This document shows, in pieces, positions 1 to 42,080 of a DNA stretch of 42,080 nt. Below the pieces are notes generated by a model. That model saw only the letters and a program-made list of their open reading frames with translations. It made no database searches and had not been told where the DNA came from. The DNA is from Anaerolinea sp. (GTDB lineage: Bacteria; Chloroflexota; Anaerolineae; UBA4142). How positions within the stretch are numbered: position 1 is the first letter of the stretch; the number at the start of each line of letters is the position of its first letter. The stretch spans positions 1 through 42,080 of the forward strand of contig DYLA01000004.1 of NCBI GenBank assembly GCA_020722265.1. Direction: 5' to 3'. Both the position numbers and the translations under genes were made by a program.

Positions 1-71
1 AGGGGGCAAAGCCCCCTGAACCCCCATGTCCACGATTTACTGTGGTGCTACCCCAAGTCGGAGATTAACAT

Positions 72-104
72 AAAAAATGGAGAGGTTGAACCTCTCCATT
101 TTTT
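72..104. terminator. Intrinsic (potentially bidirectional) terminator downstream of dnaA
   Basis: Perfect inverted repeat AAAAAATGGAGAGGTT-G-AACCTCTCCATTTTTT with A/T tails on both sides, 26 bp past the dnaA stop. Confidence 0.85.
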
Positions 105-130
105 GTTTGCAACTCGACTCCTGGGTGCTA

Positions 131-1549
131 TCACCTATTCAGTCGGTATAGCCGTTCTTTGAGAGCCAGCGTTTCGCGTCGGCAATTATCATCGGTCTCG
201 ATGAGTTGTGCGATTTTGTCGTGTGCGTACATTACAGTTGTATGGTCTCTGCCGAGCGCGGCACCGATTTCTGGCAACGAGGCATCTGTTTCCTCGCGGA
301 GCAAATACATCGCCATCTGGCGCGGAGCGACGATTTCCTTGCTGCGACTACGCCCGGTGAGGTCTTGGATGTCCACATTGTAAAACTCGGCGACGGCGCT
401 CAACACTTGTTCGATAGTGATGGGCTGGTGACGGAGCATATCTTGCAGAACATTGGTCGCGAGATCGAGCGAGAGTTTTTCTTGCATCAATTGCGAGTAA
501 CCGAGGATGCGCGTCAGTGCGCCTTCGAGTTCGCGGATATTGCTCTGCACCTTGCGTGCGATGAAATCAATCACTTCGGCAGGCACTTGGGCTTGAATGG
601 CGTCTGCCTTGGTGCGCAGGATAGCGATTCGCATTTCCAGATCGGGCGGCTGGATATCGGCAATCATTCCGCCTTCAAAGCGTGAGCGCACGCGTTCCTC
701 CAGCGTTGGAATCGCGCGGGGGTGGCGATCACTGGAGAGGACGATTTGCTTGTTCGCCGAGTGCAGGTGATTGAAGGTGTGAAAGAACTCTTCCTGGGTG
801 GCTTCTTTGCCGCCGATGAATTGAACATCGTCAATCAACAGCACGTCCACTTGGCGATAGACACGGCGGAATTCTTCGGTCGTTTGGTTGCGAATCGCGT
901 TGATCAAATCGTTCGTGAACATTTCGGACGAAACGTACATTACGCGACGGTCTCTGACGCCGGGATGTTGACCGAGGGCGTGGAGAAGGTGCGTTTTGCC
1001 CAAGCCGGTGCCGCCGTAGATGAAGAGCGGATTGTACGATTCGCCGGGATGCTCGGCGACGGCGAGAGCCGCCGCGTGCGCGAGTTGATTGGACTTGCCG
1101 ACGATGAATGTCTCGAAGGTGTATTTGGGATTGAGCGGCGCGGGCGTTGGAGTTTTCAGATCGTCACTTGGAGAGAGTGGAGGCGCGGGCGCGGCTTGGG
1201 TTTCCTCCATCTCTTCCGCGGCGGGGGTGTTCTCCGGAATTTGCCACAGCGCAGGACGCGCGTCTGCCGCGCGCGCGCGTGCCAGTTCGTCGTGCGGCGC
1301 GGCGTCTTTCACGACGTAGCGCATTTCGACCGGGCGTCCCACGATGCCGGTCACCGTGCGTTGGATCGTCGTGTGCAAACGATTCTCCAACCACTCTTTG
1401 GCATATGGACTGTTGACCCCCACCGTCATCGCACCATCTTGATAGTTGATGGCGCGCGTAGGACGCACCCAGGTGTCGAAGGTTGCTCTCGTCATCTGGA
1501 GTTGCAGTTCGCCCAGCGTCGCGTGCCAAATCTCGTTTGCGTTCATCAT
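131..1549 (-). CDS. dnaA: Chromosomal replication initiator DnaA
   Basis: LNPKYTFETFIVGKSNQLA, Walker A YGGTGLGKTHL, LLIDDVQF, RSRFEGG, C-terminal GRDHTTVMYA DNA-binding motif; start moved to the ATG at 1549, downstream of GGAGGTG. Confidence 0.97.
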   Translation of the reverse strand: MMNANEIWHATLGELQLQMTRATFDTWVRPTRAINYQDGAMTVGVNSPYAKEWLENRLHTTIQRTVTGIVGRPVEMRYVVKDAAPHDELARARAADARPALWQIPENTPAAEEMEETQAAPAPPLSPSDDLKTPTPAPLNPKYTFETFIVGKSNQLAHAAALAVAEHPGESYNPLFIYGGTGLGKTHLLHALGQHPGVRDRRVMYVSSEMFTNDLINAIRNQTTEEFRRVYRQVDVLLIDDVQFIGGKEATQEEFFHTFNHLHSANKQIVLSSDRHPRAIPTLEERVRSRFEGGMIADIQPPDLEMRIAILRTKADAIQAQVPAEVIDFIARKVQSNIRELEGALTRILGYSQLMQEKLSLDLATNVLQDMLRHQPITIEQVLSAVAEFYNVDIQDLTGRSRSKEIVAPRQMAMYLLREETDASLPEIGAALGRDHTTVMYAHDKIAQLIETDDNCRRETLALKERLYRLNR

Positions 1550-1834
1550 CGAAAAAATCTCACCTCCCCACAAATCCGCGAGAGGAGGCGTCACACCGTT
1601 TCAAGGTGCGCCCATTCTAGCAGAAATTCCAGTCGCGCGCAATAGGTACACCTTAAAAAGGAGAATCACGCGCCAGGTTTTTAAGATACCGTTTCTCGCG
1701 CGGTTGAAAGCGAGATTGCCATAAATTTGTTGCGGTCCGAATATGGACAATTTATGCATGGCGTCTGAATTCGATTTTCGCGTTCACGCGTGCCACAAAC
1801 GCTAGTAGTGAATGGATGCGCGCACCACTAGAGG

Positions 1835-1876
1835 TGTGGATAGAAAGGATACAGCGTGTGGATTGGTTGTGGAAAT
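1835..1876. promoter_or_regulatory. Cluster of DnaA-box-like sites (oriC or autoregulation candidate)
   Basis: TGTGGATAG (1835), TGTGGATTG (1857), TGTGGAAAT (1868): same orientation, near-matches to TGTGGATAA, in the AT-richer region upstream of dnaA. Confidence 0.55.
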
Positions 1877-1882
1877 GATTTG

Positions 1883-1891
1883 TGTTATAAT
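1883..1891 (+). promoter_or_regulatory. Extended -10 promoter (TGnTATAAT), probably leaderless transcript
   Basis: TGTTATAAT lies 7 nt before ATG 1899; no Shine-Dalgarno. Confidence 0.6.
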
Positions 1892-1898
1892 CCGCGCC

Positions 1899-3839
1899 AT
1901 GCTCAGACGAATGCTTATCGCGCTCATTCTCGTGGCGAGCGCCCTCACGGCGGGGTTGGTGTTTCTGGCGCAGCAGACCCGCGCCCTCACCGGCGTCGTG
2001 CGTGATGGCACGACCCAACTCCCGATCGAAAACGCGTCGCTCGTCGTCGCCGGCAATCACGCGGCAACCGACGCGCTTGGCGAATATACGATTGCACTAC
2101 CGCGCGGCGAGCACATCCTCACCGCGCAAGCCGATGGATACGAGACGGCGCAGTTCCAAGTGAACGGCGACGACCTGTTCCGTCAGTCCTTCCGCCTCGA
2201 ATTATCTCTTGCGCCGAACCGCGTCAATGTGCTTTTGCTCGACGCGGAAACGCGCCAACCCCTCGCCCAAGTCCCAGTGCGCGTCGGCGAACAGATCGTC
2301 ACGACGAACGCGCAGGGCATCCTGGAAGCGCGCGGCGTCAAAGCCGGCACACCGCTCGTCGCGCAAATCCCCGGCTATGATCCGATGGCGATTGCGCTCG
2401 AGGGACAGACCAATATCGAATGGGGACTCGCGCCGAACGTGCTGAACGTCGTCGTCAGCGACAAGTACACCGGTCAGCCGATTGCGCACGCGCAGATTCA
2501 AGCTGGCAACCAATCCTCGACGAGTGACGCGCAGGGGCGCGCGCGCTTTCGCCGTGTCACTCACGGCGCGACGGTGCGTGCTTCTGCCGCGGGCTACGAA
2601 AGCGCGCGCGCGTCGTTCGGCGGAGACGATCTGCAAATCGCCTTGCGCCCCAACACACTCGACGGCACTGTGACCGATGCCACGACCGGCAAGCCGATCA
2701 GCGGCACGCTCGTCTATCTGGGCAGCGCGATCGCGACGACGAACGCGCAAGGCGCGTACCATTTCGATAACGTGCCGGCGAAAGCCGCGCTCACCTTTCG
2801 CGCGGCGGGCTATCGCAAGACCAACGTCGAGGTGAGCGGCACCACGCGCTACGATATCAAACTCGCGCCATTTCTGGTGAAAGGAATTCGCATCCCATTC
2901 GCGCTATCGTCGGAACGCGTGCACGAATTGATGGACCTGATGGGCAAGACCGAATTGAACTCTATCGTGATTGACGTGAAATCCGAGCGCGGGCGACTCG
3001 CCTGGGATTCGCAGGTGCCGCTGGCAAAGCAGATCAATGCCGCGTATGCGGAGGGCATTGATCTTGGTGAGGTGATCGCGCGTTGCCGCGCGCAGAACAT
3101 CTATTGCATTGCGCGTATGCCGGTCTTTCAGGACACACTTCTCGCGACGGCGCGCCCTGCCCAAGCGATTCGCTATCCGAACGGTGCAGTCTTTACCGAG
3201 AATGGCGGCGCCGCGTGGCTCAACCCGTACAACACCGATAATTGGAATTACGTCCTCGCGCTCGCCAAAGAAATCGTCGCGCTAGGCTTCGATGAAATTC
3301 AGTTCGATTACGTGCGCTTTCCCGGCCGTTTCGGCGCGCTCGACTTGGGCACCGAAAACTCGGAGGAAAAACGTGTCGCGGCAATCACCGGCTTTCTCGC
3401 GCGCGCCCAAAAAGAATTGCGACCCACCGGCGTTTTCATCTCGGTAGATGTGTTCGGCTTGACGACGGCAACCGATGACGATCAGCACACCGGGCAGCGT
3501 CTGCGTGACCTTGGTCCCTACGCCGATTACATTTGTCCAATGGTGTACCCGGATACCTGGGTCAATGCCACCGATTTGTTGACGCGCGGGTTGGGGATAA
3601 CCAATTGTGTCGAGGCAGTCCGCTGTCCGTACGAAGTCGTCTTCAACAGTTCCAAGCGCGCGGCAGAGAAGACGACGACGCGGGTGCGATTGTGGCTGCA
3701 GGCGTACGCGGGGCGCGGCAACTTTGGCTTGACGCAATATCGTTTGCAGAAACAAGCCGCCACCGACGCGGGAAGTTACGGCTGGATGTTCTGGAACGGC
3801 CAGGGGGTGTACGACACGAGATTGTTCGACGCGAAGTAA
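1899..3839 (+). CDS. Secreted/anchored protein: carboxypeptidase-regulatory-like beta repeats plus C-terminal putative glycoside hydrolase (DUF4015-like TIM barrel)
   Basis: N-terminal signal/TM segment; repeated GxVxDxxTGxPI..A...TxxxGxY units; NSIVIDVKSERG, GFDEIQFDYVRFP, DYICPMVYP motifs. Confidence 0.75.
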   Translation: MLRRMLIALILVASALTAGLVFLAQQTRALTGVVRDGTTQLPIENASLVVAGNHAATDALGEYTIALPRGEHILTAQADGYETAQFQVNGDDLFRQSFRLELSLAPNRVNVLLLDAETRQPLAQVPVRVGEQIVTTNAQGILEARGVKAGTPLVAQIPGYDPMAIALEGQTNIEWGLAPNVLNVVVSDKYTGQPIAHAQIQAGNQSSTSDAQGRARFRRVTHGATVRASAAGYESARASFGGDDLQIALRPNTLDGTVTDATTGKPISGTLVYLGSAIATTNAQGAYHFDNVPAKAALTFRAAGYRKTNVEVSGTTRYDIKLAPFLVKGIRIPFALSSERVHELMDLMGKTELNSIVIDVKSERGRLAWDSQVPLAKQINAAYAEGIDLGEVIARCRAQNIYCIARMPVFQDTLLATARPAQAIRYPNGAVFTENGGAAWLNPYNTDNWNYVLALAKEIVALGFDEIQFDYVRFPGRFGALDLGTENSEEKRVAAITGFLARAQKELRPTGVFISVDVFGLTTATDDDQHTGQRLRDLGPYADYICPMVYPDTWVNATDLLTRGLGITNCVEAVRCPYEVVFNSSKRAAEKTTTRVRLWLQAYAGRGNFGLTQYRLQKQAATDAGSYGWMFWNGQGVYDTRLFDAK

Positions 3840-3870
3840 AGACCAAGTGACAGGGTGAACGTTCTCTGTG

Positions 3871-4980
3871 TCACCTTGTCGCGTGACTCTTGGGTTGTGT
3901 GAGTTTCGCGATCAATTGGCGATTTGCCGCCGGAAACGCGTACTGCGTCAATTCATCCGGCACAACCCACCTCCACGCTGCGCAGCCGAGCGCGCGCGGG
4001 CGTCCGCGCACCCAGCGGCAATCGAACGCGTGCAGCGTGATGCGAAAATGCGAGTACGCGTGCCGCCGCGTTGCCCATTCCTCTCCCACCGCGATTTCGA
4101 TTCCCAATTCTTCGCGCACTTCGCGCGCGACGCACGCGGCGAGCGTCTCGCCGCGTTTTCTGTGCCCGCCCGGAAATTCCCACAAGCCGCCGAGTAGTTG
4201 GTTGTCCCTCCGCCGCGCGATCAAGAGCCGCTTGCCCTTCCAAATCACGCCGATAGCGACGTGGTGATGCGGGAGTTGGCGTTGGGCGGTTTTCGCGGGC
4301 AGTTTGGCTTGGAGTCCTAGCCGCCGCGCCGCACACGCGCGCGCGAGCGGGCACACGTCGCACGCCGGCTGGCGCGGCGCGCACACCGTTGCGCCAAGTT
4401 CCATCAAGGCTTGATTGAATTCGCCGGCGCGTCCGCGCGGCAACAGGGATTCTGCCAATTGCCACAGTTCGGTTTGTGTTCGCGCGCGCCGAGGCGCGTG
4501 CCGAATGGCAAAGACGCGGCACAGGACGCGCATCGCGTTTCCATCCACCGCTGCCGCCTCGCGATGGAACGCAATGCTCGCGATCGCGCCGGCGGTGTAG
4601 CGGCCGATGCCGGGGAGCGCCCGCAGTTCGGTGACGGTGCTGGGAATCGTGCCGTCAAAGCGCGCGACGATTTCTTGCGCCGCGCGCTGCAAGTTGCGCG
4701 CGCGCGCATAGTACCCCGCGCCTTCCCACGCTTTCAGCACATCGTCCAGCCGCGCCGATGCGAGCGCGCGCACGTTCGGAAAGCGCGCGAGGAATCGTTC
4801 ATAGTACGGGATTGCTGTGACAACCTGAGTTTGCTGCAAGAGGATTTCGGCGATCCAGACGCGATAGGGGTCGGACGCGTCGCGCCGCCAAGGGAGGTCG
4901 CGCTGGTTTGCCTCGTACCACGCGAGGAGGTGCACAGCAAACGCGCGCCGGGTCGCGCGAGCGATCTTGGTCGTCGCCAC
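3871..4980 (-). CDS. mutY: A/G-specific adenine glycosylase MutY with C-terminal Nudix domain
   Basis: RDLPWR, EILLQQTQV, GYYARARNL, HhH LPGIGRYTA, VDGN, Fe-S motif C-x6-C-x2-C-x5-C, GLWEFPGG...REVREELG. Confidence 0.95.
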   Translation of the reverse strand: MATTKIARATRRAFAVHLLAWYEANQRDLPWRRDASDPYRVWIAEILLQQTQVVTAIPYYERFLARFPNVRALASARLDDVLKAWEGAGYYARARNLQRAAQEIVARFDGTIPSTVTELRALPGIGRYTAGAIASIAFHREAAAVDGNAMRVLCRVFAIRHAPRRARTQTELWQLAESLLPRGRAGEFNQALMELGATVCAPRQPACDVCPLARACAARRLGLQAKLPAKTAQRQLPHHHVAIGVIWKGKRLLIARRRDNQLLGGLWEFPGGHRKRGETLAACVAREVREELGIEIAVGEEWATRRHAYSHFRITLHAFDCRWVRGRPRALGCAAWRWVVPDELTQYAFPAANRQLIAKLTQPKSHATR

Positions 4981-4997
4981 TGGTTACCGCCTGCCCC

Positions 4998-5534
4998 TCA
5001 TAGCCCGCCGCGCCATTCCTCGCGCAAAATCGCCAAGAGATGGATGTCGTGAAACGCCCCCTCGCGATAAAGGGCTTGGCGGCGTGTGCCCTCCCTGCGA
5101 AAGCCGGCTTTTTCGTACGCGCGCATCGCGCGCGGATTGTAATCGTACACCTCGAGTTCGACGCGGTTCAGAGCGAGTTCCTCGAAGGCAAACCGCAAGA
5201 GTGTCCGCGTCGCATCGGTCCCGTACCCCTTGCCCCAATAGTCCTTGTCGCCGATGAAAATGCCCAAGACCGCGCTCCGATTCTTCAAGTCAATGCGGTG
5301 CAAGCCGCAGTTGCCGATGAGTTTGTGCTCGGCTAGCGTGAGAATGGCGAACACCACGTTGTCTTTGGATTTGGCCAAGTTCTCGAACCACGCGGTTTCC
5401 TCTTCGAGGTTGAGGGGCGCGGGGATACCTGGTCGCAAAAAGCGCGCCGTTTCCCAATCGTTCAGCCACTTGACGTACTGGGGCAGGTACTCGCGCTGTA
5501 CGGCGGCGAGTTGAATTTTTTCTCCACGAAACAT
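4998..5534 (-). CDS. GNAT N-acetyltransferase, RimJ/RimL family
   Basis: LIGNCGL, YWGKGYGTDA acetyl-CoA motif, NPRAMRAYEKAGFRREG; SD GAGGAG. Confidence 0.9.
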   Translation of the reverse strand: MFRGEKIQLAAVQREYLPQYVKWLNDWETARFLRPGIPAPLNLEEETAWFENLAKSKDNVVFAILTLAEHKLIGNCGLHRIDLKNRSAVLGIFIGDKDYWGKGYGTDATRTLLRFAFEELALNRVELEVYDYNPRAMRAYEKAGFRREGTRRQALYREGAFHDIHLLAILREEWRGGL

Positions 5535-5551
5535 GGCTTGTCTCCTCTGCG

Positions 5552-6544
5552 CTAACGTTCATCGGGGATGAGTTGGAATGTGCCGCACCCGAAATGCGTT
5601 TGCTTGCCGATGTGAAGAATGGACGCCAGTTCGAGGTAGGGCACGAGTGCGGCCGGAATCGTCCAGAAAGTTTGCGTGCCGATCCATCGCCCGGGGAAGC
5701 CGCGCGGCGATGGTTCGAGGGTGTGTCGCTGGAGCGTGCCAGCGGGGGGGTGCGCTTGTTCCAAGGCGAGCCAGATGGCGGTCTGTTCGTCCGGGGTGAG
5801 GAGTGCCCAGACATCGGAGGGCTGGGCGCGCTTGCCCGGCAGGAACAGCGTCATTCGTTCCATCAGCGCGTCAACGAGCGTTTGCAGCGTGGGTACCTCG
5901 TTCAAATCGAAGGGGGTGAGCCAGGTCAAGCGATGAAAGGGGCGCGGTTTTTGGGGCGCGAAGGATAGTCCCTCTGCCCACTGGCTTGGCGTGACGCGCT
6001 GCTCCGAGAGCAAACGCCCCGCGCTGACGACCGGTTCCCACCGCGCCCCGCGCGCCGCGTAAATGGCCGGAATCTCAAAGCGTCCCCACACGCTGTAGGC
6101 GCGATGCCATCGCTCATCGGTGAGCGTTGTGGCGTACTCCATCGCTGGCAAAATCGTTTCGAGGAACAAGCCGTGCTCCGCACTGTCGCCCAGCAGTTTG
6201 AGTTCCCACAGAATCGTCTCACCCTCTCCGTAACTTCGTTTGGCCGGGTAGGCGAACAAGACCGATTCCAGTGGCCACGATGGCAGCGTGGGCGCGTTGT
6301 GCTCTTCGAACTTTTTCTTCTCGGTTTGCCGATCCGGCGAACGGGCGGCTGCCGCGTCCTCCCACGCGGTCAGCGCGTCGCGCCACTCGCGCGCCTGGGG
6401 CGTGGGCAGCCGGCGGACGATGAGCGTACCGAGGGTTTGGGACAATTCGAGTGGGAAATAGCGCGGCAGGTGGACGAGGGGACTGGTCACGCGCCAGACG
6501 ATGAGATAGCGGATGAGGTTAACCGGACTGATAAAATTCCACAT
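5552..6544 (-). CDS. cas6: Cas6-like crRNA-processing endoribonuclease (RAMP)
   Basis: C-terminal G-rich loop HIGKQTHFGCGTF (GxxxxxGxG), LTWLTP strand, WELKLLG, GRWIG typical of Cas6 C-terminal RRM; last gene of an overlapping operon with the Cas7 fusion. Confidence 0.8.
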   Translation of the reverse strand: MWNFISPVNLIRYLIVWRVTSPLVHLPRYFPLELSQTLGTLIVRRLPTPQAREWRDALTAWEDAAAARSPDRQTEKKKFEEHNAPTLPSWPLESVLFAYPAKRSYGEGETILWELKLLGDSAEHGLFLETILPAMEYATTLTDERWHRAYSVWGRFEIPAIYAARGARWEPVVSAGRLLSEQRVTPSQWAEGLSFAPQKPRPFHRLTWLTPFDLNEVPTLQTLVDALMERMTLFLPGKRAQPSDVWALLTPDEQTAIWLALEQAHPPAGTLQRHTLEPSPRGFPGRWIGTQTFWTIPAALVPYLELASILHIGKQTHFGCGTFQLIPDER

Positions 6545-7460
6545 AGCGGACTAGCGTGTAGAGAAGACTGACTTGGGATTTAGACCACTGGCGAATTTTC
6601 CACGCGCTCAACATATCTTTGGCTTCCTGATTCAGCAAACCGAGGAGGCGTCCCCAGTAGAATTGCGCTTCGCCGGTCGCGTCGTCGTCTGCCGTCAAGA
6701 GTTTGTAGAGGATTTTTTGTTCGTGCGGCGGAAGCATCGTGCGGAACACCGTCGCCATATCGAGCATCCGCAGGAATTCTGACGCTTCGAAGGTGAGCAC
6801 GCCTTCGCGTTCGTAATAGCGTGGGTGGAAGACATAGTGCGGCGCGGCGAAAAAGCGGACCCACAGCCGATTCATCGCCAGGCGCGCTTCGTCGTGGATG
6901 ATGCGGCAGAGGATTTCGCCCATCGTCGAGTCTTTGCCGGTCGTTGGGGGACAGATTTGAATCAACCCCCGGAGATCGCCGCCGTGATAGAGGGCGAGTT
7001 CTCGCAGCCAGGGCTGCAACTCGCGATAGTGCAATATCAGCAAGAAACGCTGGGCGTCATGAATGTACAATCCGAGCGCGCGACTCGCGCTCGCATCGGC
7101 TCGCAGCGGCTTGGGCAACTCGGTCACGTAACCCCAAATGACGACCGCGCGACGCGCCAGCGCGTACAGCCCCCAGGCATCGTCCAGGATCGTTTGACAG
7201 GTGGCGCAGTACTGATCGTTGACGCGCGCATAGACCCAGCAGCGCAGACAGGGACCGTCGAGCGCAGAGGGAGGCGCACCGAGTGGAGCAGAGAGGGGCG
7301 CAGGAGGAATCCTTTGACTGCGGACTCGCTCCTGCGTCCCTCCGATTTCCGCCGAGGCGTCACGGGGCGCTTGCCTCTTGTCACTGTTCACATAGCGCAG
7401 CGTGGCGAGCAATTCGGCGCCGTCGCGGCAGCGACGAATCCAATCAAACGGACTGTACAT
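6519..7460 (-). CDS. Putative highly truncated, catalytically dead Cas10-like large subunit
   Basis: CxxC-x10-CxxC Zn finger (CLRC...CATC), then a palm-like segment (AVVIWGYV ... LYIHDAQRFLLIL where YxGGDD would be expected) and a helical C-terminus; overlaps both neighbouring cas genes. Assignment is inferred from context and weak motif order. Confidence 0.55.
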   Translation of the reverse strand: MYSPFDWIRRCRDGAELLATLRYVNSDKRQAPRDASAEIGGTQERVRSQRIPPAPLSAPLGAPPSALDGPCLRCWVYARVNDQYCATCQTILDDAWGLYALARRAVVIWGYVTELPKPLRADASASRALGLYIHDAQRFLLILHYRELQPWLRELALYHGGDLRGLIQICPPTTGKDSTMGEILCRIIHDEARLAMNRLWVRFFAAPHYVFHPRYYEREGVLTFEASEFLRMLDMATVFRTMLPPHEQKILYKLLTADDDATGEAQFYWGRLLGLLNQEAKDMLSAWKIRQWSKSQVSLLYTLVRYVEFYQSG

Positions 7461-10400
7461 TCAACGCGGTCTGCAACTCGGAATAGTGGGCGATGACTCC
7501 GGGTTCCAGCCATTCGCTCGCGCGGAAAGGCTGGCGCCACGCGGTCTCGTCCTGCCCGGTGTAGTGTTTGCTCCAATCGATGAGGAAACTGTCTGGGAGG
7601 AGGCGCAGGCGCAGACTGCCCAAGCCCAGGTGCCGGCAGCGTCCCAATTTGTGCGCGAGGTTCGATTCGAGCACGACGCACCAGACCAAGCGCTGGAGTT
7701 CTTGCCGTTCCAGATTCCAAAAGCGAATCGTAAAGCGCGCACGCGCGCCCGGCAAAATCGCGCGCAGGTAACTGGCTTGCGCGGTGGTGGGCTGGAAATC
7801 GTTCGCGCGTTTGACGATGGGCGCGAGGGGCGCGTGGAGGAACAATCGCCACGTGTTGGCGATGCGATGCAGCGGTACGGCTTTGCCGGCTTGGTGACTC
7901 CATTGCCCGTTGGCGAACGTCCAACCCGAGTATGGATACGGCACTTGGAACCACGCGAGGTCGGGCGATTCGAACAACGCAAAGCCGAAGGCGAGACGTC
8001 CCATAATCGCGTTGTTCTGCCCCAGACCGACCCAGCCGAACAAACTGTCCACGGGATTCAAGTGGTGCAAGTCCTCGCTCGCTTTAGCGGAATCGCTGGC
8101 GATGGCGTAGAGGTGGCGCAGCATCCCCTTGAGACTGCGACTCGGCAGGGCGTAGGTGCGCGTCGCGGGACGGAGGTCCGCTTCGGCAGGCGCCATCGAG
8201 AACGCGTCCCAGCCGTTGACGGTTCCATCGGCGAGTGTAGCGCGGAACGAAGGTTCTCCGCTCTCGCGGACGTGGAGCGGTGTCAAGACCTCTGCCTCCA
8301 CTGCCAAGGTGCCGCAATAGCCACCAAAGGCGCGGTGCGAGATAAAACCTGCCATCGCGCGCGGAGGCGTCTCGGCGACCGGTGTCGGCGGGGCGAACTT
8401 GCTGAGCGCGCTCAAGCGCGCGAGTGCGTCAGTGGCGGCTTGTTGTTTGAGCGTCAGAGTTTGCCATACTCCCGCGCGCGCGAGCGGCGCGTCGCCGAAC
8501 AGGCGAGTGGTCATGCCATCGGTTTGGCTGGTGAGCCACGTGATTTCGGCGACTTGGGCTTTGACCCAGCCAAAGCCACTTGTTTTTTCGCCGCCGAGTG
8601 GAACATCGCCGCGCTGCCAATCTTGGATGAGGTGAGCGAGGAAGGCGAGCGCTTCGAGGTTGGCTTCGGAAATGTCCTGCACATCCAGTTGACATTGGAA
8701 GACGAGGGGCGCGCCGTAGGCGAAGAGGTAATCGTGCTTGGCGGTTTCGACGGGGCGCCCGGTGGCGGGGTCCATTCGCACGCCGTCCATCGAGCACCAC
8801 GTTCGTTCGGGGGCGTGGGGGTCTTGGAGGTACGCGTCGGAGAAAAAGACGGCGCCGCGTTTGCCCTGCGCGCCGAAGAGATGGTCCAGCATCTGCGTCG
8901 TGCGCGGCGATTCGCCCCAGAGGGCTTTGAGCACTTGCGTGGCGCGCTTGCGGAGCGCGCCCTTGAGGGTGCTGCCGGGGATGTAGATTTCCCACGCGGC
9001 TTGTTCTTGCGTGGAGGGCGCCCAGGCGAGCATCCGCATAAACATCGTGTCGTACGGCTTGCCGTACTCGCGCGAGACGTCGCGGTTGAACGGTCCCCCG
9101 GCGCGAAAATCAACGTGATGCGGCTGCACCAACTCTTGGCGCACGCGCGCGCGATGCGCCTGGAGGAACGCGATAAAGTTGCGGTCGTTCACGATGCTCT
9201 TGCGGAGGTTGACCGGGTGAAGCATATGTTGATAGCGCACGCGGCGGTGTTCTTCGAGGAACGTGCGCCACGCCGCGGCGGTGATCCCTTCGGGTGGCTG
9301 GTTGCGATTGTTCCATTGCGCCTCGCTGAGTTTGCCTTCGAGGAGGAGCGTTTTGATGCGCATGTGTTGTTCACGGTTGGCAATTTCCGCGTCCACCCAG
9401 GCATCGCTTTGCAGTAGTGTGATCTGCTGTTCCACTTGGAGATAGAGCCCGGGGAGAATCGGCTTGCACGCGTCCGCGAAAATCTGGGTGAGCGCGGCTT
9501 CGTTCTGAATGTTCGCTGCCACGCCTGCTTCGAGCGCGGGATCGAGTCCGAGCGCGTGTGTGAGTTCGAGCCACGCCTCGCGATTGAACTGGGGCGCGCC
9601 GCCGCGCTGGCGTTCCATCACTTCGAGAATGCGCTTTGCCATATTGGCTTTGTCGCCGAGCGCGTCTTTGAGCGCGGCTTCGGCGGCGGCTTGGCTGGGG
9701 AAGGGTTGGTCGCACAGTGGTTTCGCCGCGTCGAGCACTTTTTGTGAGAGGGGGAATTTGCCTTTGCCCAATTTGGCGAGCGCGGCGGCGCGCAGCGTCC
9801 AAGTCTCTCCCTCGCCGCCGCAGCGGTCTTGCAGCCACACCGCGAGGACGCGGGGCAAATAGTCGGTAAAACGACGCTGCCAATCTTCCGGGCTGATGAT
9901 CGGACCGCCGATGACCATTGCCAGACGCTGGCGGACGGATTCGGGGAGCGCGCGCATCGCTTCGATGAGGAGGCGTCCTTCGATGGCGGCGAACGCCGGC
10001 ACTTCGGGGTCTACTTTGCCCCAGTTCCATCCGACGAGGACGGGATTGACGGCGTTGAATGTCAGTTTGATGCGGAGATGATTCGCGCCGGTCGAGAGGG
10101 TGGGCAGCGTGGCGGGCGTGTCTAAGGGCAAGTCCATTTCGAGGCGGACGCGTCCAAGTCCCTTGCTCTTGCCTGCGCCGAACCAAAAGCGACCTTCCTT
10201 CAATTCCTGGAGCGCATAGTACAGCCGCGCCGCATTGTCCTCTTTTTGCAGTACCGCATCGTTGACCGACATTGCGAAATCGAAGGCGGCGTTGCGGAAA
10301 AGAGTCTCCATTTTGTAATTCGCGTTCGCTTCGGCTGCCCAGCGGTCTTCGTCGAGGCGGAGTCCCATCCGCAAATCGAAAAAGTGATCACGTGGGTACG

Positions 10401-10674
10401 ACTCTTTTTGCAATCGGCACTCGACGCGGGTGATCAGCCCCGCTGGCAACGGGTCGCCGTACAGACGCAACCACAGCCGGTTGAGTAAACCAACGTTCCT
10501 GCCATCGCGCGATTGCCCGATGAACGCGTCCATCAACGCCTGCGCCGTACCGGAGATTTCACCAGCCAGCGAGACGAGTTGTTGCGTTCCATCGCCGTCG
10601 CGGGTGAACAGCGTTTTGCGCGCGTTGCCACGGAAGATTGGTGTCTCGGCGATAAGTTGTCCGTGTAAAAGCAT
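7444..10674 (-). CDS. Single-chain type III effector with three fused Cas7 (Csm3-like RAMP) domains and a large helical insertion (Cas7-11-like), ~1076 aa
   Basis: Three RAMP first strands (LIAETPIFRG, FNAVNPVLVG, AEVLTPLHV), two Cas7 signatures (IPGSTLKGALR, LPSRSLKGMLR), LFG..G motifs (HLFGAQGKRGAVFFSDA, SLFGWV..MGRLAF), three G-rich loops (FGAGKSKGLG, LGGEKTSGFG, LGRCRHLGLG); ATG 10674 follows SD GGAGG. Confidence 0.9.
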   Translation of the reverse strand: MLLHGQLIAETPIFRGNARKTLFTRDGDGTQQLVSLAGEISGTAQALMDAFIGQSRDGRNVGLLNRLWLRLYGDPLPAGLITRVECRLQKESYPRDHFFDLRMGLRLDEDRWAAEANANYKMETLFRNAAFDFAMSVNDAVLQKEDNAARLYYALQELKEGRFWFGAGKSKGLGRVRLEMDLPLDTPATLPTLSTGANHLRIKLTFNAVNPVLVGWNWGKVDPEVPAFAAIEGRLLIEAMRALPESVRQRLAMVIGGPIISPEDWQRRFTDYLPRVLAVWLQDRCGGEGETWTLRAAALAKLGKGKFPLSQKVLDAAKPLCDQPFPSQAAAEAALKDALGDKANMAKRILEVMERQRGGAPQFNREAWLELTHALGLDPALEAGVAANIQNEAALTQIFADACKPILPGLYLQVEQQITLLQSDAWVDAEIANREQHMRIKTLLLEGKLSEAQWNNRNQPPEGITAAAWRTFLEEHRRVRYQHMLHPVNLRKSIVNDRNFIAFLQAHRARVRQELVQPHHVDFRAGGPFNRDVSREYGKPYDTMFMRMLAWAPSTQEQAAWEIYIPGSTLKGALRKRATQVLKALWGESPRTTQMLDHLFGAQGKRGAVFFSDAYLQDPHAPERTWCSMDGVRMDPATGRPVETAKHDYLFAYGAPLVFQCQLDVQDISEANLEALAFLAHLIQDWQRGDVPLGGEKTSGFGWVKAQVAEITWLTSQTDGMTTRLFGDAPLARAGVWQTLTLKQQAATDALARLSALSKFAPPTPVAETPPRAMAGFISHRAFGGYCGTLAVEAEVLTPLHVRESGEPSFRATLADGTVNGWDAFSMAPAEADLRPATRTYALPSRSLKGMLRHLYAIASDSAKASEDLHHLNPVDSLFGWVGLGQNNAIMGRLAFGFALFESPDLAWFQVPYPYSGWTFANGQWSHQAGKAVPLHRIANTWRLFLHAPLAPIVKRANDFQPTTAQASYLRAILPGARARFTIRFWNLERQELQRLVWCVVLESNLAHKLGRCRHLGLGSLRLRLLPDSFLIDWSKHYTGQDETAWRQPFRASEWLEPGVIAHYSELQTALNVQSV

Positions 10675-10691
10675 CTTTGCCTCCCAGTCAA

Positions 10692-10813
10692 AGCCAAACT
10701 TTCGCACCCTAGACCCAGCGATAGGGAAGAGCGGTTGAGACGCCCCGCCGGGGCGTCTTGGGCTTGAGCCTGTCCGTTGGCTGGTCCAAGCGTACAGGTG
10801 CGAAATCTTGGCT
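10692..10813 (-). other. Structured 5' leader of the cas operon (long closing stem enclosing a REP-like hairpin)
   Basis: AGCCAAGATTTCGCACC pairs with GGTGCGAAAGTTTGGCT (15 Watson-Crick pairs, 1 GU, 1 mismatch); internal perfect hairpin AGACGCCCC-GGC-GGGGCGTCT at 10738-10758. Confidence 0.5.
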
Positions 10814-10840
10814 AAGTAGATTGAACGTGCAAGCAACTCG

Positions 10841-10869
10841 ATTATACCACCTATTCCAGTACAATGCAA
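10841..10869 (-). promoter_or_regulatory. Sigma70-type promoter of the cas operon
   Basis: TTGCAT-N17-TATAAT with extended TG on the minus strand. Confidence 0.7.
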
Positions 10870-10874
10870 CAAGT

Positions 10875-10903
10875 TTGGAAAAATCGCGTGAACGCGGTAG
10901 AAT
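10875..10903 (+). promoter_or_regulatory. Divergent promoter for the oxidoreductase alpha subunit
   Basis: TTGGAA-N17-TAGAAT upstream of SD GAAAGGAG and ATG 10926. Confidence 0.55.
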
Positions 10904-10925
10904 GGTAAATGAAAGGAGAGTTTCG

Positions 10926-12050
10926 ATGCGCGAATTTATGGATGGCGCGGAGGCGATTGTGCGCGGCGCGCTGGCGGCGGGCTGCAATTTTTTCGCGGGG
11001 TATCCGATCACGCCGGCGACGCCGATCCTCTTGCGGATGCTGCGCGAGTTACCCAAGACAGGCGGCATCGGAATTCAGGGAGAAGACGAAATTGCGAGTA
11101 TCGGGATGTGCATCGGCGCGGCGATGACCGGCGCAAAAGCGATGACCGCGACGAGTGGTCCGGGCATCAGTTTGTATTCCGAGAATATCGGCATGGCGAT
11201 AATGGGCGAGGTGCCGCTGGTGATCGTGGATGTGATGCGGCTGGGTCCCGCGACCGGTGGCGCGACGACGGTGGCGCAGGGGGATGTGCAATTCTTGCGC
11301 TGGGTGACGAGCGGCGGTTTTCCGATCATCGCGTTGTGCCCCAGCAGCATTGCTGATTGTTACACGCTGACGCAGCGCGCGTTCAATCTGGCGGAGCGCT
11401 TTCGTACGCCGGTCTTTCTCGCGACCGATAAGGAGATGGTGACCGCGCAGCAGAGCGTAGAGACGGACGCGTTCCAAACGCTGCCGCGTGTCGAACGCGT
11501 GGGTGCACCAGCAGACGCCGAGTTCGTCCCGTACCATGTCAAGAAACTTGCGGATGTGCCCGCGTTCGCGCCGATTGGAGGGATGCACCTCACGCGGTTT
11601 ACCACTTCGATGCACGACGAGCGCGGGATGCTGACCAAGATTCGCGTGAACGTGAACAAGACGAGCCGGCACTTGTATCAGAAAATCGAAGCGCACTGCG
11701 ACGAGTTGGAATTCGTCACGTGGGACGCGCAGGAGGGGGCGGCGACGTTGGTCGTGAGTTACGGCATCAGTGCGCGTTCCGCGCTTGAAGCGGTGCGCTT
11801 GGCGCGCGCAACGGGGGCGCGCGTGTCATCGCTCGTCGTCCAATCGTTGTGGCCCCCGCCCGCGCGCGCGTTGCGCGTTGCCTTGCGCGGCGTCTCGCGC
11901 GTCATCGTCCCGGAGTTGAACTTGGGTCAGTATCGGTTGGAGATCGAGCGCGCGGCGTGTTCGCTCGATCCGCGCCCGCAAGTGATCGGCGTGAATCGCG
12001 TGGATGGTGAGTTGATTGCGCCGGAGGAGATCGCAGAACTAGTCGCCTAG
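10926..12050 (+). CDS. 2-oxoacid:ferredoxin oxidoreductase alpha subunit
   Basis: FFAGYPITPAT, EDEIAS, TATSGPG, RxGPATG, VPELNLGQY. Confidence 0.92.
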   Translation: MREFMDGAEAIVRGALAAGCNFFAGYPITPATPILLRMLRELPKTGGIGIQGEDEIASIGMCIGAAMTGAKAMTATSGPGISLYSENIGMAIMGEVPLVIVDVMRLGPATGGATTVAQGDVQFLRWVTSGGFPIIALCPSSIADCYTLTQRAFNLAERFRTPVFLATDKEMVTAQQSVETDAFQTLPRVERVGAPADAEFVPYHVKKLADVPAFAPIGGMHLTRFTTSMHDERGMLTKIRVNVNKTSRHLYQKIEAHCDELEFVTWDAQEGAATLVVSYGISARSALEAVRLARATGARVSSLVVQSLWPPPARALRVALRGVSRVIVPELNLGQYRLEIERAACSLDPRPQVIGVNRVDGELIAPEEIAELVA

Positions 12051-12122
12051 TAGTGCATCAACTTGACACCTGCCCTAGCGGGGCTAGGGCAGTGCATAGT
12101 CCAATTCGAGTTGCTGCCCTAG
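12051..12122. repeat. Small palindromic element (MITE/REP-like)
   Basis: Imperfect terminal IR TAGTGCATCAACT / AGTTGCTGCCCTA (11/13) around hairpin CTGCCCTAGC-GGG-GCTAGGGCAG. Confidence 0.45.
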
Positions 12123-12158
12123 TCGCGGGGTGGTCTCGTTGGATGGTCGGAGGATGCT

Positions 12159-13007
12159 ATGCCAAAGATCGCGGTGGTCACTGACAGTGCGGCGTGTGTT
12201 CCTCCCGCATTGAGAGAAGCGCTCGATATTCATCAGGTCGCGTTCGAGTTGGTGTGGGGCGGCGTCGTCTATCGCGACGGTGTGGATATTGCGCCGGCAG
12301 AGTTCTATCGGCGTTTCCGCGCGTCGGCACCCAGTTACCCCACGACGTCGCAGCCGCCGCTGGGCGCGTTTCTCGCGTTGTACACGGAACTGGGACGAAC
12401 ACACGATGGCATCGTTTCGATTCACGTTTCGGGGGATATGACCGGCACCGTCCGGACCGCGCGGTTGGCGGCGGAGCAGAGCGGCGTGCCGGTGCGGGTG
12501 TTGGATTCGCGCACGGCGACGATAGCGGAGGGGTTTGTGGTGCTGGCGGCGGCGCGCGCGGCAACCACTGGCGCGTCGCTCGACGAGGTGGTGAGTGCGG
12601 CGGAACGCGTCATCAGCCGCGTGGATTTCTTTGCGACGCTCAAGACGCTGGAGCACATTCGGCGCGGCGGGCGGCTGGGCGAGGCGGCGGCGCTCCTCGG
12701 TAGTCAGTTGAAGATCGTGCCGGTGCTCAATCTCAAGAATGGACGCGTGAGTGTCGTTGGACTGACGCGTTCGTGGAGTCACGCGCGTCAGGAGATTGTG
12801 GATTTGGCGGTGGGGCGGCTGGGTGACAAGGCGAATGTTCACGCCTCGGTCTTTCATGGCGACGCGCCGGAGGACGCGGCGTGGCTGCGCGAGCAGTTGC
12901 TTGCGCGCGTCTCTTGCGCCGAGTTCTATGTGACCGAGTTTACGCCGGTGATGGGCGCGCACACCGGTCCGGACGTGGTGGGATTGGCGTTCTATGTGGA
13001 CGATTGA
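12159..13007 (+). CDS. DegV family fatty-acid-binding protein (FakB-like)
   Basis: IAVVTDS, PTTSQP, LEHIRRGGR, VMGAHTGP. Confidence 0.93.
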   Translation: MPKIAVVTDSAACVPPALREALDIHQVAFELVWGGVVYRDGVDIAPAEFYRRFRASAPSYPTTSQPPLGAFLALYTELGRTHDGIVSIHVSGDMTGTVRTARLAAEQSGVPVRVLDSRTATIAEGFVVLAAARAATTGASLDEVVSAAERVISRVDFFATLKTLEHIRRGGRLGEAAALLGSQLKIVPVLNLKNGRVSVVGLTRSWSHARQEIVDLAVGRLGDKANVHASVFHGDAPEDAAWLREQLLARVSCAEFYVTEFTPVMGAHTGPDVVGLAFYVDD

Positions 13008-13659
13008 GACGCTGGGCTTGATTCTCGCCAGTTACCTGTGGGGCTCGCTCTCTCCCTCGTTCATTGCCGCGCGCGTGCTCAAAGGGATTGACCTACGAGA
13101 GTACGGCAGCGCCAATGTCGGCGGATCGAACATCGGGCAACAGCTGGGGTTCGCGTGGATGATCGCGGTCGGTACCGCCGATCTGCTCAAGGGATTTTTG
13201 CCGATCGCGCTCGCGCGCGTGGTAGGACTCGATCTCGGCGTAGCGGTCTCTGCCGGGATCGCCACGATCATCGGACACAACTGGTCGCTCTATCTTGGCT
13301 TGCGCGGTGGACGTGGTATCGGCACAACGGTGGGCGCGCTCTTCGCGCTGGACGCGCGACTGGCGATGTTGTTTCTCGGCGCGCTCGCCATCGGCTATGT
13401 CACCAAGCAAGGCGCGCCAGCAACGGCGGTGGGATTGTTGCTGCTCGCGCCGAGCGCGTGGGCGATGGGCGATCCGCGCGAAATCGTTTGGATGACGATG
13501 GGGATCGCGCTGGTCGTCTTCATCAAACGCTTGGAGGCGAATCGTCTGCCGCTGCCGCGCGACGCGCGCGCCCGACGCGTCGTGCTGTGGCGCCGATTCT
13601 GGTTGGATCGCGATGTGCCGCGCGATCAGGCGTGGGAGAGGCGCGGGCGAATTCATTGA
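12994..13659 (+). CDS. plsY: Acyl-phosphate:glycerol-3-phosphate acyltransferase
   Basis: YLWGS...GIDLREYGSANVGGSN, DLLKG, GHNWS...GGRGIGT; multi-TM. Confidence 0.85.
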   Translation: MWTIETLGLILASYLWGSLSPSFIAARVLKGIDLREYGSANVGGSNIGQQLGFAWMIAVGTADLLKGFLPIALARVVGLDLGVAVSAGIATIIGHNWSLYLGLRGGRGIGTTVGALFALDARLAMLFLGALAIGYVTKQGAPATAVGLLLLAPSAWAMGDPREIVWMTMGIALVVFIKRLEANRLPLPRDARARRVVLWRRFWLDRDVPRDQAWERRGRIH

Positions 13660-13696
13660 CCGCCGACCGCTCACGATTGGCAGCGGTCAGCAGTCG

Positions 13697-14431
13697 CTAT
13701 CCCCGCAGCACGCGCGCGATCAGCGCGGCGACGCGCGGGTTCGCCCAGTAGTGGTGCGATTGGAGTCGCCCGCGCGCGCCGTCAATTTGCTCGTCGCGAA
13801 TCGGATAGGTGGGGAAGACCGCGGCAATCGGCGCGGCGATCAGATCGCGCGGGGCGTACACGTTGAGCCACTGCTTGACCGTTTGCGGCGTGATCGCGCC
13901 CAGGTCAGCGGTGCGCTGACCGGAGCGGACGAGCGTTCGCAGTGCGCAGCCGAGTGTGATCCACGCGGCGATGTTGTAGTGGTCGGCTTCGGCGCGCAGG
14001 ACATCGAACGCGACGATGCAGCCAAGCGATTCACTGACAAGGACGATTTCGTAGCCGTGCCGCGTCAACTCATCCAGCGTCGCGCGCAGACGTTCGCGGA
14101 TGATTTCTTTCTTGGGCGAAGGGGTAAAGTATGCCACCACGCCGGCGACACCGTTCACGAAACGATGCAGCCAATCGGCAGTCGTGAGGACGGCGCGCGC
14201 GATGTGGCGCGAGGGTCGCCCGATGAAGTACTGGGCGAGCGTGTGGACGTGCGCGGCGACGCGTTCTCCGATTCGCGAGACGCGCGCCCCCGCATCAATC
14301 AAGTCGCCCCACCAGACGGGGCGATGATGCGGCACTGGGTTGAGATGCGCGGCGAGGGCTTGAGACTGTGGAATCCAAAAATCGCGCTCTGTGCGTCCGG
14401 TGCCGTGAATGGTTACGATGACTCGACTCAT
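13697..14431 (-). CDS. Alpha/beta-hydrolase-fold protein
   Basis: VTIHG oxyanion strand, variant nucleophile elbow VSESLG, ITLG, NVYAPRD and SHHYW as candidate Asp and His. Confidence 0.65.
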   Translation of the reverse strand: MSRVIVTIHGTGRTERDFWIPQSQALAAHLNPVPHHRPVWWGDLIDAGARVSRIGERVAAHVHTLAQYFIGRPSRHIARAVLTTADWLHRFVNGVAGVVAYFTPSPKKEIIRERLRATLDELTRHGYEIVLVSESLGCIVAFDVLRAEADHYNIAAWITLGCALRTLVRSGQRTADLGAITPQTVKQWLNVYAPRDLIAAPIAAVFPTYPIRDEQIDGARGRLQSHHYWANPRVAALIARVLRG

Positions 14432-14537
14432 TTTGTCCTGACAAAAAAGATTGCCGAGCCCGACGTTCTTGGCGCGGCGCGTTAACCGCCCATACTATAG
14501 CACAAATCGGTTTATAACGCAACAGGAGCAAAGTACT

Positions 14538-15860
14538 GTGACTGGAGAACCAATCGCCACCTACCGCAATCCGCAAAAACCACGCTATCCCTTTTGCCCC
14601 GGCTGTTCGCACGCGCTCGTACTCGACCACCTCAACGCCGCGCTCGTCAAACTCCAACTTGACCCGCGTAAGACGGTGATCGTCACCGACATCGGTTGCG
14701 TGGGGATGAGCGATCAATATTTCGACGTGAACGCGTTTCACGGTTTACACGGGCGCGCGGTGACGTACGCGACCGGCATCAAACTCGCCAATCCCGATCT
14801 GCGCGTCATCGCGCTGATCGGCGATGGCGGTGTGGGCATTGGTGGACATCACTTGCTCAACGCGGCGCGGCGCAACATCGGCATCACGGTGCTTGTGTTC
14901 AACAATTTGAATTTTGGAATGACCGGCGGCGAACATTCGGTCACGACGCCCTACGGCGCGATCACTTCGACGACGCGCGGTGGCAATCTGGAGCGTCCGC
15001 TCGATGTGTGCGCGACGGTCGCGGTGAATGGCGCGGCGTTCGTCTATCGCGGCACCGCGTTCGACAAGGGTTTGCCGGACCGAATCGCGGAGGCCATCGA
15101 GACACCTGGCTTTGCGCTGCTCGACATCTGGGAACTGTGCACCGCGTACTATGTGCCGAACAACAGGTTCTCGAAAAACGCGCTGTTGCAAACGATGCAG
15201 GGGTTGGATTTTCGCGTTGGCGTCCTGCAGCACGCGGACCGTCCTGAACTGGCGCGCGCGTACCGCCAAGAAATCTCCAATCCCCAATCCCCAATCGCTC
15301 CACCGCGATCCATCGAGCAAAAGTACAACAGCGCGCTCACGCAAACGACGCGCCTCATCCTCGCCGGCGCGGCGGGCGGCAAGGTGCGTTCCGCCGCGAG
15401 CGCGCTCGCCATCGGCGCGATGTACTGCGGCTTGTGGGCGACGCAGCGCGATGATTATCCAACGACAGTGATGAGCGGCTATTCGGTCTCGGAAGTGATT
15501 TTGAGCCGCGAGGAAATTTTGTATATGGGCATCGAAAAGCCGGACATTCTGGCGGTGCTGTCGCCGGAAGGGCTGTCGCAGGCGCCGCGTCAACTGCGCG
15601 CGATGGACGAATCGCAAACGGTGTACGTTGTCCCCGAACTCGCGGAGCAAGTGGTCACGCGCGCGCGGAAAATCGTCTTCGACTTGGCGCGTGTCAAGCC
15701 GGCGCGCAAATCGCTGGCGGTGATGGCGACCGCTGCCATCGTCCGCCACGCGAATTTGTACCCGCTCGACGCGTTCCGCGAGGCGATCCGCGCCGGGCAG
15801 CGCGCGGAGATCGCGGCGGAGAATTTGCAGGCGGTGGACGCGAGCGAGGCAATCCTGTAG
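14538..15860 (+). CDS. 2-oxoacid:ferredoxin oxidoreductase beta-gamma fusion
   Basis: FCPGCSH, DIGC, HGLHGRA, TPP motif GDGG...NN, GMTGGE; C-terminal gamma domain LILAGAAGG...YSVSEV; GTG start after AGGAG. Confidence 0.88.
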   Translation: MTGEPIATYRNPQKPRYPFCPGCSHALVLDHLNAALVKLQLDPRKTVIVTDIGCVGMSDQYFDVNAFHGLHGRAVTYATGIKLANPDLRVIALIGDGGVGIGGHHLLNAARRNIGITVLVFNNLNFGMTGGEHSVTTPYGAITSTTRGGNLERPLDVCATVAVNGAAFVYRGTAFDKGLPDRIAEAIETPGFALLDIWELCTAYYVPNNRFSKNALLQTMQGLDFRVGVLQHADRPELARAYRQEISNPQSPIAPPRSIEQKYNSALTQTTRLILAGAAGGKVRSAASALAIGAMYCGLWATQRDDYPTTVMSGYSVSEVILSREEILYMGIEKPDILAVLSPEGLSQAPRQLRAMDESQTVYVVPELAEQVVTRARKIVFDLARVKPARKSLAVMATAAIVRHANLYPLDAFREAIRAGQRAEIAAENLQAVDASEAIL

Positions 15861-15877
15861 AACACGGAGAGAAGAAA

Positions 15878-16843
15878 ATGTCAACGACACTTCCCGTCAC
15901 CTTCGCCGACGTGCGCGCCGCCGCCGAACGACTGCGCGGCGTCGCCAATCGTACGCCGGTGCTTACCTCGCGCACGTTCGACGCGCTGACCGGGCGCGAG
16001 GTGTTTTTCAAGTGCGAGAACTTGCAGCGCGGCGGCGCGTTCAAATTTCGCGGCGCATACAATCGGCTGTGCCAACTGAGCGATGATGAGAAACGGCGCG
16101 GCGTCGTCGCGTTTTCGTCCGGCAATCACGCCCAGGGGGTCGCGCTCGCCGCAAAATTGCTGAACATTCCGGCGACTATCGTTATGCCGGACGACGCGCC
16201 TGCGATCAAACTCGCGGCGACGCGCGGCTATGGCGCAGAGGTCATCGTTTACGACCGGCTGACCGGCAGTCGCGAGCAGATGGCGCGCCAACTCGCGGCA
16301 GAGCGCGGGCTAACGCTCGTGCCGCCGTTCGACGATCCGCACATCATCGCAGGGCAAGGCACCACCGCGCTCGAACTGCTCGAAGAGGTGCCAGACCTCG
16401 ACGCGCTGGTTGCGCCAGTAGGCGGCGGCGGACTCATCAGCGGTTGCGCGGTCGCGGCAAAAGCGCTGCGCCCAGCCATCGCAGTCTACGGCGTCGAAGC
16501 GGAGGGCGCGGACGATGCCAAGCAGTCGCTCGCGCGCGGCGAAATCGTCCACATTCCGCCGCCCGCGACGATTGCCGATGGTATCCGCACGCAGTCGGTG
16601 GGCGCGTTGACGTTCGCGATGATGCGCGCGTTGTTGGGCGACATCGTACTGGTGAACGACGCGGAGATCGTGGAGGCGGTGCGCTTTATGCTGCTGCGCA
16701 TGAAAATCGTCGTCGAGCCGACCGGCGCGGTGCCGATCGCGGCGGTGATGCAGAATCGGATTCCCGCCAGCGCGCGACGCGTCGGCGTAATCGTCAGTGG
16801 CGGGAATATCGGGATGGAGTTGTTGCGGGCGATTGCGGTGTAG
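15878..16843 (+). CDS. PLP-dependent threonine/serine dehydratase family (hydroxyaspartate ammonia-lyase-like)
   Basis: KCENLQRGGAFKFRGA, SSGNHAQG, PVGGGGL, VEPTGA, SGGN. Confidence 0.9.
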   Translation: MSTTLPVTFADVRAAAERLRGVANRTPVLTSRTFDALTGREVFFKCENLQRGGAFKFRGAYNRLCQLSDDEKRRGVVAFSSGNHAQGVALAAKLLNIPATIVMPDDAPAIKLAATRGYGAEVIVYDRLTGSREQMARQLAAERGLTLVPPFDDPHIIAGQGTTALELLEEVPDLDALVAPVGGGGLISGCAVAAKALRPAIAVYGVEAEGADDAKQSLARGEIVHIPPPATIADGIRTQSVGALTFAMMRALLGDIVLVNDAEIVEAVRFMLLRMKIVVEPTGAVPIAAVMQNRIPASARRVGVIVSGGNIGMELLRAIAV

Positions 16844-16905
16844 GGTGTTCGCGTTGCCGGTTTGCGATTCTTGCGGTAAAATGCCGCGCGAGGGGGCGAA
16901 ACGAG

Positions 16906-17889
16906 ATGCGCTGGCTGAATCTCGACGACTGGAGGGCGGTTTGGCAGTTGCAGGCGAGCGGAACGCAGTTGGATTTGGAGCGCGCCGTGCTATGGCCTCA
17001 CACGCCGCTGCAAGCCGCATGGCGCGCGCCTTGGCCGTTTAGCCCGATTGGTGCGGAGACGATCGTGTTGTATCCGTCCGCGTCGTCCGCGCGCGCGCTG
17101 GGGTTCGCGCAGGTGCGCGCGCGCCACGGGCGGCCGGAAGCGGACGTCGTCTTTCTCGCGCCCGCGCTCGATAGTTGTGCCGACGCGGTTTCGATTTGGT
17201 ATCGGCTGCTCGCCGAGTGCACGCAAGTTCTGGGTGGGCGCGGGGGACAACGTTTGTTCGCACAGGTGGCGAGTGGAGATGGGGCGGAGGAAGTTTTTCG
17301 GCAAGCCGGTTTCGTGACGTACGCGCGCGAAGGGATTTATCGTCTGAACCAGTTGCCTCCCGATTTGAGTCGGCGCGAGATGCGGCTGCGCCGTCAACGT
17401 GCGCGCGATGGCTGGGACTTGTTGCGGATGTACGCGCAACTGACCCCGCGCCCGGTGCAGATCGCCGAAGGGATGCTTTCGCCGGAGGGCCAGGGGGGCA
17501 AGGTGGGCGAGTGGTGGGACCAGTCGCGCGGGGCGGGCTTTATCCTCCAAGTGGAGGGGGAATTGGTGGGCGCGGCGCGAGTGCGGCGCGGACGCGCGGC
17601 GTACTGGTTGCGCTTGGGGTTGTCCGCGCCAGAGCAAAGCGACGCGCTGCTGCGCGGTGCGCTGGCGTCGTTGTGGGCGGCACCGCGACGTCCGATTTAC
17701 TGCGGGGTGCGCGATTACGAAAGTGGGCTGACGGACGCGCTCGGGCGCGCTGGGTTCGAGCGGCTGGGCGAACGCGCGTTGATGGTCAAGCATATCACCG
17801 CGCGGGCGAAAGAGCCGCTGATTCCCTTGATTCCCACACTGGAGAAACGCGCCGAGCCCGCCGCGAGCGCGTCGCATCCTGTGGGTTAG
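16906..17889 (+). CDS. Hypothetical protein, probable degenerate tandem GNAT fold
   Basis: Two halves each ending in an xxxAGF motif (FRQAGF, LGRAGF); upstream TAAAAT -10; start trimmed to ATG 16906. Confidence 0.55.
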   Translation: MRWLNLDDWRAVWQLQASGTQLDLERAVLWPHTPLQAAWRAPWPFSPIGAETIVLYPSASSARALGFAQVRARHGRPEADVVFLAPALDSCADAVSIWYRLLAECTQVLGGRGGQRLFAQVASGDGAEEVFRQAGFVTYAREGIYRLNQLPPDLSRREMRLRRQRARDGWDLLRMYAQLTPRPVQIAEGMLSPEGQGGKVGEWWDQSRGAGFILQVEGELVGAARVRRGRAAYWLRLGLSAPEQSDALLRGALASLWAAPRRPIYCGVRDYESGLTDALGRAGFERLGERALMVKHITARAKEPLIPLIPTLEKRAEPAASASHPVG

Positions 17890-17945
17890 TGGGTCTGGAC
17901 TGTTGCCAGTCGCTTGACAAGCGGTTGAAACCGCAGCAACACCCA
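17890..17945. repeat. Structured intergenic palindrome (REP-like)
   Basis: Nested stems GTGGGT/ACCCAC, TGTTGC/GCAACA and hairpin GCGGT-TGAA-ACCGC. Confidence 0.45.
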
Positions 17946-18057
17946 CGTGCAGCCGCCCTGCGGTGCCGGACGGCGAACTAGAGGATTGGGGGGCTTGCAG
18001 TCGCCGGAATGTCTGGAAGGTCACCATGCGAACCAAACTTGCAAAGGATGAGAAAAT

Positions 18058-19374
18058 TTGCGTCATCTGATTCTGGCTTTTATTCTCCTCGCCTACCTCG
18101 TGCTGGGCGCGCTCTACGCTGTCTTCACCCCCAAATGGCAAGCGCCCGATGAGCCCGCGCATTTCAACTACGTCCGCACGATCGGTGAAACGGGTGGGTT
18201 GCCTGTGCTACAGGTTGGCGATTACGATCAAGCGTACCTCGAGCAAATCAAAGCCGCGAAATTTCCCGCCACGATGAGCGTTGACGCGATCCGCTACGAG
18301 GCGTACCAACCGCCGCTGTACTACCTTGCCGCGACGCCCGTGTATCTGCTCGCCCGCGGCGCGGGGCTGGAGGCGACGGTGCTCGCACTCCGCCTATTCT
18401 CGGTCGCGCTCGGTGCGCTCGCACTGCTCGTCGCGTTCCGCATCGTCCGCGCGATTTTCCCCGACGACGATGTGCTCGCGCTGGCAATCGTCGGCGTGAT
18501 GGCGACGGTACCGCAACATCTGGCGGTCAGCGCGTCCATCAGCAACGATTTGGCGGCGGAACTGGTGCTGCTGCTGATTCTGTGGCTCGCCGTCAAGCGC
18601 GCCCAAAACGCAATTCGCCATTCGCAATTCGTCATTCTCGGCGGCATTTTGTACGGCGCAGCCTTGCTCACCAAGACGACGGCGTACGTGCCTGGCGCGT
18701 TGTTGCTCTTGGGCGCGGCAATTGCTCACGGCGGTCAGCGGTCGGCGGTCATCAGTCAGATCATCAAATTGATTGCGCTGGCATTGCTCATCGCCTCCCC
18801 GATGTTGATTCGCGGCGCGCTCACCTACGGCGTCACCGATCCGCTGGGCATCGCGCGGCACGACGCGGTGGTAGCGGGGCAGCCGACGACGGCAGAGGTG
18901 CTCGCGCAGCGCGGTGCCGCGCGCGTCGCGTTCGACTTGGGCGCGGTCACGTTCAAATCGTTCTGGGCGCAATTCGGTTGGATGGGCGTGTTGGTGAACG
19001 ACCGCATTTACGTCGCGCTCGCGTTGTGGGGTGCGGTCGCGCTCGTGGGTTTCGCATTTTACGTTTTGCGTTTGATGCGCCATCCGACCGCGCTGATCCC
19101 GACGCAACGCGCGGGTGTGGGTTGGCTGATGTTGCTCCTGGTCGCCGCGTTCGCCGATTACGTGGCGTACAATTTCAAGTTTTTGCAATTTCAGGGCCGC
19201 TATCTTTTTCCCGCGCTGGTTTCCATCGCGTTCGTCCTCGTCGTCGGCTTGCGCGAACTGATCGCGCGCGAGTATCAGCGCGTCGTTTTCGCGTTGCTGT
19301 ACCTCGCGCTGCTCGCGCTCGATCTCGTATGCCTGTTCGGGTTCATCGTGCCCCAATTGCGAATTGCGAATTAG
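18058..19374 (+). CDS. GT-C membrane glycosyltransferase (ArnT/PMT-like, DUF2142-like)
   Basis: PDEPAHFNY, QPPLYY, SND, LTK, QGRYLFP; ~11 TM. Confidence 0.8.
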   Translation: MRHLILAFILLAYLVLGALYAVFTPKWQAPDEPAHFNYVRTIGETGGLPVLQVGDYDQAYLEQIKAAKFPATMSVDAIRYEAYQPPLYYLAATPVYLLARGAGLEATVLALRLFSVALGALALLVAFRIVRAIFPDDDVLALAIVGVMATVPQHLAVSASISNDLAAELVLLLILWLAVKRAQNAIRHSQFVILGGILYGAALLTKTTAYVPGALLLLGAAIAHGGQRSAVISQIIKLIALALLIASPMLIRGALTYGVTDPLGIARHDAVVAGQPTTAEVLAQRGAARVAFDLGAVTFKSFWAQFGWMGVLVNDRIYVALALWGAVALVGFAFYVLRLMRHPTALIPTQRAGVGWLMLLLVAAFADYVAYNFKFLQFQGRYLFPALVSIAFVLVVGLRELIAREYQRVVFALLYLALLALDLVCLFGFIVPQLRIAN

Positions 19375-19423
19375 GAATGGCGGCATCGTTACAATTCGCC
19401 ATTCGAAAAATGCCGGAGGTCCG

Positions 19424-19729
19424 ATGGGTTTTCTCGCTCAACTCAAATCCCTGTTTACATCTCCTTCAGGCGAATCGAACGTGCTGATGTTGTACGTCAA
19501 ATGCAAACATTGTGGCGCGCCGCTCGCCGTGCGCGTCAACTTGGCGAACGATCTCAGCGCGGATTACGACCACGGCGGATTCGTCCTCACCAAAGAGATG
19601 ATGGACAGCCGATGCTTTACGTTGATGCGCGCGGAGATTCGCTTCGATGCGGCGCGCCAAGTCGTCGAGCGCAAGATTGACAAGGGCGAGTTTATCACTC
19701 GCGAAGAGTACGTGGCAATGAGCCAATGA
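19424..19729 (+). CDS. Small hypothetical protein (CxxC...C)
   Basis: SD GGAGG before ATG; stop overlaps next start (ATGA). Confidence 0.7.
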   Translation: MGFLAQLKSLFTSPSGESNVLMLYVKCKHCGAPLAVRVNLANDLSADYDHGGFVLTKEMMDSRCFTLMRAEIRFDAARQVVERKIDKGEFITREEYVAMSQ

Positions 19730-20808
19730 GCCAGATAGCAGTTTACCCATACCTTCTCCGACCGCGTTTGCGCGAGATGGTATGGGGTGGACAGAACCTG
19801 GCGCGTCTGCTCGATAAGAAAATCGCGCCCGAGCAGAAAATCGGCGAGACGTGGGAAGCGTGGGACGGCGGCGTGATCGCCAACGGCGTGCATCGCGGCG
19901 CGACGCTGAGCGATTTGCTCGTGCGCGACGCAGGGGCGATTCTGGGAACACGCGTGCGCGACGCTCGCTTTCCGCTCTTGTTCAAATTCATTGATGCGCG
20001 CGAGGACTTGTCGGTGCAGGTGCATCCCAGCGACGCGCAGGCGCGCGAGTTGGAACATTACCCGTTCGGCAAAACCGAGGCGTGGTACATTCTGGAGGCT
20101 GACCCTGACGCGTGTCTGATTCACGGCTTTGCGGCGGACATGGACGCGGCGCGCGTGCGCGCCCTCATCGCCGCGCAGCGGTTGCAGGACGCGCTGGCGC
20201 GCGTGCGCGTGCAGCGCGGCGATGTCATCTTTGTCCCGGCGGGCACCATCCACGCGATCCTGCGCGGCATCGTCCTCGCCGAAATTCAGGAAAACTCCGA
20301 CATCACGTACCGGCTGTACGATTGGGGACGCGCGGATGCCACGCGCCCGCTCCACATCGAACAATCGCTGCGCGTGCTGAACTATGCACGCGTGAGCGAA
20401 CACAAGATCGCCCCGCTCGCGATTCGGTGCGACGAATTCGAGCGGCACATTCTCGTCGCGTGCAAGTATTTCGCGCTGGAACGGTGGAGCGTCCGCGCGC
20501 CTATCGAACGCCTCGCACTGAACGACACCTTCCACATCGTTTCGCTCCTCGCGGGCGCGGCGGAAATCAGCGGCGCGGGCGTGCGCGTGAACGTATCGCG
20601 CGGACAGACGCTTGTGCTGCCCGCGCGCCTCGAGACGTACGGTATCGCGCCGCGCACCGCGCCATGCGAACTCTTGCGAATGTACGTCCCCGACGTGCGC
20701 GCGGACATCATCGCACCGCTAACGCGCGCGGAGCATCGCGCAGAAGAAATCGTGCGTTTGGGTGGCGCGTCGCCGCAATTCAATGATCTGATACCACTGC
20801 TTCGATAG
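19726..20808 (+). CDS. manA: Mannose-6-phosphate isomerase, class I (cupin)
   Basis: VWGG, GETWE, FPLLFKFIDA, LSVQVHP, GKTEAWYI, PAGTIHA, EIQENSDITYRLYDW. Confidence 0.92.
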   Translation: MSQIAVYPYLLRPRLREMVWGGQNLARLLDKKIAPEQKIGETWEAWDGGVIANGVHRGATLSDLLVRDAGAILGTRVRDARFPLLFKFIDAREDLSVQVHPSDAQARELEHYPFGKTEAWYILEADPDACLIHGFAADMDAARVRALIAAQRLQDALARVRVQRGDVIFVPAGTIHAILRGIVLAEIQENSDITYRLYDWGRADATRPLHIEQSLRVLNYARVSEHKIAPLAIRCDEFERHILVACKYFALERWSVRAPIERLALNDTFHIVSLLAGAAEISGAGVRVNVSRGQTLVLPARLETYGIAPRTAPCELLRMYVPDVRADIIAPLTRAEHRAEEIVRLGGASPQFNDLIPLLR

Positions 20809-20956
20809 AACAAAAAATCTACCCCTCGGTTCGCCTGCCCGGCACAGTTTTGAGCCGACTTTACTAGATACCAAAACTGTGCTATACTACCAACTGAAAT
20901 AACAGGTAGATTCTAGATGGGCGCTCCCCGCGTCTATCAGGGCAGGTGAACCGAGA

Positions 20957-21799
20957 ATGGCTAATGTCAAGATCGTCACCGACAGTCTGGCGGATATTCC
21001 TCCTGAAATTATCGAAGAATTGGACATTACTACCGTCCCGTGCGTCGTCCGCTTTGGTAGTTCCGAGTACCGCGACCGTGTTGATCTGTTTCCCCCCGAG
21101 TTCTACCACAAACTTGCGGTGAGCCATAGCTTGCCGATGACTGCCGCGCCCGGGGCAGGCGAATTCGAGCAGATTTACCGCGCGCTGGCAGAAAAGACCG
21201 ATCAGATTCTAGCGATTCACACGATTGCTTCGCTCAGCGGAATCTACAACGCATCCCGTCTCGCCGCGCAAGCGGTCCCGGATGTCCAAATCGAATTGAT
21301 TGACTCGCAGCAAGTGAGTATGTCTCTCGGCTGGCTGGTCATCCTCGCTGCGCGCGCGGCAAAAGCCGGCTACTCTCTCGCCGAGATCAAAGCGCTGGTC
21401 GAAGACGCGCGCCCGCGCGTACACATCGTCGCGATGCTAGACACGCTCAAGTACGCCGAGCGCGGCGGACGATTGTGCCAAGCGGCGGCGCTGCTCGGCA
21501 CTCTGCTCAACGTCAAACCCATCCTCTCCGCCACGCGCGGCGAAATCGTCCCCATTGGCAACGCGCGCACAGTCAAGCGCGCCCTCGAACATCTCATCGA
21601 AATCGTCCTCGCTTCCGGACCGATTCAGGAACTGGCTGTCGTGCATGCTCACGCTACCGACCTCGCCTTGTCGGTGCAAAAGACGGTTGCCCAAGCATTT
21701 CCCAACAAGCGGATTCTGTTGAGCGAAACGGGACCCGTGCTTGGCGCACACACAGGTCCCGGCGCAGTCGGAATCGCCTGGATCTCTGCCTCCGCTTGA
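20957..21799 (+). CDS. DegV family fatty-acid-binding protein (second paralog)
   Basis: KIVTDS, LSGIYN, DTLKYAERGGR, LLNVKPIL, VLGAHTGPGAVG. Confidence 0.93.
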   Translation: MANVKIVTDSLADIPPEIIEELDITTVPCVVRFGSSEYRDRVDLFPPEFYHKLAVSHSLPMTAAPGAGEFEQIYRALAEKTDQILAIHTIASLSGIYNASRLAAQAVPDVQIELIDSQQVSMSLGWLVILAARAAKAGYSLAEIKALVEDARPRVHIVAMLDTLKYAERGGRLCQAAALLGTLLNVKPILSATRGEIVPIGNARTVKRALEHLIEIVLASGPIQELAVVHAHATDLALSVQKTVAQAFPNKRILLSETGPVLGAHTGPGAVGIAWISASA

Positions 21800-21819
21800 C
21801 GCAAGAGCAGACAGTTTCG

Positions 21820-21855
21820 ACCTCTTGGGCATTTTCCCAAGAGGTTTTTGTTTTT
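21820..21855 (+). terminator. Intrinsic terminator
   Basis: 10-bp stem ACCTCTTGGG/CCCAAGAGGT followed by TTTTGTTTTT. Confidence 0.85.
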
Positions 21856-21894
21856 GCAAAATTTTGCTAAAATCTAGGAATTTTTTGATAAGGC

Positions 21895-21923
21895 TTGACA
21901 AAGTTTGATTTTTGTGTTAAATT
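21895..21923 (+). promoter_or_regulatory. Sigma70-type promoter for the DUF2089 cluster
   Basis: TTGACA-N17-TAAATT in an AT-rich intergenic region. Confidence 0.6.
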
Positions 21924-21949
21924 ATAGCCAGAAAATAGAAAGGATTTGA

Positions 21950-22342
21950 ATGATGCATCCTGTCTTTGGCAAATGCCCTGTTTGCGGCGGAGAACTGATT
22001 GTCACTCGTCTCGAATGTCGCTCTTGCGGCACGGACATCGGCGGGCAATTCGCCGTCGGTCGTCTCTCGCAGTTGAGCGCGGACGAGATTCGCTTCGTCG
22101 AAACGTTCATCAAGAATCGCGGCAATGCGTACAAAGTCGGCGAAGAACTCGAAATGCCCTACTCCACCGTGCGGGCGCGCTTGACCGAAATCATCCGCGC
22201 GATGGGGTACGAGCCGGGTGCGGAATCGAAAGAAGAAGCCGCCGCCATCTCTCCCGAAAAACGCCAAGCCATTTTGGACGACTTGGCGCGCGGGAAGATC
22301 AGTGCCGATGACGCCATCAAACTCTTGCAAGGCGAATCGTAA
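21950..22342 (+). CDS. DUF2089-family protein (Zn ribbon + HTH + SHOCT-like tail)
   Basis: CPVCG...CRSCGT, FIKNRGN...YSTVRARL, ILDDLARGKISADDAIKLL. Confidence 0.85.
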   Translation: MMHPVFGKCPVCGGELIVTRLECRSCGTDIGGQFAVGRLSQLSADEIRFVETFIKNRGNAYKVGEELEMPYSTVRARLTEIIRAMGYEPGAESKEEAAAISPEKRQAILDDLARGKISADDAIKLLQGES

Positions 22343-22353
22343 AGGAGCCCCAC

Positions 22354-23334
22354 ATGGTTGCCCACGCGACTAGCCCATCCCGCTCCGCCTTTCGCGGCGC
22401 ACGCCCTTTTGATTTTCGTACCGATTTGTACGCTGTCGCGCGCCTGCTCGAAGAGGCGTTCCGCCCCGACCACGACTTTCCGTTCGCGCGCATCCCGCTC
22501 TTGCGCGAATTCGGCATCCTCCTCTGGACCCTCGACCACCTGCTGATGTTCGAGCCGTTCGAGGGGTGGGTCTGGATCGAGGAAGGGCGCATCGTCGGTA
22601 ACCTCACCCTCACCTTCGATGCCGGCAGGAGCAATTGTTACTACATCAGCAACGTCGCCGTCGCGCCTGCCTATCGCCGCCAGGGGATTGCGCGCGCGCT
22701 GGTGCAGACCGCGCTCGAACGATTGCGCGCGCAACGCGTCGAACGCGTGCTCCTCAACGTACGCCCCGGCAACCTCGGCGCGCAGAAACTGTACGAGCAG
22801 TTGGGCTTCCAGTCGCTGGAGATGCGCGGCGAGTGGACACTGACGCAACTCTCTCTCGCCCCCCGCGGGGTAGAAGAGCGAGAGGAATGGACGCGGTGGG
22901 AGGAGGTCAACCCCCGCGCGGTCGCAGACCTTCTCCGCGTGACGACACCTGCCAAGACGCTGCTGTACCGGCGGCGTCGAAACGCTTTCGAACTGAATTG
23001 GGAAGATCGAATCGTCGAAGCGTTTCGCGACGCCTGCACCTTGCAACGCACGCGCCGCTGGGCGATTTACCACGCCGGGCGACTGGCGGCGATGACGATG
23101 GCGCGCGGGCAGCGCGTCTTTTCGCCGCACCGCATCGCCATCGAGACGCACCCCGATTTTCGCGGGCAAATCGAAGACGATTGTCTCGCGACGGCGCTGC
23201 GTTATCTGGCGCGTTTCCCATCACGCGAAATTCGCGTCGAGGCGAGCGATTCGCATCCGGAACTGATTGCCGCACTGGAACGGCGCGGGTTCGAGTTTCT
23301 CAAAGGCTTGACGTTGATGGTATTGGAATGGTAA
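22354..23334 (+). CDS. Tandem GNAT-family acetyltransferase
   Basis: ISNVAVAPAYRRQGIARAL, NLGAQKLYEQLGF; degenerate second domain HPDFRGQ...RRGF. Confidence 0.85.
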   Translation: MVAHATSPSRSAFRGARPFDFRTDLYAVARLLEEAFRPDHDFPFARIPLLREFGILLWTLDHLLMFEPFEGWVWIEEGRIVGNLTLTFDAGRSNCYYISNVAVAPAYRRQGIARALVQTALERLRAQRVERVLLNVRPGNLGAQKLYEQLGFQSLEMRGEWTLTQLSLAPRGVEEREEWTRWEEVNPRAVADLLRVTTPAKTLLYRRRRNAFELNWEDRIVEAFRDACTLQRTRRWAIYHAGRLAAMTMARGQRVFSPHRIAIETHPDFRGQIEDDCLATALRYLARFPSREIRVEASDSHPELIAALERRGFEFLKGLTLMVLEW

Positions 23335-23464
23335 GGAAGGCAGAAACGCGAACTCACTAACGGACGTGGTCTCACGATCGAGGTAGCCGATTCGGGTGAG
23401 CGCGTGCAAGTATACATCGTTTGACAAGTGACCAGAGACGCAAAACGGGAAGCGTGAGGTGAAT

Positions 23465-23851
23465 ATGGCAACTCCGGAAGAACGCATGCAAATCCTGAAA
23501 ATGATCGAAGCGAAACAAATCACGGCGGAGGATGGCGCCAAGTTACTCGCCGCGCTCGGCGAAAAAGATCGAGCCGACAGCGCGGGCGTTCACCCTTCCC
23601 CCTCGACCAGCGGCAAATGGTTTCGCGTGCGCGTGACCGATTTGCGCAGCGGCAGGCGCAAGGTCAACGTCAACATCCCACTCGGTTTGGTGGACGTTGG
23701 AATGAAGATGGGCGCCAAGTTCGCGCCGGCCGGGCTGGAGGGCTTGGACATGCAGCAAATCATCGCGGCGATCAAGCAGGGCAGCGAGGGGAAAATCGTG
23801 GACGTGGAAGATGAGGAAGACGGCGAGCATGTGGAAGTGTTCATCGAATAG
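23465..23851 (+). CDS. SHOCT-like domain protein
   Basis: EERMQILKMIEAKQITAEDGAKLLAAL N-terminus; RVRVTD...KVNVNIP...GKIVDVEDE..EHVEVFIE. Confidence 0.8.
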   Translation: MATPEERMQILKMIEAKQITAEDGAKLLAALGEKDRADSAGVHPSPSTSGKWFRVRVTDLRSGRRKVNVNIPLGLVDVGMKMGAKFAPAGLEGLDMQQIIAAIKQGSEGKIVDVEDEEDGEHVEVFIE

Positions 23852-23938
23852 AACCGACGGCCGACGAACGACTGCCGGCCGCGCAACACGAGCATCGGTT
23901 TGCGGGTGGCAGCCTGCGGATGTCACGCGAGGTATCCT

Positions 23939-24223
23939 ATGACTCTAACATTTACCGTTTCCGAGAACGTACGCGTAAGTCCGCGCGTGCCACAACCGCG
24001 TTACCGTCGTCGGCTGGGACGATGCGCGCACCGGCGCGGCAAGCACTTTTGGGGTATACGCCTTGCGCACGCGCGGAGCCGCCGGCACGACGGCGCGGAT
24101 GCACCTCGCGCCAAGCCGCGCGGTCCAGTGGCAGGCTCGCCGGAACGCAAAGCAATTCTCGACGCGATCGCGCGCGGGGAAATCAGCGTAGACGACGCGA
24201 TCAGGCAATTGACCGGCGAGTAG
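23939..24223 (+). CDS. Small basic protein with C-terminal SHOCT-like helix pair
   Basis: SD GAGGT; ERKAILDAIARGEISVDDAIRQL resembles the DUF2089 tail. Confidence 0.55.
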   Translation: MTLTFTVSENVRVSPRVPQPRYRRRLGRCAHRRGKHFWGIRLAHARSRRHDGADAPRAKPRGPVAGSPERKAILDAIARGEISVDDAIRQLTGE

Positions 24224-24275
24224 GGACAGACCGGTGTGTCCGTCCGGGCAGGGCGCACACACCGGCGCGCCTCTC
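24220..24275. repeat. GTAG-type REP pair (degenerate)
   Basis: GTAGGGACAGACCGGTGTGTCCGTCC ... GGGCGCACACACCGGCGCGCCTCT, an inverted pair of GTAG-class palindromes. Confidence 0.6.
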
Positions 24276-24299
24276 GGCGGACGTATGTTCGGAGAAAAA

Positions 24300-24683
24300 A
24301 TGCGAAACCTTTTGATTCGTCTGCTGATCAACGCGATCGCGCTTTACGTCGCCACGCGTGTCGGCATCGCCGGTCTATCGTTCGAAGGGGATTGGATGAC
24401 GATGGCGCTGGTCGCGTTCATTTTCGGTTTGGTGAACGCGCTAGTGCGCCCGGTGCTGACGTTTCTCACTTGTCCACTGCTGATCCTGACGATGGGCTTG
24501 TTTACGCTCATCATCAACGCGCTGATGCTCGCGCTCACCGGTTGGATCGCACAGCAGTTCAAACTGGGTTTTGTGGTGGATGGATTCTGGGCGGCGTTCC
24601 TCGGCGCGCTCGTCGTCAGTATCGTCAGTTTCCTCCTGACGGTGCTGCTGGGCGGCGATGAAACCCGTCGCGAAAGGAGATGA
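24300..24683 (+). CDS. 4-TM membrane protein, YvlD / phage-holin_4_2 family
   Basis: LLINAIAL, GLVNALVRPVL, PLLILTMGLFTLIINALML, GFWAAFLGALVVS. Confidence 0.88.
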   Translation: MRNLLIRLLINAIALYVATRVGIAGLSFEGDWMTMALVAFIFGLVNALVRPVLTFLTCPLLILTMGLFTLIINALMLALTGWIAQQFKLGFVVDGFWAAFLGALVVSIVSFLLTVLLGGDETRRERR

Positions 24684-24698
24684 TAAGAAAGAGGTTTT

Positions 24699-26312
24699 TT
24701 AATCCACGCGCATTACCAACCCCTCGTTCGGCGCGACCTCAAGATGCTGCAAGTCCACGTGACCGCGCCGCTGCATATCCGTCGCCATCTCGATGCGTGC
24801 TGTGCGCGCGACACGCGACAGATCGAGCGTGTGCGCCCGCGCGCCGAAATTCAGCGCGATGAGAAAGCGCGCCGCGCCCTCCGCCGTTCGCTCGTACGCG
24901 AAAATATCCGCCGCGCCCACGTCCACTGAACGATAGTCGCCAATGCACAACGCCGGCTCGGCGCGGCGCAAGCGCGTGAGCGCGCGATACAAACTCAGCA
25001 TCGAAGTCGGGTCTTGCGCTTGTCGCGCAACGTTGCGCGTCGCGTAATCGGGCGCAATCGGCAGCCAGGGTGTCACGCCGGCGCGCGTAAAGCCAGCGTT
25101 CGGGCTGGCGTCCCATTGCATCGGTGTTCGCTCTGGATCGCGTCCGACGATGGGCGCGATTTCCGGTTGATTGAGCGCGGGCGGGTCTTGGACGAACTCC
25201 GGCGGAATCGGCACATCCTCCATTCCGATTTCTTCGCCTTGGTACGTCGTTGGCGTGCCGCGCAGCGTGAGCAAGAGCATATTGGCGACGCGCGCTTGCG
25301 CTTGCCCGATGCGCGTCGCGACGCGATGGCGGTCGTGATTGCCGAGCACCCAGTTGCCCCACGCGCCGGGCGGCAGCGCGGCTGCGTAGGCGTCCACCGC
25401 GCGCCGGACGATTTGCGCGTCCCAGGGAAGGCGGATGAGTTGAAAGTTGAACGGCAGATGACATTCGTCCAGATGCTCGCCATAGTACTTGGCGAGTTCT
25501 TCGTTTGGTAGGTACGTTTCACCGACCATCACGCGGTCGGGGTACTCGTCCAGCGTGGCGCGCATCTGGCGAACGATGGCGTGGATGCCGTCTACGTTGC
25601 GGGAGTAGATGTGCCGCAGACGATAGTAGGGCTCGATGCCATCCCAGTTGGGATCGAGGGGTTCGTCGCGCAGTTGCGCGTCCTTGAGCAGATGGGTAAT
25701 CACGTCCACGCGAAAGCCGTCCACGCCGCGCGCGAGCCAAAAGCGCATCACGTCGAGTATCGCCGGCAGAACCTCCGGGTGGCGATAGTTCAAATCGGGC
25801 TGCTCTTTGACGAAGGTATGCAGGTAGTATTGCCCGGTGTGCGCGTCGAACTCCCACGCCGAGCCGCCAAAGTGGCTGAGCCAGTTGTTCGGCGGTCCGC
25901 CATCCGGCGCGGGATCGCGCCAGATGTACCAATCGCGCTTGGGGTTGTCGCGACTCGAACGACTCTCGATGAACCAGGGGTGTTCGTCGGAGGTGTGATT
26001 CGGCACGAGATCGAGGAGGACGCGCAAGCCGCGCGCGTGCGCCGCGTGCAACAGGCGGTCGAAATCCGCGAGCGTGCCAAAGAGCGGGTGGATGGCGCAA
26101 TAGTCGGACACGTCGTAGCCAAAGTCGCGCATCGGCGAGGGGTAGATCGGCGAAATCCAGATGGCGTCAATGCCGAGCGACACGAGATAATCGAGCCGCG
26201 CGGTGATGCCGGGCAAATCGCCGATGCCGTCGCCGTTGCTGTCTTGAAACGAACGCGGGTAGATTTGGTAGATGATGCCGCGCTGCCACCAGGGGAATTT
26301 CTCGATGAGCAT
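24699..26312 (-). CDS. Alpha-glucosidase, GH13
   Basis: YQIYPRSFQDSNGDGIGDL, DLVPNHTS, GVDGFRVDV, VGE, NHD. Confidence 0.93.
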   Translation of the reverse strand: MLIEKFPWWQRGIIYQIYPRSFQDSNGDGIGDLPGITARLDYLVSLGIDAIWISPIYPSPMRDFGYDVSDYCAIHPLFGTLADFDRLLHAAHARGLRVLLDLVPNHTSDEHPWFIESRSSRDNPKRDWYIWRDPAPDGGPPNNWLSHFGGSAWEFDAHTGQYYLHTFVKEQPDLNYRHPEVLPAILDVMRFWLARGVDGFRVDVITHLLKDAQLRDEPLDPNWDGIEPYYRLRHIYSRNVDGIHAIVRQMRATLDEYPDRVMVGETYLPNEELAKYYGEHLDECHLPFNFQLIRLPWDAQIVRRAVDAYAAALPPGAWGNWVLGNHDRHRVATRIGQAQARVANMLLLTLRGTPTTYQGEEIGMEDVPIPPEFVQDPPALNQPEIAPIVGRDPERTPMQWDASPNAGFTRAGVTPWLPIAPDYATRNVARQAQDPTSMLSLYRALTRLRRAEPALCIGDYRSVDVGAADIFAYERTAEGAARFLIALNFGARAHTLDLSRVARTARIEMATDMQRRGHVDLQHLEVAPNEGLVMRVD

Positions 26313-26318
26313 TTTCTC

Positions 26319-27710
26319 CTAGTTCCAAAAAGTAGGAAGATATTCGCGATACGTCGTCAGGTAATCGTCCAGGATTTGCTGTGCCACGTCCAGATCGGTG
26401 ATGGTCGGACTGAGCAGGAGACATTGGCGCGCGGTTTGCCGGTCGCCGTGCAGCACCGCGTCCACCCCCAGACGCGCCGCAGTGATTTCGCGCCGGCACA
26501 ATTCGGCAATCGGCTCGGGCAGCGCGCCGACGCTGAGGCCGCGCACGCCCGCGCCGGTCAAGACGCCGGGCACTTCGACGATCGCGCCGCCGGGCAGATT
26601 CGTGATGCAGCCGTCGTTCGGCACGTTCACCGCGAGCCAGTACCGATTCTCTGCGCCGGCGACACTTTCGATCACTTCGGCGGCGCCTTCGCTCTCGACG
26701 TTTCGCAGCGTGTCAATGCCGAGCGCGCCCGTGCCCATCTGCGCGATTCTCTCGCGCCCTTCGTCGCGTTGGCGACTGCGCGCGTCCCATTCGTAGAGTC
26801 CGATGGCGTACTTGTCCCAGGGCTTGGTGAGCGGGTCGCTGAGCCAGGGGAGGTACTCGCAAAGGTGCTGATCGCCCGGGATGGGGAACAGACCGAACGC
26901 GTCGAAGACGCGGCGTGTGAGCGGCTCAAAGTTCGGGTCGAAGGTTGCCCAGCGTTCGCGAAAGAGGGGATAGAGATCGCGCCCGGTGGCTTTTTCGCGG
27001 AGGGCGAGCATCCAGGTAAAGTGGTTGAGCCCAGCGGCTTGGATGTCCAGCAAGCGCAGGGCTTGGTCGCGAACGTGATGGCGCGGCGGCATCGTGGCGA
27101 TGGAGGCGCGCGTGTCCGTAAAGCCGGCGGGGACGTGTATCCCCAGATCGTCCGCCAGCACCTTGCCGACCATCGCGTACCCCGCGCCGATTTGATGACA
27201 CAGTCCGACGACGCGGATCGCGCTGTAGCGCGCGATCGCGTCGCAGATGCGCTGCATCGGATTCGTAAAGTTGATGAAGAGCGCGTTCGGACAAATCTGC
27301 TCCATTGCGCGGACGATCTCCATAATCGGCGTGAGGTTGCGTGCGGCGTGCGCGAATCCGCCCGGTCCGCCGTTTTCGGCGTAGGGTTGGCGAACGCCGT
27401 ACTTGAGGGGGATTTCGAAATCAGATTTCCAGAGGGTCTCGCGCGGCGTCACTTCGATGGCGCAGATGACGAACGCCGCGTCGCGCAAGGCGTCGGCGTG
27501 GTGCGTGTGCGCGGTGATGGTCATTTGCGCGCGCCAAGCGGTGTTGATGCGGCGCGCCAGACGTTCGACGCGCGCGAGCGTTTCGGCGTCGCGATCCACG
27601 AGCGCGAGGTGAGAGCCGCGCAAGCGTTCGCTCCGCAGTAGCGTGGCGAGGGTGTTCAGACCGAACACGTCGCTCCCCGCGCCGATGGCAACGATTTTGG
27701 TGGGTAGCAT
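26319..27710 (-). CDS. NAD-dependent glycoside hydrolase family 4 (alpha-galactosidase/glucosidase)
   Basis: IGAGS, ENGGPGG, NFTNPM, GLCH, AGLNHF, HLCEY, VEVP. Confidence 0.92.
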   Translation of the reverse strand: MLPTKIVAIGAGSDVFGLNTLATLLRSERLRGSHLALVDRDAETLARVERLARRINTAWRAQMTITAHTHHADALRDAAFVICAIEVTPRETLWKSDFEIPLKYGVRQPYAENGGPGGFAHAARNLTPIMEIVRAMEQICPNALFINFTNPMQRICDAIARYSAIRVVGLCHQIGAGYAMVGKVLADDLGIHVPAGFTDTRASIATMPPRHHVRDQALRLLDIQAAGLNHFTWMLALREKATGRDLYPLFRERWATFDPNFEPLTRRVFDAFGLFPIPGDQHLCEYLPWLSDPLTKPWDKYAIGLYEWDARSRQRDEGRERIAQMGTGALGIDTLRNVESEGAAEVIESVAGAENRYWLAVNVPNDGCITNLPGGAIVEVPGVLTGAGVRGLSVGALPEPIAELCRREITAARLGVDAVLHGDRQTARQCLLLSPTITDLDVAQQILDDYLTTYREYLPTFWN

Positions 27711-27782
27711 CGAACACTCCGTGTGAGACGACTTGCGATGGCGTGAGATGGACTCATTATATCACGGCGCACGCGGAATGAT

Positions 27783-27824
27783 AAAAACGTGCGACGCACC
27801 CGCGCGGATGCGTCGCACGTTTTT
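27783..27824. terminator. Intrinsic terminator for the 27835-29445 gene
   Basis: AAAAACGTGCGACGCA / TGCGTCGCACGTTTTT inverted repeat 10 bp after the stop. Confidence 0.8.
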
Positions 27825-27834
27825 GCACTTTGGC

Positions 27835-29445
27835 TTACTTGCCCGGTGTCACCGTGGGGGTGAGTGTCGCTGTCGGCGTGATGGTGGTGGTCGGCACGGG
27901 CGGTTCTTTGTAGCCGGCAAAACTCACGTCGTCGAGATTCAGCAAGAACTCGCGATTGCCGAAGGCCCATTTTTTCCAGCCGCGCAAATAAATCGTCAGT
28001 GTCTCCGCCGGCGCGAAGAGGACGGTGCTGAACGAATTCATCTTTGTCGGTGATTCGCGATAGTCGGTGTGTCCCCAGGGAATCACCTGCCAGTTGTCCA
28101 CGTCGTTCCAGCGCGCGCACGCTGGGTCTGCGCCGATGAGATAGCCCCACTGCGCCGCGTAACTCCAATCGTCGAGTTGCTCCACTTTTTCGAACTCGCT
28201 GACGCGCAACACCCCTTGCGCGCTCAAATAGTACGACGCGTTCGGCGTCAGTCCGCTGACGATCTGGCAGATGCCGGCAAAGCGATCCGCTTCCTGATAC
28301 GGGTCGTGTTCGCCGTGCCCGATGGTGCTGATCTCGATCAACTGCGAGTGCTTGCCGCTGGAGACGACCGGCGCCCAGGTGTCATCGTAGAGTTGGTGGA
28401 TGACGTTGCGCCCGCCGTTGTTGAACCATTCCCACTTGAGGGCGACGCCGTCGGAACGAAAGCCCCCTTCAAAGTCGCCGTTCGCGAGGAATTCGACAAT
28501 CGGGACGACCTTGACCGACTGGGTGATCGTCGTCGTCTTGCCCAGGGCGTTCGTCACCTCGACCTTGAGCGTGCGCGTACCGGTGAACAGCGGTGTCCAG
28601 AGGAAATCAATCTGCTTCGTCAGTGGTCCGACGGCGTGCGTCTGGCTCGCAATCAATTTGTCTTCGTCGAATAGTTTCACCTGCGGCGCGCCGACCGCGT
28701 CGGAGAGGTTGACGCGAACGCGGAATGGTTTGGTCGTGTAAACAAAAGTCGGAGGGATCATCTCGACCGTCGGCGCTGCGCCTTCGGTAGGGATCGCGCC
28801 GACGAGACTGATCCCATCGAGGTTGACGTAGAGATCGCGCCCGTAGGTGGCGAACTTTTTGAGGACGCGGATGAAGAGAGTGATTTTGTTCGTTGGTGCG
28901 GTAAAGGTCGTTGTGAAATGCGAGAGGGGTCCGGGGCGTTGCCAATCGTAGGTGTCTTGCCAAGGTAGCGTCTTCCAATCTACCGCGCCCCAATCGGTAC
29001 CGCCGAAGGGATCAATTCCCCACTGGACGACGTACGCCCAGTTGTTCATATCCGGATCGGTGGGCAGCACGCGCAACATCCCGTGCAGTGTCAACGTGTA
29101 GGGCGTTCCCGCGACGACGGCGATGGTTTGGTAGATGCCGGCGTAGCGTTCCGGCTCGACGACATAGTACGGCATCGTGCTGATCTGGATGAGTTGCGAG
29201 TGTTTGCCGTTGAACGCGAACGCCGGGGCAGTGTCGTCTTGAAAGTGGTAGAACGCGTTGCCGCCGTTTTCAAAGCCGACCCAGTTGAGCGCGACGCCAT
29301 TCGCGCCAAACCCCTCTTCGAAATTGCCGTTGCTGAGGCGTTCGCCATAGCCACCGGCAGCGGTCACGGCGAACGTCAAGCCGAGCGCGAGCGCGAGCAG
29401 GGCGAGATAGAAAAACACGCGATACGGATTTGGGTGTGCGAACAT
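27835..29445 (-). CDS. Secreted protein with duplicated carbohydrate-binding-like domain, central Ig-like domain and T/P tail
   Basis: Signal/TM; internal repeat LSNGNFEEGF..GVALNW vs LANGDFEGGF..GVALKW, GKHSQLI twice, LDGIS/LDDVS; PTTTITPTATLTPT tail. Confidence 0.7.
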   Translation of the reverse strand: MFAHPNPYRVFFYLALLALALGLTFAVTAAGGYGERLSNGNFEEGFGANGVALNWVGFENGGNAFYHFQDDTAPAFAFNGKHSQLIQISTMPYYVVEPERYAGIYQTIAVVAGTPYTLTLHGMLRVLPTDPDMNNWAYVVQWGIDPFGGTDWGAVDWKTLPWQDTYDWQRPGPLSHFTTTFTAPTNKITLFIRVLKKFATYGRDLYVNLDGISLVGAIPTEGAAPTVEMIPPTFVYTTKPFRVRVNLSDAVGAPQVKLFDEDKLIASQTHAVGPLTKQIDFLWTPLFTGTRTLKVEVTNALGKTTTITQSVKVVPIVEFLANGDFEGGFRSDGVALKWEWFNNGGRNVIHQLYDDTWAPVVSSGKHSQLIEISTIGHGEHDPYQEADRFAGICQIVSGLTPNASYYLSAQGVLRVSEFEKVEQLDDWSYAAQWGYLIGADPACARWNDVDNWQVIPWGHTDYRESPTKMNSFSTVLFAPAETLTIYLRGWKKWAFGNREFLLNLDDVSFAGYKEPPVPTTTITPTATLTPTVTPGK

Positions 29446-29501
29446 AGATGCCTCCGGGCGAGATGTGAAACGTCAAGCGAAACGCGTGGGGCGTTGGCGC
29501 T

Positions 29502-29855
29502 TTACGTTTTTCTCTTTTCGAGTTTGGCGCGCAGTTTGGCTTCGTGTGCGGCGCGCGCGTTTTCCGGCAGCACGCGTCCGACGTAGCGGGAGCGTGTGCG
29601 TCCACCTTCTTTCCAATAAGCGTACCAATAGGGACCGTGTGGGCAACGCGTGCAATTCGCTTTGCCGCAGCGGACGGTTTCGTAGCGGAAGGTGATCGAA
29701 CCAAAGGTCTGTTGCGCGTGGACGGCGGGGCGCGCCAAACTGGCGCGGCGTTCCTGAACGACGCGGCGCAATCGTTCATCAATCGCGCGCAGTTGTTCCA
29801 GTTCTTTCTCGCTGAGTTGCGTCAGAGGGTTGGAGGTTTGCTTTTTGCGTGGCAT
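29502..29855 (-). CDS. Small basic Zn-binding protein (DUF6788-like)
   Basis: RCGKANCTRCPHGPYWY...KEGGRTRSRYV. Confidence 0.7.
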   Translation of the reverse strand: MPRKKQTSNPLTQLSEKELEQLRAIDERLRRVVQERRASLARPAVHAQQTFGSITFRYETVRCGKANCTRCPHGPYWYAYWKEGGRTRSRYVGRVLPENARAAHEAKLRAKLEKRKT

Positions 29856-29969
29856 AAGTTGACCGGCTGGGCTTGGCCTCGCTTGCGCATCCACGCGGTA
29901 GGAGGGGGAGTGGTAGGAGCGATTGTGACTCCATTGGGCTTATCCGAGAGCGCAGGTGCGACCGCGAGG

Positions 29970-30011
29970 CTTAGGTAACTACATTATAGCACACGTTACC
30001 TAAGAGGTCAA
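29970..30011 (-). promoter_or_regulatory. Strong promoter with flanking operator-like inverted repeat
   Basis: TTGACC-N17-TATAAT (extended TG); perfect 10-bp IR CTTAGGTAAC-N15-GTTACCTAAG straddling the -10 box. Confidence 0.7.
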
Positions 30012-30158
30012 GGGGGAAATCTGGTGATTGCACATATCTGTTGCGCGGGCAGCCTGCCCGCTAGACCCGCGAGCGAGCCGCTTGCCCCACATTGAGATGT
30101 GTACAATCACCAGAAGCATTTGGTTGCGGCTATGCCGCATTATGCTATAATTGCCGCT

Positions 30159-32042
30159 ATGAAACGAGCATGCGAAACGATCGTAGGGTTGGCATTGCTG
30201 CTGCTCGCCGCCGCGCTGCGATTCTACCGACTCGACGCGCCAGACCTGTGGGGCGACGAGGCGTTCAGCATCTGGTTGAGCCAGCAACCGCTCGAGCGCG
30301 TAGTTGCCGGCGCGGCAGACACGCATCCACCCTTCTACCCGCTGCTCCTGTTCTTCTGGCTGCGCGTCGTCGGGGCGAGCGCGTTCGCCACGCGCGCGCT
30401 CGCCGCGCTGACGGGTATTCTCGCCGTTCCGCTGATTTTCGTTTTCGCGCGGCGCATCACTGCGCGTGCGCGCGTCGCGTGGTTTGCCGCGCTCCTGGCA
30501 GCAGTCTCGCCTCTCTTGATCTACTATAGTCAAGAGGCGCGGATGTATGAACTCGTCGCCGTGCTGGCGCTCGCGTCGAGTTATTTTGCCGCGCGCGTGT
30601 TGGAGCGGGGACGCGACGCAGGCGCGTATTTCGTCTCGACCGCGCTCGCGGTGTACACGCACTACTCGGCCTTCTTCAGCCTCGCCGCGCAAAATCTCTT
30701 CGCGCTCGCGCGGCTGCGGCGGGATCGTGCCGCGTGGTGGCGCTGGGTCGCGCTCCAAATCGCGCTCGTGCTCGCGTACGTCCCTTGGATTCTCGCGCAA
30801 GCCGGTTTTTTGCGCGGCAAGGCAAGCGCGCGCTGGGACGAATGGACCTGGCGCGGCGTCGAGATGATTTTTGGCAAAACGTTTCTCGCGTTCGGCATCG
30901 GCTTGACGCTCGATGCGCCACTCGCGCAGGTTTCGGCAGCCGCATTTCTGTTTTTTGCCGCGCTCGGCGCGTTCGCCATCTGGCGCGCGCGCGAACACTC
31001 GGCATGGCTCGCGCCGCTGTGCTTCGGCGTGCCGGTCGTGATCGCGTACCTCATCAACCCCGTGATGCCGTTCTTCTTCGAGCGCTACGTTCTCGTCGCA
31101 CTCCCCGGTTTCCTCGTCACGGTCGCGTTCGGATTGGACGCGCTCGCCACGCGCAGTTTTCGCGCAGCCATCGTCGCGACGATGGTGTTGCTGCTCGTCA
31201 ACGTGTTGGCGCTCGACAACTATTACCACAGCGAGGCGTACGCCAAAGGCAAGTACGGCAAGATGATGGCGTACGTCGCGGCGCGCGCACAGCCGGGCGA
31301 CGCGCTCATCCTAAACAATCCGCTGCAAAAACCGCTCTACCAGTACTATGCGCCGCGCGATGTGCCGGCGTTCTTCCTGCCCGATGGCGCGCCGCTGGAA
31401 GACCCGCAGACGCGGCAGCACCTCGCCGAGATTGCGGACGCGCACACGCGTCTGTGGCTGGTGATGTTCGGCAACCCGGCGGAGTACGATCCGACCGGTT
31501 ATCTGGAACGCTGGCTCGGCGCGCACGCGTTCCGCGCCTACTCCGATGGCTGGGTAGACGCGCGGCTCAGTCTGTACGTGATGCCGCGCGCCCAAACCGC
31601 GATTGGGCGCGACGCGCGCGCGACGCTCGGCGAGTACATCCAACTCATCGGCTATGCGCTCGACCGCGCGGAGATTTCGCCGGGAGAAACGCTCTTGCTG
31701 ACGCTGCGGTGGCAAACGACTGCGCCGCTGGACAAACGTTACACGGTCTTCACACACCTCATCGGCGAAACGAATCCGGCAACGCACTCGCCGGTGTGGG
31801 CGCAGATGGATAGCGAGCCGGTCGGCGGCTCGCGCCCGACGACGACGTGGCAGCCCGGCGAGACGATGGACGATCATTATGGTTTGCTCCTGCCCAAGGC
31901 CGCGCCGCCCGGCGAGTACCAAATCGAAATTGGAATGTACGATACAGCAACGCGCGTGCGCCTGCCGGTGTACGCTGCCGACGGCGCGCGCGTGCCGGAG
32001 GATCGCGTGCTGCTCGGCGCGGTACGCGTCAAGGCGCGGTAG
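30159..32042 (+). CDS. GT-C (ArnT/PMT-like) glycosyltransferase with C-terminal extracellular beta domain
   Basis: LWGDEA, HPPFY, YSQEARMY, ERY; C-terminal YTVFTHL...WAQMD..P; TGCTATAAT 7 nt before the ATG. Confidence 0.85.
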   Translation: MKRACETIVGLALLLLAAALRFYRLDAPDLWGDEAFSIWLSQQPLERVVAGAADTHPPFYPLLLFFWLRVVGASAFATRALAALTGILAVPLIFVFARRITARARVAWFAALLAAVSPLLIYYSQEARMYELVAVLALASSYFAARVLERGRDAGAYFVSTALAVYTHYSAFFSLAAQNLFALARLRRDRAAWWRWVALQIALVLAYVPWILAQAGFLRGKASARWDEWTWRGVEMIFGKTFLAFGIGLTLDAPLAQVSAAAFLFFAALGAFAIWRAREHSAWLAPLCFGVPVVIAYLINPVMPFFFERYVLVALPGFLVTVAFGLDALATRSFRAAIVATMVLLLVNVLALDNYYHSEAYAKGKYGKMMAYVAARAQPGDALILNNPLQKPLYQYYAPRDVPAFFLPDGAPLEDPQTRQHLAEIADAHTRLWLVMFGNPAEYDPTGYLERWLGAHAFRAYSDGWVDARLSLYVMPRAQTAIGRDARATLGEYIQLIGYALDRAEISPGETLLLTLRWQTTAPLDKRYTVFTHLIGETNPATHSPVWAQMDSEPVGGSRPTTTWQPGETMDDHYGLLLPKAAPPGEYQIEIGMYDTATRVRLPVYAADGARVPEDRVLLGAVRVKAR

Positions 32043-32045
32043 AGA

Positions 32046-33833
32046 ATGAACGCGGCGACGACGCAAACATCTGCGCGGCGATGGCGATTGGGCTTCCTGG
32101 GTATAGCCGCGTGGTTACTGCTCTTTATTTTGTGGCGCTTGCCGCAAATGTCGGCGCAGGACGACTACGCCGGCATCACCGCGCTGTGGATACTCGCGGG
32201 CGTCGCGTACGCGCTCGGCGTCGCGTCACCGGGAACAGCGCGGGGCGAGAGGCGCGCGGGGTGGTGCGCGCGCCCGTGCACCGCGCTCGCGCTTTTGGCG
32301 ATTGCGCTGCTCGCGCTCGTTTTGCGTGTGTGGGAGATCGGAACGATTCCCTTTACCCTTGCCGGCGACGAGGCGTCGCAAGGGCTGGAAGCGATCCGCA
32401 TCATCGAGGGAGAGATTCGCAGTCCATTCGTCACCGGTTGGTACGGCGTACCGACGCTCAGTTTCTTTTTCAACAGCCTCACCCTGCGCGCGTTCGGTTA
32501 CACGACGACGGCGCTGCGCCTCCCGTGGGCGCTCGTCGGCGTCGCGGCGGTACTCGTCACGTTCTGGCTGGTGACGCGGCTCAAGGGCGTTCGCTTGGGC
32601 CTCATCACTGCCGCGCTCGTCGCACTGTATCACTATCACATTCACTATTCGCGGCTCGGCTCGAACCAGATTGCGGACACGTTGTTCGTTTCGCTCGCGC
32701 TCTTTTTCTTTTGGCGCGCGCGGCAGTGCAACCGCCACTTGGATTGGGCGGGCGCGGGCGCGGTGTGTGGACTCGCCCTCTACTTTTACGCCGGCGCGCG
32801 CCTCGCGCCGATCGTTCTCGCGGCAGTGGTGTTATACTTGACCGCGTACGACTATCCACGATTCTGGCGCGAGCAACGCGGTGGTCTGCTCGTCGCGCTG
32901 GGCGCGTTTGTCATCGTCGGCGCGCCGATTTTGCAATACGCGCTCGCCTTCCCCGGCGAATTTCACGGGCGCGTGTTCGACACCGGCATCATTCAAAGCG
33001 GCTGGTTGGCTAACGAGACCGTCAAGACCGGTCTGAGCATTCCAACGCTGTTGTGGAATCAGTTTTTGCGCGGCACGCTCGCGTTCAATGTCTATCCCGA
33101 TACGCGCGTGTGGTACGGTTTGCGCACGCCGCTGCTCGATCCATTCTTCGGCGCGCTTTTTCTGCTGGGGCTGGGGTACGGCACCGTACGCGCCCTCGCG
33201 CCGCGCGGCGACCGGCGTCTCTTTCCGATGGTCGCGTGGTGGTGGGGCGGCGCGCTGCTGGGTGGGATGCTCACCGAAAGTCCACCGTCGAGTCAGCGAC
33301 TCATCACACTCTCCGTACCGACGTGCTTTTTCATCGCGCTCGCGCTGACGCGCCTCGGCGCGCTCTGCCGACGCGTGACGCGGCGATTTCCGACGAGACT
33401 TTATCTGGTTGGTGCGGTCATACTCTTTGGCGCGATCAGTCTCAACACGTATTTCGTAGATTACACCCCGCGCCGAATCTACGGCGGCTGGCTCGCGGAA
33501 GCCGCGACGATGCTCGCGCCGCGTCTGAACGAACTCAAGGCGACGCATCGCATCTATTTCGTCGGCGCGCCGACGGCGTACTGGGGCTTTGCGACCTTTC
33601 CCTTTCTCGTCCCCGCCGCCGACGCGCGCGATCTACTCGAACCGCTCCCGCAGCCCGTTCCGTCCGATTGGGTGACGCGCGAGCGCGGCGCCACCTTCAT
33701 CTTCGTCGCGGCGCGAATGTCCGAACTGAAATTCGCGCAAGCCACGTTCCCGCGCGGCGAGTTGCAAGAAATTCGCGCGGCAGAGGATAATCGCGTGCTC
33801 GCGCTGCTCTATGTGGTGCCGCCCAACCGATGA
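32046..33833 (+). CDS. GT-C (ArnT/PMT-like) glycosyltransferase
   Basis: LAGDEA, ALRLP, HIHYSRLG, YFYAGAR, PLLDP, SSQR. Confidence 0.85.
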   Translation: MNAATTQTSARRWRLGFLGIAAWLLLFILWRLPQMSAQDDYAGITALWILAGVAYALGVASPGTARGERRAGWCARPCTALALLAIALLALVLRVWEIGTIPFTLAGDEASQGLEAIRIIEGEIRSPFVTGWYGVPTLSFFFNSLTLRAFGYTTTALRLPWALVGVAAVLVTFWLVTRLKGVRLGLITAALVALYHYHIHYSRLGSNQIADTLFVSLALFFFWRARQCNRHLDWAGAGAVCGLALYFYAGARLAPIVLAAVVLYLTAYDYPRFWREQRGGLLVALGAFVIVGAPILQYALAFPGEFHGRVFDTGIIQSGWLANETVKTGLSIPTLLWNQFLRGTLAFNVYPDTRVWYGLRTPLLDPFFGALFLLGLGYGTVRALAPRGDRRLFPMVAWWWGGALLGGMLTESPPSSQRLITLSVPTCFFIALALTRLGALCRRVTRRFPTRLYLVGAVILFGAISLNTYFVDYTPRRIYGGWLAEAATMLAPRLNELKATHRIYFVGAPTAYWGFATFPFLVPAADARDLLEPLPQPVPSDWVTRERGATFIFVAARMSELKFAQATFPRGELQEIRAAEDNRVLALLYVVPPNR

Positions 33834-36163
33834 ACCAAAAGCTTCTGTCCGTCTCCGCCTGCCTCCTCATCAGCCTCGCGGTCGGCGCGTGGCTCGGTCG
33901 GCAATGGCAAGGCGAAATCGCCGATAGGGTGCTGACTGGGATCGCGTGGCTCGCGAGCCTCGTTGCCGCGCTCGCGCTCGCCAATGCCGCGTGGCTGCGT
34001 ATCGCCGCGCGCGACCCCGCCGCGCCCCTCATCGCTGGGCGTCACCTCGTGCTGACGCGACACGCGGAACGATGGGTGTTGCGCCTGCAACACCTGGGAC
34101 GCTTGGAGTTCGTCGAGTTCGCGCTGACGCTGCCGCGCGCCCAACCCCTCGACCGCGCCGACGCATTCGCGCGCGTCCTGTTCGCGCTATCGCTCGGCGT
34201 CTATGCGGTGACGCGTCTCGTCGCGCTCGACGAATTCCCGATTTACTTTTTCACCGACGAAGCGATCCATCCCGTCCTTGCCTCCGAACTGATCCAGCGC
34301 GGTTTCCGCGACGTACAAGGGAATCTTTTCCCCGCGTACTTTCAGAACGGGTTGTACTGGAACCTGTCGCTCTCGGTTTATCTCCACGCGCTTCCGACCG
34401 CGCTCTTGGGCAAATCCATCTTGGTCACGCGCGCGATGTCGGTGGTCATCGGCATCTTCGGCGCAGCCGCCGTCGGCTTGATCCTCAAACTCTTTTTCCG
34501 CGTCGAGCGCTGGTGGCTCGGCGTCCTGCTCCTTTCGATTACGCCGGCGTGGTTCTTGCACTCGCGCACCGCGTTCGAGACGGCGTTGATGGTGTCGTTC
34601 TACGCGTGGTTCTTGCTCTGCTATCTACTCTATCGCTATCGCTCGCCCCACTATCTTTTCCCCGCGCTCGTCTTTGGTGCGGCGACGTTCTACGCGTACT
34701 CGAACGGACAAACGGTGATGCTCGCGTCCGGCATCCTCTTTCTTGTTTCCGATTTTCGGTATCACCTGCGCCATTGGCGCGTCGCCGCGTGGGGCGCGCT
34801 GCTGTTGGGATTTCTCGCGCTGCCATACGTCTCGTTTCGGGCGCAGATGCCGGAGGCGGTCACGTCGCACCTGCGCATCCTGAACTCGTACTGGCTCTTG
34901 CCGATTCCGCTCGAAGAAAAAATCGGACGCTGGCTCTCGACGTACGCCTACGGCTTGAGCCCGCGCTATTGGTTTCTTCCGAACGAACACGACTTGGTCC
35001 GCCATCGGATGGATGGCTATGGTCACTTGTGGTGGTGGACATTTCCGTTTTTCCTCCTCGGCGTCGCGCAGTGCGTTCGCCACATCAAATCGCCGGCGTC
35101 CCGCGCGCTGATCATCGCCGCGCTCTCCGCGCCATTCGGCTGCGCGTTCGCGGAAATCTTTATCACGCGCGCGCTGCTCTTCGTCCTGCCGGCAAGCATC
35201 CTGACCGCACTCGGACTCGATTGGCTGATTGGTTGGCTCCGCACGCCGCGCGCGCGGCAGATCGCCGCGCTGGGCGTTTTCGTTTCACTCGCGGGCGTGA
35301 ACGTCGCGATGCTGCGCGACGCGCTCGCGAACGGTCCCACGTGGCACACCAACTATGGTTTGTATGGGATGCAGTGGGGCGCGCGCCAACTTTTTTCGCA
35401 AGAGATTCCTGCGCTGGCGCAGCGCCATCCCGCTAGTTCGATTTATCTGACGCCGACGTGGGCGAACGGCACCGATGTCTTTGTCCGCTTTTTCGACGCC
35501 GACCGCTTCAATCTGCGTCTGCTCAACGTGGATCACTTTTTGACGTACAAACGCGATCTCGATTCCAACGCGATTCTCGTGATGACGAAAGAGGAGTATG
35601 ACCGCGCTCAAAAGAGTGGCAAGTTCAAGGAGATCGCGCTGGAGCAGACCTTGAAATACCCGGATGGCAACGATGGCTTTTACTTTGCGCGCCTCGCCTA
35701 CGTGGACGATGTGGACGCGATCTTCGCCGCCGAGCGCGAGGCGCGCCGACATCTCGTGACCGAGACGGTCACACTGAACGGCGAAACCATCCCAATCGCG
35801 CACTCGCTCTTCGACGGCGGGCGCGTGCAAGACTTGTTCGACGGCGACACGTTCACGCTCGCGCGCGGGATGGAAGCGAATCCGCTCATCCTCGAGTTCG
35901 CGTTCCCACAGCCGCGCGCGGTGCGCGGGATCGAAGGTACCTTTGGCAAGATGAACTTTCGGTGGACGCTGCTCGTGTACGCCGACGCCGCCGAACCGCC
36001 GGTGACGTACTGGGCGGAGCATCGCGATTCGCCCGGCGAGCCGCACGTCCAAATGGATTTCGATCGCGGACCCACGCGCGTCTCCAAACTCCGCATCGAA
36101 ATCCTCGCACTCGATGCGGCAGAGCCGGCGCACATTCACGTACGGGAAATCCAGTTACGGTGA
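33830..36163 (+). CDS. GT-C glycosyltransferase with C-terminal soluble domains
   Basis: FFTDEA, FLHSRTAFE, multi-TM; ATGA coupling with the previous gene. Confidence 0.82.
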   Translation: MNQKLLSVSACLLISLAVGAWLGRQWQGEIADRVLTGIAWLASLVAALALANAAWLRIAARDPAAPLIAGRHLVLTRHAERWVLRLQHLGRLEFVEFALTLPRAQPLDRADAFARVLFALSLGVYAVTRLVALDEFPIYFFTDEAIHPVLASELIQRGFRDVQGNLFPAYFQNGLYWNLSLSVYLHALPTALLGKSILVTRAMSVVIGIFGAAAVGLILKLFFRVERWWLGVLLLSITPAWFLHSRTAFETALMVSFYAWFLLCYLLYRYRSPHYLFPALVFGAATFYAYSNGQTVMLASGILFLVSDFRYHLRHWRVAAWGALLLGFLALPYVSFRAQMPEAVTSHLRILNSYWLLPIPLEEKIGRWLSTYAYGLSPRYWFLPNEHDLVRHRMDGYGHLWWWTFPFFLLGVAQCVRHIKSPASRALIIAALSAPFGCAFAEIFITRALLFVLPASILTALGLDWLIGWLRTPRARQIAALGVFVSLAGVNVAMLRDALANGPTWHTNYGLYGMQWGARQLFSQEIPALAQRHPASSIYLTPTWANGTDVFVRFFDADRFNLRLLNVDHFLTYKRDLDSNAILVMTKEEYDRAQKSGKFKEIALEQTLKYPDGNDGFYFARLAYVDDVDAIFAAEREARRHLVTETVTLNGETIPIAHSLFDGGRVQDLFDGDTFTLARGMEANPLILEFAFPQPRAVRGIEGTFGKMNFRWTLLVYADAAEPPVTYWAEHRDSPGEPHVQMDFDRGPTRVSKLRIEILALDAAEPAHIHVREIQLR

Positions 36164-38154
36164 AATCGCTTCGAGTGACTCAACGACAAACCTATCTCGC
36201 GCTGTTCGCGATTCTGCTCCTCGCCGCGTGCTTGCGTCTCTATCGCCTCGACGCGTTGCCGCCGGGCTTGCACTACGACGAGGCGTTCAAAGGAGTTGTG
36301 GCGCGCCAGATTCTTGCGGGTGCAGACCGCTCGCTCTTTTTCCGCGAAAATTTCACCGAAGAACCGATGATGATGTACGCGACCGCCCTCGCGTTCGCGT
36401 TCATCGGCGAGACACCTTGGGCGATTCGACTTGTCTCCGCGCTCGCCGGCATCGCCACGATTGCCGCGCTGTACGCGCTGGCGCGCGCGCTGTTTCGCTC
36501 GCGCGCGCTGGCGCTCCTCGCCGCGTTCGGGTTGGCGATTTTGTACTGGCACGTCAACTTTAGCCGCCTTGGCATGGAGCCGATTCTCACCCCGTTGATG
36601 CTGACGCTGGCGATGGGATTCTTGATTCGTTCCTTGCGCGAGCCACTCGCACACCAGCGACCGGGGGCAGCGGTTGGCGGTCGGCGGTCACTCGTCGGCT
36701 TTGCTCTCGCCGGCGTTTTCCTCGGTGCGACGCAGTACACCTACAAAGCCGCGCTCTTTGTTCCCGTTCTCGTCGCGGCGTGGCTTGGCGTGGAGACGCT
36801 CGCCGACCAGACCTTCTGGACGCGGCACGGGCGCGGACTGGTCATTTGCGCGCTGGTCGCCGTTTTGGTTTTTGCGCCACTTGGGTTATACTTTGCCGCA
36901 CATCCGGGTGAGTTTCTCGAACGCCCGAGCACGGTGACGGCGACGACGAGTGCGGCGAGCATCGCCGAGAACGCGCTCAAGGTCGCGGGAATGTTCTTTG
37001 TGCGCGGTGACGAGAATCCGCGCAGCAACTTGCCCGGGCGTCCCACGCTCGATCCGTTTCTCGCGCTCGGATTCGTCGCCGGGCTCGTGGCGTGCGTCGC
37101 GCGCATCCACCGCACCGAAGCGCGCTTGCTCCTCCTCTGGCTCGGCGTGATGACGCTGCCGAGTGTTCTGACCGATTACGCGCCGCACTTTGGGCGCAGC
37201 ATCGGCGCGACGCCGGCAATCGCCCTCGTCGTCGCCTACGGATTCGGCGCGATACTGCAAACGCTCGAACGCCGACTGCCGGCTGCCGACCGCCGACGGG
37301 TGGCTGCCTACTGCCTACTGCTCGCCGGACTCGCGTTTAGCACGTTCGCGACCGCGCGCGATTATTTCGCGGTGTGGGGCACGCGCACCGGCTTGTTCGA
37401 CTCGTTCGATGTGGGGTATCTCGCGCTCGCGGAAAAACTGCGCGCGCGTCCCGCCGACGAAACGCTGTACCTTTCGCCGGTGGCAGAGCAGCATTACACG
37501 ATACAGTTCGGGCTCGCGGGACGCGCCGCGCGCAGTTTCGATGGTCGGCGCGTACTGGTGGTGCCGCCGGCACGCCCGGCGGCGTACGGCATCGTCACGC
37601 GCGAGGACGCGCGTTCGCTGGCGCGGCTGGAAGCGATTTTCCCGGAGGTGCGCGTCGTCGGAACAATACGCGACTATCTCGGCAATCCGTACGCGGCGAT
37701 TGCGCGCGTTAGGGGCGCACCGCACCTTGCGCCGCAGGTGGTCGTGCGCGCGCGGCTGGATGACGCCATCGAACTGACTGGCGCCGACGTGACGCGCGAG
37801 GGGAAGCGTATCCTCATCACCGCGTACTGGAGTTGCCGCGCCGAGACGCGCACCGATTACACCGTCTTTGCGCATCTGGTCGGCGCGCGCAACCCGGCCA
37901 CTGGGTCGCCGGTGTGGGCACAGGAGGATACGCGCCCCGGCCGTGGCTCGTATCCGACGCCGCGCTGGCGCGCCGGCGAAATCGTGATAGAGGAATATCA
38001 ACTGACGCTGCCGGCAGATTTGCCGCGCGGCGAATACACCATCGAAATGGGAATGTATATCTTAGAAACAGGCGCGCGGGCGCGCGTGGTGGATACGCGC
38101 GGTGCGCCGATGGAGAGTGACCGTGTCGTTCTCAAGAGAATCACGCTACCGTAA
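36160..38154 (+). CDS. GT-C glycosyltransferase with C-terminal extracellular beta domain
   Basis: PPGLHYDEA, WHVNFSRLG, PHFGR; GTGA coupling; C-terminal domain paralogous to that of 30159-32042 (NPATGSPVWAQ vs NPATHSPVWAQ). Confidence 0.85.
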   Translation: MKSLRVTQRQTYLALFAILLLAACLRLYRLDALPPGLHYDEAFKGVVARQILAGADRSLFFRENFTEEPMMMYATALAFAFIGETPWAIRLVSALAGIATIAALYALARALFRSRALALLAAFGLAILYWHVNFSRLGMEPILTPLMLTLAMGFLIRSLREPLAHQRPGAAVGGRRSLVGFALAGVFLGATQYTYKAALFVPVLVAAWLGVETLADQTFWTRHGRGLVICALVAVLVFAPLGLYFAAHPGEFLERPSTVTATTSAASIAENALKVAGMFFVRGDENPRSNLPGRPTLDPFLALGFVAGLVACVARIHRTEARLLLLWLGVMTLPSVLTDYAPHFGRSIGATPAIALVVAYGFGAILQTLERRLPAADRRRVAAYCLLLAGLAFSTFATARDYFAVWGTRTGLFDSFDVGYLALAEKLRARPADETLYLSPVAEQHYTIQFGLAGRAARSFDGRRVLVVPPARPAAYGIVTREDARSLARLEAIFPEVRVVGTIRDYLGNPYAAIARVRGAPHLAPQVVVRARLDDAIELTGADVTREGKRILITAYWSCRAETRTDYTVFAHLVGARNPATGSPVWAQEDTRPGRGSYPTPRWRAGEIVIEEYQLTLPADLPRGEYTIEMGMYILETGARARVVDTRGAPMESDRVVLKRITLP

Positions 38155-38173
38155 CATCGTTTCTTCGGGTGAG

Positions 38174-38755
38174 ATGCCTCGCGGCGCCAGGTCGGTGCCC
38201 ATCGGGCTCGTCGGCGCGATCGCGGCATTCCTCCTGATCCTCTGCTGCGCGTGCGCCGGCTTGCTCATCGGTTTGCAATTGAGCGGCGCGAACGCGTCGC
38301 TGCTGAACCGCGCGTCCTCCGCCTTCGCGCCGGCGACGCCGACGGTGGACAAGAACGCGCCCGTGCCGCTCAAGAAACCGGGCTTGGCGGGCAATGGACT
38401 CGAAGTGACTGTCCTGGCGATGCAGCGTCCGCTCAAAGTCGAAGGTGGACTCCAACTTCCCGCTGATCAACAACTGATCCTCGTGACGGTGAATATCCGC
38501 AATACCAAGAAAACCGGCGCCGCGCTCAAAGTGACCGCCGCCGATTTCAAGGTCAAGGGGGATGGCGGGCTGACGTACGACGCGAACCCCAAGACTGTGA
38601 CGATTCCCGGGATGCTGACCGAGTTGAATCTTGCGCCCGGCAAGAGCCAGGAAGCGGAATTGATCTACCAGATCGCCGTGGACGATTCGGGGCTCAAGTT
38701 GTATTGGAAAGTCGGCAGCGCGACGCGTACTTTCTTGCTCGAACAAACGAAATGA
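38174..38755 (+). CDS. Membrane-anchored DUF4352-like Ig-fold protein
   Basis: N-terminal TM with CCAC; VTVNIRNT, DFKV..GG.TY, LAPGKSQEAELIYQI. Confidence 0.7.
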   Translation: MPRGARSVPIGLVGAIAAFLLILCCACAGLLIGLQLSGANASLLNRASSAFAPATPTVDKNAPVPLKKPGLAGNGLEVTVLAMQRPLKVEGGLQLPADQQLILVTVNIRNTKKTGAALKVTAADFKVKGDGGLTYDANPKTVTIPGMLTELNLAPGKSQEAELIYQIAVDDSGLKLYWKVGSATRTFLLEQTK

Positions 38756-41136
38756 TACTGCTGCTCGCGGCGAGTGTCTGGCTGATCGCGTTGTTCATCG
38801 CGCTGGCACAGCGCCGCGCCCGCGAGGCTTGGCGGGATGTGCTTGCCATCGGCGTCGTCGGCGCGGCGACCGCCGGTTTTTTCTGGCGATTGCTCGCGGG
38901 CCAGGTGTGGATGCCGGCAGGCGGCGGCGACCTCGCCCAGTTTCTCTATCCGACGTACTCCTTCGCTGCCGCGTGGTGGCGGCGCGGCGTCCTCCCGCTC
39001 TGGAACCCGTACCTCTTTGCCGGCGCGCCGTTCCTCGGCGACATCCAGTCCGGCATTTTCTATCCGCTCAACCTTCTTACTTTTCTGCTTTCCTCGCCGC
39101 TCACCTTCCGTGATTTGGAATTTCTTTCCGTCCTGCATTTTTTCCTCGCCGGCGCGGGGATGTATCTCTTTTTGCGATTTGGGCGCTGGGGACGACCAAG
39201 TTCGAGGTTCGCGGTTCAAGGTTCAAACTTTGAATCACGAACTGGGGACTCGCTCGCGCGTCCTGCCGCGCTCGCTGGCGCGCTCGCGTTCGAGTTTAGC
39301 GATCTGTTCATCACGCACTTTGGGAATCTCAACTTGATCGCGGTCGCGGCGTGGCTGCCGCTGGTGCTGCTGTTCTACCGCCGCGCGGTGACGGAGCGGC
39401 GCGCGGCGCTCGCGGCGATTGCCGGCATTCTGCTCGCGGTAGCATTCCTCGCCGGGCACATTCAAGCGTTCTTGTTCATCGTGTTCGCGCTGGGGCTGTT
39501 CGCGATTTGGATGACGGTGACCGGCAGTCGGCGGTCTGCGCTCGTCGGTCTAGCCGTCGTCGCGCTCGTCGCGTTTGGGCTCGCTGCGCCCGCGCTGCTC
39601 CCCGCGCTCGAATTCGCGCAACACACGGTGCGCGCCACCTTTGCGTACGAGCAAGCCGCGCAGTACTCGCTGCCGCCGGCGCAATTGATCGGGCTGTTCG
39701 TTCCCGGCTTTTTCGGACGCGGACCGCAGCACGCGTGGGGACCCTGGGCGCGCGTCGAAGTCGGCTACATCGGCGTCCTGCCGATGCTGCTCGCGCTGCT
39801 CGCGTTGATTCTGCGCCGCGACGCGCCGACGCGATTCTGGGGCGCGTTCGCGCTCGTGGGGCTCGCGCTCGCGCTGGGCGGCTATGCGATTTTGCACGGT
39901 TGGCTCTACCAACTGGTTCCCGGCTTTGGGCAGTTGCGCGCCCCCGCGCGATTCATCGTGCTGATGGATTTCGCGCTCGCCGCGCTCGCCGCGTTCGGGT
40001 TCGATACACTCTTGCGCGCCCTCCCACACGAAAGTGCGCGCGCGTTCAAGCGTATCGTTCGCGCCGCGCCGTTCGTGTTTTGGCTGATCGCGCTGCCCGC
40101 CGGCGCGACGGCGTACGCGATTTTGATTCTGGGGCAGGGACAGGACGCGGTCTTGTTCGCGCGCATCGCCAACGCCGCGAACGCGCTGGCGTTCTTCATC
40201 CTGCTCCTCGCGTGCGCGTGCGCGCTCGTCATCGCGCGCGGCACACGCTTCTTTCACCCGCGCGTGTGGGCAATCGCCGCGCTCGCGCTCATCGGTTTCG
40301 ATCTCTTTTCGCTTGGCGCGTACGTGGACGCGAGTACCGACGACCCAACGCGCGTGTTCGAGCATCCGGGCGCGGTGGCGTTTCTCCGGAGCGATGGCAG
40401 TCTCTTTCGCGTGGACTCACAGGGAACCGGCGTGGAGAACGTGTGGACTGCCGACACCGCGCTCCTCTACGGCATCGGCGACGTGAACGGCGACAACCCG
40501 CTCGTGCTAGCGGATTTCGACCGGTACTGGCAAGCGCTTGGCAGTCGCTCGTCGCCGCTGTACGATTTGCTCAACACCAAGTATTTGCTCGCGCGCAAGA
40601 GCGCGCCGGTGGATCGCGCGAAATTCCACCTCGCGTTCGATGACGCGGCGTTCAATATTTACACGAACGCGCGTGTCCTGCCGCGCGCGTTCATCGTCGC
40701 TGAGGCGCGCACCGCGACGGATCACGCTGCCGCGCTCGCGGCGATTCACGCCCCCGACTTTGACCCCGCGCGGATGGCGGTGCTGGAGACCGCCGACACG
40801 CGCGCGGCGGCGGTCGGTGGTCTGCCGTCGGCAGTCGCAATCGTTGGCTATGGTCCCAACGAGATTCTGCTGGAGGTGACCGCGCCGGGCGGCGGCATGT
40901 TGGTGTTGAGCGAGGTGTACTATCCCGGCTGGCGCGCGTGGGTGGACGATCGCGAAACGTCCGTGCTGCGCGCGAACTATCTTTTCCGCGCGGTCGAGTT
41001 GCCGGCGGGGGCGCGTCGCGTGCGGCTGCTGTACGATCCGCTGTCGTTCCAGGCCGGGGTGGGGCTATTCGCGGCGACCGCGCTGGCGTTGGGCGCGACC
41101 GTTTGGTGGCAATGGCGCTCGCGGCGCGGGGCTTGA
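38752..41136 (+). CDS. YfhO-family GT-C membrane protein
   Basis: DLAQFLYP, LPLWNPYLFAGAPFLGDIQ..FYP, RAPARF, LSEVYYPGWRAWVD, RANYLFRAV. Confidence 0.88.
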   Translation: MILLLAASVWLIALFIALAQRRAREAWRDVLAIGVVGAATAGFFWRLLAGQVWMPAGGGDLAQFLYPTYSFAAAWWRRGVLPLWNPYLFAGAPFLGDIQSGIFYPLNLLTFLLSSPLTFRDLEFLSVLHFFLAGAGMYLFLRFGRWGRPSSRFAVQGSNFESRTGDSLARPAALAGALAFEFSDLFITHFGNLNLIAVAAWLPLVLLFYRRAVTERRAALAAIAGILLAVAFLAGHIQAFLFIVFALGLFAIWMTVTGSRRSALVGLAVVALVAFGLAAPALLPALEFAQHTVRATFAYEQAAQYSLPPAQLIGLFVPGFFGRGPQHAWGPWARVEVGYIGVLPMLLALLALILRRDAPTRFWGAFALVGLALALGGYAILHGWLYQLVPGFGQLRAPARFIVLMDFALAALAAFGFDTLLRALPHESARAFKRIVRAAPFVFWLIALPAGATAYAILILGQGQDAVLFARIANAANALAFFILLLACACALVIARGTRFFHPRVWAIAALALIGFDLFSLGAYVDASTDDPTRVFEHPGAVAFLRSDGSLFRVDSQGTGVENVWTADTALLYGIGDVNGDNPLVLADFDRYWQALGSRSSPLYDLLNTKYLLARKSAPVDRAKFHLAFDDAAFNIYTNARVLPRAFIVAEARTATDHAAALAAIHAPDFDPARMAVLETADTRAAAVGGLPSAVAIVGYGPNEILLEVTAPGGGMLVLSEVYYPGWRAWVDDRETSVLRANYLFRAVELPAGARRVRLLYDPLSFQAGVGLFAATALALGATVWWQWRSRRGA

Positions 41137-41161
41137 CACGCCCGCTAATCCGCGATAGTAT
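41133..41161 (+). promoter_or_regulatory. Promoter for rsfS
   Basis: TTGACA-N17-TAGTAT. Confidence 0.65.
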
Positions 41162-41190
41162 AAGCCACCACATCCTAGGAGGATGCTATT

Positions 41191-41535
41191 CTGGAATCCA
41201 ACGACTTGGCTCGCTTGATCGTTGACCTCGTTTCGGACAAAAAGGGCGCGGATATTCTGCTCCTCGATACGCGCGCGGTCTCTATCATCGCCGACTATTT
41301 CGTGATCGCGACCGGCGAGAGCGAACGGCAAATCAAAGCCATCGCCGACGAAATCCAAAAGCACTTGAAGAAACATACGGTCCTACCGCTCGGCGTGGAG
41401 GGAACACCGGCTTCGGGCTGGGTCCTCCTCGATTACAACAGTGTCATCGTCCATCTTTTTAGCCCTGCGCTCCGCGACTATTACCGGCTAGAGAAACTCT
41501 GGGAGCGCGCACCCGTCGTGGTGCGGATACAATGA
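41191..41535 (+). CDS. rsfS: Ribosome silencing factor RsfS (Iojap)
   Basis: DKKGADILLLD, ADYFVIATG.SERQIKAIAD, WVLLDY..VIVHLF, RDYYRLEKLW; start uncertain (CTG 41191 after AGGAGG, or TTG 41206). Confidence 0.93.
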   Translation: MESNDLARLIVDLVSDKKGADILLLDTRAVSIIADYFVIATGESERQIKAIADEIQKHLKKHTVLPLGVEGTPASGWVLLDYNSVIVHLFSPALRDYYRLEKLWERAPVVVRIQ

Positions 41536-41555
41536 ACGTAGGGGGGAGATGCAAA

Positions 41556-41582
41556 ACGGCGCGGGTCCGAACCCCGCGCCGT
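41556..41582. terminator. Hairpin between convergent rsfS and ndk
   Basis: 10-bp stem ACGGCGCGGG/CCCGCGCCGT; TTTT follows on the minus strand. Confidence 0.7.
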
Positions 41583-41618
41583 CTTCTGTCTCCGGCTCAC
41601 TCTCCCCTCTCCTACGGT

Positions 41619-42068
41619 TCACTCGTTCACCCACCGATCCACCTCGCGCGTGTACGAGAGCAACTCCTCCGGCTTGAACCACAGCGCGATTTCATTCGCC
41701 GCCGTTTCGGGCGCGTCGGATGCGTGGATGAGATTGCGCAGCCCCATCAGCGCGTAATCGCCGCGAATCGTGCCGGCGGCTGCTTCCCACGGACGCGTCG
41801 CGCCGACCATCGTGCGCACCACACTAATCGCCTCGTGTCCCTCCAGCACCATCGCGACGACCGGGCTGGAGCCGATGTAATTCACCAACCCCTCGTAAAA
41901 GAACTTGCCTTTGTGAACGGCATAATGCTCCTCAGCCAAGTCGTGGCTCACTTGGACCATTTTCAGCGCGACGATTTTCAATCCGCGCTCTTCGAAGCGC
42001 GCCAAGATTTTGCCGACGAGCCCGCGTTGCACGCCGTCGGGTTTGACGATGACAAGTGTCTGTTGCAA
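41619..42068 (-). CDS. ndk: Nucleoside diphosphate kinase
   Basis: TLVIVKPDGVQRGL, GTIRGDY, NLIHASD; TTG start after GAGGAGG. Confidence 0.97.
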   Translation of the reverse strand: MQQTLVIVKPDGVQRGLVGKILARFEERGLKIVALKMVQVSHDLAEEHYAVHKGKFFYEGLVNYIGSSPVVAMVLEGHEAISVVRTMVGATRPWEAAAGTIRGDYALMGLRNLIHASDAPETAANEIALWFKPEELLSYTREVDRWVNE

Positions 42069-42080
42069 AGAAACCTCCTC

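Follow-up and report, generated by a model that had tools for sequence, protein, structure and literature searches.

The gene cas10i encodes a truncated Cas10 of subtype III-I, and we consider it likely that the protein acts as a non-signalling scaffold on its partner Cas7-11i; the complex would cleave RNA and receive its crRNA in trans. Its family membership, Cas10-like fold, and loss of catalytic motifs were observed; the binding, the guide source, and the cleavage are what we infer. The gene lies in a 42,080-nucleotide stretch of an Anaerolinea sp. genome (contig DYLA01000004.1), here called the window (Table 1). Since the family was already named in 2025 (type III-I), cas10i is a correct rediscovery and not a new system. 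The window protein is a further copy of a named family, and its value is that of a test case.

Table 1. Position of the III-I genes and of the parts of Cas10i in the window
Feature	Position	Strand	Description
cas7-11i	7444..10674	minus	1076-aa effector, three fused Cas7 domains and helical insert
cas10i	6519..7460	minus	truncated Cas10 of subtype III-I, 313 aa, without HD domain and GGDD motif
Conserved pair of N-terminal helices, residues 1-28	7377..7460	minus	helices 4-9 and 14-28 (AlphaFold2 model)
Pro/Ala-rich disordered linker, residues ~30-60	7281..7373	minus	pLDDT<50 at 37-40 and 43-51
Putative zinc finger CxxC-x10-CxxC (C71, C74, C85, C88)	7197..7250	minus	four Cys invariant
Single alpha/beta palm (RRM/GGDEF-like), residues ~99-224	6789..7166	minus	AlphaFold2 model
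Beta-hairpin LYIHDAQRFLLIL	7032..7070	minus	strands 128-133 and 138-144, turn 134-137 (AlphaFold2 model)
Helical C-terminal bundle (D4, small-subunit-like), residues ~226-309	6534..6785	minus	tail helices 226-306 in AlphaFold2 model
cas6i	5552..6544	minus	330-aa Cas6 with C-terminal glycine loop

The cas10i frame is open from ATG to TAA and has the features that the initial annotation had read from it: 313 residues, the cysteine motifs CLRC (71-74) and CATC (85-88) separated by ten residues, and neither GGDD nor HD. GGDD was not found anywhere in the 313-aa sequence. An HD domain was not found in it either, and HD dipeptides occur only at 134 and 189, both within the palm. The protein matched the NCBIfam model NF049958 (type III-I Cas10i, release 20.0, June 2026; reference, Desulfonema magnum WP_207677911) with 387 bits, above the model's cut-off of 175 (E 5e-116), and the match spans the full length (residues 1-311 on profile 1-295). 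Pfam gave a sub-threshold zinc-finger match to Cas10i and nothing else, PADLOC gave no match to it, the Pfam Cas10 palm2 model PF22335 did not match cas10i in a genome search, and the relatives returned by the homologue search carry the name "hypothetical protein." The forecast that standard pipelines would call the gene hypothetical therefore held for Pfam, PADLOC, and the names of relatives, but not for NCBIfam of June 2026.

The search returned 370 Cas10i homologues at E<=0.001, which fell into 88 clusters at 50% identity, and the median length was 294 aa in 160 full-length relatives. Because dN/dS was 0.07 to 0.22 in 10/10 orthologue pairs, Cas10i is reduced yet maintained, under purifying selection. 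It was present in 33 of the 301 genomes sampled from the source's class, and no relative was found in the viral contigs of IMG/VR. In a Cas7-11i tree of 52 rows, the sequences grouped by phylum label, and with the root placed at the midpoint those from outside Chloroflexota branched within Chloroflexota; Cas7-11i identity was 55 to 72% across four phylum labels. An apparent Cas7-11i-Cas10i fusion in L018 was rejected, because the assembly has a stretch of N there. Among single sequences, cas10i was divided between two open frames at G210:C12:24635-25672, a 1253-aa frame was present in G078, and P0122, a long first match, also aligned in two stretches.

The AlphaFold2 model of Cas10i (pLDDT 88, pTM 0.85) has a Cas10-like fold with the finger, one palm, and a Csm2-like tail. 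The helical N terminus and helical tail read earlier from the sequence were both present in the model, as helices within residues 4-28 and 226-306. D6, R9, and E16 of the N-terminal helices were invariant in 109/109 relatives, and W269-G270-R271 and W292 were invariant in the tail. The best structural match was 8s9t_C, in which residues 9-553 align with Cas10i residues 2-312, so that the whole-chain alignment begins at the N-terminal helix pair. Its rmsd of 6.8 is high, at 9% identity, and this counts against the explanation that we favour. In the Foldseek comparison that the initial annotation had proposed, Cas10, Csm1, and Cmr2 took ranks 1-33 among the matches listed, and they share with Cas10i the order of finger, palm, and helical tail. 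The resemblance of Cas10i to Cas10 is one of structure, with no sequence similarity detectable. Together, the family and fold searches and the description of III-I in PMC12669027 support what was proposed about Cas10 ancestry, the missing HD and GGDD, and the order of domains.

The four finger cysteines were the sole invariant columns in 40/40 diverse Cas10i sequences. When Cas10i was aligned by profile-profile comparison with 13 canonical Cas10 C-terminal halves, the other comparison proposed, only this finger aligned, weakly (probability 2%), and the palm stayed unaligned, so that this comparison did not fix the palm register. By residue register, we infer that the hairpin (residues 131-143) stands at the YxGGDD site of Cas10. 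Its Tyr-to-Phe spacing equals that of GGDD motifs extracted from canonical Cas10, and GG[DE][DE] was absent at the hairpin position in all 207 relatives; two matches to this pattern among them sit in the N-terminal linker and were rejected. Of the earlier picture of a palm with this hairpin in the YxGGDD place, the palm and hairpin appeared in the model, and the exact register stays at the level of estimate, a further point against the favoured explanation. The low-complexity linker is likewise present, but it is not a general family feature: it has 47 residues, where the family median is 24, and as it reaches this length in only 2/109 relatives, it is largely this protein's own insertion of ~23 extra residues.

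The three genes cas7-11i, cas10i, and cas6i are tightly coupled. In the window, cas7-11i overlaps the upstream end of cas10i by 17 nt and cas6i overlaps its downstream end by 26 nt; in the best 80 of 127 loci, cas7-11i was upstream in 78/80 and cas6i downstream in 79/80. Cas7-11i, whose start at 10674 was set from the NCBIfam match and orthologues, scored 1833 bits against NF049957 (cut-off 800), and the best Foldseek matches of its predicted model were Cas7-11/gRAMP (E 8e-15). D542 and D823 were invariant in 54/54 sequences. The first Cas7 domain has invariant D26 and D110, and an invariant Lys20 stands where motif spacing against the source genome's Csm3 suggests the catalytic Asp, in a region that hhalign left unaligned; the effector may have two or three active sites. 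Cas6i scored 283 bits against NF049959 (cut-off 160) and matched Pfam PF10040 above its cut-off. The three-gene operon had no match to Cas5 or a nuclease, and an Rfam search of the window gave no match. The trio is surrounded by housekeeping genes (dnaA, a mutY-like gene, GNAT, 2-oxoacid:ferredoxin oxidoreductase, and degV). Among III-I loci, neighbour genes were common within clades only, the sole cross-clade cluster being a histidine-kinase-type ATPase family. Farther along the window (30099-41136, plus strand) is a series of genes for large membrane proteins in which PMT_2 and YfhO domains occur, a glycosyltransferase cluster unrelated to cas10i. At another locus (L055:4910-7090), a 727-aa ORF downstream of cas6i has a start that looked helicase-like by eye.

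No CARF or SAVED effector gene was found by a Pfam scan of the 36 window ORFs, and no shared accessory gene cluster or linked sensor or effector was found at 81 III-I loci. The earlier statement that CARF genes are absent is accordingly true of the locus but not of the genome. On contig C189 (L121:31-7722), the source genome carries a type III-A operon with an intact Cas10, Csm2-5, and Cas6; this Cas10 has 820 aa with HD, MDVD, and GGDD motifs, and a CARF-PD-(D/E)xK effector gene follows within the operon. Contig C1 (L122:625-6622) has a III-F-like module (Cas10f-like, Cas5, and Cas7), after which come a stand-alone reverse transcriptase and cas1; a reverse transcriptase in this position may merit attention. 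The only array in a genome-wide array scan was contig C43 (L001), with 71 identical 37-nt repeats and no linked cas locus in the assembly; a set of 69 spacers from it gave only three 17-nt self matches.

We then considered the guide source. In a repeat search of the window, none of the 20 largest repeat families was a CRISPR array. Screens that needed near-exact repeats and had no positive control found neither a near-identical array nor a two-repeat mini-array in the flanks, 782 kb in all, that surround the best 80 of 127 loci. The more reliable permissive screen, which covers 1.5 kb per side and was validated on the divergent locus L118 as positive control, found no array at 81 main-clade III-I loci. 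No single-repeat relic was found in 66 leaders. As candidates, a hairpin resembling a repeat in the leader of cas7-11i was rejected (unconserved elsewhere, with a background score against a matrix of four L118 repeats), as was the L075 repeat, a spacer-less tandem repeat. With no array near III-I loci, the simplest reading is that guides are supplied in trans, although the array-free 1.5-kb flanks also weigh against a scaffold in a crRNA-guided complex. Further points on that side come from cas1 and from four drafts. While cas1 was found in 5/5 hand-chosen better-assembled III-I genomes, it was not enriched with III-I (21/32 genomes, versus 184/268 without III-I, in tallies that include weak partial matches and with the latter figure obtained by subtraction). 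In G082, G120, G196, and G262, III-I was the only RAMP locus, and searches for cas1, for a canonical Cas10 palm, and for the array pattern found none; these are fragmented drafts (91-94% complete, 280-500 contigs), and the array pattern is a weak proxy because it detects a repeat only if one particular motif ends it and gives some spurious single matches.

One locus ties the III-I lineage to CRISPR guides. Four proteins (P0201, P0202, P0205, and P0207) were weak deep-search matches that keep the finger and score far under the NCBIfam cut-off, and a metagenome scan with three of them yielded three loci (L118, L119, and L120). L118:1072-6018, on metagenome contig Ga0209467_1002653, has the same three genes as III-I, encoding an 889-aa Cas7 fusion, a 285-aa Cas10i-like protein, and a 306-aa Cas6, all under the NCBIfam cut-offs (667/800, 38/175, and 37/160 bits). 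The fusion is without the counterpart of residues ~223-422 of the window's Cas7-11i, ~200 aa of the helical insert, and D26 is missing. Directly upstream, on the same strand, is a series of five degenerate repeats; each is 36 nt long, the spacing is 65-74 nt, and the repeat has a hairpin and a 3' end like that of type III. L118 was the only array-linked locus among the III-I and III-I-like loci examined; in L119 and L120 the gene order is the same over what their short contigs cover, and these stop before the upstream DNA. The L118 spacers gave no convincing phage match (best E 0.3). The divergent Cas10i subfamily is without the hairpin motif and keeps the invariant Trp/Gly/Arg in part. Since the L118 array provides a native repeat, a first reconstitution of a III-I system is directly testable.

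In the mechanism that we propose, Cas10i would dock on Cas7-11i close to the 5' end of the crRNA, with its helical tail lining the target RNA in the fashion of a small subunit. The guides would be released by Cas6i from an array at another place in the genome, here presumably the 71-repeat array on C43, and the Cas7 domains would cut complementary RNA, probably via D542 and D823. The output would be target-RNA cleavage alone, with neither cyclic oligoadenylate (cOA) nor ssDNA cleavage. For an orthologous Cas10i-Cas7-11i pair, PMC12669027 gives an AlphaFold3 score of 0.75, and crRNA-guided RNA cleavage by III-I is a prediction there. A literature search returned no experimental study of any III-I system, including cOA synthesis or Cas10i-Cas7-11i binding, and this also stands against the favoured explanation; PMC13294483 and PMC12993439 each name the subtype once. 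As a predicted two-protein RNA-cleaving effector without collateral signalling, III-I would be an attractive compact tool.

The window locus agrees closely with subtype III-I as Makarova et al. define it (Nat Microbiol 2025; PMC12669027). The description there has the gene order cas7-11i, cas10i, cas6i, a disrupted GGDD, relatives of the Chloroflexota type, 8s9t_C as best structural match with a nearly equal Z, and, as in the window protein, no N-terminal polymerase/cyclase part or HD domain. The window Cas10i differs from the family only by its longer Pro/Ala linker and by Ala136 for the usual acid. The closest fold match, type III-Dv Cas10 (8s9t chain C, Synechocystis), has ~555 aa, keeps GGDD, and makes cOA, unlike Cas10i, and its complex has Cas5 and Csx19, both missing from the window locus (PMC11026444). 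Signalling-competent Cas10 of type III-A, III-B, or III-D has GGDD in Palm2 and a second palm, and Cas10i has neither; Csm1 (III-A) and Cmr2 (III-B) have two palms with two Asp motifs, plus an HD domain in Csm1, whereas Cas10i has one palm. In canonical Cas10, the finger lies ~170-250 residues ahead of GGDD, compared with ~50-65 ahead of the equivalent hairpin in Cas10i. Type III-E Cas7-11e (gRAMP) resembles Cas7-11i in its fused multi-Cas7 fold and in having no cOA signalling, but type III-E is without cas10, and the III-E model NF041225 gave 50 bits here against a cut-off of 700. III-I can be viewed as an intermediate that links type III-D, with its several subunits, to the single protein of III-E, with the III-I and III-E Cas7 fusions derived independently according to PMC12669027.

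It is possible, with less probability than the scaffold role and compatible with it so that both can hold together, that Cas10i does more: its tail may aid one Cas7 cleavage site, or its finger and palm may sense the target 3' flank and gate cleavage. As reported in PMC11026444, H487 and R490 of III-Dv Cas10 lie in cleavage site 3 of Cas7, their mutation partly lowers cleavage, and the target 3' end exits via a channel on Cas10. In Cas10i, R271 was invariant in 109/109 close and 36/36 diverse relatives, and R240 was present in 107/109. Given the III-Dv residues at the cleavage site and the invariance of R271, "purely structural," the wording of the initial annotation, may be too strong for Cas10i. 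On the other hand, neither R240 nor R271 could be mapped onto III-Dv R490 here, and the invariant Trp, Gly, and Arg, of which the divergent subfamily keeps a part only, could serve packing or an interface.

We regard it as unlikely that in its main clade III-I no longer serves CRISPR immunity and is a domesticated, array-independent RNA-binding complex with another small-RNA guide, on lines suggested for HRAMP/ARAMP (PMC8730458). Such a course would fit the count of 0/81 loci with an array or mini-array, the absence of single-repeat relics, the lack of cas1 enrichment, the Cas7-11i identity kept across phylum labels, the stable housekeeping surroundings within clades, and the lack of an IMG/VR relative. 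However, a dedicated Cas6 is kept in nearly all of the loci compared, the sister locus L118 bears an array, and cas1 is present in each of the five better assemblies. Arrays are often lost from draft genomes. Array-less type III loci are also common, according to PMC12669027. As described in PMC8730458, HRAMP/ARAMP are type III derived and miss an adjacent array, like III-I, but they are archaeal Cas5/Cas7 modules with separate nucleases, while III-I includes Cas6 and is without Cas5 or a linked nuclease. An evolutionary version of this idea seems equally doubtful. III-I would have had an array-linked origin, of which the divergent L118 clade keeps a degenerate array, and the main clade would have become a conserved array-free and signalling-free RNA-guided RNP among housekeeping genes, with borrowed crRNAs or a non-CRISPR guide and a non-antiviral job, Cas10i being the minimal Cas10 core that its assembly requires.

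It is very improbable that some altered activity, in nucleotide binding or catalysis, persists in the palm via an acidic hairpin (family consensus His-Asp-Glu at 134-136). D135 was present in 100/109 close and 31/36 diverse relatives, and an acid at 136 was present in 88/109. Yet the window copy has Ala136, the hairpin glycines are lost, the first palm strand is without a conserved Asp (111 is mostly Phe and 113 mostly Asn), one palm is left, the divergent subfamily lacks the motif, and no sensor or effector gene is linked. That cas10i is a decaying pseudogene or chance ORF, as the missing catalytic motifs and a long antisense frame overlapping its region (7402-9417, plus strand) might suggest, has practically no likelihood and was ruled out by the purifying selection, the number of homologues, and the stable length.

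Returning to the proposed RNA-cleaving complex, we note one feature of its surroundings in a single clade. In 11 loci (L012, L013, L014, L020, L022, L025, L027, L028, L029, L031, and L032), rtcA, encoding RNA 3'-terminal phosphate cyclase, lies directly upstream of cas7-11i on the same strand. This is probably shared synteny; the position beside an RNase that would leave cyclic phosphates is suggestive.

Follow-up and report, generated by a model that had tools for sequence, protein, structure and literature searches.

The window analysed here, a stretch of 42,080 nucleotides from Anaerolinea sp. (contig DYLA01000004.1), carries on its minus strand a cas7-11i gene encoding a type III-I gRAMP effector of 1076 residues (7444..10674; ATG at 10674, stop within 7444-7446). 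The product matches the NCBIfam profile NF049957 over its full length, with residues 1-1075 on profile positions 1-1075 of 1076 and 1833.1 bits against a cut-off of 800 bits, and the collection we searched contains an identical 1076-residue protein. According to their profile matches, the genes that follow downstream on the same strand are cas10i (6519..7460; 313 aa; NF049958, 387.2 bits, cut-off 175 bits) and cas6i (5552..6544; 330 aa; NF049959, 283.3 bits, cut-off 160 bits). Cas7-11i is encoded beside a truncated Cas10i and a Cas6i, as expected of a type III-I locus, and this neighbourhood recurs in related loci, where cas7-11i is followed by a cas10i homolog in 74 of 80 and a cas6i homolog is present in 71 of 80. 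No CRISPR array was found within the window; the only array of the assembly is on another contig. The crRNA would carry a AUUGAAAC-type tag.

Cas7-11i was described in 2025 as a protein with three Cas7 domains and a putative Cas11 domain, with Desulfonema magnum WP_207677910 as the prototype (Makarova et al. 2025, PMC12669027). Judged by its sequence, the effector of the window is a member of this known family, to which we add some new anatomical detail. It shares with the family the three Cas7 domains and the helical region, a conserved Asp in each Cas7 domain and, as reported, a Chloroflexota-like host lineage, and no feature sets it apart. Our literature search returned no RNA, activity or biochemical data for any type III-I system, and type III-I goes unmentioned in the portions of the text supplements of PMC12669027 that were accessible. 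No solved relative of Cas10i or Cas7-11i was found in the PDB copy searched; for the Cas10i profile, the sole PDB sequence to come up was ribosomal protein L37, through a zinc-ribbon match that is not significant (E 1.8).

The effector is built of three fused Cas7 (RAMP) domains, each opened by a strand-plus-Pro motif, which are the counterparts of Cas7.2-7.4 in Cas7-11e (the effector of type III-E), the last one without the INS. Domain 1 (aa 1-185; 10120..10674, minus strand) structurally matches Cas7.2: hhalign aligns aa 2-185 with DiCas7-11 405-579 (probability 92.7%, E 4.2e-7), and the VIA structure alignments place the model from residue 1 opposite Di from residue 404, although residues 15-49 of the model have a pLDDT below 50. 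The initial annotation had found no matching Asp in this domain and suggested that it might be a non-catalytic handle binder taking the place of Cas5. The claim of a missing Asp fails as written, because D26 (codon 10597-10599, minus strand) and D28 (codon 10591-10593, minus strand) are each conserved in 69 of 78 aligned sequences and lie 3-5 residues from the column that the profile alignment pairs with the catalytic D429 of DiCas7-11. Both are candidate catalytic residues; they are absent from distant short forms of the family.

The core of domain 2 (aa 550-760; 8395..9027, minus strand), the counterpart of Cas7.3, contains the best stretch (aa 563-705) of the Pfam RAMPs match (PF03787, 83.8 bits for the whole protein), and hhalign aligns aa 539-707 with Di 651-820. 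Just ahead of this core, the AF2 model and hhalign place a hairpin and the catalytic loop (aa 521-549; 9028..9114, minus strand), with D542 encoded at 9049-9051 on the minus strand. That D542 occupies the position of the catalytic Asp of Csm3-type Cas7 proteins had been proposed from the sequence and is well borne out. The residue is invariant in 78 of 78 sequences and falls exactly opposite position 654 of DiCas7-11 (probability 97.7%, E 1.7e-12), K539-P540-Y541-D542 being paired with R651-G652-T653-(D654A) of the DiCas7-11 construct. As D654 is the catalytic residue of Cas7.3 in DiCas7-11 (10.1101/2022.08.17.504292), the alignment identifies D542 as the counterpart of a proven catalytic Asp in the Csm3-type Cas7 loop. 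Domain 3 (aa 775-1076; 7447..8352, minus strand), the counterpart of Cas7.4 without its INS, carries D823 (codon 8206-8208, minus strand), which is present in 75 of 78 sequences. Domain 2, suggested by the initial annotation as the likeliest RNase site, is not the sole likely one, with D823 and, in long forms, the conserved D26 and D28 as further candidates.

A long, largely helical segment interrupts domain 2. It had been delimited at 9055-10011, which corresponds to aa 222-540, between the motifs NPVLVG (aa 210-215) and YDTMFMR (aa 541-547), with IPGSTLKGALR (aa 565-575) further on; all of these positions are correct. This helical region has already been published as the 'Cas11' or 'putative Cas11 domain' of Cas7-11i (PMC12669027), so that the observation itself is not new. 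N-terminal to it lies the first strand of domain 2 (aa 198-222, HLRIKLTFNAVNPVLVGWNWGKVD; 10009..10083, minus strand; AF2 and VIA), with a strand at residues 198-208 in the AF2 model and an identity of 0.80 among long forms. In 17 of 41 Cas7-11e rows of the VIA comparison, rows that superpose domains 2 and 3 only, the alignment begins at model residue 193-198; the residues facing it, Di 621/622 or Sb 662-668, mark where Cas7.3 starts. Strand 198-208 would accordingly superpose on the first strand of Cas7.3, a placement taken from ranges, since VIA gives just the two end residues of each alignment and no residue pairs. On the other side, the hairpin 521-526/532-540 forms in the full-length model only and is therefore part of the Cas7 fold, which leaves about aa 223-520 (~298 aa) as the separable insert. 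The models thus support an insert threaded between the first strand of domain 2 (aa 198-222) and the D542 hairpin, and hence nested within the second Cas7 domain, as the initial annotation had it.

Could the segment instead lie between two domains, with aa 198-222 belonging to domain 1 or a linker and domain 2 starting only at the 521-540 hairpin? Such a layout would copy the Cas7.1-Cas11-Cas7.2 arrangement of type III-E. It draws on VIA yielding range ends rather than residue pairs, on the low confidence of residues 209-232 (pLDDT about 55), and on a 39-residue profile of aa 186-224 that matched nothing in Cas7-11e, being too short to place. We nevertheless regard both this reading and the copied layout as very unlikely, given that the rows restricted to domains 2 and 3 set in where Cas7.3 starts, that the profile match of domain 1 already stops at aa 185, opposite Di 579, and that the strand-plus-Pro motif stands at the start of each domain. 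Furthermore, the three domains map to Cas7.2-7.4 and not to Cas7.1-7.3, which puts the nested insert elsewhere than the Cas11 of type III-E.

Folded alone, the segment reached a pLDDT of 84.9 and its helices were those of the full-length model; it is therefore separable. The description of it as all-helical and Ala/Leu/Glu-rich needs revision: the AF2 model has about 15 helices plus strands at 286-293 and 354-361, Ala (13.4%) and Leu (11.2%) are close to their shares elsewhere in the protein (12.0% and 12.4%), and only Glu, together with Gln, Lys and Arg, is mildly enriched. The insert is not one domain but combines at least three modules, and the helical stretch appears to have been assembled from several separate ones. 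What had been proposed as a Cas11-like or novel accessory domain nested in a Cas7 is nested indeed, but it is composite and shows no similarity to Cas11, in a test that was insensitive. Its N-terminal part, module A, comprises N-terminal helices with a predicted Cas10i-docking face (aa 224-285; 9820..10005, minus strand; complex prediction), a unit 1 of a strand, two short helices and a long helix (aa 286-352; 9619..9819, minus strand), and a unit 2 (aa 353-421; 9412..9618, minus strand). In the AF2 model unit 2 has a strand at 354-361 and helices at 365-375, 379-387, 392-403 and 407-422, a strand-plus-helices pattern that it shares with unit 1; it is acidic (net charge -4), with no conserved basic residues. 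The C-terminal part, module B (aa 422-520; 9115..9411, minus strand), is helical and kept across the whole family. It forms about three long helices in the AF2 model, is joined directly to the catalytic hairpin and is basic, with a net charge of +4 and eight conserved Lys/Arg positions. Among 67 long-form homologs, the mean pairwise identity is 0.61 for aa 224-421, 0.71 for aa 422-540 and 0.67-0.74 for the Cas7 cores. Searches of the ESM Atlas with aa 224-421 and aa 405-540 led to tiny unnamed clusters (scores 0.77-0.78) and were uninformative, and a Pfam scan of the segment and both of its halves, with E<=10 as the limit, returned noise only (TnpV, DUF6285 and a sensor domain).

The two modules differ in their distribution. 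Of 10 diverse relatives, 7 lack residues 224-421 but retain aa 422-540; two more short forms were seen in metagenome loci. Both the N-terminal helices of module A and unit 2 are absent in the short forms. In the tree, the long forms make up a clade with 100/100 support, and the short form P0123 is nested inside it at 99/99. Module A, of about 198 aa, is thus a clade-specific feature that some members have since lost. The nesting after the first strand, the composite make-up and this clade-specific, lost part go beyond the text of PMC12669027 in the portion available.

Unit 1 has a counterpart in type III-E. Comparison of profiles shows aa 293-354 to be homologous to the 63-residue repeat, of the D. 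magnum type, that certain Cas7-11e proteins have in their INS domain: hhalign aligned 57-60 of the 63 columns with a probability of 87.3-92.3% (E 5.5e-7 to 3.8e-6), against at most 4.8% for reversed and column-shuffled controls. At E<=0.01 the repeat HMM matched 31 of the 70 members that are not short and none of the 8 short ones, and its best E values on five shuffled sets ranged from 0.047 to 2.7. The similarity emerged only with this dedicated repeat profile. Modules A and B found nothing in the whole Cas7-11e alignment in three hhalign set-ups, and the module A HMM run directly on Cas7-11e proteins was marginal, with a best E of 0.013 versus 0.15 for reversed decoys. Unit 2 (aa 353-425) scored below 1% probability in hhalign against both unit 1 and the INS repeat. 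Consistent with the profile result, the top structural match among 48,161 chains was the INS region of 7zoq_B, covering the region of INS-repeat homology, albeit with a poor rmsd of 12.6 A and a Foldseek E of only 0.33. Unit 1 sits inside Cas7 domain 2 and not in the thumb-replacing insertion of the last domain; domain 3 has no INS.

Prediction of the complex between the effector and Cas10i yielded an ipSAE of 0.78 in three of three runs, versus 0.00 for the best of three controls; of 157 solved complexes 116 attain this mark, as do 2 of 215 mismatched pairs. The runs agreed in at least 59% of contacts, with a partner pLDDT of at least 77. The predicted interface involves effector residues 226-228, 230, 232, 234, 246, 249-250, 252-260, 264, 272, 275-276 and 279 and Cas10i residues 153-161, 226-242 and 277-287, so the N-terminal helices of module A (aa 226-279) are predicted to dock Cas10i. 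Since short forms without aa ~227-421 still have cas10i and cas6i immediately downstream, this face can be neither the sole nor an essential contact with Cas10i. Co-variation of the Cas10i interface with the presence of module A gave no clear picture, there being just two independent short-form partners, in which the interface was not evidently less conserved: identity to the Cas10i of the window was 0.29 and 0.36 at the interface versus 0.35 and 0.36 elsewhere, and the 63 long-form partners averaged 0.49 versus 0.44.

Is the segment a Cas11? Contact with a Cas10-family subunit is a Cas11 trait, Cas11 being stacked on Cas10 in canonical type III complexes; for the insert it is seen only in the complex prediction. 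No Cas11 family matched the segment in Pfam (E<=10) or NCBIfam, and no Cas11 chain was among the best 50 matches listed of the 48,161 chains in the structure search. With hhalign, the segment reached a probability of at most 0.7% against a 120-sequence Csm2 alignment and at most 0.8% against a 57-sequence Cas7-11e alignment, both insensitive tests: in the positive control, the Csm2 profile found the Cas11-like domain of Cas7-11e at Di 278-359 with a probability of 3.9% (E 0.011). Because this accepted Cas11-like domain is itself barely detected, the absence of a match weighs little. It is conceivable, albeit unlikely, that the whole segment or a portion of it, with module B the most plausible one, is a highly diverged but true Cas11 homolog that came down from a type III-D ancestor and became fused to the effector, as the label in PMC12669027 and the predicted binding of Cas10i would suggest. 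Against such descent, no resemblance to Csm2 or the Cas7-11e Cas11-like domain was detected in profile or fold, module B forms about three long helices and no compact five-helix bundle, the predicted Cas10i face lies in clade-specific module A instead of conserved module B, and part of module A is homologous to the INS repeat instead. We raise, tentatively and as something short of an even chance, that the type III-I 'Cas11 domain' may be no Cas11 but a nested appendage built stepwise, from an ancient basic helical module beside the active site and a later cassette of Cas10i clamp and a repeat taken from the type III-E INS domain. If so, the presence of both type III-I and type III-E in Desulfonema magnum would speak for accessory modules passing between type III effectors made of one protein, and small-subunit function would have an independent origin, in an insertion into a Cas7 loop.

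Cas7-11e stays active when its INS domain is taken out. By analogy, the insert might serve mainly as a protein scaffold or regulator for Cas10i or another partner, with no direct part in RNA binding or cleavage. Its strong predicted interface with Cas10i, the tolerated natural deletion of module A and the acidic unit 2 lacking conserved basic residues would fit such a role. Yet module B is universal, conserved at least like the Cas7 cores, basic at eight conserved positions and directly joined to the catalytic hairpin, and we consider both the scaffold role and its likening to the dispensable INS domain highly improbable. The account that we favour, and hold to be reasonably probable as a whole, is that the published putative Cas11 region is a separable multi-part appendage, modules B and A, nested in the counterpart of Cas7.3. 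Module B, found in every family member right beside the D542 active site, would play a small-subunit role, lining or gating the target RNA. Its place would be where the type III-E Cas11-like domain physically docks; in D. magnum Cas7-11e that domain docks between Cas7.3 and Cas7.4, near the catalytic Asp of Cas7.3 (PMC9935389), and Cas7.3 corresponds to the insert-carrying domain of Cas7-11i. Module A was gained later, basal to the main Cas7-11i clade, and some lineages have since dropped it; its N-terminal helices (aa 226-279) form the predicted clamp on Cas10i, and its unit 1 (aa 293-354) may contact the RNA backbone or duplex. The RNA contacts and the Cas11-like role are what we infer for the insert.

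Compact type III effectors made of a single protein attract interest as RNA-targeting tools. Type III-I, so far uncharacterised, is a compact RNA-guided system that consists of one effector, a stub Cas10 and a Cas6. The natural, precise loss of about 198 aa offers a template for a smaller effector, and construct design can be guided by this short-form deletion, by the D542 equivalence and by the predicted Cas10i face (aa 226-279). The results also bear on how small-subunit functions were re-created as fused type III effectors evolved repeatedly.

Compared with type III-E Cas7-11e/gRAMP (DiCas7-11, SbCas7-11 and DmCas7-11; PDB 7wah, 7x7a and 7zol), Cas7-11i lacks Cas7.1, the INS in the last Cas7 domain and a detectable homolog of the Cas11-like domain. 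Its helical module sits inside the equivalent of Cas7.3, whereas that of type III-E lies between Cas7.1 and Cas7.2; its third domain keeps D823 where DiCas7-11 has Ala; and it pairs with Cas10i and Cas6i, not with Csx29. In type III-Dv, Cas7-2x and Cas7-insertion (PDB 8s9t and 8s9x) are separate proteins, the second domain of Cas7-2x lacks the ~300-aa insert, and Cas5 and Cas11 form a separate fusion protein next to a full Cas10. Against the Cas11 small subunits (Csm2 PF03750, Cmr5 and the Cas11-like domain of Cas7-11e), the insert gave no match in sequence, profile or fold, and with ~298 aa versus roughly 100-150 aa, beta strands and an INS-type repeat it is of different build. Like them, however, it is helical and has a predicted contact with a Cas10-family protein, and it is attached to the very domain beside which the Cas11-like domain of type III-E docks.

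The gene under study is an ORF of 1076 aa (window 7444-10674, minus strand, ATG at 10674) matched end to end by NF049957, the NCBIfam model of the type III-I gRAMP effector Cas7-11i, at 1833.1 bits against a cut-off of 800; a RAMP domain is its sole Pfam match. Cas10i (NF049958) and then Cas6i (NF049959) are encoded immediately after it in the same orientation. The family dates from the 2025 update of the CRISPR-Cas classification, whose accessible text (PMC12669027) describes an effector that, compared with type III-E Cas7-11, is without the latter's N-terminal Cas7 and C-terminal insertion, assigns conserved aspartates to each Cas7 domain and reports an AF3 model with Cas10i. Type III-I goes unmentioned in the text supplements of that paper, and the literature searched contained no experimental or structural study of it. 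The motifs quoted in the initial annotation are at the residues given for them, and the segment it singled out, window 9055-10011, encodes aa 222-540; given the Cas7-11i match and the published description, this is the region labelled putative Cas11 in a family already known. Within this recently named family the protein is unremarkable; what is new is its composite build, natural deletion variants, homology to the repeats of INS (the insertion in Cas7.4 of type III-E Cas7-11e) and a predicted Cas10i face.

At E<=0.001, 485 relatives came from a 90% clustered protein collection and 533 from a 50% representative library; in the former, the best 120 are 1066-1102 aa long and 64-76% identical (the window's own protein excepted). 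Scanning one genome per species gave 228 Cas7-11i-encoding loci. The best 80 of these come mostly from Anaerolineae/Chloroflexota and Desulfobacterota MAGs and carry downstream a cas10i homolog in 74/80 and a cas6i homolog in 71/80 cases, the remainder lying at a contig edge or giving no match. The assembly itself (2.68 Mb, 209 contigs) combines the type III-I module with further CRISPR loci, examined on contigs C189 (locus L093, 1-7860), C1 (locus L094, 1-6900) and C43; it holds a canonical type III-A locus (cas10/csm1, csm2, csm3, csm4, csm5, a weak cas6 match and a CARF protein) and a reverse transcriptase beside cas1. The only CRISPR array of the assembly takes up a whole contig of 5.2 kb, with at least 71 copies of 37-nt repeats ending in ATTGAAAC. 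In the window, no array or adaptation genes belong to the type III-I module, which may share those of the assembly. The dnaA gene (131-1594, minus strand; TIGR00362, 529 bits) is ~4 kb from the module, mutY and a gene for a GNAT acetyltransferase lying between, which puts the locus near the probable region of the replication origin. Directly upstream of cas7-11i, two plus-strand genes (10758-12050 and 14451-15860), encoding the alpha and the beta subunit of a 2-oxoacid:acceptor oxidoreductase, enclose a DegV/PlsY pair, ordinary metabolism outside the present finding.

We modelled the whole protein with AF2 from a 78-sequence alignment (pLDDT 81.1, pTM 0.76). The model runs from domain 1 (strands 2-9 to 174-180) through strand 198-208 and a low-confidence coil into a long, mostly helical stretch, followed by a hairpin (521-526/532-540), D542 and the IPGSTLKGALR helix (567-586). 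Upon superposition on Cas7-11e structures, 24 rows pair model residues 1-1076 with DiCas7-11 (Di) 404-1553 or equivalents, which identifies domains 1, 2 and 3 with Cas7.2, Cas7.3 and Cas7.4; 17 rows cover domains 2-3 only, starting at model 193-198 opposite Di 621/622 or residues 662-668 of Sb, another Cas7-11e. Since the accessible text of 10.1101/2022.08.17.504292 has L2 of DiCas7-11 ending at 401, with D429 and D654 as the catalytic residues of Cas7.2 and Cas7.3, respectively, Di 622 is the start of Cas7.3, and strand 198-208 therefore takes the place of its first strand. The observation behind the initial annotation was largely right, and its reading of an insertion nested inside the second Cas7 domain is supported by where the modelled superposition starts. 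Profile comparison with hhalign agrees with the assignment, pairing aa 2-185 with Di 405-579 (probability 92.7%), aa 539-707 with Di 651-820 (97.7%, E 1.7e-12) and domain 3 with Cas7.4 (99.4%).

D542 is invariant in the homolog alignment (78/78) and falls exactly on catalytic position 654 of DiCas7-11; the deposited construct, a D654A mutant, has Ala there. In domain 3, D823 is present in 75/78 sequences and faces an Ala of Di Cas7.4 in the alignment. The domain 1 residue aligned with D429 is Q31; a low-confidence loop (pLDDT below 50) bears D26 and D28, 3-5 residues N-terminal to Q31, each in 69/78 sequences and both absent from distant short forms (relatives without module A, described below). 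The earlier statement that domain 1 has no Asp is therefore not safe. Domain 2, proposed as the likeliest RNase site, keeps its place as a likely cleavage centre through D542 and loses that of the sole one to D823 and D26/D28; by these alignments, it is likely one of two or three such centres.

Among ten diverse family members aligned, seven precisely lack aa ~224-421 (module A), and aa 422-540, comprising module B (aa 422-520) and the hairpin, are kept, with W426, H437, F472, H476, N496, D497, E514, D522 and R524 invariant. One of these seven short forms, P0123 (877 aa), passes the NF049957 cut-off at 1373 bits; three others scanned (P0129, P0134, P0140) score 433-645 bits, below it. The same gap recurs in two further short forms from metagenome loci, one at L081/L082 (877 aa) and the other at L083 (901 aa). 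In a maximum-likelihood tree (midpoint root; long branches flagged), all long forms fall in a single clade (support 100/100) within which P0123 is nested at 99/99, and this sequence-based topology implies a single gain of module A with later loss. Folded alone, aa 216-545 reach pLDDT 84.9 with the helices of the full-length model, in line with a predicted separable insert; the pTM of 0.60 suggests that sub-parts may be mobile. Hairpin 521-540, not formed in this model, is accordingly part of the Cas7 fold. A distant short-form relative, P0132 (987 aa), carries another insertion of ~85 Lys/Glu-rich residues opposite window aa 549-560, where the strand that follows the catalytic Asp has ended and the IPGST helix has yet to begin. 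The same loop (aa 551-558) has pLDDT below 50 in our model, and this Cas7 domain may have a second insertion-prone site here.

The insert had been proposed as a Cas11-like or novel accessory domain. It has no Pfam or NCBIfam match to Cas11 families, and hhalign matched neither module to the Cas7-11e alignment, Cas11-like domain included, nor to a 120-sequence Csm2 alignment built from the same genome's own csm2, a comparison whose positive control is weak: Csm2 against Cas7-11e found the Cas11-like domain (Di 278-359) at just 3.9% probability. The family profile gave an independent sub-threshold alignment of aa 292-407 to the INS region of the D. magnum Cas7-11e PDB sequence (7zoq_B). The insert's top structural match among 48,161 chains also falls on this region, with a poor rmsd (12.6 A) and a Foldseek E of 0.33. 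The region contains three tandem units of ~63 aa. By iterated profile, this unit occurs in 13 copies in 7/57 aligned Cas7-11e proteins; it has no Pfam family. The repeat profile matched aa 293-354 at 87.3-92.3% probability (E 5.5e-7 to 3.8e-6; 57-60 of 63 columns), against 0.4% for a reversed alignment and at most 4.8% for 20 column shuffles. A repeat HMM at E<=0.01 detected 31/70 non-short and 0/8 short Cas7-11i sequences; five shuffled sets gave best E values of 0.047 to 2.7. As Cas7-11i sequences are mutually related, the detections do not count as separate events. Like family membership, topology, Asp equivalence and modularity, the repeat homology rests on tests made here. The accessible text of PMC9935389 states that in D. 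magnum Cas7-11e the insertion subdomains take the place of the Cas7.4 thumb and grip the crRNA spacer at its 3' part; it is without residue ranges, and we place the repeats in no particular subdomain. Many type III-E effectors of the collection (e.g. P0279, P0292, P0298) carry a precomputed cold-shock domain match (PF00313), and two of ~1900 aa, P0280 and P0281, have AAA/SMC-type ATPase matches (PF13304, PF02463).

Complex prediction of the insert segment with Cas10i from the adjacent gene, run with an alignment for each chain (83 rows; 63 rows), gave ipSAE 0.78 in 3/3 runs (best of 3 controls 0.00), with contact agreement of at least 59% and partner pLDDT of at least 77. This passes a mark reached by 116/157 solved complexes and 2/215 mismatched pairs, counts that are rough with user-supplied alignments. 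The PDB copy searched contains no solved relative of Cas7-11i or Cas10i, so that the score is unlikely to reflect a solved complex among the predictor's training data. The predicted interface comprises effector aa 226-228, 230, 232, 234, 246, 249-250, 252-260, 264, 272, 275-276, 279, 354-357 and 425, its modelled face being the N-terminal helices of module A, and Cas10i residues 114, 136, 153-161, 226-242, 277-287 and 310. The contact rests on prediction, and short-form loci still have cas10i and cas6i, with Cas10i interface residues not clearly more diverged than the remainder of the protein, which argues against it being essential. Cas10i Y158 is nearly invariant and is H or D in two short-form partners (n=2). 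Cas10i (6519-7460, minus strand) also shares with its homologs four invariant cysteines, C71, C74, C85 and C88, which suggest a putative zinc ribbon; its sole PDB sequence match is the zinc ribbon of ribosomal protein L37, insignificant at E 1.8.

Module B carries eight conserved Lys/Arg positions (net charge +4) and leads straight into the D542 hairpin; its conservation equals or exceeds that of the Cas7 cores. Because it is basic, conserved and joined to this hairpin, in an insert borne by the Cas7.3 counterpart, we infer that it would act as a small subunit does, by lining the target strand or gating it. Module A would combine a Cas10i clamp with an INS-type unit, the latter perhaps touching RNA. 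The role proposed for module B also draws on D. magnum Cas7-11e, whose Cas11-like domain, according to the accessible text of PMC9935389, is docked where Cas7.3 and Cas7.4 meet, adjoining the Cas7.3 catalytic Asp; in Cas7-11i, the Cas7.3 counterpart is the domain that bears the insert.
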